Assembly: GCA_964234715.1 (NCBI GenBank)
Contig: OZ174283.1
From: Podarcis melisellensis
Lineage: Eukaryota
Reading direction: 5' to 3' (one strand)
Length of the DNA: 64,000 nt
Under the pieces are notes generated by a model. It saw nothing but the letters and a program-made list of their open reading frames with translations. It was not told the DNA's origin and ran no database searches. Both the position numbers and the translations under genes were made by a program. Each line of letters starts with the position of its first letter. The first letter of the stretch is position 1. Below are positions 1 to 64,000 of the stretch, piece by piece.

Positions 1-327
1 CTTCCATCAGATCAGGACTGTGAATGCATATAAACGTCTCTTTAAAATGCACTTGTCTCATTTGAAGAAAAAGCAATCATAGAACAGAGTCCAAAGTCAA
101 GAGCTGATTGTCATGCTGGGTCAGAGCCAAGGTGCCATGCAAAAATAGCAGTAGCTGGCATAAATGGATGAGGCCCAGGTTTCTAACCAGAATCAGCCAA
201 AACAGTGAAATAGGAGCAAAGAGTCCAATATGCATAGCATACATGAAAATGTAACAAGGTGTAATTTTCTTTAGCTTCTGATCATTCATAGGATAGTACC
301 ATTACTGGCCAATTTGAGGATGTAGAG

Positions 328-504
328 CAGGGGTGGGGAACTGTTTTCAGACTAATCGCCACATCTCCTTGTGAGCAATGTTCTGGGGAGGGTGGCTGCA
401 TGACCCTGGCATGTGGGGCCAGAGGTAAAAGTGGGTGGAGCAACACATGTGACTCTCAGCTTGGTACATTTGGTTATACTACAGCAGCCATTCAAAATCC
501 AGAG

Positions 505-540
<36 letters not shown>

Positions 541-701
541 CCAGACTCCATCCTGGGAGACAAGACATTCCATCAAAGCAAAAGCACTCAAGGCTACATA
601 GCAGAGATGGTGAGGGTTGTGATCTGAGGACAGTCCCAGGACCAAACAGAGAGACTTAGAGGGCTGCATTTGGCCCCTGAACCTGAGATTCCCCAGCCCT
701 G
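328..701 (+). mobile_element. Non-autonomous hAT DNA transposon (MITE) with internal (CA)n
   Basis: TIRs CAGGGGTGGGGAA / TTCCCCAGCCCTG; degenerate 8-bp TSD ATGTAGAG (320-327) / ATCCAGAG (702-709); related copy near 43980-44335. Confidence 0.75.
507..538. repeat. (CA)n microsatellite
   Basis: Perfect AC repeat seen directly. Confidence 0.98.
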
Positions 702-2020
702 ATCCAGAGCAAAGGTGTGTCACTGGCAGCATGTGGGGCAAAACTGCTGCCCCCCAAGTAACTATATATGGACTTTTATTGTTCTGGCCAATTTTTATCC
801 AAGTTCAGGAGGAGAAAGGCTTACTCATGGATTCACTTGAAGGGAAAAGACAAAAAGGTGCTCAAGTTTATTTATTCATTTTGTAACAATATTCTATACT
901 GCTGCCAACTTTTATGAAATATCAAGACTGTGCACAGCAATATATACAAATATAATAAAACATAAACTACTTTTCAGTGCAATACCTCAACATATTAATC
1001 ATCAGTGGAATGGTATGAGTGACCCCAAAGCATTATCTGGAGGAATTGTGTGGCCTTGAATATACAGAATTGACCACTCTGCATCTAGAGGGCATTCATA
1101 GTCAATATTTATGCCTTTGAAACATATGCTCATCACTGGTGATGCCCAGCTTCCTGAGGCTACTGGGACTCTGGACTCCAGCTTAAGTAATCTTCCATAA
1201 GAATGCAGGGAGTAATGCCACAGGAGTGAATCTCTGCAATGTCTGAACAACTAGAGACGAGGCTGCCATGTGGAGGAGCTCTGCCAAGTTGACATGGCAG
1301 CTGACCATCTGGTGGCTCCAATATTTTAGCCGCAGCAACAGCAACCATTCTACCAGCACCTCTTGTGCCTGACTGCTCTCTCCTGGCTTTTGTTCACATG
1401 TCTCCAGGTCAGCTCACACATTATGAATGCTCCCAGAAATAACCTCTGCATATTAGCTCCCATGCACATGATGCGCTCCCACCATTTGCTAGAAGTGATG
1501 AGAAAACACTCCCTAGGTAACCATTATGGGTAGGCTGTTTGACTGTTAGGTACAGGCCACTGTACAAAGACTATTTCAAGCGGCCTCCACATGATTATCA
1601 GAACGTGTAGAGGCATTCAAAGATGAAAGGAGACCAGCCCCACCAGGAAAACTCAGCATAGGGTGGCATTTGTTGACATACATCACAGAGGAGCTGACAC
1701 CTTGCCTGCCTCCATAGTGCCCACCACCATTTGGTCCTCCAATGGCAGTAGTTACTCTCCTCTCCTCTCCTTTCCTTCAGTCAATTGCAAGTGGGCTTAC
1801 CTGGAAACTTCCCTGTACTGAATCCAGCTCTTTTGCAGGCCAAGAACAATTCTACTTGTGAGCCTGAGGAAGAAGCTGGCAGATTCTCCACCCTCTCACC
1901 TTTGTGTGTGGGACCACATGAGAGCAAGGGCGAGGCTGTGGTTGCTACAGAGTCATCACCAACATGGGTCCTGAGCGTTGGCAGGTGGTGGGGGTAGGAG
2001 CCTGCCATTATGGAGCTAAT

Positions 2021-2132
2021 AATCATAGAATTGTAGAGTTGAAAGGGACCAGAAGGATCAACTCTCTGCAATGCAGGAATCTTTCACCCAATGAGGGGCT
2101 CAAACCCACAACCCTGAGGTTAAGAGCTACCC
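2021..2132 (-). mobile_element. tRNA-Lys-derived SINE with CR1-like 3' tail (POM/Squam2-like), 5' truncated
   Basis: Minus strand reads CTCTTAACCTCAGGGTTGTGGGTTTGAGCCCC (tRNA-Lys anticodon arm and B box), then ATTCCTGCATTGCA...CAACTCTACAATTCTATGATT (CR1-type tail). Confidence 0.75.
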
Positions 2133-2340
2133 CCAGGGTGGTGCAAGGTGAGGCCACTGAGAGTAGACTGCCCAGGGTCCTCCAAAATCTGCTGCTGGGC
2201 CTGAAACAGCCCAGAAGGATTTCACAACAGGGATTTTCAATCAATACTGGAATGTTGTTATTTTAACAACAAATTGTCATGTGTTTTTTAGGTTACAGTC
2301 CAACATTGCAACTGTTTTTCTTAGCAGCTCTTTTACACTG

Positions 2341-2345
<5 letters not shown>

Positions 2346-2372
<27 letters not shown>
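2346..2372. repeat. (CA)n microsatellite
   Basis: Seen directly. Confidence 0.97.
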
Positions 2373-4249
2373 GAGACACCAGCTTGATTACAGTCTTTGA
2401 CTTTGTTTGCCTTCCCCAAGTCATCTAAACAGAGAAGTTAACCTTCTGTATTTTCTTGCCCACTCATTCTTAAGGCAAGCAAAACCTAAAAGAGATCTCT
2501 AATGTCTTGTTGCACACCCATGCAATTAATCTCTGTGAACTCCACTGGAAAGCTTGTCACAGGTCATAGGCTCTGGCCCTGAGCTGCTTCTGCAGTACAG
2601 AAGGACTGTATAAAGATCATAATGCTTTCTTGGTGTTCCAAGGGGTTTTGTGTGCTACCTCACATAGGAAACTACATGTGTGAAATCTCTGCTGGCTCCA
2701 CAAAGCATGTGCTGTGAGACGGGAGCAAGTTTCCTTATAATCGTGTGTCAATCACCACTGATATATAATGCTATTAAACCTGCAGTACATAGCCCCCGGA
2801 GAAAAAGTTCACTTTAAATTAATTCATAATAAAAGCAATTTATTTGGAATGGATTGCTTTAATACCGATTAACCCAATGGCATTACTTTTGCAGAGAATA
2901 TTTGGTGTTCATTTTGTTCAAAGTTCAGAGCCTTTATGCCACTGTGTTTGTAGTTCCTTATGCAATGTAATGTTTCTAATTACTGCTTTATTATTAGCTG
3001 ATGATACCAAAGGAAATTGCAGAAGCAAAAGGAGTGTAGAAGTTTAAAGGGCAAATATCTTCATAGTTTATATACTATGAAGTACTATGTACTATATACC
3101 TCCGCTCCTGCTGTGTGGTATAAAGGCCAGCAGTTGTCATGAGTGTTATATAAATATAAAACTATATAACAATGCAGCAATGAACTGTGAATTTCAAAGA
3201 ACAAAATCACAAAACATCAAGCCAATGGTCAAAGCAGTCCTGAACACAAAGGACCTGGGAGTAAATCTCTTTGAACTCAAAGAGACTTCCTTCTCAGGAG
3301 ACATGCATAGGATTGTGCTGTAAAGCTCGTGATTTTCTAATAGTTCAAGTACGATTTGAAAGTATATTTTCTCTGGAAATTGTTAATCACCCTTGGGAAA
3401 TTGCTGCATTTTTCAAATGCTATTTGGAGTGATTTGTGTTTTACTATTGATTTTCTGAAAAGTAAATATCTTAATTTGATTATTACTCTGAGTGTAGATA
3501 GTGTGTGTTTAGAGAAAGATGGATAGGTGTTAGGTAGCTTGACAGAAATTGTGGCAGAGCAGATACCTTCATTCTTTTCCTGGAATTTGAGACATTAAAA
3601 AAAAAAACCCACTTCAGGCTCCAATCGGCTAAGGTTTCATTTAAATCTAATTTTCAAACTCTCAGTGTCAGAGGCAATAAGAATAAATATGGGGGTTTTA
3701 CCTTCATCTCGGTAGCTGGAAGCAGCTGATATTCTGAATGTTTGTCCTTGATGATTCTGCTGATAGTTTTGAGGACTAGGAAGTGTACCCTATAGACAAT
3801 AATAATCAGCTGATTAAAATGGTTTTTAATATTCCTGTCACAAGGGAATGCCAGTCATGGAGATGCCATGTCACTTGGAATGCCAGTCTCATCTCAAAAT
3901 ATTAAACCATCTGGGGCCAATTGGTTTGATCACAAATGTTGAAAGAGTAGGAAAAGGATTTTTTTAAGAAAAGGAAAATTAAGATTGACATTTCTGAATA
4001 AGCAATGAGATCTTACTGATCTAGAGAAGGAAATATTCCCTGAGAATAATAACTCCTTCTGACTTGTAATTATTATTTGCCATATGTATAGTTCATTCTT
4101 CACCCAAAGGCCCGAGGGGAGAGACACATAAGGTGAAAATAGAAAAGTAAACAATAATATTAAAACATACATAACAAACTTGAATTCCACACACATCAAA
4201 ACAGCAGGAGCACTAAAAATACATTCCAATGGACCTCATTCTTTGCCCA

Positions 4250-4680
4250 ACGCCTGGATGAAGAGGGGTATGTTCAACTGATGCCGAAACAGCAGTGCTA
4301 TGGTGAAATGCACCACAGAGGAGAGATCGTTCCAAATGTATGCAGCCACTGCCAATAAAGCCTCTCCATGGATTCCCATCCCACTGAATGAGGGAGACTG
4401 CTAGCAGGACATTCCCTACGGATCTTAACAAATGGGTATGACAATATGGGAAGATACTTCATTCAGATATTTGGGACCAAGATCATTTAAGGCTCTAAAT
4501 GGAAGTACTGGCTCATTAAATATGCCCCATAAGGCAACAGGCAATGAGTGTAGTTGTTCCACAATTGATGTTATATTTGATGGTCTCCAGGCACTCACCC
4601 AGCACCCTGACTGCTGCATTTGCACTTGTTGTAACTTCTGGACCATTTTGAAGGAAAGTTCCACGTATTGCACTGCACGA
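4250..4680 (-). mobile_element. L2-clade LINE ORF2 C-terminal remnant
   Basis: ORF 4425-4673(-) gives KLQQVQ...ITSIVEQLHSLPV...FRALNDLGPKYL, matching the L2 motif KLQLVQNAAAR..HITPVL..LHWLPV..KALNGLGP.YL. Confidence 0.8.
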
Positions 4681-5315
4681 GGCCTTCAAAGTTATCAATC
4701 ATTTGAGCCAATTAAACTGAGCTTTTTGATTCTCATTATCTTAAATTTCACATACTCATAACTTAAATATTACAAATTCATAAGAAACAATGCAAGCCAG
4801 AATTCATTAACACAATAAATAAGGCAATCCTGTCATTAATTCACAAATTCCTAAGATGGTTTCCTCAGCTTTTGACCAGTTTTTGAGACTGAAAGTGAAT
4901 AAGGATTCAATCAGGGTATGTATAAGATTCCAACTAAGGTGACACCTTCTCAGCATGCCCCAGTTCCATCCATTCCCCCTCCCTTTCTCCAGTGGTGTCA
5001 CACTGGCACAGTAGCTACACACTGGCAGGCAGAAGTGGTGGACAAGGCTGGTGGCGCCTCCTCCATGTTGTCGGCTATTGTAAATGGTGTGTGCATGTTA
5101 GCTCTTGTAAACAGTGCAGTTGCGTTCCACCACTCAAGGACATTTAATTATTATTCTATATTTTCCCAGAGGGCATACCTGGTCAATTGGATCACAATAT
5201 AAGCTAGCCAATTTCTATGGGCAACACATTAAGAGTCAAGTTCAGATGCGTATCCAAAGGGACAACATTCATATTGTAAGGAATGCTTTGTGTTTATTTA
5301 TATGTATATGTTTAA

Positions 5316-5459
5316 NNNNNNNNNNNNNNNNNNNNNNNNNNNNNNNNNNNNNNNNNNNNNNNNNNNNNNNNNNNNNNNNNNNNNNNNNNNNNNNNNNNNN
5401 NNNNNNNNNNNNNNNNNNNNNNNNNNNNNNNNNNNNNNNNNNNNNNNNNNNNNNNNNNN
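5316..5459. other. Assembly gap (N run)
   Basis: Run of N. Confidence 1.
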
Positions 5460-6751
5460 GGTAGTGCACAGGTGCTTAACAGATTAAGGGGAAAAACAGA
5501 CATCCACATTTGGATAATTAATGTATTGCTTGATAATATTTATAGAAAGATCAAGTGCATTGGGGTCTAACATGATTCTATTAATTCTGCTTAGCACATA
5601 ATGCGTTTATGAAGATATCTGGGAAGGATGTTTCACAAAGAAGTAATTAAGCGAGTCAGCTGGGTAGCTCACGTATAGCAAAGTGCAAATATAGTACAGT
5701 GGAAACTAATATTCTGTTGAATAATATTCTGTTGGGTATATGCTAAGCTGACAGAAAATAAAGCAAAGATTGCAAGTGAATGCACAGTTACCTCAGAGTA
5801 AGTCCATTGAACAGAGTGAGGCTTATTTCCCAACTACACGTTGGATTTATAAGTTCCATGTAGATTCTGACCAGGTGCCAAGAACCTATAATATTAAGAC
5901 TTACGCATTCCTCCACAAATAGATATGTACAAAAATGACATAGTGACTTATTTAAAAATGAACAGATTAATGATTAATGAAAACTATACAGTACTTGAGA
6001 TATATTGTTTTGAGGTGTAACAAAAAAAAAAGAGAAGTGATTGGTTTCTGAATTTGCTGCCCTAACTTTTTTTAAAAAAACAACACACACACAAAACAAA
6101 TTTAAACTCCGAAGAGTACTTGGAGCCCTCTGCTTTGCATGATAGAGGAAAGCCAGCATGCTAAGAAAGAGCCTCATTATTCAAAGGAATCTTGGAATTA
6201 AGAGCTGTCTGACGTGCAGCTGTGATGTGTGGGCTCCTGCAGCTACACTTTCCACCCTGAAGCTGCTTTGGATTCAAGGGGAGAAGTGCTGCCCGGTACC
6301 TAAGTACACTTCTGAGCACCCTGTCTAGAGATGAAAAAGCACTTTCAGATTTACTTAATGGTGGGCATTAAGTTTGGTTTGGAATGGGGCTTGATAGACA
6401 AAGATTTTTCTTTTCAAGAAATCAGCCCGCAATTTAGTTAACTCTAAGAGCAACACAGGCCATGTCACGCTCCTGGTGACATTTACTGTATTGGGAGCGC
6501 AGCAAGATCAGAATCCCTCCCCCAAAAACCACACCATGAGCTCCCTGACCCTTACTAACTACAGAAACACTGCCAGTAGTTTCTGTTGCTTCTTCTATTG
6601 ATGCATCTGCTTCTGTAGTGACATCAGGAAAGGAGGGAGGTCTCTCACCCTTTCTTCCCCACTCTCAAGATAGGAAACTACATTTCCCAGGGTCTCTGGC
6701 ACCTTGGACTCTGTTATAGCAGTGTTCCAAACACCAGAGAGTGACAGTGAG

Positions 6752-6754
<3 letters not shown>

Positions 6755-6804
<50 letters not shown>
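6755..6804. repeat. (GA)n microsatellite
   Basis: Seen directly. Confidence 0.98.
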
Positions 6805-6807
<3 letters not shown>

Positions 6808-6856
6808 ACCCACCCCTTCCTCCCTGCCACTATTGGTGTCACCACATTGCATGACA

Positions 6857-6933
6857 ATCATAGAATCATCATAGAGTTGGAAGGGTCATCTAGACCAACT
6901 CCTTGCAATGCAGGAATCTCAGCTAAAGCATCC
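6857..6933 (-). mobile_element. CR1-like 3' tail fragment
   Basis: ATCATAGAATCATCATAGAGTTGGAAGGG...TGCAATGCAGGAATCTC, the same tail as at 2021 and 56870-57156. Confidence 0.75.
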
Positions 6934-7127
6934 AGAGTAGCGCATGGAAACGCCGTTTACCTTCCCGCCAGAGTGGTACCTATTTATCTACTTGCACTTT
7001 GACATACTTTCGAACTGCTAAGTTGGCAGGAGCAGGGACTGAGCAACGGTAGCTCACCCCATGGCGGGGATTCGAACCGCCGACCTAGGCAAGTCCTAGG
7101 CTTAACCCACAGCGCCACCCGCATCCC
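6932..7127 (-). mobile_element. Sauria SINE, 5' half only
   Basis: Reverse complement of the first ~190 nt of the full copies at 12810, 45712 and 46923. Confidence 0.9.
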
Positions 7128-8974
7128 TTCTAAATATAAGGCCCTAATTTATGTTCTTGTAGTCTCCTGATATCTTTACCCTTGCTTGGTTAGGCCAAAC
7201 TATGGTCAGTTTTTCAAGGAACGACACCATACACTTCCTATTACTAGCATGAGATGTCATTTAATAAGACATAAATGGACAGTGCCCAAATTAGCGTGGT
7301 AAGAGATGTTAGATGTGTTAATAAAAAGCTTGATTAAACACAAGAAATGAGAAATGTTGCCCTCAAATTATGCCATCATACAAATGGCAAATATCTGCAT
7401 ATACCCCTAAATAGAAATTTCATGCATAATCTGCCATGCATAGCGATGAAAATTTTCCCCTATGTTTTATACATTAGAATAATTTTTTTGATTAGACTCT
7501 GCAGAGCAAAGGCTTTGCATATTATTACACTCCATGCTGTGATGAGCAGATTTTAATGTAACATCTCCATTTTTATGTTGCTAGGCAGTTGCAGTGAAAG
7601 GTAAATTCTTGTTCCCTTCCTTTCCTGAAAAAAGACAAGTGAAATGTGGTGCTATTACATGTTTTCCCTGGAGACCAGAGCAATCAAACAACTCTATGTG
7701 TGTGTGTGTAGATAAAGATTACTGTTAATAGGCTGTAGAAATTTAAATCCAATCATTTATTAAAGGGATAATGTTTAACTCAACTTGTCCTGGAGTGACA
7801 GCGCTTGTTTGTGACATCTTTAAAAAGATGTTGTGTTAGGGGAATCAACACTACACTAAGGCTGCTATTAAACTAAAACCCCTTGACGATATCTATAGTG
7901 CCACATTCATTGCTGGCATGTGCATTTAAAAAAAGCAAAGAAGAACATTCAGGTACTGAGAACAATCATTCCTCCACACTAGAAAATGATACTGACAAGA
8001 AATAACCTCCTGAATTATAGAGCTCATCATGAGCGCTGGCACTGCGGAAGGAATTGCTGGTGAGTCAGCTCCCAGAATTTTTACCTTACTTGAGATACTT
8101 TCTTTTTTTTTTGTCACAAGCTAATCAGCTGGCTGGAAAAGGGATTTGAAGGGGGTGGGAAGGATATCTTAGTTGATATAGTTCGGAAAGCATTAGTTAA
8201 GCCTCATGAGTCTGACAGACAACAAATTATTGCCTCAACAGCTCAAATTGGGGCAGCACTTTTCCATGTCACTCCCCTCAGCACGTTTTCATTTGTCACC
8301 TACAATCAAGAGACAAACTCTCAGGCAGGGCTCTGTGGCCTACATCTCTAAACGGCAAGCTTCTTCTATCACTTGTGTGTTTTCAACTTTGTTGTTGTTG
8401 TTTTAACTCTCATTTTGTGGACAAAGGCCTGTGATCCTTTTTAGAACATTTCCATTCAGGCAGTGGAGCTGTCAAAGCAAGACTTCAAGGCAAAAATCCA
8501 TCCTGCTCCCACCATCACCCAGAGGAATAAGCAGGAGGGCTCACAAATGCAGCAGGGCTGGCTCATTATCAATTTTTGAAGTGCATGAACTAATACACAG
8601 GAGATGGGGAGGACCTTTCCTTGCTGAGGGTGCCGTGAATTGAACCAGGGACCTTCTACCTGCAAAGCAAAGCTCCACCACTAGGCTCTGTAATGGCGGA
8701 TACAATGGGAATATAGCACACATCTTCCCTGCACAATCTGTAACAGTCACAATAAATTTTCTAGCTCCTGGACTAGACAAATTATTCTGCGCATGTAAAA
8801 ATGTTTCCAACATCATGTATAATACACCTGAGAAGAGACTTCTTGTGTTTCACTTATCTCAGTGCTCTGCTACGTGGACAGCTACAAATCAGACGCCAGA
8901 AATCAGACATAGTAGAGACTATCAGTAGAACAGCAAATCTCCAGGCTGACACTGAAGGTTCTTCTAAGTACGTA

Positions 8975-9221
8975 CAGTGGTACCTTGGTTCTCAAACTTA
9001 ATCTGTTCCAGGAGTCCGTTCGACTCCTGAAACCATTCGAAAACCAAGGCACGGCATCCAATTGGCTGCAGGAGCTTCCTGTACTCAAGCAGAAGCTGTG
9101 GAAGCAGCGATGGACTTTCGGCTTCCAAAAAACGTTCGCAAACTGGAACACTTCCGGGTTTGTGGCATTCGGGAGCCGATTCGTTCGACAACTAAGCCGT
9201 TCAGGAACCAAGGTACCACTG
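8975..9221. mobile_element. Tc1/mariner (Tigger/pogo-like) MITE
   Basis: Perfect 17-bp TIRs CAGTGGTACCTTGGTTC / GAACCAAGGTACCACTG flanked by TA on both sides; CpG retained (young). Confidence 0.92.
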
Positions 9222-9462
9222 TAAAGGGAAGTCAATGATTGGCATGGATGAGCAGAGCCTAGAACCCAGGAAATGTTCTATCCTGTAGCCTTGGATGAGA
9301 GATGATCGCATAGGGCAGCAACAGTTCTAGCACTCTGGATACTCCCAACACTTTTCCTCCCCCCTCTTCTTCACAGAGACAAATCTGACAAACATTCATT
9401 AGATATGAGAGCACAGAAAGCATCAGGTGTTTTGGGACAACTGTAACATAAGCAATATGAAT

Positions 9463-10268
9463 AGTTGTTATCTGTCTGGCTCAAGAGTCAATGGAGTGCA
9501 GCTCCGGGAATGAAGTCAAACTGCTGGAGAATCACAGCATCTGCTGTGACTGCAAGAGACCAGGAACTCGTAACTGCTGCTTCCTACATTGTTTTTGCTG
9601 CATTAGCAGCACCAAAGTGACCTCCTAGAGGCGCAAGCCTGGGCAGTGTGTATGGCGGTTGTGGCCTGCCCAGACGACAAGACCTCCTTTTTCGAAGGAA
9701 AGCAGAGCAATACATTTGGCACCAGCTTGACTGCAGGATTTGCTGGAAAGATGTGTATAAGGAGCCATGCAACCGCCTTAGGGTTAACTCCTCAGCCTTT
9801 TTTTCTCATGAAGATGTCCCTCAAGGCAGTGGGCATGGATTTTTCCTTCTAGCTTTGCTCCCAAAGCCTTTCTCATGAATGAATTTAGCCACAAGGTACC
9901 AGAGGTTTAGGATCAGAGCTTTCCTTCTCCTAGGTGGGCTGCCTTCCCAGGCTGACAAGCCCCATCTGCCCTTCACTTCCCATGACTGCATGTGCAGAAA
10001 CTGCATACAGGGGAAGTCTCTAACTCACTGAGGGTTTGAGACCCATTGGCTACCCTCAGCTGGTTTGCCAGCCAGCCGAAACTGTTTCCCAGGGAGTGGC
10101 TGCTGTCGCATGCTGACAGCTTCTATGAGCCACAGATGAGAGCTGAATGCAGGATGGGGACCAAAGGCGGACAAACTATCTCAGAAGGAGCATGACATGT
10201 CCTCAACCAAAAGTACTACCCCTCCCCTACCACCCCACAAACGCCAGTTTCCACACTGTGCAAACTGA
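9463..10268 (-). mobile_element. Non-autonomous RTE-clade element (RTE1/AviRTE-like 5'UTR fused to short 3' tail)
   Basis: Minus strand has the RTE 5'UTR motif GGCAGCCCACCTAGGAGAAGGAAAGCTCTGATCCTAAACC and ends CTCCATTGACTCTTGAGCCAGACAGATAACAAC; no ORF; flanked by CAATATGAAT at 9453-9462 and 10269-10278. Confidence 0.7.
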
Positions 10269-10279
10269 CAATATGAATT

Positions 10280-10565
10280 GTTGTTTAGTCATCCTAGTCG
10301 TGTTTGACTCTCTGTGACCCCATGAACCAGAGCATGCCTTGGAAACTTTCACCTTCTTCTCAAAGATTCTCCTTTTTTATGTCCATGGAGTTTTCTTGGC
10401 AAAATACTGGAGTGGTTTGCCAGTTCCTTCTCCAGGTGGATCACATTTAGTCTAAACTCTCGGCTATGACCTGTCCTTCTTGGGTGGCCCTGCACAGAAT
10501 AACTCATAGCTTCCTGGAGTTATTCAAGCCCCTTCACCACAACAAGGCAGTGATCTATGAAGAGG
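10280..10565 (-). mobile_element. Bipartite BovB derivative (BovB 5' end joined to BovB 3' end; Bov-A-like architecture)
   Basis: Minus strand: CTTCATAGATCACTGCCTTG...GGGCCACCCAAGA...GGAGAAGGAACTGGCAAACCACTCCAGTA (BovB 5'UTR), then CATGGGGTCACAGAGAGTCAAACACGACTA...AAACAAC (matches the BovB tail at 14910-14956); 13-bp TSD GACAATATGAATT (10267-10279, 10566-10578). Confidence 0.88.
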
Positions 10566-11219
10566 GACAATATGAATTAGAAGTTCTTAAAATATAAGCC
10601 AAATATAAACTCATATAGGTTCAATAACAATGTTGGTGTACAAAACTCGTAACAATATTTTTTTGAAGGCCATAAACTTCTGGGTTTCAGTTCCTTAGGC
10701 CCCCTTTATGCTGGCATGGAACAAACTGATTTAATATAGGTACATTTTGTTATTCACATTCACAGTATTTGCTTGCTACCCTAAGTGATTGCACTGATTG
10801 TATAAGCCAAAGCTTCGTTCACTTATTCAGAACATTGCTTTTTGATAACTGCACAAATGACACTGCCCAGTAATTGGATCTTTAGCTCATAGCTGCTTGT
10901 TATCCTGCACTCTTGTTTTACAGCATTACTTGTGTGGGTGTATAGCCAGAAATATTATTTTAATTCTTGGATAGAGATTGCCTTTGATGATTTTAATAGC
11001 AGCAGGACTGGTATCTTTATTAAAAACACCGCAGTACAGTAGAAACAGTTCTTTAGTACAATGATAATGATCCAGCTAAAATAGTCTATGCAGAACCCTA
11101 GCGAAGATACATTTTCCCTTGCAAAGCTGCATTATAACTTCATCAGTAGTACTACTATTTAATTGTAGCAAGTCACTGTACAAATGCACTGTGCAACTGC
11201 ATTAGCTCCCAGTAAAATT

Positions 11220-11450
11220 CCAAGCTTGATTCAAAGTGCTGGTCTTAAACTTAAAGCCCTGCACAGGTTAGGACTCAAATATTTATTTGACCATCTCCTC
11301 GTGCATCAATCTGCCCAACTGCTGAGGTCATCTGAGACCTTTCTCCAGGTGCCCTTACAATCTGAAGTGTAACAGATGGCAACAAGACAGAGAGCCATTT
11401 CTGTGATGGTTCCTTGCCTTTGCAATACCCTCTCCAGGCAGGCCTGTCTA
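11220..11450 (+). mobile_element. L2-clade LINE 3' remnant
   Basis: Frame gives KALHRLGLKYLFDHL...LLRSS...LQVP, typical of the L2 ORF2 C-terminus. Confidence 0.7.
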
Positions 11451-12269
11451 GAGACCTCGTTACTATGTGACATGGATCCCTTTTTTGACCTTTGTCTTCC
11501 TTGATTTTTAGAAGGCAATTCTGTGTAATTTCTCATTAGAACCTTCCTCGTCAGCTTATGACTGCATGATTATGCTATGCCCCTTACAGCCTAGGGATAT
11601 TTTGCAAGGTTTCTGGGTTTGGGGAACATAAATCCAAACCATCTCTCTCCCCCCCCCTCCTTAGAGCTGGGCTGAAGTCATGGAAATAGGACTCAGTGAC
11701 TCCCCAAGCAGCTGGACAGATTAGGGTGTGGCAGGAGGTTCATCCTGCTTGGTAGCAGCCTATCATAATTATATATATTTTTTGGGGGTAAGCCTTCTAC
11801 AAAAAGGTCTGCTAGTAAGGAAAAGACTCCTAATCCTCAACACTATCATCTGAGTGCCAAGCCCCCACAAAAAAAGTTCCCCCAGGCTTTTCAGAACTGC
11901 TACCGTAAGCGTTTTTAACTTAAAGCAGTTTGATTTTACTATCTATTTAAATTAGCTGTTGCTAGTGTGCTGCTGCCCACCCCCTGTTTTCTTTGCTCCT
12001 GGCAACAGATGCATGACTCTTCCTGCCTCTTGCAGTTCAGAGAAACTGTTGGAGGGGGCAGTGGGAGGTTCTGCTGACCTTTTTAACTGTACAAGGTGGC
12101 CAAAGGGTTTTTAAATTTTGCACTGTAATAAAGTTTAAGTTGGTTGCAAGGAAAAATAAGTATAGATGTAAAAGAGAATTCCTGGCTGCCAAGGTCCAGG
12201 TTTGGAGCAAGTACTCTTTGGTGAGAGAACCCCAGCAGAGATTAAAATAACAAAATATGCAACAAAGTA

Positions 12270-12466
12270 CAGTGGTACCTCAGCTTAAGAACTAAATTCG
12301 TTCTGGAGGTCTGTTCTTAACCTGAAACTGTTCTAGCTAATGGGGCCTCCTGCTGCCGCTGCGCCGCTGCTGCACGATTTCTGTTCTCATCCTGAAGCAA
12401 AGTTCTTAACCTGTTTAAAACCTTAAATATTTCTGGGTTACCGGAGTATGTAACCTGAAGTGTATA
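12270..12466. mobile_element. Tc1/mariner MITE, right end missing
   Basis: TA followed by CAGTGGTACCTC, the TIR type of the 8975 element; no matching right TIR found. Confidence 0.75.
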
Positions 12467-12809
12467 CACCTTACTATGAGATGTGCTATCTAGCTGAAGT
12501 CTCTGTACCATTGTTGGAGTGCCATGATTGGTGACTGTTAGTTGGAATCTTTTGCTCACTTTTGGCTGCAGAGGTGAAGCATGAGATGGGGGGAACAGTC
12601 ACTCTTGTCTCTCAGTGGTGTACAATGAGAGTCTTTTTACATGTACCACCTCTTTTGCTGGCATCGTGCCATCGTCAGGGATAGGACTGAGCTGAAGCAA
12701 GCATAGGATTCTAAGCCCTACTCCTACCTGGCCACATCCCCAATGCAATCCATTCTTTCTCTTTGCAACAGTGGGTATGTTGTATTATGTCCACCTAACT
12801 GTGTTCTTA

Positions 12810-13161
12810 GGGACATGGGTGGCGCTGTGCATTAAACCACAGAGCCTAGGACTTGCTAGTCAGAAGGTCGGCGATTCGAATCCCCGCGAAGGGGTGAGCT
12901 CCCGTTGCTCGGTCCCTGCACCTGCCAACCTAGCAGTTCGAAAGCACGTCAAAGTGCAAGCAGATAAATAGGTACCACTCCAGTGGGAAGGTAAATGGTG
13001 TTTCCGTGCACTGCTCTTGGTTCACCAGAAGCAGCTTAGTCATGCTGGCCACATGACCCGGAAGCTGTACGCCAGCTCCCTCGGCCAATAAAGTGAGATG
13101 AGCACCGCAACCCCAGAGTCGGTCACGACTGGACCTAATGGTCAGGAGTCCCTTTACCTTT
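12810..13161 (+). mobile_element. Sauria SINE, full length
   Basis: tRNA-like head (A box TGGCGCTGTG, B box GATTCGAATCC), conserved body, (ACCTTT) tail; imperfect TSD TAACTGTGTTCT / TAACTGTTCT. Confidence 0.95.
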
Positions 13162-14454
13162 AACTGTTCTACAGCAGCACATACCTCTAGTGCTAGCCTA
13201 TCTTCCAAGACCCACCAGTACAATTGAAGTGGATCCTATCTATCCCCATCTAGCTGGCAAAAAGAGAGAGAGGATGTGGCAGCACTAGCATGATTCTTTA
13301 CCAGAGATTGCCCCATCCTGCCTCTCACTTCCACAAACCCATTCTCCAAGTAGTAGTGTCAATAGGACTTTGACAATTCATATGTCCCTTCACCAGCTGC
13401 TGAAAATCAGGCTCCGCAAACAGTTCTGTGGTTAATAATTAATTTTGAAATCTATTGCACAGCAAAGAAGGCTTCAATTCTTTTCTGAAGCTGAAAGAGA
13501 AGGATTGTTTGCTTAGAAACTTTTATCCTGTGGAAAATAAATGATCTACGGTAAAAGCTTTCTGACTTTTAATTTGTGCCAAACATATATTTCTTTCTGC
13601 ATTCTTTAGTTTCCCTAAAAAAAAAAGAGAGCAGAGGAGGTACCTTTTGAATGGGTGTTTGATTATTATTCTGGCAAAAGTGATTGAAATATGTTTTTTT
13701 AAAAAAAATCAGCATCAGTAGAATTTGAGGGAGGAGAAAAAGCAACTGTTCTTCTTTTGCATAATCTCAAATCCTGAATTATGTATTGTTTTCACAATTT
13801 TTGCCAATTTTTTAAATTAAAAAATCTATAAAATGTTGGTCTCATAGCAACTGGTCAGGCTTGCATGTGCTGACACATCTGTTTTCCTTGTTTGGGAAGT
13901 GGTTACATTTTTAGCTTTATTTCGTTTAAACAGCCTTGTTGTGAATGGGGAATCAATTTCAGGAGAGGGTGTGAAAGGCTTGTCCTGGAGTCTTTTTTGC
14001 AACAGATATCTCGGCAATTAGGGTCATAGGAAGCTGTCTTATGCCATTGATCCATTGGACTTGGTATTGCATGGTAGGAGACAGCAGGCTTCTGAATATC
14101 GTTAGCTGGAACCTGCAGGAGGGGAGACTGCTGTTGGACTCAGGTTCTGCTTACAGGCATCTGGTTGGCCACCCTGAGAACAGGCTACTGGATTAGATGC
14201 AGGGCTGTCCCATCTATTAGGCAAGGAGAGCCAGTGTGGTGTAGTGGTTAAGAGCGGTAGACTCGTAATCTGGTGAACCGGGTTCGCTTCCCCGCTCCTC
14301 CACATGCAGCTGTTTGGATGACCTTGGGCTAGTCACACTTCTCTGAAGTCTTTCAGTCTCACTCACCTCACAGAGTGTTTGTTGTGGGGGAGGAAGGGAA
14401 AGGAGAATGTTAGCCGCTTTGAGACTCCTTTGGGTAATGATAAAGCGGGATATC

Positions 14455-14956
14455 TAGACAGCATCTTGAGAAGTAGAGACATCACCTTGCCAACAAAGGT
14501 TCGTATAGTTAAAGCTATGGTTTTCCCAGTAGTGATGTATGGAAGTGAGAGCTGGACCATAAAGAAGGCTGATCGCCGAAGAATTGATGCTTTTGAATTA
14601 TGGTGCTGGAGGAGACTCTTGAGAGTCCCATGGACTGCAAGAAGATCAAACCTCTCCATACTGAAGGAAATCAACCCTGAGTGCTCACTGGAAGGACAGA
14701 TTGTGAAGCTGAGGCTCCAGTACTTTGGCCCCCTCATGAGAAGAGAAGACTCCCTGGAGAAGACCCTGATGTTGGGAAAGATGGAGGGCACAAGGAGAAG
14801 GGGGCGACAGAGGACGAGATGGCTGGATAGTGTTTTCGAGGTTACCAGCATGAGTTTGACCAAACTGCGGGAGGCAGTGGAGGACAGAGGTGCCTGGCGT
14901 TCTCTGGTCCATGGGGTCACGAAGAGTCGGACACGACTAAACGACTAAACAACAAC
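14455..14956 (+). mobile_element. BovB (RTE-clade LINE), 5'-truncated 3' fragment with intact reading frame
   Basis: LDSILRSRDITLPTKVRIVKAMVFPVVMYGSESWTIKKADRRRIDAFELWCWRRLLRVPWTARRSN...HGVTKSRTRLND is the BovB ORF C-terminus; (CAA)n tail; perfect 13-bp TSD AAAGCGGGATATC (14442-14454, 14957-14969). Confidence 0.97.
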
Positions 14957-14978
14957 AAAGCGGGATATCCAATCCAAA

Positions 14979-15065
14979 CTCCTCCTCCTCCTCCTCCTCC
15001 TCCTCCTCCTCCTCCTCTTCTTCTTCTTCTTCTTCTTCTTCTTCTTCTTCTTCTTCTTCTTCTTC
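14979..15065. repeat. Compound (CCT)n(CTT)n microsatellite
   Basis: Seen directly; forms the SINE tail. Confidence 0.97.
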
Positions 15066-15292
15066 AACTGTCTTGGGCAGCAGGATCAACAGGGGCAGCA
15101 GATTCCAGTGTAGATCTTTATTTCCACCCTTGTTCCTGATTTAGATCTTCATTCACGCTTTCTTCCCCAGTAGAGAGGGGAATGCCAATTTGTAGTTTGC
15201 CTCAGGTGCCAAAATGTCTTGGGCTTACCCTCACTGGATGGGCCATTGGCCTGATCCAGCAGACTGTTCTTATGTATTTACATATTATGTAT

Positions 15293-15365
15293 CAGAGATG
15301 GGGGACCTGTGGCCCTGCAGATGTTGTTGGATGCAGCTCAGATCATTCCTAACCCAGTGGATGGG
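15293..15365 (+). mobile_element. hAT MITE left-end fragment
   Basis: CAGAGATGGGGGACCTGTGGCCCTGCAGATGTTG resembles the starts at 45168 and 57227. Confidence 0.55.
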
Positions 15366-16950
15366 TGCTTCCTGGTCTAAGAGGAGTGACAGCAGCAGCA
15401 ATACAACCACCATACAAATATATGATCATTAAAAAAAAGGGGGTCCCCAAATTCACATTCAGCCTGATCTGAAAAGTTTATAATCTACTGATCTTGAGCT
15501 GAATGGCAGCAGTTCACCATGGGCTTCTGGTAGAAATTTTTCCCAGTCTACCTGGAGAGGCTAGCGAAGAAGGGCAGAAGGGCCGAGATACCATGCAGGC
15601 CTCAGGTTTGCTCATGTAATGTCGTGGCCGGGTGTTACATGGAAACCAAGCCTTTTATGTCTGCTTCTTGCCACTTATGCAGTGTTCCCATTTCGCACCA
15701 CAGGAAGCTTCAGGGCCTTATCCATTTTGCTCTTTCAACAGCTCCCATTTATTTTATTATTATGAAGAAGAAAAATTATGACAAAGAGGAAGGAGATTTT
15801 ACAGGTGAGCTGTTTGAGGCGACATTGTATTCTCCTTTTCCTTAACTCCAATTAAGGACAGTCTGCAGAACCACTTTCCTGCCGTGATTTAGAGGAGCCC
15901 CAATAAGATGTGCCATTTCCATGTGCGGCTGACCTTTATTTTTAAAGCCTGCACTTAAAGATCAGCGCCAGACGCAGGTTGGCTTTATGTATGTCTTAAT
16001 AAGGTACAGATGGCTCTGATTTCCATTACAACTCTTTATTTAAAAAATGTTCCACTACATTTATTTTGTGTTTGTTCCTTTTAATATTTATACCCTTTTA
16101 TTGCTCCAGTTGCATGAAATTCAAAGGCCTCAGGTTTAGTTGTAATCCAACCACAGGCCCATGAGCTTGGCTGCTGATTTGCATAAGAGCCTTATGCATC
16201 AGCAGCTAATTCTGTGAATGCTGTCTGTCTGAGAGGCTGATTTTGTTCTCAGAGTGAAAAGAACGAAAGTCTGTTCTTCATTTTCAACATGGAAAAAAAA
16301 TGTGGCAGAGAGAGCTTCAAAGTGATTCATTATTCTGTATTAAATTTTAGATTATGGGAAAAAAATATGCCACACGTTTCAGTGAATATGCATTTATTAT
16401 TCATGTGTATCAGGACAGCAGTTTACAAGTGTGTCATTTCTTTTTAATTCACGTATTCACAATAAACAACTTTTTTATATTAAAAAATGTGATGGGTTGC
16501 TGTTTGACTTGGCTATTTCCAGGAAACACTGAAACCATCAGTCCAGGGAGGTTTCCTCCGTATCCCCACAACGCAAAACAAAAGAGAATACAGATTTGCA
16601 TAATAGTTGCAAGTGTTGCATTATATACAGAGATGCAAATTCAGAAATGATTCCAATAATTTAAATGACGATTCTGTGCATCTCATCACATTGGGAAAAG
16701 GTTGCCTGCTCAGTCCACTGTCCGGATGCCAAATACTGATGGGCAACTTCAGGTAAGGCTGGGAAAGAAACCCATCAGGAATCCTGGAGAGCCACTGCCA
16801 GTCAATGTAGACAATGAGCTAGGTACAAAAAAATTATACCTTCAGTTTTTTGCTAACTCCAGTTAGAATCTCTCCAAAGGCTCGCTTGCTCTCTCCCAAC
16901 TGCTGAGGGCCAAACTAGATATCCAATTATTACCTACATAACATGGCTAT

Positions 16951-17197
16951 TGTTATGTACTGAAGTTCTCACCCTGGGCCAGCAGGGGAATACTGTAGAT
17001 AGTTATTCAAATAAGGGATTGAAAGTGATGTTCAGTGATTGGATAGTTTTAGAAAATTGTTACAGTTACGTTGTACTGGAGCTCTATATAAGCAGGCTGA
17101 CTGAACCCTTCAGTTCAGTTCTGTTCTGGCCTGTGAATAAACAAGAGCTGTTTGAAGAATCGCTGTGTCGTCTGATATGTTCACCCACAACTTAACA
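16951..17197 (+). mobile_element. Solo LTR (247 bp)
   Basis: TGTTA...TAACA termini, perfect 5-bp TSD GCTAT, TATA box TATATAA (17085-17091), AATAAA (17136-17141). Confidence 0.92.
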
Positions 17198-18453
17198 GCT
17201 ATATCTTGTTCTTCTTTAAATAATTACTGGTGTGTGGAGTCTGATTCTTACTGGGAAAGCAGTGCATGGAGTGGAGAGGCTTATCTCTTCAGTCGCCCAC
17301 TGCAATCTGAACAGAGTTCAGCTTCTACACCTCCACACTGACTTTGAGCCTTAGAAAAAGAGTCTTCATTGGTGCCAGTGGGAAGGGTGGGAAATCTCCC
17401 CTTTGAAAATGGGGGGAGGGGGCTGAAGAGACAATTGTCCCTCTCCATCTGCTGCCTTCCCTAATAAGACCTGTTGTTGATTTAAGAAAAACAAGGCAAG
17501 AAGCTGCCTTCTACACATTGATCACATGGCAAATTGGGCTCACATTCCACAATAAGTATTTCTCCGGGCCACACCTTTGCAGATGAATTGCCCATTGAGG
17601 GAGTTGTTGTTGTTGTTATTTTTATTTAATTGTTTAATTGCTTAATTATATAACACCCTTCATCTGAGGATCATGCGGGGGTTTACAGTATAAATAATAT
17701 TTTTGTACTGTATGACAAAGGCATAACTCCCTTTGGAGTTGGACAAAGCTATAGTGATAAGCCCATTCATGATAAGAAAGCGAGCAACATGTTCAGTTTA
17801 GAACACCAGCATATTCTCCATATCAAAGCCTAAAAGGAGCTCAGTTGGGTACCCTTGTCTGGCACCACACGCCTCTTTAACTTCAGTCCCTTGTTCCTTG
17901 ATGCTCCTGTTTAGGAAACAGAAACAATAATAACCAAAACCAAAATAAATAATGGATGCATGAGTTCATCTCAGGATGCAAAAGCTAGAGTCAGAGGAAG
18001 AGCACTGGATTTTCAGCGCCAGCAAGCTCGTGCTTGAGGAAGACTGCAAAAAGCAGCAACAGAAGAGCCCTTGGCACTTTGAGAGCACGTTTTGGGCAGG
18101 CCACTTCAGCACACCAGGGGCTGCAGCAGTGACCCGCAGTGAAGAAGCCAACGTGAGCACAACTAATTGCTCAAGCACCAACAGCACCACTGCTTGCAAC
18201 CATCGGCCCTAAGTGGCAACTAAATGTGCTGTCAGGCCATTTTGAGGGACGATGGACTACGGACACGTTCCTTTGCAAACAGCACATTTTCAGCCTAAGC
18301 TTCCTTTTATCATTGCAGCAACATACAGAATAATTTTCTTCAGTAAACAAAGCAGCACACAGAGGGAAGGGTAAAAGGAACACCTCCACAACACAGCAAC
18401 AGAAAATAAAACCCATAGCTAAGACTTTAATGCTAACAGTATTTCCTAAAGAA

Positions 18454-18888
18454 GAAGGGATGGAGGGATTAGTTTCAATTCACATTTAAAGGCAAATCTT
18501 TCTAATCTGTACTTTCTGAAAAAATATGAGAACTAAAACATCCCAATTTGCACTTCTCTGAATTTTGCAATCCCGTTCTCTAGCCAATTAGTATGTATGT
18601 AAATACATATACTAGGGCAAAGTGTTCATATAAATGCATATCTTAATACAAATGAAATCTAACAATGCATTGCTTTGGGGAAAACTGTGTTGCAAAATGT
18701 GCAAATTAGGTAAAATTACATAGAAATGTGTACATTAGGAGAAATTTGCACTAAAATGCTGCTGAATTTTCATGTGAAGTTTTAAAGAAAATAATTCACA
18801 AACTGCTGAGGAAGTGTGGAGAACTGAACTTAAGAATGGAAAGATGAGAAACTGAAAAATACTGAAATTGACAAATTCATCATCCCTT
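18454..18888 (+). mobile_element. AT-rich non-autonomous hAT-like element (AGGGATG termini), full length
   Basis: Inverted termini AAGGGATG / CATCCCTT; near-match TSD CTAAAGAA / CTAAGGAA; related copies at 22824, 30766, 35952, 39443 and 54385. Confidence 0.7.
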
Positions 18889-19098
18889 CTAAGGAATAAG
18901 TCCTATTGAACTTAGTGGGACTTATTCTGAGCAAGCATGCTTAGGCTTGCAATATAATGATAAAACTCAGTAGTGTAACAGGACAACAACGGAGAGGAAT
19001 GTATCTCTTGTACTTTTTAACAGTCGGAGCAACGATGTTACCTGCCGGAGTGGTATTTACCAATGTTGTAAGCTTGGGGAGGGAGGGACTGATTCCTT

Positions 19099-19715
19099 TG
19101 TTAGGTAGTCTAGTGTAGCATCATGGAAACACAGGATTCAGGCAGTTGGTAACAGGAACAGTCTTTATTATTGAGTAGCAGAATGGAGTTTTGTTATGGC
19201 TGTTGCTGATGCACTTTTAAAAGCCTCTACAGAAACCCCAGAGGGACAAAACTAGGGCTGACCATTAGCAAAAACCCAAATGATTGTTTTCATGCATTGC
19301 ATAATAGGTTCGTTCAGGTGGTGTTGGTCCAAGGTCACACAGCATCTCATTCATATATAAATACACAAACACAAAACACAAGTGATTGTTTTTTGGATTC
19401 CTCAAGGGGATGAGGCTATGGGAGGTGTCAGGATGGTTCCTGAATTTAAAATTTTCCCGCTTCATTTCTGGTGAAGCTGCAATAACTGGGGTGGGGGAGA
19501 GACTCAAAACCATCAAATAGACCCACCTTTATCAAATAGTTCACACATAAATATCTAGTAAGAGGGAGAAGGAGAAGGTGGTGCAATTTGGCAAACCAGA
19601 GTAGATTTTTTAGAGAGATGATTTGGCCCTGGACTCAACGGTGTGATTCATTCTACTGATTTCCATAGTTCCTCCGTGTGAAAATCTCAACATGAAAGAA
19701 ACTTTCCCCCTAACA
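19099..19715 (-). mobile_element. Possible solo LTR
   Basis: TGTTAGG...CCTAACA inverted ends and a minus-strand AATAAA near 19165, but no matching TSD. Confidence 0.3.
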
Positions 19716-19847
19716 ATGTTCTAGTTCAGTCAGTCATGATTATTGTGTAAATTGAGTCTGTAAAATTGTGTCTTACAGTTTCACAGCTGGGAGAAGAATT
19801 TTTTTCCTCATGAAAGGTGATGGAGCATTGAGCCAGATTATCACATG

Positions 19848-19850
<3 letters not shown>

Positions 19851-19899
<49 letters not shown>
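19851..19899. repeat. (CT)n microsatellite
   Basis: Seen directly. Confidence 0.98.
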
Positions 19900-19909
<10 letters not shown>

Positions 19910-22900
19910 ATAAACTTCAACTTCATTTTTACATTTATTTATGTTAGACAACTTCACTACCTCCCTTACTTTTAAGTAGAAAATACTTTCTTACCCACCT
20001 ATGAACACTAAGCACTCTATGGTTAGTGTTTCAGTCCTAGATTAGGACCCAGTTTTCCTATCTCTAAGTATGTATGATCCTTTGTACAATTTAGCCCTGA
20101 TCAGCTAGCTGTTTTCTTCTTGCCTGCTCTAATCTGTCCACCCACCCCACCCGTATACATACACCTATCCATTGCAGGAAAAAATAGAGTCATTCCCAAA
20201 CAACTTGTTTAATGGCCAACTATTGTTTGATCTCAGGAAGTTCACTGCTTTTGGAGCACTGCTTATTACAGAAAGATAGGATAATGTAATAGATGGGGTA
20301 ATTTTGGCTTTTCCTATATTAAAAGAAACAAATTATTATCACCATAAACAGAAATAGGCCATACATATCTACTTTCTAACATTTATATGTTTATTCTCCA
20401 CAGTGATATTCCTTAATTGATCTGATACTTGGATTCAACAGCCATGCTCACAGTTTTGTCACTGTGAATATTCCTGCTGTGCTCAGCCTATTTGTTTTTT
20501 CTCTCAGTCAATCCCTGTGGTCGGCAAAGTGAATCCTGTCACATTCATCCGTGTGTGCTGAAGAAACAACAGATAGCCTCTGAAGTGAACTGAGATATTC
20601 TGGACAACTGGCTGTCATTGGATCTGACAGAAGGCCCTTCAATTATTGAGCCTGCTAAGGACATCTATGTCAAACATAGATAGCAGCCTTTCTGTATGCC
20701 TTTGTTGCAGCTTCCTTCTAGTATGTGTGGAACTTCTGCCACATCATCATGCTGAACTTTATACCCCTTAAAATGGGTTATCTGAAATGTGTCAATACGG
20801 CATTAACTGTTGGAAGAAACAAACACAACTGCATATCTTTCCCTACTTCATTCTGAATCTTGATCCTTCGTTCTAATTGAACAAAATATCCTCATTAGTG
20901 TCAATTTAGCATAGAGAACTAGAGGGGGGGAATCACAAAGATAGTTCCCCATGCAAAACAAACATTTTCGGGTGTTTCTTTTGAAACCCTTGAAACCTAG
21001 TATTTTATCCAACTCTTCCGTTTCTCTGAAAAGAAAAACTGAAGATTCTGTCTTACAAATATCTAACCATTTGAAAATGAAGTATTAAAGTCACTGCGTG
21101 ACCCACCCCCTTAAAACTTGAATTGGTTCAAAATGTACATGCATTCTTCCAAGTTCCATCAACCAAATATAGTGTAATAAAGTACAGTTGAGAGCTGGTG
21201 GCTGAAAGTGGGATCCCTGACCTGTCAATGCCCCAAATTCATTAAATGGCATTAGGCAAGCCACTGTTATCTTGCGGCCTAATTAGATGTTACACAAAAG
21301 CACATGAATTGAAGTCCTAATGGCAGTTTTCAGGAGGGGGCAGTTTTGAGCAGAGAAATGGCACTGTAGGGTAGCTTAACCCTTTCTCTGTCACCTCTTT
21401 TCCCACTTCAAATTGCCTGGAGCTGGTTTCTCCACTCTGGGATTCCAGACACATAAAATAGCTCTCCGCCCTGCAATGTATAAATAATACTGCCCAACCT
21501 TACAGTGCTATTGTATGGATTACTGAAATATTGTATATGATAACTACTGTTATTATTATATTATTAATATTTTTAAATTCTTTTATGTCCAATACCATTT
21601 AGATAATCAGAAGCTGAAAAACAACTAGGTATAGTAGCAACAAATGACTATAATGACATGGATCTTAATTTACTTAATGTATCCTGCCTCTCTCCCATCA
21701 GGAGGAAGCATGCATAGAGTTCCCAGGTTGTCTTCCAAGCAGATATTGAAGAGACTCAGCTTTAGTATATTCACATTTTTAAACCATGCCTTGGAGAAGG
21801 GGTGGAGAACTTTTACAGGTGGGCAGGGCTGCTTACCTGTCAACGACCAAATCTGAAGGCTAAGAGTGAGACCATGCCTATCTGCGCATGGGGCAGGAGT
21901 GTCAGGAAACAACAAATCTGATTAGTCAGGAATTTGAATGAGCGGACTTCAGAGAACAGAGGTTCTGCTGTTGTTCTAAAGTTAGATTTCACATGTGCAC
22001 ATACCCTCCTGCAGTTTAGTTTGTTTGTTTTTGCTTACTGCTTCGAAGGAAGGGCATCTATAAAGCCTTCCTTGGAGTTTTGAAGCACATTACAGCCTTT
22101 TCAGTTCATCCCTTTATCAGACAACAGTCTTCCAAATTTGATGCACACTTTAACACCTCAAAATATCTTTCACTCATTTATTTTTTATTTTTAAATAAAG
22201 TATTTGCTGAAGCCTTTTCAAGCAACTTAGATAAAAACCTGAGCTTGGCACAAACACAAAAAAATGCAATTCTGCTTTGTGGAGGAATGACAGAGTAATA
22301 TGCATATCACAGTGCTGCAGATGTCTTGTCACACAAAAATCACATTTTCCAGTCTAAACTTTATTTGCTTTTAACACTTCCTTTTAAAAGCATTTGTTAT
22401 TCCTTAATGTTTTACAGATATTAAATTCCATAACAAGATTATCCATCTTCTCAGTGTTTGCATAAAATTTCTAATTCTAAAAATGTAAATGGAAGTAAAA
22501 TAAGCTGAAGCTATGAAACAATGAAGACAGTGGTACAAAATCTGACTTCTAAAAATATGTCACCGCTGACAGTTCTTGGTGTATCAGATGGGCTCTTTCA
22601 GTCCACAACTAGATTATTATTTTTGAGGGAACAATGGGATCATCTTCTGCTTTAACACTGCCCTGGCACTATCCCTAATTCAGCAATGCAGAAATATAAT
22701 GTTGATTGTCAATGTCCCTACTTTCCCGTTTCAGTACTCATCATGGAGAACTCAGCAGGGGGGAGAAGGATACAGCCTGGTTCTCTGAGTTCTTGGCCTG
22801 TTGGATGGGGTGGTAGCTGATAGTGATGGGGACAAAATAAGATTAAGTTCACATTTTAAAACTAACCCACCTAATTTGTATTTTCCAAAACAACATGTGA

Positions 22901-22999
22901 ACTGAAATAGAGCCATTCTCAAAAATTCATACTTTCCCAAAAAAATTAATTCAGTTACAGGGTGGACAGAAACTCCTTGTTACAACACCCCCATTTCAG

Positions 23000-23180
23000 A
23001 CACAATTCAAAAGTGCTGGTTATTACCCATAAAGCCCTGTGTGACTTGAACCCCTGGCTATTTGAAGGATTATCTCCCTCTATGAGCCTGCCCAGGCTTT
23101 GAGAACATCTGTCTGTCCCACCACCTTCAAAGGTACATTGAGTGAAGACAAAAGAGAGGGGCTTCTCAGATTTCATGGGA
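23000..23180 (+). mobile_element. L2 3' remnant
   Basis: AATTCAAAAGTGCTGGTTATTACCCATAAAGCCCTG resembles the L2 segment at 11228. Confidence 0.65.
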
Positions 23181-25927
23181 GCTAGGCTGGCCCCCTTCTG
23201 TGTTTTTTGTTTTGTTTGGCCACTAACTGGCTGTTGGCCCAGGATCTCTTAATAGTAAATGTTATATATTTTATTCTCCTCTTGCTGTGGTGTGTTGACC
23301 TTGAACCCTTCTCCCAAGGATAATGTGTGTTGTTTTTCAGCCCCCTGGATATGATAGGTATGCTTGCCATTGTGCACTGTGCTCCAAATCAGTGCTTGTG
23401 AGTGGCACAAGAGAATCTGAACCCTTGCCTGAAGGGATGCCTGAGAACCTGTAGAAGTGGGGCTGTTGCCGGTTGTGCCACTGGGTTTGATCAACTGGGA
23501 GATGGGGCGTGGTGACATCACTGGATATGCTGTGGTGAAGGGAGTGTGCTGGGGGCATGTTCTCACCACTGTGACTTCATTGGCTCAATCCATGTACGAG
23601 GGGCATGTCAGGGCTGGTACAGGCTCTTGTTGGTGGGCACTGGAAGTTTTTCCAGGGATGCTGTGGGGGGGGTACCTGCCATTTTTTGTTGGTTGTATGA
23701 TTTCCCCCTTCGCTCTCATGCTGAGCAAGCATAGGATATGTAGTCATTCCCTTGATGCAGTGTCAGTGTCTCCCTCCACCTCCACCCTCCTGCCGCCTTG
23801 GTGTAGCTAATGTGTAGGATTGCTCTGTTAGTTACATAAATACAATTTACAAATAGTCCAGTAGACAGCATTACTTGATTCCAGACATGAGCTAAAATTC
23901 AGCACTGGCCATACATGTTAATTTCAGTGGTGCTATCTTGGGAATATGTTGTCTTACCGTGTATTACAGATTCTAACATTTTAAGTCTAAAATCACTGCG
24001 TATAAATAAAATATGCATCTGGTAGCGCTGCAGAGATGAAGGGATTCCCCCCCCCACCCTTAAGAAACAGACAGCTAAAAGTAATTTTCTAATGCTATTC
24101 ATTATACAACACTCAGGACATGGAATATGTATCATGCACTTCTTATTGCAAGAGAGAGAAAAGCAAAGCAAAGAAAACGTTATTTTGGGTTGCATTAGCA
24201 ATAACTATTCTACATGGTACAAATATGCCCAGTTTGAGGTCTCACATTTCAATAACATTGTTAGCTTTTACATAAGGATGAACATCCTCCACTTAATGTT
24301 TGTTATTATCACATTACAGAATGCATTAAACCTGCAAAAGCCATTAGCTTCCACATGTTGGACAGTATTGCTCACATTCAAACGTATCCTGGAAATCTGC
24401 AAGTAGAACATACAAAGCATTGTGTAACATCAAGATCCCCTTTGGAAGTATAGCAAGATTTCAGTGTTGAACCAACTAGTGAGAAACACTTCCATGCATG
24501 CAAATCCACTATCCAAGTAATGACTACCCAAAGGTCTGTAGGTGCAACATTCCAAACTGGCAGAAAGGGTTTTTCATTGTATGCACTGCCATGGTCTGAT
24601 AATTGTCTACCAGTCTTTGTAGACGAAGACTTGTCTCAATAGACTCAGCAGCAGGACTGATCAGCAAATGGGCATGCAACAATCAGGGAAATTGTCAAAC
24701 ATTTAAATTTGCTTTAGTCCTTGGTCTTTTGATGTATAAAACACCAAAGTATGAATATGAATGAATATGAATAAAAAGATAAATGGATGAGTGGATAGAT
24801 GGAAAAGATGCTTCTCCCTTCTCTTACATTAAATGGGTTCTATGTGTCTCACTGTGCCTAAAATCAGGGGTCTTTTGGAGTAGTGGAAGATTAGTAGTGA
24901 AGCATACTGCTGATTCTGAGATGGGGCTCAGTCTTAACAGAGTCATTTATCTTGTATGACACTGGTCTTGTTCTCTAAGCATCTAAAGATTTCAACTTGA
25001 TGTGACTTCTAGCTAAAACACCCCTAATGTGTCCATTTGCGTCCTGCACCACAGCGGTTGCAATCTTTGCTTGCTCTTTTATTTTCCATCGTCCACCTCT
25101 GCCGATGCATTGTCTGATTGAAGATGCCGCTTAGCTAAAACAGCCATTATAGTATGAGCCTCAGCAATATCTAGCATACTGGAAAATGGATTCTGCAACA
25201 ATGCTGCTAGCACTTTAGTTTCCCCTGGGAAAGCAAAAAAGAGGCTTTAAATGACCAAAGAATAGTCAAGTTGAGGGTCACAGGGTAATTGGAAAGTCCT
25301 CTAGTGTGATTGTTCCATGGGGAGTACGGAGAGTAGCAATGGCTATTTGCATTAACTTTATTTTAAGTTCTCCAGTGTCCTTATTTCTTTAGTAACAAGG
25401 TCAAAAGTTGATTGGTAGCCAACATACTAAAATTTTACAAAACTACATACCCTTTGATGTTACCTGTAAGCATTGATTTTAAAAACCATTTCCAGGTTCC
25501 AAGAGTCCTAATGTTAGCACTTTAGGCTGCTAATGCTTTGGGTAAATATTCTGCATAAATATTCATGGGGGGAATGCAGGAGCTTAACAACCAGCAACAG
25601 CTGCAGGTTGAAGCTGAATGACATTTTGATTGGCAATTGAATCAAAGATTGGCTCCAAAGACCTATCCTCAGTTTCAGGTGTAATTGTAATGGAGCAGTG
25701 TTATTGTGGCTATTCTGTAGCATAAGTAAGCCATGCACTCTGTATATGCTTAAAATTGCTATCATTTCCTGCTCCTTCATATATTCCAAGGCTGATCTTC
25801 AACACTGATAATTAGCTCTGGGGCTAATGTCTGCTTATTCCTGGTTCATGCTACTATGCCAACCTACATTCCCCCCGAAATTTCTAGTAACAGGTTTTTG
25901 AAAAAAAATACAGGGAGTTATTCCTTA

Positions 25928-26092
25928 CTAGGCCTACTCAAAGTAGACCCATTAAAGTTAATGGCCATGGCCAACTGAGATTCCTACACTCCAGAGGGTT
26001 GGACTAGGTGACTCTTGAAGGCACCTTCCAACTCTTATGATTCTATAATTCTAGGTCCAGTAATTTCAACAGGTCTACTATGAGTAAGCCTT
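25928..26092. mobile_element. Palindromic MITE remnant interrupted by a CR1-like tail
   Basis: AGGCCTACTCAAAGTAGACC ... GGTCTACTATGAGTAAGCCT inverted arms around GAGATTCC...GTTGGACTAGGTGAC...CCTTCCAACTCTTATGATTCTAT. Confidence 0.6.
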
Positions 26093-26771
26093 GTTCGAAT
26101 GCAAGTCTGTGCCTAGCGCAACCCCGAAAAACGGTGTACCAATGGAACAGAGGTTATGCTTTAACAATGCACAGAAAAGTTCCCAATGGCATTTTCAAAA
26201 AATGAATCTTAAGTATGTTGGTCTTGTAGTAGGAATAATGTATGGTATGAATAGGGGAGAAGAGCAGGAATTTCACTGGGTGACCTTGGGCCGGTTACTG
26301 CCTCTCAGCCCAACCTACTTCATAAGGTGGTTGTGGGGATCAAATGTGGAGACAAAGAACCTTATATGCCACCTTGAGCTCCTTGGAGAAATGGTTAAGA
26401 AATAAATGCAACCAGGGTGGATCTGCTATGAAACAAGGAAGCTCAAGCTTCAGGGTCCCTAATTCCGGAAGGGGCCCAGAAGCAACTTTATCCATGCATG
26501 CATATAGCATTTCCCTAATTAACATCCCCACCCAAATAACCTGAAAACTATATGGCATAGGAAATATTTATTTGCACCAGTGACTTTGATATGTGAGATA
26601 ACCCAGTACAGCAATTTTATTCAAAATCTGAGATGTTAATCTTTTTTTTAAAAAAAAAAATGATGTGTCATTTAACAACCCTATTGAAAAAGATAACCAT
26701 TGCTGTTTGCAAAGGGGTCCCCATAACAGTTCAAGCTTCAGGGCCACCAAAATGTATACCCACCACTGAAT

Positions 26772-26814
26772 GCATCCATCCATCCATCCAATCAATCAAT
26801 CAATCAATCAATCA
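26772..26814. repeat. (CATC)n(CAAT)n tetranucleotide repeat
   Basis: Seen directly. Confidence 0.92.
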
Positions 26815-27627
26815 GGCCTCCATAAAATCTGTAAACATGCAGGAGCCTCAAGGAAGGGCTGCAGGTCCCCATGATGCCTATGAAAACCCAAGGTGAACAC
26901 GACCTGACACTTTTTGCTACTTTCATAACAGCAGTACAAGCCCTCGTGCCAGCCTACATAGTAAAGCTCACAGCATTGTCTCTTTGTCAACTGTCACTTA
27001 TTCAGCATTTCAGAAGCACATTGGTTCACTGGCTTGATCAGCCATGATAATCCTGGGGCTGATTGTGTTCTCATAGCGAACAGTATAAACCAGGCGTGGC
27101 TTTACTGTATTTGGTGATGTCAAGTGGAATCACATTGGTGCAAAACTAAAATTAGTGTAGAAGAATCCAGCTAATTATGTCCCTTCCACATTTCTGGCTC
27201 CAGCTGCCTATAAAATGTCTGACTGTTTTCTATTAGAAAACAAGCTTCATACCCTGGAGGAATAGCTAATAACCTTAAGACAGTAAAGTTAAGGGGTTGT
27301 TGTTTTTTCTAGAAAACCAGAAAAAGAAAAAGATTCAGACTCAAGCTTTTGCCTCACACCACTGTAATGAGAACTTCAAAGTTCACATCCGTTCAACCAG
27401 TTAGTCTGCATTCATCCAACACTGCCTCTTACTCTTTCTGCGTGTACACATTTCAGTTCTAGGTTGTACTGCCATAGGACTATTGAAGCATGCAACTGAC
27501 AGTTTTCTATTTCCAGCAAGATATAAAACTGAAGAATATAAGCCAGGCTAGGGGGGGGAAATGAACAGTGTACTTACTGACACAAACCCATGCAATGAAA
27601 GTTCAGTTTTGCCAAATGACACCTTAT

Positions 27628-27844
27628 NNNNNNNNNNNNNNNNNNNNNNNNNNNNNNNNNNNNNNNNNNNNNNNNNNNNNNNNNNNNNNNNNNNNNNNNN
27701 NNNNNNNNNNNNNNNNNNNNNNNNNNNNNNNNNNNNNNNNNNNNNNNNNNNNNNNNNNNNNNNNNNNNNNNNNNNNNNNNNNNNNNNNNNNNNNNNNNNN
27801 NNNNNNNNNNNNNNNNNNNNNNNNNNNNNNNNNNNNNNNNNNNN
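27628..27844. other. Assembly gap (N run)
   Basis: Run of N. Confidence 1.
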
Positions 27845-27964
27845 CATATTTGTCATGGTTATATATTTGGGTATTACCAGAATTGCATGATCATATGTCT
27901 GGAAAAGATCTCTTTCTAAAAAATCATCATCCAAATGCTTAGCCTTAAACCAAGATCCACCACA

Positions 27965-28005
<41 letters not shown>

Positions 28006-30765
28006 ATATACATACAGTTTCAGCATGCCAATGGTGTGTCATGCAGACAAGGCTTCAGATGACTGAAAAGTAATGGCAAAATGTATTCTAAACAAAGCTG
28101 GATTAAAAGCCATCAGGAACTCTACTATTAGGTATGAAGTCTTCTCCCTTACCAGTGAGAGCTGCAGTAAGAATTCCATGCCCTTGGACAAGATGCCCTC
28201 AGTGAGCTCTCCTCTTTGAGGTGCTCCCTCTTCCTCTGAGTCTACAAGACTCCACTACTCTCATTACAATCTCTTTCTCCCTGGACCAATACACACACAG
28301 CACCTGAGGTGAGCAAGTTAAAGGGAAATGAGAGGGGATGCTCCTATTTGCTCCTGTCCAAATTTGCATGATTGGAGACAGTAGATGAACATGTGGCAAT
28401 GGCAAAAAAGAAAAAGTAGGAGGACTACATGGGTCAGGAGAGCAGCACTGGGTCCCCTGCATGGATGCAGAGCCTTGGAAGGTGTCGTGATGCCGGCCCA
28501 ATTTATCCTCTTTCTTTGCCTCTGGAATCAGCTGAGACAAATTGTAAAACACCCAGGCAGAAAATGGCAGATGAGGATGGCCACTTAGGCATGGCCAAAA
28601 ATGGGGCACAAGAGGGGGACCAGATTTGCATATACTAATCTATATTTAGGAAATAATTACTATATTTTAAAGAGAAATACCATACCTCTCACCAGAGTGG
28701 GGGAGACTGTGACAAAGTAACCTGTGTGGCTGTTTAGCCTGCTATTCAGGTGCTAACCATTGGTGAGCAGCTTCAAGGCGCTTGCTCACTCCTTCTGGTT
28801 CTTTATCTTTAAGCTGGACTTGGACCCATAGGACAGCCCTTCAAAAAGAAGAGAGGACCATTCTCTGTAGAACAGGACACATGGCCGCTCCAGGGCAGAC
28901 AGGAGGCTAGTTGAAGGCTGGGAGCCCAGGACAGGTGAAGAACAGCTGGCCAGAAGAAAGAAGATGCAGGCGAAGGGTTGGGAAGAGTCAGGTTTCTTCC
29001 AGAGAATGATGGAAACCAGCAGGCCTGCAAGTCTTTACATTAGGAGCACCAGATTAGGCCACCAGCATCATTTGCCTTTCCAGGCTATGAGATCACAGGA
29101 ACGGCTCTTCAGATCCTCAGCCCTGGAGCTAGTGCTTGATCCACAGAGCTACTCATACAAGCCTTGTAGCATTCAGTACTTGCTGAACTGCCAACACTCT
29201 GTTTTGTATTTTATTCATTTTGCCTATTTATATGCCATCCACAAATCTTTATAAATTACATAAAGCCCACACCAACACAAAAAATGCAGCAGTAGAGTAC
29301 AATTCTAAGAACCCATGTTGACTTACTAAGTGGAGTATTTGCTGCCATGTAGGCAGAATAACAGTCTCCTTAATGGGAAGGTGGGTGGAGGAGCTTCCGA
29401 AACGCATCAGGATTTTGTTTCAATATATATATTGCCTTGTGGTTTTTTTTTTAAAAAAACCTGTGCTGATGGCACTCTAGCTCAGGCTTTGTTTGATCCC
29501 TGAAGGAATTTAAGTTTCAAAACAGGAGAAATGCCACTGGGTATAAGGACCTACTTGCCATTTCTGCCCAAAATGTGAAGCAGGGGGGTGCTCACCAATG
29601 TCCTTAGGTGTCTTTTGGGTAAGTAGATCCCAAAGTCACAACATAAGCCATCAGTTCTTATGCATATGTATCACTGAAACTGTGCCAGTGTCGACATAAG
29701 AGCAGTTCTGTAATTTATTTTACTGTGTTTTTGTTTTGTTTTAAAAATTTCCGTGCTGCCTTTTAAGGCAAAACCCTCCCATGATGCTTACAATACAAAA
29801 GATAAAATATTAAACCACCATATCCCATTTCCGCAATACACAATAATTTAAAACCTCCACTTAAAACATTTTACAATCCAGCAGAGCACTTGTATAAAAC
29901 TAATTAAACAACTGGAAAAAACAAGTTAGATCCACACACAACACCAAATAGCCGAAAAATTCAACCCAATATCTCAGCTAAAAAGCAGTTCAAGGCCACT
30001 TTAAAACCCAGTATGGATAATGCCATTCCTATCCCCTAGAGGGAGTTCTAGAGATATGGGACCATTAGCAATAAGGCCCTATCTCTAGAGCCCACCAGTG
30101 TGCCCAGAAGCAAGACACCTCTAGAATTAGCTGATGGTAAGGATACCACTAGAATCCTGTTTTTAATTTCATTTTAAAAAATCAATTTTGAGTTAGAAGG
30201 TTGGTGACATTTCATGGCAGAAAAGGAAGGATGCTTTGCCTATACACAGACAAAGCTAAAATTATTCAGTCCTGACATGACTCCATTATCTAGCTCCATT
30301 GTTCACCCTGTAAGAACCATGCTAAAATTTTATTATAGGTTTCCTTAGGGAATGCAATAAAATCAAGTCAAACCATCATAAAACTAATCACATATTTTAT
30401 ATGATATGGGCATCAGAATCACTTTGTGGAATATTTGCTGCTGCAAAGCAATTTGTCATTTAAGAAAAAGACAACTTTCTGCTGCGCTTAAGGATTTCAT
30501 CTGTTCAACTTTTCATGACCCATATTCAAGAGTGGGAAATAGTTCTATTGTTTTCAATTTCAAAATGCTTTATTCATCACTAGTCATGTTGCCTCCTGCT
30601 TTAGCATCAGAGACAGAACATTTTAGCAATTCTAAAGGGGTGTGTGCATGTGTTTGTGCATTTCATAGAATTGTGGAGTTGGAAAAAACCCCAAGGATCA
30701 TCCAGCCAACCCTCTGCAGTGCAGGAATCCTTGTCCTGCTTTATTCAAAGGGACATGCTCCCTAA

Positions 30766-30950
30766 TAGGGGTGGGTGAGAAATTCATTTCAGGTTATATT
30801 TAAAGGTGAATCTATCAAAGTCACACTTTCCAAAAGAATATGTGAACTGAAATATGGCCCTCTTTCAAAATTCACACTTATCCGAATTTTGCAATTTTGC
30901 AGCTCACCAACCAATGTTTACAAAAACAAAATATTTTAAGGGAAGTGTGC
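30766..30950 (+). mobile_element. AT-rich hAT-like element, left part
   Basis: Similar to 18454-18640. Confidence 0.65.
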
Positions 30951-31104
30951 TAATATAAAAGTGGGAAAAGAATACAATTTTTTTATAAATCAAGCACTGC
31001 TAGGAGATGTTTCTTTTTGCTTTCCAATGTATTTCTTATCAAGAAAATATTTGGTAAGGGGAGAGCAAATTTTTATTCTAAAAACTTGACCCAAAGAAAA
31101 AAGT

Positions 31105-31330
31105 GAGAACCATTGGCCTGGAAGATGAGCCTGCTGGATCAGATCAATTGTCTGTCTAGAATAGCATCCTGTTCTCACAGTGGCCAAAAAGAGATCTATG
31201 GGAAGCATGCAAACAGGACCTGAGTGCAACAGCGCTCTCCCCTCGCGTTGTTTTCAGCAACACACGGTCTTTGACAGTGGAGGTGGAACATATCCATTAG
31301 GGTTAGCAGCCACTGATAGCCTTATCTTCC
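31105..31330 (-). mobile_element. CR1-like 3'UTR remnant
   Basis: GAGCCTGCTGGATCAGATCAA...AGCATCCTGTTCTCACAGTGGCCA is the reverse complement of the type at 14160-15275. Confidence 0.65.
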
Positions 31331-31581
31331 ATTTTCTTGTGTGATTTCCATCACTGTAGCAGGAACTTTACAACAGAGATTCCCAGCAAATTGCTCCCTC
31401 GGTATCTCAGCTAAGAACTTTTGAAATGATCACATTTGGACTCTTTCTTTCTGGATTCATTGACAGCAGTGTGTGTGTGTGTGTGGTTCTTGGGTGTTTG
31501 TACAGCATTTAAGAGTAAAAGGTTCACCTTGCCTAGGGAAACAGACAGTACAAGTTATAATACAGAACTATTTTAATGATA

Positions 31582-32354
31582 TGTCATATCCATAACAAGT
31601 CCGCTCACCTTCCGCGATGGGTGGCTTTACAGCAGGGCATCCAGGCTCTCACCGTGATCCAGCTAGCAGGGAAAAGATTCACACACCCTCTGTGCCAGCC
31701 CTGGCTGCGTCACCCCTGCCCGGCCAATCCATGCCAGTGGGGTGTATGGCCATGGGTAATTTGAACCACAGCACGGCCAGGGGCTTCCCAATCTCATCTC
31801 TATGCCAGATCTCCACACACCCTCTTTTTAAGCTTTGGTTTGACATGACCTTGCTGTGGACAAACATCGGCCGCCTTGTTGGGGTTGGGTAGGAATTCTT
31901 CCACTTGGCAAATTGGTACTAAACGCCATTTGGTTTTTGCCTACCTTGTAGCAATCGTCACAACTTTGTAAAGTAAGGCATTGGGTAACCCTTTGTTTAA
32001 GGGAGGGGAGGTTGTAGCCTCCGCCTGCCCCTCCTCGATAAGGGTATCCTGTTAAAGGGATCCAGGAGTGTGGATTCTGTCCGAAGCCTAGGCATTGACT
32101 AGGGCCATGCCACTACCCCAATGGGGACCCCTTGGGGTGCCCCTATTTGATGTAAGTCATAGGGCTCCCCCTTCTGGTGGTTTATTCTTAGTTCAACTCC
32201 CTGCAGACGGGCTGGAGTCAAGATATAGCCTGGTTTCACCCAATGCCTAAGCCAAACTGCTCACATCTGTAACTAATAAACTTGTGGCCTGTTTTAGTCC
32301 ATAATCCGAAACACTTGTGTTGGTATGTTTATTAACTACAGGCCTTGGCACACA
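31582..32354 (+). mobile_element. Solo terminal repeat of an LTR or DIRS/Ngaro-like retroelement
   Basis: GC-richer block with retained CpG, TG...CA ends, near TSD GATA/AATA, AATAAA at 32275-32280 followed by CTTGTGGCC and a GT-rich tract. Confidence 0.5.
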
Positions 32355-33329
32355 AATACCTGTGGCCCCAAGAACCAGTAGCCCAAACTATATTTGCACT
32401 CAATCTCTCCCCTGATAAAAAAACAAGAAATGGAATTGAAATCATACGGAAGATTGTTCATTAAATGGGCCTGTGGTGCAAGATATAATGGCTCTCTAGA
32501 TTTAGCGTATCATACTTCCTCAAGATATCCATTTTTCCAGTTCTGTAATATTTTTATATTTACTATAAACATTCACCTACCAGACTGAAAATGTTATTTA
32601 CTAAACCCCATTGAAACAGGCCTATTGTGATAGCCTCCTTGAATAATTTTTGGGTAAAGTCAGGTTATTCTCACTTTGCTTCCTTTTCTTCTTTACCTCA
32701 AACAACGAACAATGCAAGCGTAACTTGTTGGCAATGATAGACGACGTCAAACATTTCTGTACCCTGAACACATTTATTTTCTGAAAGGGAATTTGCTTTC
32801 AACCACCAGTATCCATTTCTTGAAATATGAAATCCCTTATTGTGAGGACACTGTACCCTCCTGACTCATCTTATGCAACCTATTCCAGCTTATTTCCTTT
32901 ATATGCTTCAGCCCAAGTTTTATACCTTGTAATTATGTGTGTTGTTATATCAAGAATGGATGTAACTATTCATTTTGACAGTCTAATAAGGTGTGGGACC
33001 ACAAGACCCACCAAATTTATAATTTTATAGAATATTTTACCACCCTGGGTAGTCATAAATAGAAACATAGGCCACCGAAATCTACAGCTTCTTTATAAAA
33101 TTGCTCCCGGTGATGGAAAAGAAGCAGCGCTTGAAACTCTTAATATTTGTTCAGTGTACCTAACCTCTGCAAGTGCAACAATTGCTAACAATGCTTAAGA
33201 AAATAAAAAGGCGATTCAAAACTGTAATATCTGATTTTTAATCAAAGTATCATTTTTTTTCATTCCCACTCCCATTACCATTATCTCTCACCTTTCCTCT
33301 AAAGAGTTTGAGGTGTCCTGCCTTCCCCC

Positions 33330-33460
33330 CTATTTTATCCTCACAACAACCCTGTGGGGTAGGTTAGGATAAGATATTGTAAGTGGCCCAAGGACAGTGA
33401 GCTTCCTGGCTGAGTGGGGGTACGATTCTTGGTCTTCCAGCACACTAACCACTACATCAT
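33330..33460 (-). mobile_element. MIR/CORE-like SINE remnant
   Basis: TTTATCCTCACAACAACCCTGTGGGGTAGGTTAGG core on reverse strand. Confidence 0.7.
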
Positions 33461-34016
33461 GCAGTGCAATCCTGTATGTGTCTACTCAGATGTCAGCGCC
33501 GCTAAGTTCAAATAAACTTGTTTCAATGTAAGTGTGTATAGGACAGCAGCCTAAAGCAGCAGAATCTTAGACAAACACAAAATCAGGATTGTGCAAGCGT
33601 TTGCTTTTCCATCCAGTCTATTATGTTGTCTAGATTATCATCACTATCCTGCCTTTTAAGATTCAAATCCTTCAAAGGTACTGATGAGTAACATTTATAA
33701 AAAGGGCAGCTAGTGGTAGGTAGCTCTGTGGGGGGAGACTTTGAGTCTTTAAGAAGAGAACTTGGACCTCTTCAGATGTCCCAGCAGTATTCAGAGCTTT
33801 CACTGAACACACGTGTGTGGGTGTGGTTTTGCAGTGGTGGGCACCAATGACTTGTACATGAGTACATTGCAGCCATGGAAACAAATGTGCACACAATAGA
33901 TGCTGGAACAACTGAGGATATATGGCACCAAGGGGGCATCTTGAACCAAGGACTCTAGCTGCCGTTCTTCCATGTTTTGCCTCCTGCATCAACCAATTTT
34001 GTGATTGCAGTAGTTG

Positions 34017-34294
34017 CAGGACCAGCTCACCCATGAGGCAAGGTTAGGTGACCACCTCAGGCAGCAGAATCCACAGGGGCAGCAGATCCTGATGCAGATC
34101 TTTATTCAGGGCCAGCCCAACCAAGAAGCAAGGTAGGGCAACTGCCTCAGGCAGCAGGATCTACCAGGCAGCAAATCCCTATCTCAATCTTTCTTTCTCT
34201 TCTTGTTCTTGATATAGAGCTTCCCTCAACCCTTCTTCACTGGCAGGGAGCGGAGCAGGAGTCTGCCTGAGGTGTAAAAATGCCTTGGGCAGTC
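34017..34294 (+). mobile_element. hAT MITE (CAGGGCCAGCCC family), tandem or nested pair
   Basis: Two successive 5' ends at 34017 and 34107 with the same GGCAAGG..CCTCAGGCAGCAG body. Confidence 0.6.
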
Positions 34295-35951
34295 AGATCA
34301 GGTTCCATAGGGCAAGGGCACCCTCTAGGCTGTGGTACTGGCCTGAGTGCTGATACCACCACCTGACATCCTCAGCTGACCCCAATAGGCCTTGTTTTAG
34401 GTTGGTCTGACAGACTGCACAAATTCTCCCAGTATCTCCTGCCTCTGGCCTGCCAATCCCTGTTTGTCTGACCTCGAGCCCATTCATGGCTATGTCTTAG
34501 TTCACATGCCCTATTTCAGACCTAGATCCTTTGTCTGCCTGTGCCAAGCTAGGCCCCAGGCCTGCCAGAGTAGGGATCTCCTGACTGGTAATGAATATCA
34601 AAGCTCTTATCTGATAAGTCCATTATCAGAGACAACGATATCAGCAACACAACTAGGCCTTTGCCTTCTAAAAATGAATATCCAGAGACAGCTTTGAAAG
34701 TGACACTATAACATATGAGTTAAATGCAATGTCTAATTAAAATCACTCCATGATTCCACATATTGCCAAGCCAAGTTCTGACTCACTTCAGACAACATTC
34801 TACATTGCTGCCTTGAGTCTAAGCAGGAAAGGCAGAAAAAATATGGGCAGAATCAGGCAGCCAAGAAAGCAGCAGAGTTCAGAGAAAAGGGAGCCACAAG
34901 TACAAGGTGATCCTGCTGCTCAGGAAACAGTTCAAGGAGGACATGAAGGTATTGTGGACAATGCAGGATCAAAAAAGCCAAAGAGCACAGAAGGGGCATG
35001 AGGAAAGGACAGAGTTTTCTGCAGGCCTGCTTCCAAGAATTCATATGATTGCAGTAATGGACACCAAATCCATCATAATGGGCACTAAGTCTAGTGCTGC
35101 TAGTTCAAAGCTGGTAAATCCTAACAATGAGTTTTTTTATATACAGTTTGCTGATAAAACCAGATGCTGGTCAAAAGTATAGATTTGTCTCAGAAAAATA
35201 GTGTATCTTTTACTTGAAGGCTGGCTTTAACTTGTCTGATTTTATTGCATCAACTAGATCACAATTTGCTGTTAGCCAGCTTGATTCTGGCTAAGACCTC
35301 TTCTCCTAGTTTTGCAAGTAGACAATGTCTTTCTTATTTCCCAGTCCGTATTTATCGGTTGGTCCCCCTACCCTCTTTGCAGTAGAAGCTCCATTTTAAA
35401 ATCCCATTGACATATTTTTAAAGTGATAAATTAAGCAAAAACCTAGAATTTTAGAGTTGGAAAGGACCCCATGGGCCATCTTGTTCAACCGCCTGCAACA
35501 GCACTGGACCTTGGGGTCTCAAATTTCAGCAGCGCTCTGTGCAAGGCCATAATTTGGTGCCCCTCCACCTCTCATGCTCCATTCTAAATCATAGTTGTGA
35601 TGTCCCCAATGACACCCCCAAGGCTCTGCACCCAGTTCAACCAAACTGGTTGCACTTCCCTAAATCCATCTCTGCCTGCAACCCAGGAATCCTGCCCACA
35701 GCCTTTATTGTGTTTGCTCAAACCACCACTCTTCTGGGTAACAGCCAGATGCGTTGATCCATTGTGCCACAGAGACCATGGCAGTCTTTATATTAGCAAA
35801 GTCATAGATTAATCTGGAAGTAGTGTCCTAGGTAAAACCCCTAATTAAAGTAAAATTGTATTGCATTATCTAGTGGTTGTAAGGAATATAATGTTCCAAA
35901 GGCAAAGTTTTCCACCTCCTCTTCAAGAGGTAGAAAATTATCTTCTTAAAT

Positions 35952-36338
35952 TAAGGATTGGGGGCGGGCGGGCGGGCGGGCAATCCATTCAGTTTATATT
36001 TTAACGTGACCTCACCTAATCTGAATTTGCCAAACCAATAAGTGCAGTGAAACACAGCTATCCTTCAAAACTTGCACACCTCCAAACTTTGTGATGCACA
36101 AAAAATGAATATATTAGTGAAAATAATGTACAAAACTACATTACATTGTGGGGAAATGATTACAAAATGCAGGCATTAGGTAAAATTAGATATAAAAATG
36201 CATATAGTGGGACAAAATGTATATGTAAATTTTCATGTGGACCTCTTCAAAGCAAAAACAGCTCATTGAAGTGGAAATGGAGTGAACGGAATTTAAGGTT
36301 GGTAAAATGAGAAACTGTAACAGATTCATCCAGCCCTA
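35952..36338 (+). mobile_element. AT-rich hAT-like element with (GGGC)n expansion
   Basis: Similar to 18454-18888; right end CATCCAGCCCTA. Confidence 0.65.
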
Positions 36339-37325
36339 CCACAAGTTGTAGATTAAGCTCCAGTGTTGGCAGAAGCTCCATGTTTCTAGTAATACTAAAC
36401 TGACCCAGTGATTTCTTGATCAGATCATCTTTTTCTTTTCACCAACAGAATCACAATGAAGCCAGAATTATTCCTAGGCTGGGTTCACACAGGGGCAAAT
36501 AAGGAATAACCCTCCTGGTTTTGGTGGGCTTTTTTGGTTTTACACTGTTGTGTTTTGGATCTGAACACATCTCAGTAGGTTTATTTGTGTGATGAGGAGA
36601 AAAGCAGGGTTTAGTTTCCCATGTGTAATTTTCCTTGACATGTTATTTAACTGATGTCATAGGAAATAGGAATCAAATGCTAAATTTAAAGTCAAGCTAC
36701 TGCCTATATTGCCCGTTTGCCCTCCCTGTGTAAAACAGCAACAACTGGTAATCATTCTGAATGAGAGGTCAGCCTCTTGCAGTTGCTGCTTAGGTCTGCA
36801 CTCTTAATCTCATTCTTAATGCTGGCTTTGTAGCATTCAGTTTAACCTTTTAATGTACAGCACGTTGGCAAATTTACAGCTGGCAGTGTGTGCAAGCTTA
36901 ACAAACTACATTGCTGAAATGTATAGGGAAAGGGAAAGATTTAACAGCCAGGTGAGATTTCCTTCATTTTAGAATACCTTTTTTCTGGAAAAATGTTCCT
37001 CAGTCCCAGATGTGGGAGGAAAGGTTGTAGTTACACAAAAGTGAGCCAAGTATAGTTTGCAAAAGTGCAAGGTACACATCTTCATCACCTGCTACTTGCT
37101 CATTTTATGCCAAAGGCAGAACATAAGATATTGTATATGCGAAGCATATACTCTACCATTGACCTCTGGTCCTGCCCCAAAGCATTGATCCTGTGTGCTC
37201 TTTGGGTCTGATGGAAGATACTGAACTCTTTGCTTTACGTAATCAACTGACTAAAACAATGGCCTGCCATGTTCCTGTTCCTTTAAAAGTAACTGCAGGA
37301 TTCAGACGGTGTGATTGTTCATTGT

Positions 37326-37688
37326 TGTCATACCCTGTCCGAGTCCTGTTGCCAAGCAAGCTAGGAGTCTCCAAGGAACACTTGCCTGAGAGCAGAATCC
37401 ATACACGAAGTCAGACAGTCCACAGGTTAGGGAAGCCAGATGATCACTGAGCCAAGGGTCCAGATGTTGAGCAGGAAGCAGCAAGGTATGGCTGGGAACC
37501 ACGGGCATTGTTTCCAGCGTCTGACGTCTGCTGAGAGCTCTGGTTAAGAAGGCCAGAGCCAGCTGGTTCTCCTCAGTGCCTTCTCCTCAGTGTCCCTGAA
37601 GTCTGATCAGTTGCAGATGGAGTCAGTCCACCTTCTAACCCCTTCAGGCTGCTGTTCAGCAGGCAAGCCTGACTCCTGGCCTATGACA
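37326..37688. mobile_element. Solo LTR (363 bp), probably Gypsy-type
   Basis: Perfect inverted termini TGTCATA / TATGACA and perfect 5-bp TSD ATTGT (37321-37325, 37689-37693). Confidence 0.9.
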
Positions 37689-39258
37689 ATTGTGTTGAGA
37701 TATGTGGTTAGTTAATCCTATATTACTCACACAGGTCATGACAATGTAATTTCAACCATTCTGTAAGACCCATTAAACTCAATGGGCCAGACTCAACTAG
37801 CGGGAGCCAGCACAGTGAGTCCTCCCTCTGTGCCCCCCCCCAATCCTCTCTGCGAGATTTTATTATGAGAAGTGGGGGGAGAGGGGAGATCGTTGCATTA
37901 GGGAAGCAGAAATTCTTGCACTGATTGAACATTTGCCTTAGCATGATGTTGCATCCCACCCAATGGGGCTTACTATTGAGTAAACATCTATATGACGGCA
38001 CTGCAAGTATTGCTTTGCAGGCACAAATGCCATCTTTTTCTGTATCGGCATCATGAACTACAACTGACCTCAAAGGAAAATATAACCAAAGACAATCCTG
38101 TCATCTCCCTAAAGACCTTTCTGATACCCATCCATCTTCCACAAAACTACTTTGTCTTTTATAATGATGCCTCCCTATTCCATTATTTCTGCACTGGGCT
38201 TTAGAGCATTGTTCTCCCCTCTTAGCTCGCTCCCTTTGGGACAGCAGGGACCAGTAACTTGCTTGGCATATCTTTCCTGCTAAATACAGAACTGTGTGCT
38301 GCCTACAGCAATCTATCAATAATTCACTATTAATAATAAAAGCACGGAACTCTTCTACTGTATGACTGCTTGGTTTAAGTCCCTTAACTTTGTGAAGATG
38401 TTTTGGCTCATATTAGGAAACCACAGAGAATCAAACTGACAAGTTAAATGCATTGATAATTTGATAGCTCAATATTAATTGCTAAGGGCTGGATTAGAGT
38501 CCCAAGGACATTGTTCATTGTAATGGGAGGGAAATTGCTAGCGAGCCACAATGAAATTTAAATTTATGCTCCACTGTTTGTGACAAGAATAAACTACCGA
38601 GCCTGATTGGTTCCCTGAGTCTTCCTGAGTCTGATTGGTTACCTGCAAATAAGGGAGAGATAGCTGCATGCAGGGACAGCTTGATAGCCAAACCCTTTCC
38701 TACTGAAGTTCAGGACTTGTTGGAGGGGAAGGTCCTGCAAAGTATCATTCAGTACTTGCCACCAACAGCGCTGAGCAGGGCAACAGCAGCATCACTGTGG
38801 TCTGCAACAGGTGTCTGCATATCATCCACCATTTTGACATCCCCAATATTCCCTGACACACTGTCAATTTGGTGCATAGAAGAATGTCAAAATGGTGACT
38901 TCCTACCAGGATACTGCAACTGCTCAATACATTTGAGCTAAAATGTGGAGGCAGGTGAGTGCTCAAGTGTTGGTGGACCTGTAGCAGCTGCCTAGTCATT
39001 CTTCTGCTGGTTCCTGCTAAGTATGATTCAGGCCCTTTTTCAGGCATGGAGGTGTAATGGCACCCCCAGCTGCATCCTGGGTCCTGTGTCATGTGGGGAA
39101 GGAAGATCTGGTCAAACAAAATGTCCCATTCTGTTCATTCACCCCTTCTGGTTAAGAACTTTCTGCCACCAGGTTCTCCTCCTTTGTCTGAGACTCTCCC
39201 CTGATCTGCAAGCCAAAGCAAGTCACTGACTAGGTTGTAAATAATAGTAATTCACAGC

Positions 39259-39385
39259 TAGGACCAGCCCAAGACATTTTGGCACCTGAGGCCAACCACA
39301 AAATAGTGCTCTCCTACTAGGGAAGAAGGGAGGGAATGAAGATCTGCGCCTGGAACAAAGGTGGAATAAAGATCTACATCTGGGT
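39259..39385 (-). mobile_element. hAT MITE fragment (CAGGGCCAGCCC family)
   Basis: Reverse complement of ~15110-15232 (CCCAAGACATTTTGGCACCTGAGGC). Confidence 0.65.
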
Positions 39386-40357
39386 CAAGGATGGGAAGAG
39401 ATCAGCAGAGCCTTCTATTCACCAAGAGGCCACAACACGGGTAGAACTTAATATTGAAAATGAGGAACTGAGAGAAATCAAAATTGATAGATTCACCCAT
39501 CCATCACCTCATACCGATCTTGTCTTAATCCTACATTGAATCTGTAAACAAGTTCCTCTTACACTGCCATTGCTTCAGTCTCATCTTGCAAATGCCCTCC
39601 TTATGAGAGTCTACATCACATTTTGAATGGCATCTGCCATTAGCTTTTCACATACAGATGTGGTGGCAGGAACTCCACCTCCTGTCCATTCCTTCAGTGT
39701 CTTGTTACTCACCCTCTTTCCCTATCTGCTGAAGCAAGTGGGTCCCACATTTTCCTTCCAGGGTAGATGAGCAATGAGGTGGAATTGAGGAAGGAAGGGG
39801 CAGGAAGTGCAATGCTGAGAGCCCTTCCCATCACATAGGAAACGTTAAAGACAAAAGTGAAGTCTCTGAGTTTATGTAGTCCTTATTCCTTATAATGAAT
39901 GCCTTGAAAACATCATATTGCTCGCAGTTATTAATGCAAACATGCATTTAGTCAATAGCACTAAAAGTCACCTGTATGATAGTTATAAAAGAAAGACAAA
40001 ATTTTTAAAAACCCAAGATGACAAAACCTCTAATTCTAAAATGGCCCTTCCCAATACAGGACTGTGCACTTAATTTAAATCTCAGACAAAATTTCATCTC
40101 AACAAGAATGACGTTTTGACCTAGATTACCATGAGACTGTCTTGAACAAGTTGTTTCAGACCCTGTTCTAATCTGAAGCTAATTTCACTTTTCTGTCACA
40201 GATGAACACTTGCATCATTAGCTAATATTTCTGTGAAAAAGAGTTGTGTTTTGACATGTTGGTGTTTATCTTGCTAAGCTACCTTGTTCGAACTAGAAGA
40301 AAGGTGTATGTTGACAAGATCGTTTCACAGCTCTGCACCATCGCATCGACCAAGAAA

Positions 40358-40560
40358 GGGCTGTTGTAGCTCCGGAGCAGAACACACACACACACCCCAG
40401 ACACACACCATGCAAAATGTTCCAAGTTCAATTCCCAGCAATTCCCAGGAAGGACTGGGGAACACCCCTCTCTCAAATGCTGGACGGCAGTCAGTGTAAA
40501 AAATACTGTGCTGGATGGAATAATGATCTAACTCTGTTTAAATCAGCGCCCTGTTTTCCT
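40358..40560 (+). mobile_element. Degenerate tRNA-derived SINE (Squam3-like)
   Basis: ATGCAAAATGTTCCAAGTTCAATTCCCAGCA B-box region and body matching the inverse of 47276 and 58353. Confidence 0.6.
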
Positions 40561-42222
40561 GTAGCTACAGCCACAGCAGCCCATAAGGACAGAGAAATTT
40601 AATTTCAATAAATTGAACTATACAGGCAGGTTTGTTTTACACTTTCCAAAAACCTCCTCGCATCAGTTTAACATGAATAAAAGCAAAATATGCAGAACCA
40701 TGCCCATCAGCAGCAGCCAAAGGCATAAAATCCATACAGGCAAGTGTTGGCAGCATATATGTTGGCTCACCCTGCAATCTCTTCTCTCCAGTCTTTAAAC
40801 ATCATGAAACTTCCAAGGCTGGCTTTTGCACAGCATGACTTCTGTTTGCTTATTCACAGAGCACACTCTACTGGTTGACTACCAGATCTCTCTTGCTAGC
40901 TTTGGAAGAGCCAGCTTGTATGTCTTTGCTCAGGTCATTTAAAAATTAAGGCTGGAATCCCAAACACACCACACTCAGGAAGACTTACTTCTGAATAAAT
41001 ACGCTTAGGATTATATAGCACAGTTTGCCACAAGGTTTTGCTTCCTGCATTCAAAATATGCATGGATTCATAAATGATGTGGACACGTATAGATTACACT
41101 GTGCACAAAGGACACTTTGTAAACATTTGGTACTCACACATCGGATCCCCAAAGAAAAAACAAACTAAACATCTGAAATAAGTGCGTTCAACTTGGTATG
41201 CTGCTTCAGCTTAAAATTAAATCTTACTGGCGGCTTTGAGCGAGCTGTTTCTTACCCATATTTTAAAAGGTATGTGTTTCTGCCATGCACAATTAACTTC
41301 TACCTCTCCTAAATAGTAATGGTCACATTTCATTGGGCCCAATGTACAATTTGTGTTCTTGATCCTGAATTTGACAGTTCTGTCATTGATTTTAAAGGAA
41401 ACAAATTAAGAAGCAATGCTAATATTGGATGCTATCAGCTCTTCAATTATTTCCAACCACCAAATAAAAAGACTAAAGCCCCAAAACATACAGAAGGCAC
41501 CGGGTGGCTGGCGATGAATGAACTAGAGCATATCAAAAGTAAGAGTTTTACTTTACTGTCAGATAAACTACGCAATTGCCTGTGGATAATATCAGAGAAT
41601 GTATACTTGTTAGAGAAGTAATATAATGAAAGAATGGTAGGAGCTGAGATATATACCAATATTAAAGCAATAACTCTGTTATATTAAAACAGCTAACAGA
41701 AAGCAAACAACTTTCCAAGCCGGCGCTCTGTGCCTTCGAGTCCATGGGCTTGGTGGCATTTCCTCTCCTTTGGACAGCTGGAATACTAACAGCGGCACCA
41801 TTTCTAAGAAATGTGGCTTGAGCTAATGTAATATGAAGCACCAGTGACAAAATGGAGAAGTTTCATTCTGCAACTGAAAGAACCTTCATAAAGGCTTATT
41901 TACTCTGGAGAGCGCTAACACTTTTACTGAGTACTGAGTTGATAGCATGTCCGTTCACAGGCACCCCCCCAACTCAACAACCAGATTTTAGGCAGAGAAT
42001 GAGCTAAGACTTCTCTATGTGCTTAATTAGGATTTAACTCCTTAACAGATTTGTCCGCAAGAAAAGTATGTCAAAGGGTCTGCAGTAAAGTGTTGAATAC
42101 AGAGTAAAGAACATGATCTAACTGCATCCCCCCCCCTTTTTACAGTGCATCTTAAAAGTCATTCACCTCTCCCTGGCATGTCCCATTTGGGCTGGGATAG
42201 ACCCCTGTCTGAAACCCTGGAG

Positions 42223-42358
42223 CAGGCTTCCTCAACCTCAGCCCGCCAGATGTTTTGAGACTACAGTTCCCATCATCCCTGACCACTGGTCCTGCTAGCT
42301 AGGGGTCATGGGAGTTGTAGGCCAAAAACATCTGGAGGGCCGAGGTTGAGGAAGCTTG
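42223..42358. mobile_element. hAT palindromic MITE inserted in a Squam3-like SINE
   Basis: TIRs CAGGCTTCCTCAACCTC / GAGGTTGAGGAAGCTTG; perfect 8-bp TSD CCCTGGAG. Confidence 0.93.
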
Positions 42359-43979
42359 CCCTGGAGACTCACTGTTAGTCAATTTAGAAAGCCCTGAGCA
42401 AGATGGGCTAATGGGCCGATGTTGTATAAAGCATCTTCTCACCTCTTCCTTGTGCCTTCCCCCCTCTTTCTCACCACTTTTCTCTCTCTAGATCAAGTAT
42501 CTTGGATCCTTCTGGCATCCTTTATCCCACTGCTCCTAGCTGTGTTGCTTGGCTCACTGACTTGAGCCATCCGGTGTGTCTTATTGAACCATTTCTCAAA
42601 GCGATTTTGATATTTGCCATCCTTTTCTAACCAGAGATCCTTCTGGTGCATATAAGCAGCTGTGTAACAGGCAGAAATGAAACTGTTCCAAGAAAAAGGA
42701 TGGCAGGAGCAAGTTTTGTACTGATTTTTTAATTAGACTTTCTTATTATTAATGTATTTTCCTTTTGGGGTTTGCACTTGTGCTTAACAGAAATAGGGAA
42801 TATTGTGAGCAAGTGCAGTTTTTGATTCATTGACTTGTGCCCTACAGGAGTACAAACTAGGCTTGTTTTCTCCACCTACTGGGCTATTATGATTATTGCA
42901 ATTGTAATTTAAAAGACTCCGAAATGTATTTACCTAAAGACTTTTATTATCTCTGCTACTTTACATCTCTTCGGTAGCATACCAGAGGGTATATGCGCCA
43001 CAGGCTAAGCAACCATGGGAAGGAGTATAATATATAATGCATTGCCTTGATAACCTAGTTATTAAAAGGAGCTGTGCACACCAGCACTTTTGCGGCATTT
43101 TATTTCATTTTAGTTTTGTCTCTCCCTGACCTGTCTGTTGCACACATCGGCTTCTTCCTCCTGGAATTATTGCCCAAGGTGGTTTTTCCCTGCTAGAGGA
43201 AAGCAGGCTGCATTACACAGTAAACAGATGTAGAAAGCAGAAGCTGACAGGTGCGGAGAATATTTTATTGTCAGGCAAATTCTGGGACTTTGTTTAGCCA
43301 TAAAATATTCCCTGCACCTGTTTTGCTTCTGCACCTGCTTTAATCTTCCCCCTACACTAACTTCCAGTGTACAGTTTTGCTGCACACGAGTAAATCTCAT
43401 GCAGTGGCCTAAGGGGATGAGGACGAAGGGATGGGCAACCTTCAGACAAAGTCCTAAGGTGTTCAGATTCTGGAAGCAATATGGAGTCTTTCTGTAAGAA
43501 ACAATGAATTCTGCTGCAGAAATGAGCAAGCTGCCTCTAGTGAATGATCAATGGATACAGAGCAGACTGTTTGTGCAACTCAACTGGTGGCTTTTCAAAG
43601 AGTTGAGCCAACAAATACACAAGGGCAAATAATAAAGCTTTAGATGAATGACAGAATTGGTCATTAGGGATCCTCAAGGTTTGATGGGTGTGGGGAGATA
43701 TATTAGGATGTTCTGCCCCAAAAGGTCTTGGATACCAATGGTTTATACTGCCCAGTAGGATATGTGGAAAAACGTTCTCTTGGAACTATCTAGCCTAGAT
43801 AGGTTTCTCCATGATGCACTGTTTTGCAGGGGCAACAGGCCATGAGGCAGCTAGGATGCTGGTTTGAATGCAACCGAAGGAAGACTCATAACAAATCCAA
43901 GGAAACATGGCTCAGAACTTATCCTATCCTGTAGTGATGGAGGCTGCAGTGAGGCATATCTCGGCCACATACATATCTT

Positions 43980-44335
43980 GGTCAGGAACCACTTTCAGTC
44001 CGGGGGCCACATTCTATTCTGGGCAACCTTCCAAGGGCCATATTACAGTGGGCAGGGCAGAGCAACAAGTGTGACTGTTGCCTTTGAGCAGGAGGCTAGT
44101 CTCTACACACACCTCTCTACCCTCCATCCAGGAGAGCAAGAAGCATCACCAGAGTTCAAGGACATATTTCAGGCAGGCAAAGCAACTCATGATGGGTGCA
44201 ATACAGAGCCAGTGGAAGGTGTGGCCTAGTGGGGAGGGAGACAGGGGGGTCTGACATGGGGAGAGACCCATGTGCTAGAAAGAGAAGCCTGGAGGGTCAG
44301 ATCTGGCCCCTGAGCCTCAGCTTCCCTATCTCCAT
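43980..44335 (+). mobile_element. hAT MITE, same family as 328-701
   Basis: Shared internal segments (GCCACAT..., GAGCAAC..GTGACT, CTCCATCC.GG, TGGCCCCTGA.CCT). Confidence 0.6.
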
Positions 44336-45167
44336 GCTTACCATGCTTGAAACCACAGCGGGGAGAGTGCTGTTGCATTCAGGTCCTGCTTGTGGACTTG
44401 TTGGACACTTTGAGGAGAAGATGCTGGACCAGATGAGCAACTGCTCTTCTTAGTATCCAGAGTCAGTTATCTGCAGTCTGCTATTACAGGAGTAGATATG
44501 GATTGGTGCTTGGATCAGGTGCCTTTCAGCTGAATATTGAACAACGTACTGCTTAGATTCCTTCCTGCCTGATGATTGTGATACAAACAGCCATGAATGT
44601 ATAGCATTCCCTTTAACATTGCAGTAATATTATTTGTTTTAGGGCTTTTAGTTTCAGGATGTCAGTGCACTACATGCATTGGCTTAGTGACCCATGGTCA
44701 CCCATCCAAAGACAGGCACTTCTCTTACACTCTGGAAGTGTTGGGCTTATACTTCTTTCATCCTACTCAGAGATTATCATTATACAGGGGAAATGTGTTA
44801 TATGTGAAGAATTCCTTAGATATGCTTCATTGCAACAGACTTAAATGATTTCAACATTTCTCAGAATCCAGCTGCTAGTGATCAGAGCTAAGCCTCCATC
44901 TTTTCTAACCACCCTGGTGGAAAGAGACACAGCCACAAGCTGCATTGGATTTTGATATCTCTCTGACAAAATATAGCACACCAGTGAAGTCACACAAAAT
45001 GCAAACATCCCTCTTGTGATTTTATTCAACATATACTTGCAACATCTATTATAAAAATGATTCCGTTTTATTCGGCAAATACCTATTTCATGTCTAAATA
45101 TTGACACTGCTGACCCAGAAATATAGACTACTGTAGTGCATAGGTTTCGTTCTGTGACCCTTTAGAG

Positions 45168-45292
45168 CGGGAGTGGGGAACCTGTGGCTCTCCAAATGTT
45201 TCTAGACTCCTTCTCCTATCAGCCTCAGCCAGAATGATTCAGTGGTGAGAGATGATGAGAGTCACAAACACTGCTTTGGTTTCTCATCCCTG
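45168..45292. mobile_element. hAT MITE
   Basis: Degenerate TIRs CGGGAGTGGGGAAC / GTTTCTCATCCCTG; perfect 8-bp TSD CTTTAGAG. Confidence 0.85.
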
Positions 45293-45409
45293 CTTTAGAG
45301 CAAATTCGTTTTCCGTTTTTCCTTTGATCACTTGCAAAGTCCCACCCAGAGAGTCACTATACTATATACTGCCCATAGTATATATGAGTCAAATAAATTT
45401 GCTCTAAAG

Positions 45410-45617
45410 CAGGGGTGTCCAAACTTTTTTCAAAGAGGGCCAGATTTGATGAAGTGAACATGTGTGAGGGCCGACCAAAGTTGTTAAGCTTAGGGTTGAA
45501 GTTGCTGAGCTTTTTTTGGGGGGGGGATTTTACACCAGGACTTTTACTGACACGGGGGCAAGATTAAATTGGTGGTGGGCCGAATTAGGCCCCCAGGACA
45601 GACTTTGGGCATGCCTG
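45410..45617. mobile_element. hAT MITE (Charlie-like)
   Basis: TIRs CAGGGGTGTCCAAA / TTTGGGCATGCCTG; TSD CTCTAAAG / CTCTGAAG. Confidence 0.88.
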
Positions 45618-45711
45618 CTCTGAAGCATCATGTACTGAAGCCCAAGCCCCTATCATTGGCACCATCAGCCAGTGAATATTGGAGACAATTAACACACAGT
45701 AACCTCTGGCA

Positions 45712-46054
45712 TGATGCGGGTGGCACTGTGGGATAAACCACAGAGCCTAGGGCTTGCTGATCAGAAGGTCAGCGGTTTGAATCCCCGCGACGGGGTGAGC
45801 TCCCATTGCTCGGTCCCTGCTCCTGCCAACCTAGCAGTTCGAAAGCACATCAAAGTGCAAGTAGATAAATAGGTATCTGGCGGGAAGGTAAACGGCGTTT
45901 CCGTGCGCAGCTCTGGTTCACCAGAAGCGGCTTAGTCATGCTGGCCACAGGACCCGGAAGCTGTATGCTGGCTCCCTCAGCCAATAAAGCAAGATGAGCA
46001 CCGCAACCCCAGAGTCATACGTGACTAGACCTAATGGTCAGGGGTCTCTTTATC
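45712..46054 (+). mobile_element. Sauria SINE, full length
   Basis: High similarity to the 12810 copy; perfect 12-bp TSD TAACCTCTGGCA (45700-45711, 46055-46066). Confidence 0.96.
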
Positions 46055-46922
46055 TAACCTCTGGCACAGCTGGCATGGTAGGAGCATTGTGCTTACAGAG
46101 CACCAAGCAGAAGTCCTCCCCATAGCTGTCTCTTACCAGGCTCTACCTATGTAGCCAATGGAAGCTGGTCCACTAGGGCAAATGATGTGCTGCCCCACAA
46201 AACTCAATCTGCCCTCAGCCGGTCCCCACCTGCTTTCTTACATCCAGTCCAGGTGGCAGTACTGGCTGCTTGTAGAACCTAGCAGAGAGGAGGAGGGGGA
46301 CAAAATTAAAAGCTATTGGCTCTGCCTGTTGTTGGCTCTGGCTCCATCTACTTACTGCTAGCCTACCTACCTTCTACTAATCCCAATGGGCACCAACCAC
46401 CATGATATAAAGACCTGTTTTTGTTTTCAATTTTTGGTTAAATGTTAAACTATGAGAGAGATGGAGTCAGAGCGTGATGCCCACATACCATTTTAGTCTC
46501 ACAGAGCTTTACATAGAAATAATATAACTTGATGATGGAAAAAGCAGCAGTCCCCCCCCCCCCAAAAAAAGTTCAACAATTAGTGTGTCTTGCTTAGTGT
46601 GACTGACGCCATTCATATCAAACTGTGTAAATGAAGCATTTTGTGTTTCATTATGAAAAGCAGACAATATTGAGACAAGAATGATCTATGCTTTGTGTAC
46701 AATTCAGTCATGCTAAATAACCATATCTGTTTCTTAGGAACTGTTCTTGATGCATTTAGTATGGAAAATATTGATTCCTTCTCCACATGGTTTCATGAAA
46801 AAATTGTGGCAATTAAAGTTATTAGAGCTAAAATCAGCTTATTTAAATACATACACAGGAGGATTTTGAATGTTAAGTGTTCTTATGCATGTGTGTTTTA
46901 GGGGCATAGTAAACATAGAAAA

Positions 46923-47274
46923 GGGATGCTGGTGGCGCTGTGGGTTAAACCACAGAGCCTAGGACTTGCCGATCAGAAGGTTGGCTGTTCGAATCCCCAT
47001 GACGGGGTGAGCTCCCATTGTTCGGTCCCTGCTCCTGCCAACCTAGCAGTTCGAAAGCACGTGCAAGTAGACAAATAGGTACCGCTCCAGCGGGAAGGTA
47101 AACGGCATTTCCGTGCGCTGCTCTGGTTCGCCAGAAGGGGCTTAGTCATGCTGGCCACATGACCCGGAAGCTGCACGCCGGCTCCCTTGGCCAATAAAGC
47201 AAGATGAGCGCCGCAACCCCAGAGTTGTCCGCGACTGGACCTAATGGTCAGGGGTCCCTTTACCCCTTTACCTT
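46923..47274 (+). mobile_element. Sauria SINE, full length
   Basis: Canonical head, body and (ACCTTT) tail; 12-bp TSD TAAACATAGAAA; inserted at the tail of an inverted Squam3-like SINE. Confidence 0.96.
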
Positions 47275-47275
47275 T

Positions 47276-47466
47276 AAACATAGAAAGCTTCCTTATCCAG
47301 AGACAGATCATTGGTCCATCTTGCTTAGTATTGTTGGCACTAACCAGCAGCAGCTCTCCAGGTTTTCAGACCAAAATCTTCCCTGCCCTTACTTATAAAT
47401 CCATTGGCGATTGAATCTGAGGCTTTCCACATGCAAAGTATACACTCAGCCACTGCGCAGTGGCCC
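47276..47466 (-). mobile_element. tRNA-derived SINE (Squam3-like)
   Basis: AACATAGAAAGCTTCCTTAT...CAGCAGCTCTCCAGG...GATTGAATCTGAGG...ATGCAAAG...CCACTG; similar to 58353-58508. Confidence 0.7.
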
Positions 47467-48261
47467 TTCTATAGTTCTAATGCACCACCGCAGCCTTTCA
47501 GCAAAATAAGGTACCAGGGCGGGTTACAGAATTAAAACACAATATTTAAAACTATTTACAACCATAAAAATAAGGAGGGTTCTAGAAAATATACACAGTA
47601 AGTGTCAACAGGCAATGTAAAGAGGTGCTCCTAGAGACCTAGACAGCAGCAAGTGGCTCGGTGGGTGAGGTAGAGACAGCAGCAGACATTGATCTGCCAT
47701 CTCTCCTGTTCTGCACCTAAAAAAAATGGGCTAATGAGTAGACCAGTCCTGAGCCTCTATTTGAAATCTGTATTTCAGATCCCCTTTTCTGGGATCATGA
47801 ATCTGATGCAGATTTTAGTTGTTTTCTTTTTTTTAAAAAAAACCAACATGTTTATTATTTGTTAGTGTTATCAGCATTGAACCATTGCGATGAGGCACAC
47901 AGGAAGAAATAAAGTAGCATCCCAAGGCTCAGGTTTGGTGTGGCTCTGTAATGCTGCTGACTGCAGCATGAGAATTTTCATTTTCTAATGGTACTAAAGG
48001 CATTTTCACCTAGGAAGTAATAGCTTCCTTCTTTCAGCAATATGGTATTTCAGAAAGGTAAACGCAGCCTTGCGAAAGTACAATATAAGCCAGGGGAGTT
48101 GTTCACAGGCTGTCTGAAAAGCATCAACACATTATCTAGAGAAACTCTGCGTCCTCCTAGTGTCTAAAATGGAAACATCTTTATGCTCTACTGACTTCTT
48201 TAATGCCATGGCTCCTGGAGAGTAGATCCATCAAGATGGCTTGCAGAGAGAGGCTGGAGAG

Positions 48262-48264
<3 letters not shown>

Positions 48265-48297
<33 letters not shown>
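48265..48297. repeat. (TG)n microsatellite
   Basis: Seen directly. Confidence 0.98.
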
Positions 48298-48298
<1 letters not shown>

Positions 48299-48529
48299 GG
48301 CAAAATCAGGCGATTGCTAATATGTTACCAGAATTGCTGGATGTGTTTTTTTTTATTATTTCATTGCTCCTTCAACACTTCAACATTACAGCAGCAGAAC
48401 CCATATTTATTTTCTGCCCTTGGTGCCAAATGTAAGAAGGAAGTAGTACACAATGCATTTTAGATTTCTGCTCTACTTTTGATATTTATCAGCAGTTCTG
48501 AAAAATAAGAAGGTATGTGTGTGTTTGTG

Positions 48530-48566
48530 TGTTTGTTTGTTTGTTTGTTTGTTTGTTTGTTTGTTT
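48530..48566. repeat. (GTTT)n microsatellite
   Basis: Seen directly. Confidence 0.95.
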
Positions 48567-49639
48567 AAAATACTGACCTTCGTCAAGATTGATTTTCAGG
48601 GGAATTTATGAGATCCAAAACAAGACATATACCCCAAACCACAAATAAACGAACAGACAATCAAAGAACAGACAATGAGCTCAATAGTATTTTACAAGCC
48701 TGAGCAAATAACAATGGGTTAAAAGAAAGCAACATTAGAACCTATTGCTTTCCCATGTTACTATTTTTATTCAGTCGTGGTCAGCAGGGGAGGTGGAGCC
48801 TACCTGACTTCCCATTACTAGCACTGCTCTAGCTTAGTGGGAGGCAGGAAAGCAAGGTGGCACTGAGGTCAGCACAGTGCAAATGCACCAGCAGAGCCAA
48901 TCTGGTGCTTCCAATGGTGCATTTTAACCATGGCATCTTCACCACCACTTTGCCCTGTCCCTCTTGGTATGCTGCAGTGACACTGGTGACAAGAGATCAA
49001 GTAAGCACTGCTTCCCACTACAGTTAGTATCTCCCCCCACCCCCCGCAACTGCCCTTTGTCTGAAGGGAGTCCCACCTCTTGTTGATGGGACCACAAATA
49101 GGGCCTTCCTTGTAGTTCTCAGAACTCAGGTCAGCAGATATCTGGGGAGGTACTTCCTCAAGTACTTGGATCCCAAGTCATTTAGGGCTTTATACAGTAC
49201 AGAACACACTGAATTAGGCCAATGCAGCTCTTTAAGAAGTGGTAAAATGTGACCCCATTATTTCTTTCTTCCTTTCTTATTTCATCTCATTTCTAAATTG
49301 CCCTTCCTTCCAGGGGATCCCAGAACAACGTACATTCAAAAGTAAAAATGCATCGCACAAATAAAAATAGCAATAAACAAACAGAACTGTAAAATATCCA
49401 TAAAAATCAACGCCATTAAAACTGACAAATACAGCAGTGAGATATTGAAATAAGCTAAACCTCACTTTGTAAAAACCCGAGAAAACAAAAATGTCAAATT
49501 ATGTCTGAACATGGGAAGTGGACAGATGGATCTCCAAGGGCAGGGCATTCAGATGTTGGGGTGCTACAACAGAGAAGAAACTACTTTGCATCCCCATACC
49601 ATGAATCCTCATGGGAATCATGAGCCGATTCCCACCCAT

Positions 49640-50830
49640 TCAGTGATCTTAAGGTTTGAATACTGGAGGAGGTTCACTTATAGATAATTGGGCCCCAATT
49701 CATTTAAGCCTCATAGTCCATTATCAGCACCTTGAATTGGACCTAGTAGTGCATGAGCAGCCAATACAGTGCTTTTACAATCAGTATTTTTTATTTATTC
49801 CCACCTCGCTGTCCCAATAAATATCTAGGTGGCTAAGTTCTGCACTAGCTGCAGTCTTGCCTCAAGTGCATTACAGCTTTCCAAACATGAGGTCACCAGA
49901 GCATGGATAGCTGATGATAGACAAAATTGGCCCAGCTGGTGGGCCATCTGTAGCTGGGAATGGGCACTTCTTGCTGGGCCTCCAATGACAGCATCATTTA
50001 ATGGAGTAATCTCAAGTTACACACCTGCTCCTTCAGAAGGAGTGCTACCACATTCGGAATAGGCTGCCTCCCTAATTCCCAGGCATGATAGCTGCCTGTT
50101 CACAGTGACTCCATCTTATTATGATTTGGTCATTGTTTTATTAGCCTTCATGCAACCTGTTGCCATCTCCAGGCACCAGTCTAGCACATATACAGCATCT
50201 CCTGATCCAGATGGAATGATGAGATAGAACTGGGTGTCATCAGCATGCTAGTGACAGCACTACATTACAAATCCTCAGATGACTCTTCCTAGTGGTTTCA
50301 TAGAGGTATTAAATAGCATGGGAAACAGGATAGAACCCAGTGAGACCAGAGCACAAATGCCATGGGGCCAAACAGAAGTCTCCCAGTCCTATTCTCTGGT
50401 ACTGAACCTATAGATAGGAGTGGAGTCACAACAACACAGTTGCCGCCAACCAACAGATACAATCGTCTATAACAGGCTTCCTCAACCTTGACCCTCCAAA
50501 TGTTTTTGGCTTACAACTCCCATGATGCCTAGCTAGCAGGACCAGCGGTCAGGGATGCTGGGAATTGTAGACTCAAAACATCTGGAGGACCGAGGTTGAG
50601 GAAGCCTGGTCTATGATTTCAAAAGCAGCCAAGAGTTCACCAAGAATCAATAGGGTGAGACTCTTTCTCTGTCTCTAACGATAAAGGTAGTCCGTCAGAG
50701 TGATCAAGGCTGTTTCCATGCTAAAAATAGGCCTGAAGCCATAGTGAAACAGGTCTAGATAGTCCACTTCACCCAGCTGCATCCACAGTTGCTCTGCCAC
50801 TACCTTCTCCATCAGTGCTCAAAAGCCTAA
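49640..50830 (-). mobile_element. Degenerate L2-clade LINE including RT-domain remnant
   Basis: Minus strand near 50221-50260 gives CH*HADDTQFYL (YADD motif); near 50720-50765 gives DYLDLFHYGFRP; stops and frameshifts present. Confidence 0.8.
50473..50608. mobile_element. hAT palindromic MITE nested in L2
   Basis: TIRs CAGGCTTCCTCAACCT / AGGTTGAGGAAGCCTG; TSD GTCTATAA / GTCTATGA. Confidence 0.93.
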
Positions 50831-52488
50831 TGGTTGCATTAGGCACAAACTGCAGCTTCCACTGCAATAATCTAAGCAGGAGATTATCATAATGTGGAGT
50901 ACTGTGGCCAGATTATCTCTGTCCAGGAATATCCATCACTGGTGAACCATCTGTAGCTGGCCTCATGTGACAGTACTGGAGCCACAATCACTCCCAGGCT
51001 GTGGTATTTAATTGAAATTGTGTTCTTAAGCCTCAAAGTTGTGCAACTTCTCATGTACATTTTTGGTTTATTGCTGCAATGCAGCTTTTCACTTGCATGG
51101 TTATTTGGAGATATGTTGCTTTTTTTAAAAAAAACCATCATTCTGGGCAGAACAAGAGAGGGAAGTAGTAGGGATTCCAAACTGCACATGTGAAGGTACC
51201 CTTATTCATAGGGAGTATTTGCTATGCTGCTGCTCCTTCAGCAGAAGAAAATGTGGAGTGTGGATACTGAAAGTTTAATGTGAGCTTGTTTGCCAAAGGA
51301 TCTTGTAAAATAATTAATCTGGGAATAGAGCAGTGTTTGAGCATGTGCCAAATCAAGCAATCATCCAGCACACTAAGCAAGATAGTGTCTCGTATCAAAA
51401 AAAAAAAAAGGATGAGTGGAGTTCAGCTCACGCAACAGGGCTTTGCTGCACTCTTCTTCCTGCTTCGTTCCCTTACGTATGCTAAAACCCTCCTGAGAGT
51501 CAGGGACTCTCTGGAACTATGTGCAATGTGGTGCAGAGTCTATAGCTGAAGGGGAAGCAGCAGTAGTTAGAGAACCCCTTTGGCATGAGTGCAAGCATCT
51601 TCTGCTTCTGCTACAGGAATTTTGGACCTAAGCCATGGACAACTGCATTAGGAAAATAATTGAAACCATCCATCTTTTCACCACACAACAAGAGCAAGGC
51701 AGGAAAGGGAAGTGAATGATCATGCAAAAGCACATTAATATAATCTACATCAGCAGAATGCAAAACAGAGGTCTAGCAGATTTACATAGTGTTATTGGGT
51801 TTGGCATCAGATTAATGTGAACAGGCCTATCACTATGGGTTTGCATTAAGGCAATAATACCTGGCCAGAGTCTTGGGGTGGGCAAAGGAATACTGACACC
51901 CTGGAATATTAAAGTGATGTTTCTTAATGGGTGCCATGTCCAGGCCTGGATTTACTTTACTTTTGTTAGGAGATTGCTGGTGCCTTCTCAATAGATTGGA
52001 AATAGCTGGAAGGTCTTGGACTGCTGAATGGGAGAATGCATACCTTTCTTCCTCAAATACAGTTAAGAGTAATGTAAGCTAGGTCTCTGTGTACAGAAAC
52101 AAAGAGAGGGCTGGGTCAAAAGGTATTTGGGGATGCAGGAGTGCCTCTTTCTGGTTATATGTGGTACAATTTGCTGTTTGTAAAATGTTAAACTCTGCTT
52201 CCACCCATGCTCAGCTTGCATATTCATAAATAAAACTCAAAAAGTCTCTAGCCATTTCTCCCTCCAGAGGTCATCAAACACTGGTTAAATGCTGCACTCC
52301 TGAAGGGTGTTAGACACAAGGCATAATGTTTAGCAGAGCCTACTAGAGTAAGCTGCACAGAATTGGTCTCCCCAGGGTGAAAGGCCCTGTAGTTCAGAAG
52401 GAGGCAATCTACACTTCTAACCATGCCTCAAAATGATGCAGAGGATGGAGACAGAGCTACAGCTGAGAGCACCAGGGCTCGGCTTTGG

Positions 52489-52676
52489 CAGGGGCAGACT
52501 TTGGTTATCTTAGCCTAGGGATTCCATCAACCAATGCATAGCTTAATAACGTGGCACCCTGAGCAGGGCAAATTTTGTTGCCCCCAAACGGATCTTCGCA
52601 ATCATGGATCTTCTCAATTTTGCACCTCCTTGGCTTGGCACCCTGTGAGAGTGGGGACTCCCTAAATCCGGTGCTG
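52489..52676. mobile_element. hAT (Tip100-like) MITE
   Basis: Termini CAGGGGCAGACTT / AAATCCGGTGCTG; duplicated GCTTTGG on both sides. Confidence 0.6.
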
Positions 52677-54384
52677 GCTTTGGGTAGCAGTAAGAAGGCA
52701 GGAACTGGGGATCAGGGCCGGAGAGAAATCAGGGTCAGATGGCAAAGCAGGAGGTAGGATCCGAGAGCAAACCAGAGCTCAGGATGACCTTGTTGCTCAA
52801 GCAAAGCACCACTGAGACAGGAGCCCTCTTATACTTATTCTTGCACATGAAGAGTCAATGCTCAGCCTGGGTAGTTAAAGCTAGTCTGGACTTGGAATGT
52901 TTTTCCCTGTGAGGCTGCAGTTATGTGATTCACCATATGAGGCCACAGTCAACAATTCCTGGCACAGAGAAGCTAAAGCTATTTGCAATAACTGGAGAAA
53001 AACAGAGCATGATGCCCCTTTCCTCCTCTATTTTTGCCTGTGACATAACTGAAACACCTGTATATATTTCCTCCGCACTTCCAGGTGCATTATTCAGCTT
53101 CATTTCAGATCGGTGCCAGCAACTAAATTTTTGAAACAAAGCTTTAATGATCAACCACAGAAGGACTTTCTGCTTTTCTAACAAGTATCTCTGCATGAAG
53201 AGAGGCAGCATTGTGGCCCTTAGGCTGCCTTGTAAAGGGATCCGGAAGACTGTGAATTCTGAAGTGGACCCATAACCAGATACAGGTTATGATCCACCTG
53301 GATCAAACCAGGTTTGTCCGCTTTGGAATCTAGGTTTGGCAGATTCCACCTCCCATCCCTAGGCTCAATTTAAATTTAAAACATGCATTCATAACCCAGA
53401 TGATGGAGGCCCAAACTATGAAAGACAGCAGCAAGTAGAGTTAAGATACTAATAAAATAATATGGAATAAATCACTGCATAAGTGAAGCACACAGTATAA
53501 ATGAATTTGCAACAGCTTTGGAGACAGAATTTTCTGTGTTTGATAGCAACTGAGATGCACTGAAAGAAGCAGGTAATTTGGTTCATGTTTATTTTATTTA
53601 CAATAAACCATAAACCTACCTATTCAAAGCAAAATAAATGTTGCAACCTCCATTTAAAAACCCAGTCAGAAGGTTTTTGCGGTATAGCAATTCATTATTG
53701 GTTGCAACTTAATTTTCGGCAATATCCATAAATATGCTATAGTATTATTCTCTAATTAATGCATCCCTTCCCTGCCAGGTTTATTCCAAATGTTCACTGT
53801 ATTGATGTAGATTTCTTCTCCCTTACCTCCTTTGTAGTTAACTGTGACCTAAATGTTGGCAATATAGTAAGGAGTTACTGATTATTTGATTTGTTAATGT
53901 GGGAGTTCCAAAGCCTTTCAGTTCTTGTAAAGTGTGACATGAGTTGCATTGCAATTGAGAGTACTTTATTATGCTGAATCTTATAGTTTTCTTTCTCTGA
54001 GCCAACATTCCATCTTTAATGTTCCCCCTGCACAATAGAACTCTCATTTAGGGGCTCCTAGCACTCAGTGTTTAAAGTGCATGGGCAGGTGTCCTCTGTA
54101 TCACATAAATTACTCCTGTGGCACTCCTGTTATATTTCTGATTTGTCATTGTTCATGCTGTGGTTTTGCAGCTAGCCCAGAAATTGTTATCATATTTTGT
54201 AGCAGTGACTGATTGATATAAAGTGCTTGTTAGGCACTAGATACAAAATGGATACCAAAATCTAACAGAAAAGGCCTGAAAATGACACAGTAATAGAAGA
54301 GATGGCACTCTGAACCAGAACTCATGGTTAAGCTCTCTCCACACAAACCATGAGCTGCAGCCAAGAACAAACCTTGCTAATGCG

Positions 54385-54597
54385 TAAGGGTGGAGGAGAA
54401 AATTGATTCAGGTTATTTAAAGTCAAATCCATCAAATGCACACTTTCTACAACAATATAGGAACCAAAACACAGCAAACCTTTGAAATTCTCACTTATCT
54501 GAATTTTGTAATGAAGTTCTCCAACCAGTTTACAAAATGCATATATTAGGGGAAAGTGTATGTTAAAATGAATATATTAGTGAAAATAACATACATG
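54385..54597 (+). mobile_element. AT-rich hAT-like element, left part
   Basis: Similar to 18454 and 30766. Confidence 0.65.
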
Positions 54598-55142
54598 TTG
54601 TTATGGTTACTGTATATTAATAAATAACAGCCCAGTGATGACAAGGAGACCAGTAGTGGTTTTATAGGGAACACAGAAAATTGGGGGGGGGGGGAGAAGA
54701 GAAACTGCAATATCACAATTTTTTCTCAGTAGAAAGAAAGCATTTATTTCAAGGGATCTTCCAAGTAAAACATATTAAAGCCATACAAAAAATTTGAGAA
54801 GTGAGTGAAATTATGTGGACATGAGAAAGTGCTGAAACGAACTTACCTCAGTATCTTCCTCCATTCAGCATCAGGCTAGCTGCAAAAAGGAACATCTCTG
54901 TTTCCTCCTCTGGGAGGCTCCACTCCTGAACAGGCTTACTCTGTTAAAAAGAGGATGAAAGCTGGGGGTCCTTGCTGGCTCAGCGTTCAATACATGTGTC
55001 TGCCTCCCCGCCAAGTCAGCCCTTGTGCCGGGTAGGAGGCTATAATAATAATATTTTCAGCAGCTCTTAGGGGCAAGATGTCAGTTTATTTTAGGCATTT
55101 GGGAAAGCAGTGGCTCTGTCATCCACTGGGGTTACCTTATTC

Positions 55143-55270
55143 CAGGCACCCCCAAACTTGGCCATCCAGATGTTTTGGGACTACAATTCCCATCGTCGTC
55201 GTCCTGTTAGCTAGAGATGGTGGGAGTTGTAGGCCAAAAACATCTGGAGGGCCGAGGTTGAGGAAGCCTG
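55143..55270. mobile_element. hAT palindromic MITE with non-matching TIR variants
   Basis: Body as at 42223; left CAGGCACCCCCAAACT, right AGGTTGAGGAAGCCTG; TSD poor. Confidence 0.85.
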
Positions 55271-56787
55271 GCTTATGGGTTCTGGGAAAGGAAATTAAAG
55301 AAAGCTTTCATAAAGACAATTCTGCCACAGCAGCCTTGTTACTGTTGGCAATATGAAAGAAAAGAAAAATACCATGAGAGTAATATCTCCAGAATTGTAC
55401 TGTTATGGCTAAATGAGCTGACAAGGCCCCTGAGTTTGTTTCAGTTGCTACACGTCCCTACAGAGAGCCAACCTGTTTGCCAGCTGCTTTAGTTGAAGAG
55501 ATGTTTATCCATTGCTTGAGGTGAATTCTTTTACATTCGGAGGAGTTTATCTGATTGCTCTCAAGGACAGTTATAAATAAGTTATGAAGTAGATAAAAAT
55601 AATAATGAACTCTTCTGCTTTTTCTAATAACTTGCCCAAATGGTTAGTCATGAGAAAATAGCTTCATGGGGCCAGAGGTCCCTTGTAGTAGGAATCATTT
55701 TGAAGGCAATACTTGTTCTCAGACGGATGCCCTGACATTTTTATCTTTTTGTTGGCAATGAATAAAACTTTACAAATTGCGTTGAAGAGTATCTGTACCA
55801 CAGAGTTAAAATGGCATGGTAGTCATTCCCTCTTTGCAGAATTGGGAGGGGTTAGAGATTTCCAACCAAGAATATTCACTACCACCAACCAGCTCCAAGT
55901 TACAGCTGACAGGATTTGGGGATATGGCCAATGCCCAGGGGCTCCTGCAAGTAATGTTTATTCAGTTTTCATCCTGATTTAGCTGTGGGGTGTTTATATA
56001 TTTTCCCAGTACTGTAATCATTTGTTCATTTCACATTTTTAATGACATTTCTCCATCAAATTCCTAACTGCAAAAGCCCTTTTTTATTTACTGTTTAAAG
56101 TGGATTTGTGTACATAGTTCTCTCTTCACATGTTGTATCTTCACAACAAAATTCTAAGGTAGGCTAGCTTGAGAAATTGTGATACAGTAACTGGTCCCAG
56201 GACAACCAGTGAGCTTTTGGGTTAAGTGGAAATTTAAACCTGGGAATCACTGGTCATAATCTGACACACTATTGGCTTCCAACATTTCCTTAACATGCTA
56301 TTTGAACTCCAGTGAATCCTGAATACCGCCTCACAAATATTAGCTTGTTGTGATGGTTCCTTGCCTTTGCCTGCAAGCCTATTGTTGTGGGCTGCCAATT
56401 AAGGGATTTGGCGGTGTTTGTTTCTGTGTAGGAAATTACCTTCAGAGAGGGATACAGAGCAGCAATTAAGGTCTTCCCAAGGCTGCCCTAAGTCAGCTGG
56501 CCTTCCGAATTACCATCTGGTAGCCAATATAATCTGCTGGCATCTGCATTTAAAGTAGAAACATGTGTTCATTGAGCTTCACAAAAAGGTGTGCGACTAA
56601 TTCAACAACCCTATCCTTGGGAGTCTGCAGGCCTTGGAGCCTGCTGCCCCTCTTCTGAGCCCTAAGGAGACACTTCTGCTTCTAGATTCTGGTGGCTGTG
56701 TACAGACTCAAGAGAGCCCGAAGGAGAGATGCCCCATAGCTGGAAACCTCATTACTCCAAAGAAGTCCACAGCTGCAGAAGAAGGCA

Positions 56788-57156
56788 GCCTGGATAGCTC
56801 AGTTGGTTAGAGCACGGTGCTGATAATGCCAAGGTTCCAGGTTCGATCCCCGTATGTGATAGCTGCATATTCCTGCATTGCAGGGGGTTGGACTAGATCA
56901 GAGCTTTCCAAACTGTGTGTCACAACATGTTAGTGTGTTGTGTATAGGTGTGTCACGCTCCCCATGCTCCTCCTGGGGCTGGAAAGGGGTTAGTTTAACC
57001 TCTGGCGTGATAGTGAAACTGAATTACTGTGTTGCAAAATGATGCAAAAACTGAATTATGGCACACTTGTCTAAAAAGTGTGTCACCAACATGAAAAGTT
57101 TGGAAAGCTCTAGACTAGGTGATCCTCAGGGTCTCTTCCAACTCTACAATTCTATA
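56788..57156 (+). mobile_element. tRNA-Ile-derived SINE with CR1-like tail, interrupted by hAT MITE
   Basis: TAGCTCAGTTGGTTAGAGCACGGTGCTGATAATGCCAAGGTTCCAGGTTCGATCCCCGTA resembles vertebrate tRNA-Ile; followed by ATTCCTGCATTGCAGGGGGTTGGACTAGAT...CTTCCAACTCTACAATTCTAT. Confidence 0.88.
56899..57112. mobile_element. hAT MITE
   Basis: 16-bp TIRs CAGAGCTTTCCAAACT / AGTTTGGAAAGCTCTA; TSD GACTAGAT / GACTAGGT. Confidence 0.92.
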
Positions 57157-57789
57157 AACTAAGGCACTAGCTCTTTAAGTAGCCAGGAGACAGGAAAGTC
57201 ATGTGACACTTTCTGACTCCTTGCTGTAGAGATGGGGAACCTGTGACCCTCCAGATGTTGTTGGACTCCAAATCCAATCATAGCCAGGATGGCCAATAGT
57301 TGTAGTTCAACAACATCTCAGGACTCTAGCCACATATTGTCAATGGTTGGACATATGAACAGTACTTGTTTCCATTTGCAAAAGGAGGACAAACAGTCCT
57401 CCTTGCTGTTAAAGCTTGCTGGGTAGTCAGCCTGTGTGGATTAGCTGTCTGTCACTGGGCAGAGTGGGAGCCTCTTCCCTCCCCCATTTCTTCCCACCCT
57501 GTGTTTATCGCTTGACAAGCTGAGCATGCTGCAAGTGCTTTCGATGAATTTCCTAATTACTCATGGGGCGTGAAGCATTGCTGTATCTTTCCTGAGTTTA
57601 ATTAATGACTTTACAGATGAGTAGCTGGTTCCAATTCCTCTTTCTGTTCCCGAGGACTGATGATCTCAGACTGATGTTGGTTGCTTCCAGCTTGTCATTG
57701 CCTGTGTCAGATACAGATTGGTTGAACTTCAAGGGCAGCTGAGCTGTCCCTACCCTCTATCAGACCACTTCCATGGGACAGCACCAGGG

Positions 57790-57990
57790 AGATTTGCATT
57801 GGCTCCAGCTCTGCTTCCATGTTCAATTCAAAGTGCTGCTTTTGACTTTAAGGGACTAAGTGCCAGTTCTGTTATGTACTTGTCTTCGTACCTTGAGATC
57901 TTCAGCAGAGGTCCTTCAGCAGAGGTTACCCCAGCATCTAAGGTGCCCGGGGGAAAGCCTTTTCTGTTGTGGCATCTGAAATGTTGCCTG
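57790..57990 (+). mobile_element. L2 3' remnant
   Basis: TTGCATTGGCTCCAG...AATTCAAAGTGCTGCTTTTGACTTTAAG (LHWL...QFKVLLLT). Confidence 0.7.
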
Positions 57991-58352
57991 CCTTGATACC
58001 ATTGCAGTGCCAGGCAATGGCCTTTTAATTTTTCTAGGCCTTTCAACACAATCAGCTTTCACTCTGTTGATTTTCCACTGATACAGAGCTGCCATTAGAA
58101 TTGTGTTTCACTTTGTTTTTTAATATAATTTACTTCTGATCTTTACTGCACTTCTGTTCTTTATACCGAAAGCTATCCTTGGAATTATTTGATGGGAGAA
58201 GAAATTTCTATTAAAAATAGAAGGAATAAATTTGGGAAATACTTTTCAGTTTGGTTGTCTCTCTGCTTCTTGTTCCTTCTTATGCTTCTGTCCATATCTT
58301 GAGCTGCCACCAATATTACTCCTCTCTTCCTCTCTTTCCTTGAGAGTACAGT

Positions 58353-58508
58353 CATGGGTCCATCCAGCTTGGTATTGTTCATAATGACCAGAAGCAGCTG
58401 TCCAGGACTTCAGACAGGGGTCATTCCCAACCCTACCTGGAAATGCCAGGGATTAAACCTGGGACTTTCTGCATGGAAAGCATATAATCTACCACTGAGC
58501 TTTGGCCC
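58353..58508 (-). mobile_element. tRNA-derived SINE (Squam3-like)
   Basis: CCCTACCTGGAAATGCCAGGGATTAAACCTGGGAC...CTACCACTGAGCT (reverse tRNA head). Confidence 0.75.
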
Positions 58509-58759
58509 TATTGTCACATAGCAGTCTCATGCTTGTGCAAGGCACCTATGGTGGCAGACAATAATGCAATGATGGCAGCTCTACCCACCAGAGGACACAG
58601 AGATCAAGGTGCTCTTAATGTACTGATTGCTAAGGAGCTCAGAAGAACCAGGCATAAATACAGATGTAGCAACATCTGATTCCTTGTGATACTGTCATAA
58701 CAAGTGCTGGGCCAGACATTTCTCCTGTTTTAAAAATTAGCAGCAGCAGCAGCAGTAGT

Positions 58760-58970
58760 ATCATTTATATCCCACCCTACTTTCAAGGTATCAGTGCACA
58801 CAGTTCTCCCCCTCCTTAGTTAAGCCCTACAACAACCATGTGAGGTAGGATAGGTTGAGAAGCAATGACTCACCCATGGTCACCCACTGAACTTTATGGC
58901 TGAGTGGGGATTTGAATTCTGGTCCCTAAGGTCCTAGCCTGACACTCTTAACCACCACACTACATTGCCT
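58760..58970 (-). mobile_element. MIR/CORE-like SINE
   Basis: ACAACAACCATGTGAGGTAGG...CCCATGGTCACCC...GGATTTGAATTCTGG...CTTAACCACCACAC. Confidence 0.75.
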
Positions 58971-61245
58971 CCTGTGTATTATTTTTTTAAAAAAACAAAA
59001 CACCACAATTTCCTACTGATTTATGAGAAAAGAACCTTCCTTCAAAATTTATGAAAGGGGAGAGAAAATTATGGTAAGAATCTCATTGGTAAGCTGCAGG
59101 CTTTATGTTGTGCATCTGCACATTCGTAGTGTACAAAAGGGTATTTGGGAGTGTCCTTTCTTTCATTCTGCAAATCATTTTGTCAGTGGTTTCCACTCTG
59201 CAGCCTTCTTGGGTGCCGGCTTTTCTTGAAAATCCAATTACATCCTCAGGTAGGCTTTTCTAAATGCACAGGAAGGTGGGGAGGTTGCCTGTTGTACACC
59301 TGACAGCTATTTTTTAAAAAAGAAGCATTTTTACTAATACTAAGAAGTGCTGTTTGAAATATATTGCTTGAAATATATGCTATGGCAAATAAACTATTTT
59401 TAAAAGGGGGAGACAAAAAAACTAATACTAACAAATCTTTTTATTATTAAAGAAACTTGCACAGACAAAAATATTTTAAGGTAAATGGAAGTACTTCCCT
59501 TAAAATAGAAACAGGGGCTGGCCACCCCAATCTCAGGTGCTCAGTATTAGCTTCCCCAGTTTTCTGTGCTTCAAATAAAATGTAGGTGACAGCCTCACAA
59601 AGTAACTGCTCTCAAGGTGTTTGGTTTTTTTTCATATCAGAAGTATACATGGCTGGGCAGGGGGCTGCAGTGCAGAGCACTGGAGAAACATTTACTGGAA
59701 AGACAAACCACACATGCCACCCTCAGCTACCTTCCAATTCAGCCTTGCACGAACTGAAATTATAAAGAAATTCTAAAATGCTCTGAGAAAGAGGTATACA
59801 CATAGACAAAGAACACTTTCAAGAAATTGGAGAATAGGTTTCTGTGCAGCACTTGTCATAACTCTCCCCAAACTGATATTGTTCAATAAAAACTATGACT
59901 CTTTCAACTCTGCCTCTGGTCTTATGAAGATTACTGGGTAAGGATCTTTCCTGCCACCCACTCCATTACTCAGCTCAGGTGTCTTCATGGTGGTGCACAC
60001 AATGGAAGGCTGGGGTGAATTCCCCCCCCCATAAACCCCAACATGGTTCCATGTTTGGCGTATCCAACACCCACCACGCAGGACCATCAGGAGGGAAGTT
60101 CTAACAGCCATCCCAGTTATTGCTAGTGTGATAACCAAGCAGTGTCGCTGCTGTGATGCAGAGGGTGGAAGATTGATGAAAAGGTTTGCTGGCAAAATAA
60201 CCACCAGACACTGGCAATCAATCACATCAGCACAGGGGAAAGGGGGCTTGCATGAGACGAAGGGGGCTGTGAAAAATCCAAAATCTCCAGGGGCATAAAC
60301 ACATCAGGCAATTTCCTGAACGAAGCCCTTGGTCCATGTACTAGTTACTCTGATTGCCCTGCCTCAGGTGTGTGTTTGGCTCTATTTTCCTCGGAAACCA
60401 TAGCTTCTTTCTGTGCCAAGCTTGGGCAGTCCCACTGAGCTATGGCTTTATCTACGGCTAGGGCCAGCCCTACCATTAGACAGGGTGAGGCAGCCACACA
60501 GCCAGCTTATCCTGGGAGTCCTGAAAGGGCAGCAAATTGCTATATTGTTTAATTTATTCTTACTGTACTTTCCCTGCCAGGGAGGGGAGAGGCACTTGTA
60601 GGATTTTAGATTTTATTTTATTAAATGATTTAGCACCTACCTTTCAGAGCACAATTGCCCTCCAGAGGCATTGCACAACATTCCATAAAAATATTATTGC
60701 GATAATAATACATAGGATAATTGTTTCTGCCTCGAGTGGTGCCAACCATAACTTGACCAGCAATAGAGCACTATGCACCTTGACATTAGGCAGCAGGAGG
60801 GAGGGGGCAGGGCATTTGCTGCTTTAATTCATGCCAATCCTATACACACACACTTCAGTGCTGGTTGATATGACCATGAGCGCTGACTATTATTTCAATG
60901 GCAGTCAGCTCTGCAAGTTCCTACGGCAAAAGTCTACTTCTGGTTTGGTTTTGTTGTTTTTAATTATCAAGGGATCTGAACTCCTGTTTGAGGGAACACA
61001 ACCCTTTCTGGATGTAAATTTCTTCCCACATTCCTAAATAATGGCTTATGGAAGCCAGTGCTGGACAAAGCACTAGAACACTTGTGCTATATGTGTAGAG
61101 TGGTTTTATCTCACTGTGTATGATGCCTTCTGTGCATGACTAATGTGAGAGCATCACTGTGTGTTCAAGTGTGGATGCCATCAAGAGCTCCATTATGATT
61201 GGTGGAGCAGTTACAGTATAAGAGTCTCTATGGCTTGGCTGTCAT

Positions 61246-61410
61246 CAGTGGCGTAGAGTGGGTTGTCAGCACCCGGGGCAAGGCAAGTAATTTGCGCCCC
61301 CTAACCCGTGGAGCCAGGTAGGGGCAGAGAGCTGAGAGTGCGAGCGCGCCCACCCCCGATGTTGCGCCCGGTGCGGCCGGCCCCCCTGCACCCCCCACGC
61401 TACACCACTG
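61246..61410. mobile_element. Young GC-rich hAT (Tip100-like) MITE
   Basis: TIRs CAGTGGCGTAG / CTACACCACTG; 8-bp TSD GCTGTCAT / GCTCTCAT; many CpGs. Confidence 0.9.
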
Positions 61411-61639
61411 GCTCTCATTTAAACTTCCGTTGCATCTTCCCGATCCCTTCCTCTGTTACAGTTTCTTCTTATCTCTTCTCTTCTCTTCTGGAAAGTTTTA
61501 TTGAGACTTTTCATAATACATTACAAACTAATCTAAACAAACTAATCTGTCTGGCTATTATCTTCTGTCAGCCGGAGCTAACAGAAATATCTTCAAATCC
61601 GTCATGCCTCTCCTTAGCCTTTACAGTGCTCTTGATGTT

Positions 61640-61910
61640 GCCACCGTGTGATCATAATACCAAGTAAACAGCTTGGGACCAGGTTTCCTGAAAGATCCGC
61701 TTCTTCTACAAGTAGTGTCCCATTTCTTGAGGTCTTCTTTGGAAACCTCCCTAAAGGTTTCCCCCCCCCCCGATAAAGTATGGCAGGTGGTCCCTAAGGA
61801 GAGGACCTTTTCCGTGGTGGTGCCCCATGTATAGAGTGCCCTTACCAGAGAGACTCACCAGGCACTTACAGACATTTAGGTACTAAAATATATTTTTTAT
61901 TAACTCAGGC
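61640..61910 (+). mobile_element. L2 3' remnant
   Basis: AAACAGCTTGGGACCAGGTTTCCTGAAAGATCCGC...GAGAGGACCTTTTCCGTGGTGGTGCCCC (GP.YLKD..RAFSVVAP type). Confidence 0.7.
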
Positions 61911-63630
61911 CTTTAAACATACAAAAGGCATAGATTTTGTGAACTTTTAACAATATTGCATTAGTTACTATACCCCTTGCTGGTTTTATATTGATTTTTA
62001 TGCTTTTTGTGTTTCATGTTATATTGATTTTATTCTGCTTGTGCTTTTAGGTGCTGATTTGTATTGTCGGTAGCTGTGGGGGGGGGCAGGTAATATTTTT
62101 AGGATTGTGACTTTATAGCAATGGAACTAATAACATAAACATAAGCACTGGCATAGCACAGCTGTCTTAGAAAATAAAGTTACTGGGCATTAAAACAAAA
62201 CGTATCCTTAAGGTAAAGTCCTTCCTCTTACTGTAAAATGGGAAAGCTGGGTCATATGAGAACAATTCTCAAGTAACATACACATTTAGATCAACACCCC
62301 CTAGTAATTCAGAGCTCCAGCTGTCAGGTTAGATGTAGAGTGAACAATAAATGCATGTCCATTGAAGCAGACATGCTAAAAACTTTCAGATATGCAGTCT
62401 ATTGCAATATATGTAGTTTTCAGAATGAGTGAACCAATGTAAATATTCATAATTTGTATAGCTTTGGCACCTAGAAACTTCAATACAAAGCCAAGGTCAT
62501 ACACACACAAACATAATGCAAGCTTGACACCAGCCTAAAGTACTTCATAGGCTACAATTATCCCATAACATGAGATGTACAATAATTTTTATTTCTATAT
62601 CCTAATAATTTCTTATAGCCAGGCCCCAAGTCATGAGCTCTTCGGGGTAATTGGGGGAGGGTACAATAAAACTGGACAGCAGGCAAAAAGGAAGCCTGGA
62701 AAACAGCCCTCTCCAGGTGTTCTGCACCTTTAGGTGTGGGAGAAGGTATCCTTAAAAAGATGAAGCCCAAAGCTGAATTCAATTCAAAATGCTCTAGGCT
62801 CAAATAAATACTTTTGTGCACCTGGAAGACTCCTCTCCTCTCCTTTCCTTTCCTTCTTTTGCTAAATGCCAAATTATCTAATACTAAACCTCCGATTTTG
62901 GCAATTAGTTCTTCAGCAAAGATGCTGTATCTTCAAATTATCCCACTTACCTGTCACATCTAGCATTTTGTACAGAGCGTTTCATCTTCCTAACTAGCTC
63001 ATATTTTGTCATTCTCGTGTTTCCCCCCCCCCCCCTAGTCATCACACTTACTGTTTTCACATTGTCCTGTTAGAACAAACTTTCAGCTAGCTCTGAACTC
63101 CATCAATCTGTATCTACCTGTAGGTTTATTGAAGTTCAGAGCTGGAGAACTATATAGTATGGCAAGAGCAAAATTAATTGAATTCTGAACAGCCACCTGC
63201 CCTGCCTGTTGCTTGCTTGCTTTCTGGGTGTCCTGTGCCTAACATCATTATACACAATGTCAGTTCCATTTTTTTAATCAGCAAGGTCAATAAGCTGTCC
63301 AGCAGCAGGTCACTGACAGAATTTCCAAAGAAGCAGGGAAGCTGTCTGGACAAGGAATCACACCAAACAAGGAACAGAATGACATGTTGCGACAGCTAGG
63401 TGCCAATAGAACACTTTTCAGTATCAGTCCCTGCTACCCCAGCATTTCCTGGTACATCAGCAATGCCCTAACCTAGACTCAATGAGAAAAGGCCGCATGA
63501 GGTTCCTTGTACTGTAGTTCAGCAGGGGGCTGACCCAGGGTCAAACTCTCACAACAGGGTAGACATAACAAAAAACAGGGAACCTCAAGAGAGACCTATT
63601 AAGATCAGTTGTACCCAGTTAGATCCTTGT

Positions 63631-63657
63631 ACACACACACACACACACACACACACA
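63631..63657. repeat. (CA)n microsatellite
   Basis: Seen directly. Confidence 0.97.
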
Positions 63658-64000
63658 TTCCTGGTCATCCTCTGGGCTGCAAGATACACCTTCTCCCCTT
63701 GGGTAAATTCCACCTGAATTGTCTCCTCAGACAATTTCACAAAGCATTATCTGCAAAACCTTTGGCTTCATATATCTAAATGAAGTGTGTACTGTAATTC
63801 TTCCCCTCAGAATCCCTGGAGTATTCTTAATCAGCTGAATTTCACATGGTATAACTATGTAATGTGATCCAATTTAGCAAGGAACCAAAGATTAATGATT
63901 CAGACAAATAAAACCATTTATCTGTGTTTGGGGAAATTAATGATTTAAGGCAACAAAACACTGCTGCGAGAAATATTTTCTCTGTATTCATTATATATAC

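Follow-up and report, generated by a model that had tools for sequence, protein, structure and literature searches.

Our analysis suggests that intact BovB retrotransposons carry a genuine HDV-like self-cleaving ribozyme of ~129 nt at their 5′ terminus. We put the probability of this at roughly 0.6; it draws on comparison of BovB copies and on folding models, with catalysis inferred from the fold. The candidate was found in the window, the 64,000-nucleotide stretch of lizard DNA that was analysed, where it occupies positions 10437-10565 of the minus strand (element nt 1-129), with proposed cleavage just 5′ of C1 (10565). The original prediction had drawn a ribozyme of 72 bases at the 5′ end of a BovB-derived mini-element. 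The minus-strand sequence is exactly as quoted there. The HDV-type fold extends over ~129 nt, and the flagged bases would be the first half of this candidate ribozyme at the conserved BovB 5′ terminus.

The BovB element and its 5′ end

The candidate stands at the head of a 286-bp element (10280-10565, minus strand) that is bracketed by a perfect 13-nt target-site duplication (TSD), AATTCATATTGTC as read on the minus strand. The 5′ copy of the duplication lies at 10566-10578 and the identical 3′ copy at 10267-10279, both given for the minus strand. This sets the first element base at 10565; position 10566, which had been taken as the 5′ end, still belongs to the TSD as its final base. Element nucleotides are numbered such that the window coordinate equals 10566 minus the element nucleotide. 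The HDV-type fold starts at the base set by the TSD, and the earlier statement that the element begins at P1 nucleotide 1 therefore holds.

The element consists of a 5′ UTR part (~nt 1-205) and a BovB 3′ tail (~nt 228-286; 10280-10338, minus strand). Its first ~185 to 205 nt match seven metagenome contigs from Ga0126362. The last ~60 nt are BovB tail, which terminates in an AAC-type repeat and shows 83.6% identity to the tail of a truncated BovB copy at 14896-14955. No ORF of at least 120 aa is present in the 286 bp, and the mini-element occurs once within the window. Judged by this make-up, the lizard element is an internally deleted, non-coding BovB, that is, an RTE-clade LINE whose 5′ UTR has been joined to its 3′ tail. 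Since the BovB 5′ UTR is fused directly to the BovB 3′ tail, it can be classed as a bipartite non-autonomous LINE, in agreement with its earlier description as a BovB-derived mini-element.

Other repeats were also seen in the window. The truncated BovB copy mentioned above (14455-14957, plus strand) is an ordinary 5′-truncated insertion with its own TSD, AAAGCGGGATATC, at ~14441-14454 and 14958-14971. It retains an open 164-aa C-terminus of ORF2, to which the protein XP_053246417.1 of Podarcis raffonei is 95% identical; this places the genome in a lacertid lizard or near kin. A (CCT)n run (~14975-15020) lies immediately downstream. A second short element, unrelated to the first, adjoins the 3′ TSD copy (9453-10266, minus strand) and terminates in a third, imperfect copy of the target, ATTCATATTG, at ~9453-9462.

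Related copies were sought by a metagenome pattern scan with a 16-mer from element nt 73-88. The scan returned 120 loci, of which seven are BovB, all from Ga0126362; two other loci from this sample (L008 and L063) were left out because the 16-mer is a chance occurrence in their GC-rich host DNA. The BovB contigs of Ga0126362 are host contamination. Pattern scans of genome contigs and viral contigs and a protein-guided scan of viral contigs gave chance matches only, and a protein search with the C-terminus of BovB ORF2 returned short fragments that did not reach 5′ ends. The comparative set thus consists of one lizard copy and six to seven bovid-type copies, and the fold alignment holds seven sequences. 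A 129-nt bovid-type majority sequence was computed solely for the comparison of fold energies, and a full-length element was not assembled.

In five bovid-type copies (L010, L057, L074, L075 and L103), the alignment to the lizard copy starts at base 1, and in a sixth (L089) at base 3. The flanks upstream of these six copies are related neither to one another nor to that of the lizard element. The pattern at nt 73-88 could have sampled truncations anywhere in nt 2-72, and none turned up. Scattered 5′ ends had been named beforehand as an observation that would speak against a ribozyme; the six copies instead share one start. As six independent copies begin there with unrelated sequence upstream, the 5′ end belongs to the family. 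On this alignment, base 1 is where the family as a whole starts, in both BovB lineages, and not a random truncation. In the seventh copy (L005), the sequence continues from nt ~66 into an ORF. Homologues of this ORF contain the endonuclease domains PF03372 and PF14529; a word search named such homologues from Bos mutus and Ovis aries. When the L005 endonuclease ORF was searched by sequence against Pfam and PDB, there was no match. Since this copy leads into an endonuclease ORF, nt 1 to ~360 can be assigned to the BovB 5′ UTR.

Among the seven bovid-type 5′ ends, five (L057, L074, L075, L089 and L103) lose mutual homology after only 160-200 nt. One of them, L074, then resumes in what we take to be the BovB endonuclease region. 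Short BovB fragments, either restricted to the 5′ end or internally deleted, seem to be common in the Ga0126362 host too. In another contig (L010:680-1060), the BovB 5′ UTR copy is broken at ~nt 415 by a TA/CA microsatellite, which is followed by a second repeat. The head of this repeat resembles that of the Bov-tA/Bov-A2 SINEs, which fits a ruminant host of the contaminating DNA.

Predicted fold of the first 129 nucleotides

The first 129 nt of the element can be arranged in the segment order P1, J1/2, P2, P3, L3, P3′, P1′, P1.1, P4, J4/2, P2′, which is that of a nested double pseudoknot (all positions below are on the minus strand). P1 is formed by CCTCTTC (nt 1-7; 10559-10565) and GAAGGGG (nt 31-37; 10529-10535) and has seven pairs, one of them G-U. 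Starting from the TSD-defined base 1, 71-93% of P1 cells are paired in the seven copies. The C1-G37 pair is found in five of the seven sequences (the lizard and four of six bovid-type copies), and the G1-U37 wobble of HDV and CPEB3 is absent. P3, made of GCC (nt 18-20; 10546-10548) and GGT (nt 28-30; 10536-10538), has 3 bp with one G-U. It closes the 7-nt L3 UUGUUGU (TTGTTGT in the DNA; nt 21-27; 10539-10545), in which the HDV-type feature of a U at position 1 and a G at position 6 is present. Positions 5-6 of L3 read TG, CA or CG in the bovid-type copies. From their sequences, the variation of L3 and P3 among copies fits CpG decay from an ancestral UUGUCGU and GCC/GGC. P1, J1/2, the 5′ strand of P2, P3 and L3 had all been drawn in this way before, and the relatives retain P1, the P2 5′ strand, P3 and L3; J1/2 in the 129-nt layout is the unpaired A8.

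The original prediction regarded P1.1 as not obvious. One candidate pair was found, G23 (10543) with C38 (10528), and it is kept in all seven copies, once as G-U. The second position is U-U in every copy, and the polarity of the single pair is reversed relative to HDV.

The P2 5′ strand, TAGATCAC (nt 9-16; 10550-10557), finds a long-range partner in GTGATCCA (nt 122-129; 10437-10444), which is retained in the relatives. In the lizard copy, GTGATC (nt 122-127) is the perfect complement of the GATCAC core (nt 11-16), giving six perfect Watson-Crick pairs plus U9-A129, with A10 mismatched. The bovid-type P2 has 8 bp, UGGAUCAC/GUGGUCCA. Between P1′ and J4/2 lies a P4 domain of 77 nt (nt 39-115; 10451-10527). 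It comprises a pairing UUG/..GA that adjoins the junction, a conserved helix AACTC/GAGTT (nt 45-49/107-111) and a helix GCTATGA/TCATAGC (nt 56-62/97-103), which reads GCUAUGA/UCAUAGY across copies. The competing perfect 9-bp hairpin noted earlier is indeed present within this domain, in the lizard copy only. J4/2 is CTAAAT (nt 116-121; 10445-10450), and its C116 (10450) is the candidate catalytic cytosine. A cytosine is found here in six of the seven copies, followed by UAAAU in the lizard or AAAAY in the bovid type, and the A-rich J4/2 lies beside P2′.

The compact 72-nt fold that was first proposed pairs GATCACT with AGTTATT as P2, uses CTT/AAG as a 3-bp P4 and places the catalytic C in CTATG. 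In the lizard copy, its P2 pairs at six of seven positions and its P4 at all three. The relatives argue against it, since all six bovid-type copies have AGCCATG as the P2 3′ strand and only 44.9% of P2 cells are paired in them, making AGTTATT a property of the lizard copy only. Similarly, CTT/AAG is not kept in the relatives and is replaced by the 77-nt P4. The cytosine of CTATG sits inside the conserved P4 helix GCUAUGA/UCAUAGY, CUAU falls outside the C-N-purine-A pattern, and the long-range P2 of the lizard copy is the stronger one. It is therefore very improbable that the compact fold is the ribozyme, and C116 takes over as the candidate catalytic base.

Across the seven sequences, 86.6% of cells are paired in the 129-nt layout, compared with 35-41% when partners are slid; by helix, the values are 85.7% for P2 and 100% for both P1.1 and the P4 helix AACUC/GAGUU. 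The long-range P2 was recovered unaided by RNAalifold and by single-sequence MFE folds. Forcing P1 and P3 in a nested model costs 7-9 kcal/mol, and we estimate that the pseudoknotted P2 would roughly repay this cost.

The HDV-fold descriptor check suggested with the original prediction was carried out with a strict and a loose version. In the strict version, P1 had to be a perfect 7-bp helix, P3 had to have 3 bp, and L3 had to contain the U and the G; P1.1 needed one Watson-Crick pair, P2 a perfect helix of 6 bp or more, and C-N-purine-A had to lie no further than 2 nt from P2′. This version matched once in 128 kb (both strands of the window), at 10565, which is base 1 of the element, and gave a mean of 0.15 matches per window on 40 shuffles; as both descriptors were written after the candidate had been seen, these figures flatter it. 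The loose version matched 16 positions in eight places on both strands, or ~1 in 10,000 positions, including 10565-10567. The other loose matches lie at 37843-37846 and 45492-45498 on the plus strand and at 48667, 32433-32438, 24083-24084, 6549 and 2382 on the minus strand. They are taken as chance background, and none satisfies the strict version. The 5′ end of the neighboring 9453-10266 element matched neither descriptor. Even after a large discount, it is unlikely that a match would land exactly on the element start by chance, and the 129-nt HDV-type layout exceeds chance.

Catalytic and non-catalytic readings

It could be proposed that the helices are chance complementarity in an ordinary BovB copy whose 5′ end arose by random truncation. 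Most LINE copies are 5′-truncated, as is the BovB at 14455-14957; the 77-nt stretch by itself folds no better than shuffles (z = -1.39), and the loose descriptor finds eight places in the window. Against this, six independent copies from another lineage begin at the same base, the element and the BovB 5′ UTR run colinear from base 1, and the strict match is unique. The likelihood of such a truncation is even smaller than that of the compact fold, and both are effectively excluded.

A more serious alternative is that the first ~130 nt form a non-catalytic 5′ UTR module, for example one that acts as an internal Pol II promoter, as an RNA structure serving translation or RNP assembly, or in both ways. 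In that case the fixed end would be the transcription start and the HDV-type layout a coincidence. A fixed 5′ end would be equally expected from an internal promoter, as any LINE with such a promoter should have one. The pairing itself is a pattern of conservation and not of covariation, because the copies are close relatives decaying neutrally. No pair is altered on both sides among the seven closely related, neutrally decaying copies, and compensatory changes did not exceed the shuffle control. The bovid-type copies, which for the most part conform to the layout, are old and have one to three broken pairs each, none being individually intact, and selection is readable solely from the differences between lizard and bovid. 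At paired sites there are five such differences, all single transitions; four still allow pairing and one (A10) does not, which is no better than chance. Further, conservation of the core does not exceed that of the adjacent UTR: between lizard and bovid types it is 85% and 78% in the candidate ribozyme core and 80% in the UTR just downstream. No model of the Rfam HDV clan, including those of HDV and CPEB3, matched at E≤10 in 10200-10700 or in the six bovid-type copies, and a whole-window scan at the gathering score gave no HDV-clan match; these models include no pseudoknots and are built for a short P4. Either way, a promoter function is plausible, as the 77 nt of L1Tc serve as both promoter and ribozyme (PMC3185411).

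What speaks against a purely non-catalytic module is that the strict descriptor is unique in 128 kb and falls exactly on base 1. Lengths and positions are canonical throughout, with P1 at 1-7/31-37, P3′ at 28-30, a 7-nt L3 and a C with an A-rich J4/2 beside P2′. In addition, RTE elements are described as being without their own promoter (PMC6765202). On balance, we consider a non-catalytic module possible but rather unlikely. The ribozyme and promoter readings are, on our analysis, not mutually exclusive, since the same 77 nt do both in L1Tc.

Based on these observations, we favor a ribozyme at the BovB 5′ terminus and propose the following mechanism. Host transcription would read through into BovB, and the resulting BovB RNA would fold into the double pseudoknot. 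With C116 acting as the general acid, the RNA would cut itself just 5′ of C1. The cut would give the RNA a fixed 5′ end, which target-primed reverse transcription could copy into every full-length insertion. A deletion derivative that retains the ribozyme and the 3′ tail recognised by the BovB reverse transcriptase could be processed likewise and mobilised in trans. Catalysis, co-transcription and activity of this decayed copy are the parts that we infer. Even with a genuine ribozyme in the family, this lizard copy may lack activity, given its U3-G35, the mismatched A10 and U25 in L3.

Known HDV-like ribozymes and meaning for BovB

In the genomic HDV and mammalian CPEB3 ribozymes, P1 spans 1-7/31-37, P3 has 3 bp and L3 has 7 nt with U...CG, and these lengths are as in the BovB candidate. 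Unlike the candidate, both begin with the G1-U37 wobble and have a C(L3)-G pair in P1.1. P1.1 consists of two pairs in HDV, and that of CPEB3 is also weak.

The L1Tc ribozyme is active. It cleaves at C1; its P1 spans 1-7/31-37, the basal pairs being G-C, and its P1.1 is a single pair (PMC3185411; the P1 extent was read from primer sequences in that paper). Like the BovB candidate, it occupies the first bases of a non-LTR retrotransposon, starts at C1 and combines a 3-bp P3 with a one-pair P1.1, although one or two pairs are given for P1.1 of L1TcRz (PMC3185411). Since an active ribozyme also starts at C1, the G-U wobble is not universal. The non-autonomous derivative of L1Tc, NARTc, keeps the same 5′ end, just as the lizard mini-element keeps that of BovB. 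The two systems differ in LINE clade and host, and L1TcRz has 77 nt with a short P4, whereas the BovB candidate has ~129 nt with a 77-nt P4. The activity of L1TcRz is experimental, and that of the BovB candidate is predicted.

HDV-like ribozymes in the RTE clade are already established, and BovB would add one more. RTE and Baggins elements carry such ribozymes according to the account in PMC6765202, which presents RTE elements as lacking their own promoters. As cited in PMC6765202 and PMC5786205, these ribozymes (Ruminski et al. 2011) share with the BovB candidate the clade (RTE), the 5′-terminal position and a proposed release of the promoter-less element from a co-transcript. As far as these two citing papers describe them, the BovB core differs from them in C1-G37 and the reversed one-pair P1.1. 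No link between BovB and a ribozyme was found in the literature searched, with Ruminski et al. 2011 outside its reach. R2 ribozymes share the double-pseudoknot layout: their P1 has 6-7 bp, P2 at least 5 bp and P3 3 bp, P4 varies widely, and few bases other than the catalytic C are invariant (PMC3774820). However, R2 inserts specifically into 28S rDNA, frequently cleaves further upstream, within the rRNA, and has a J1/4 of 0-2 nt (PMC3774820), whereas BovB is dispersed.

Bipartite non-autonomous elements are a known type for RTE, Ingi and R2, and those of RTE retain the 5′ end of their parent, possibly owing to a ribozyme (PMC5786205). In Bov-A, WALLSI3, RTESINE2, NARTc and RIME, the 5′ and 3′ ends of the parent are joined, there is no ORF, mobilisation occurs in trans and the true 5′ terminus is kept, as in the lizard element (PMC5786205). 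In contrast to these families, the lizard element is known from a single copy.

Taken together, fold models and these likenesses leave the chances evenly balanced that BovB has an active ribozyme of an L1Tc-like variant type, with C1-G37, a reversed one-pair P1.1 and a 77-nt P4, that is present in many unannotated vertebrate copies and explains both the precise 5′ ends and the Bov-A-like derivatives. If active, it would be a self-cleaving ribozyme carried by BovB, which is among the best-known vertebrate retrotransposons spread by horizontal transfer. It would also provide a mechanism by which read-through transcription from the host could yield RNA of a promoter-poor RTE element with a defined 5′ end, and it would account for internally deleted derivatives keeping the extreme 5′ end. 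Intronic copies on the sense strand could then cut host pre-mRNAs. Finally, a core with C1-G37, a reversed one-pair P1.1 and a long P4 is of a type that current ribozyme searches may miss. If the reading is true, a BovB variant has been overlooked by standard descriptors and Rfam models in an element that fills squamate and ruminant genomes.
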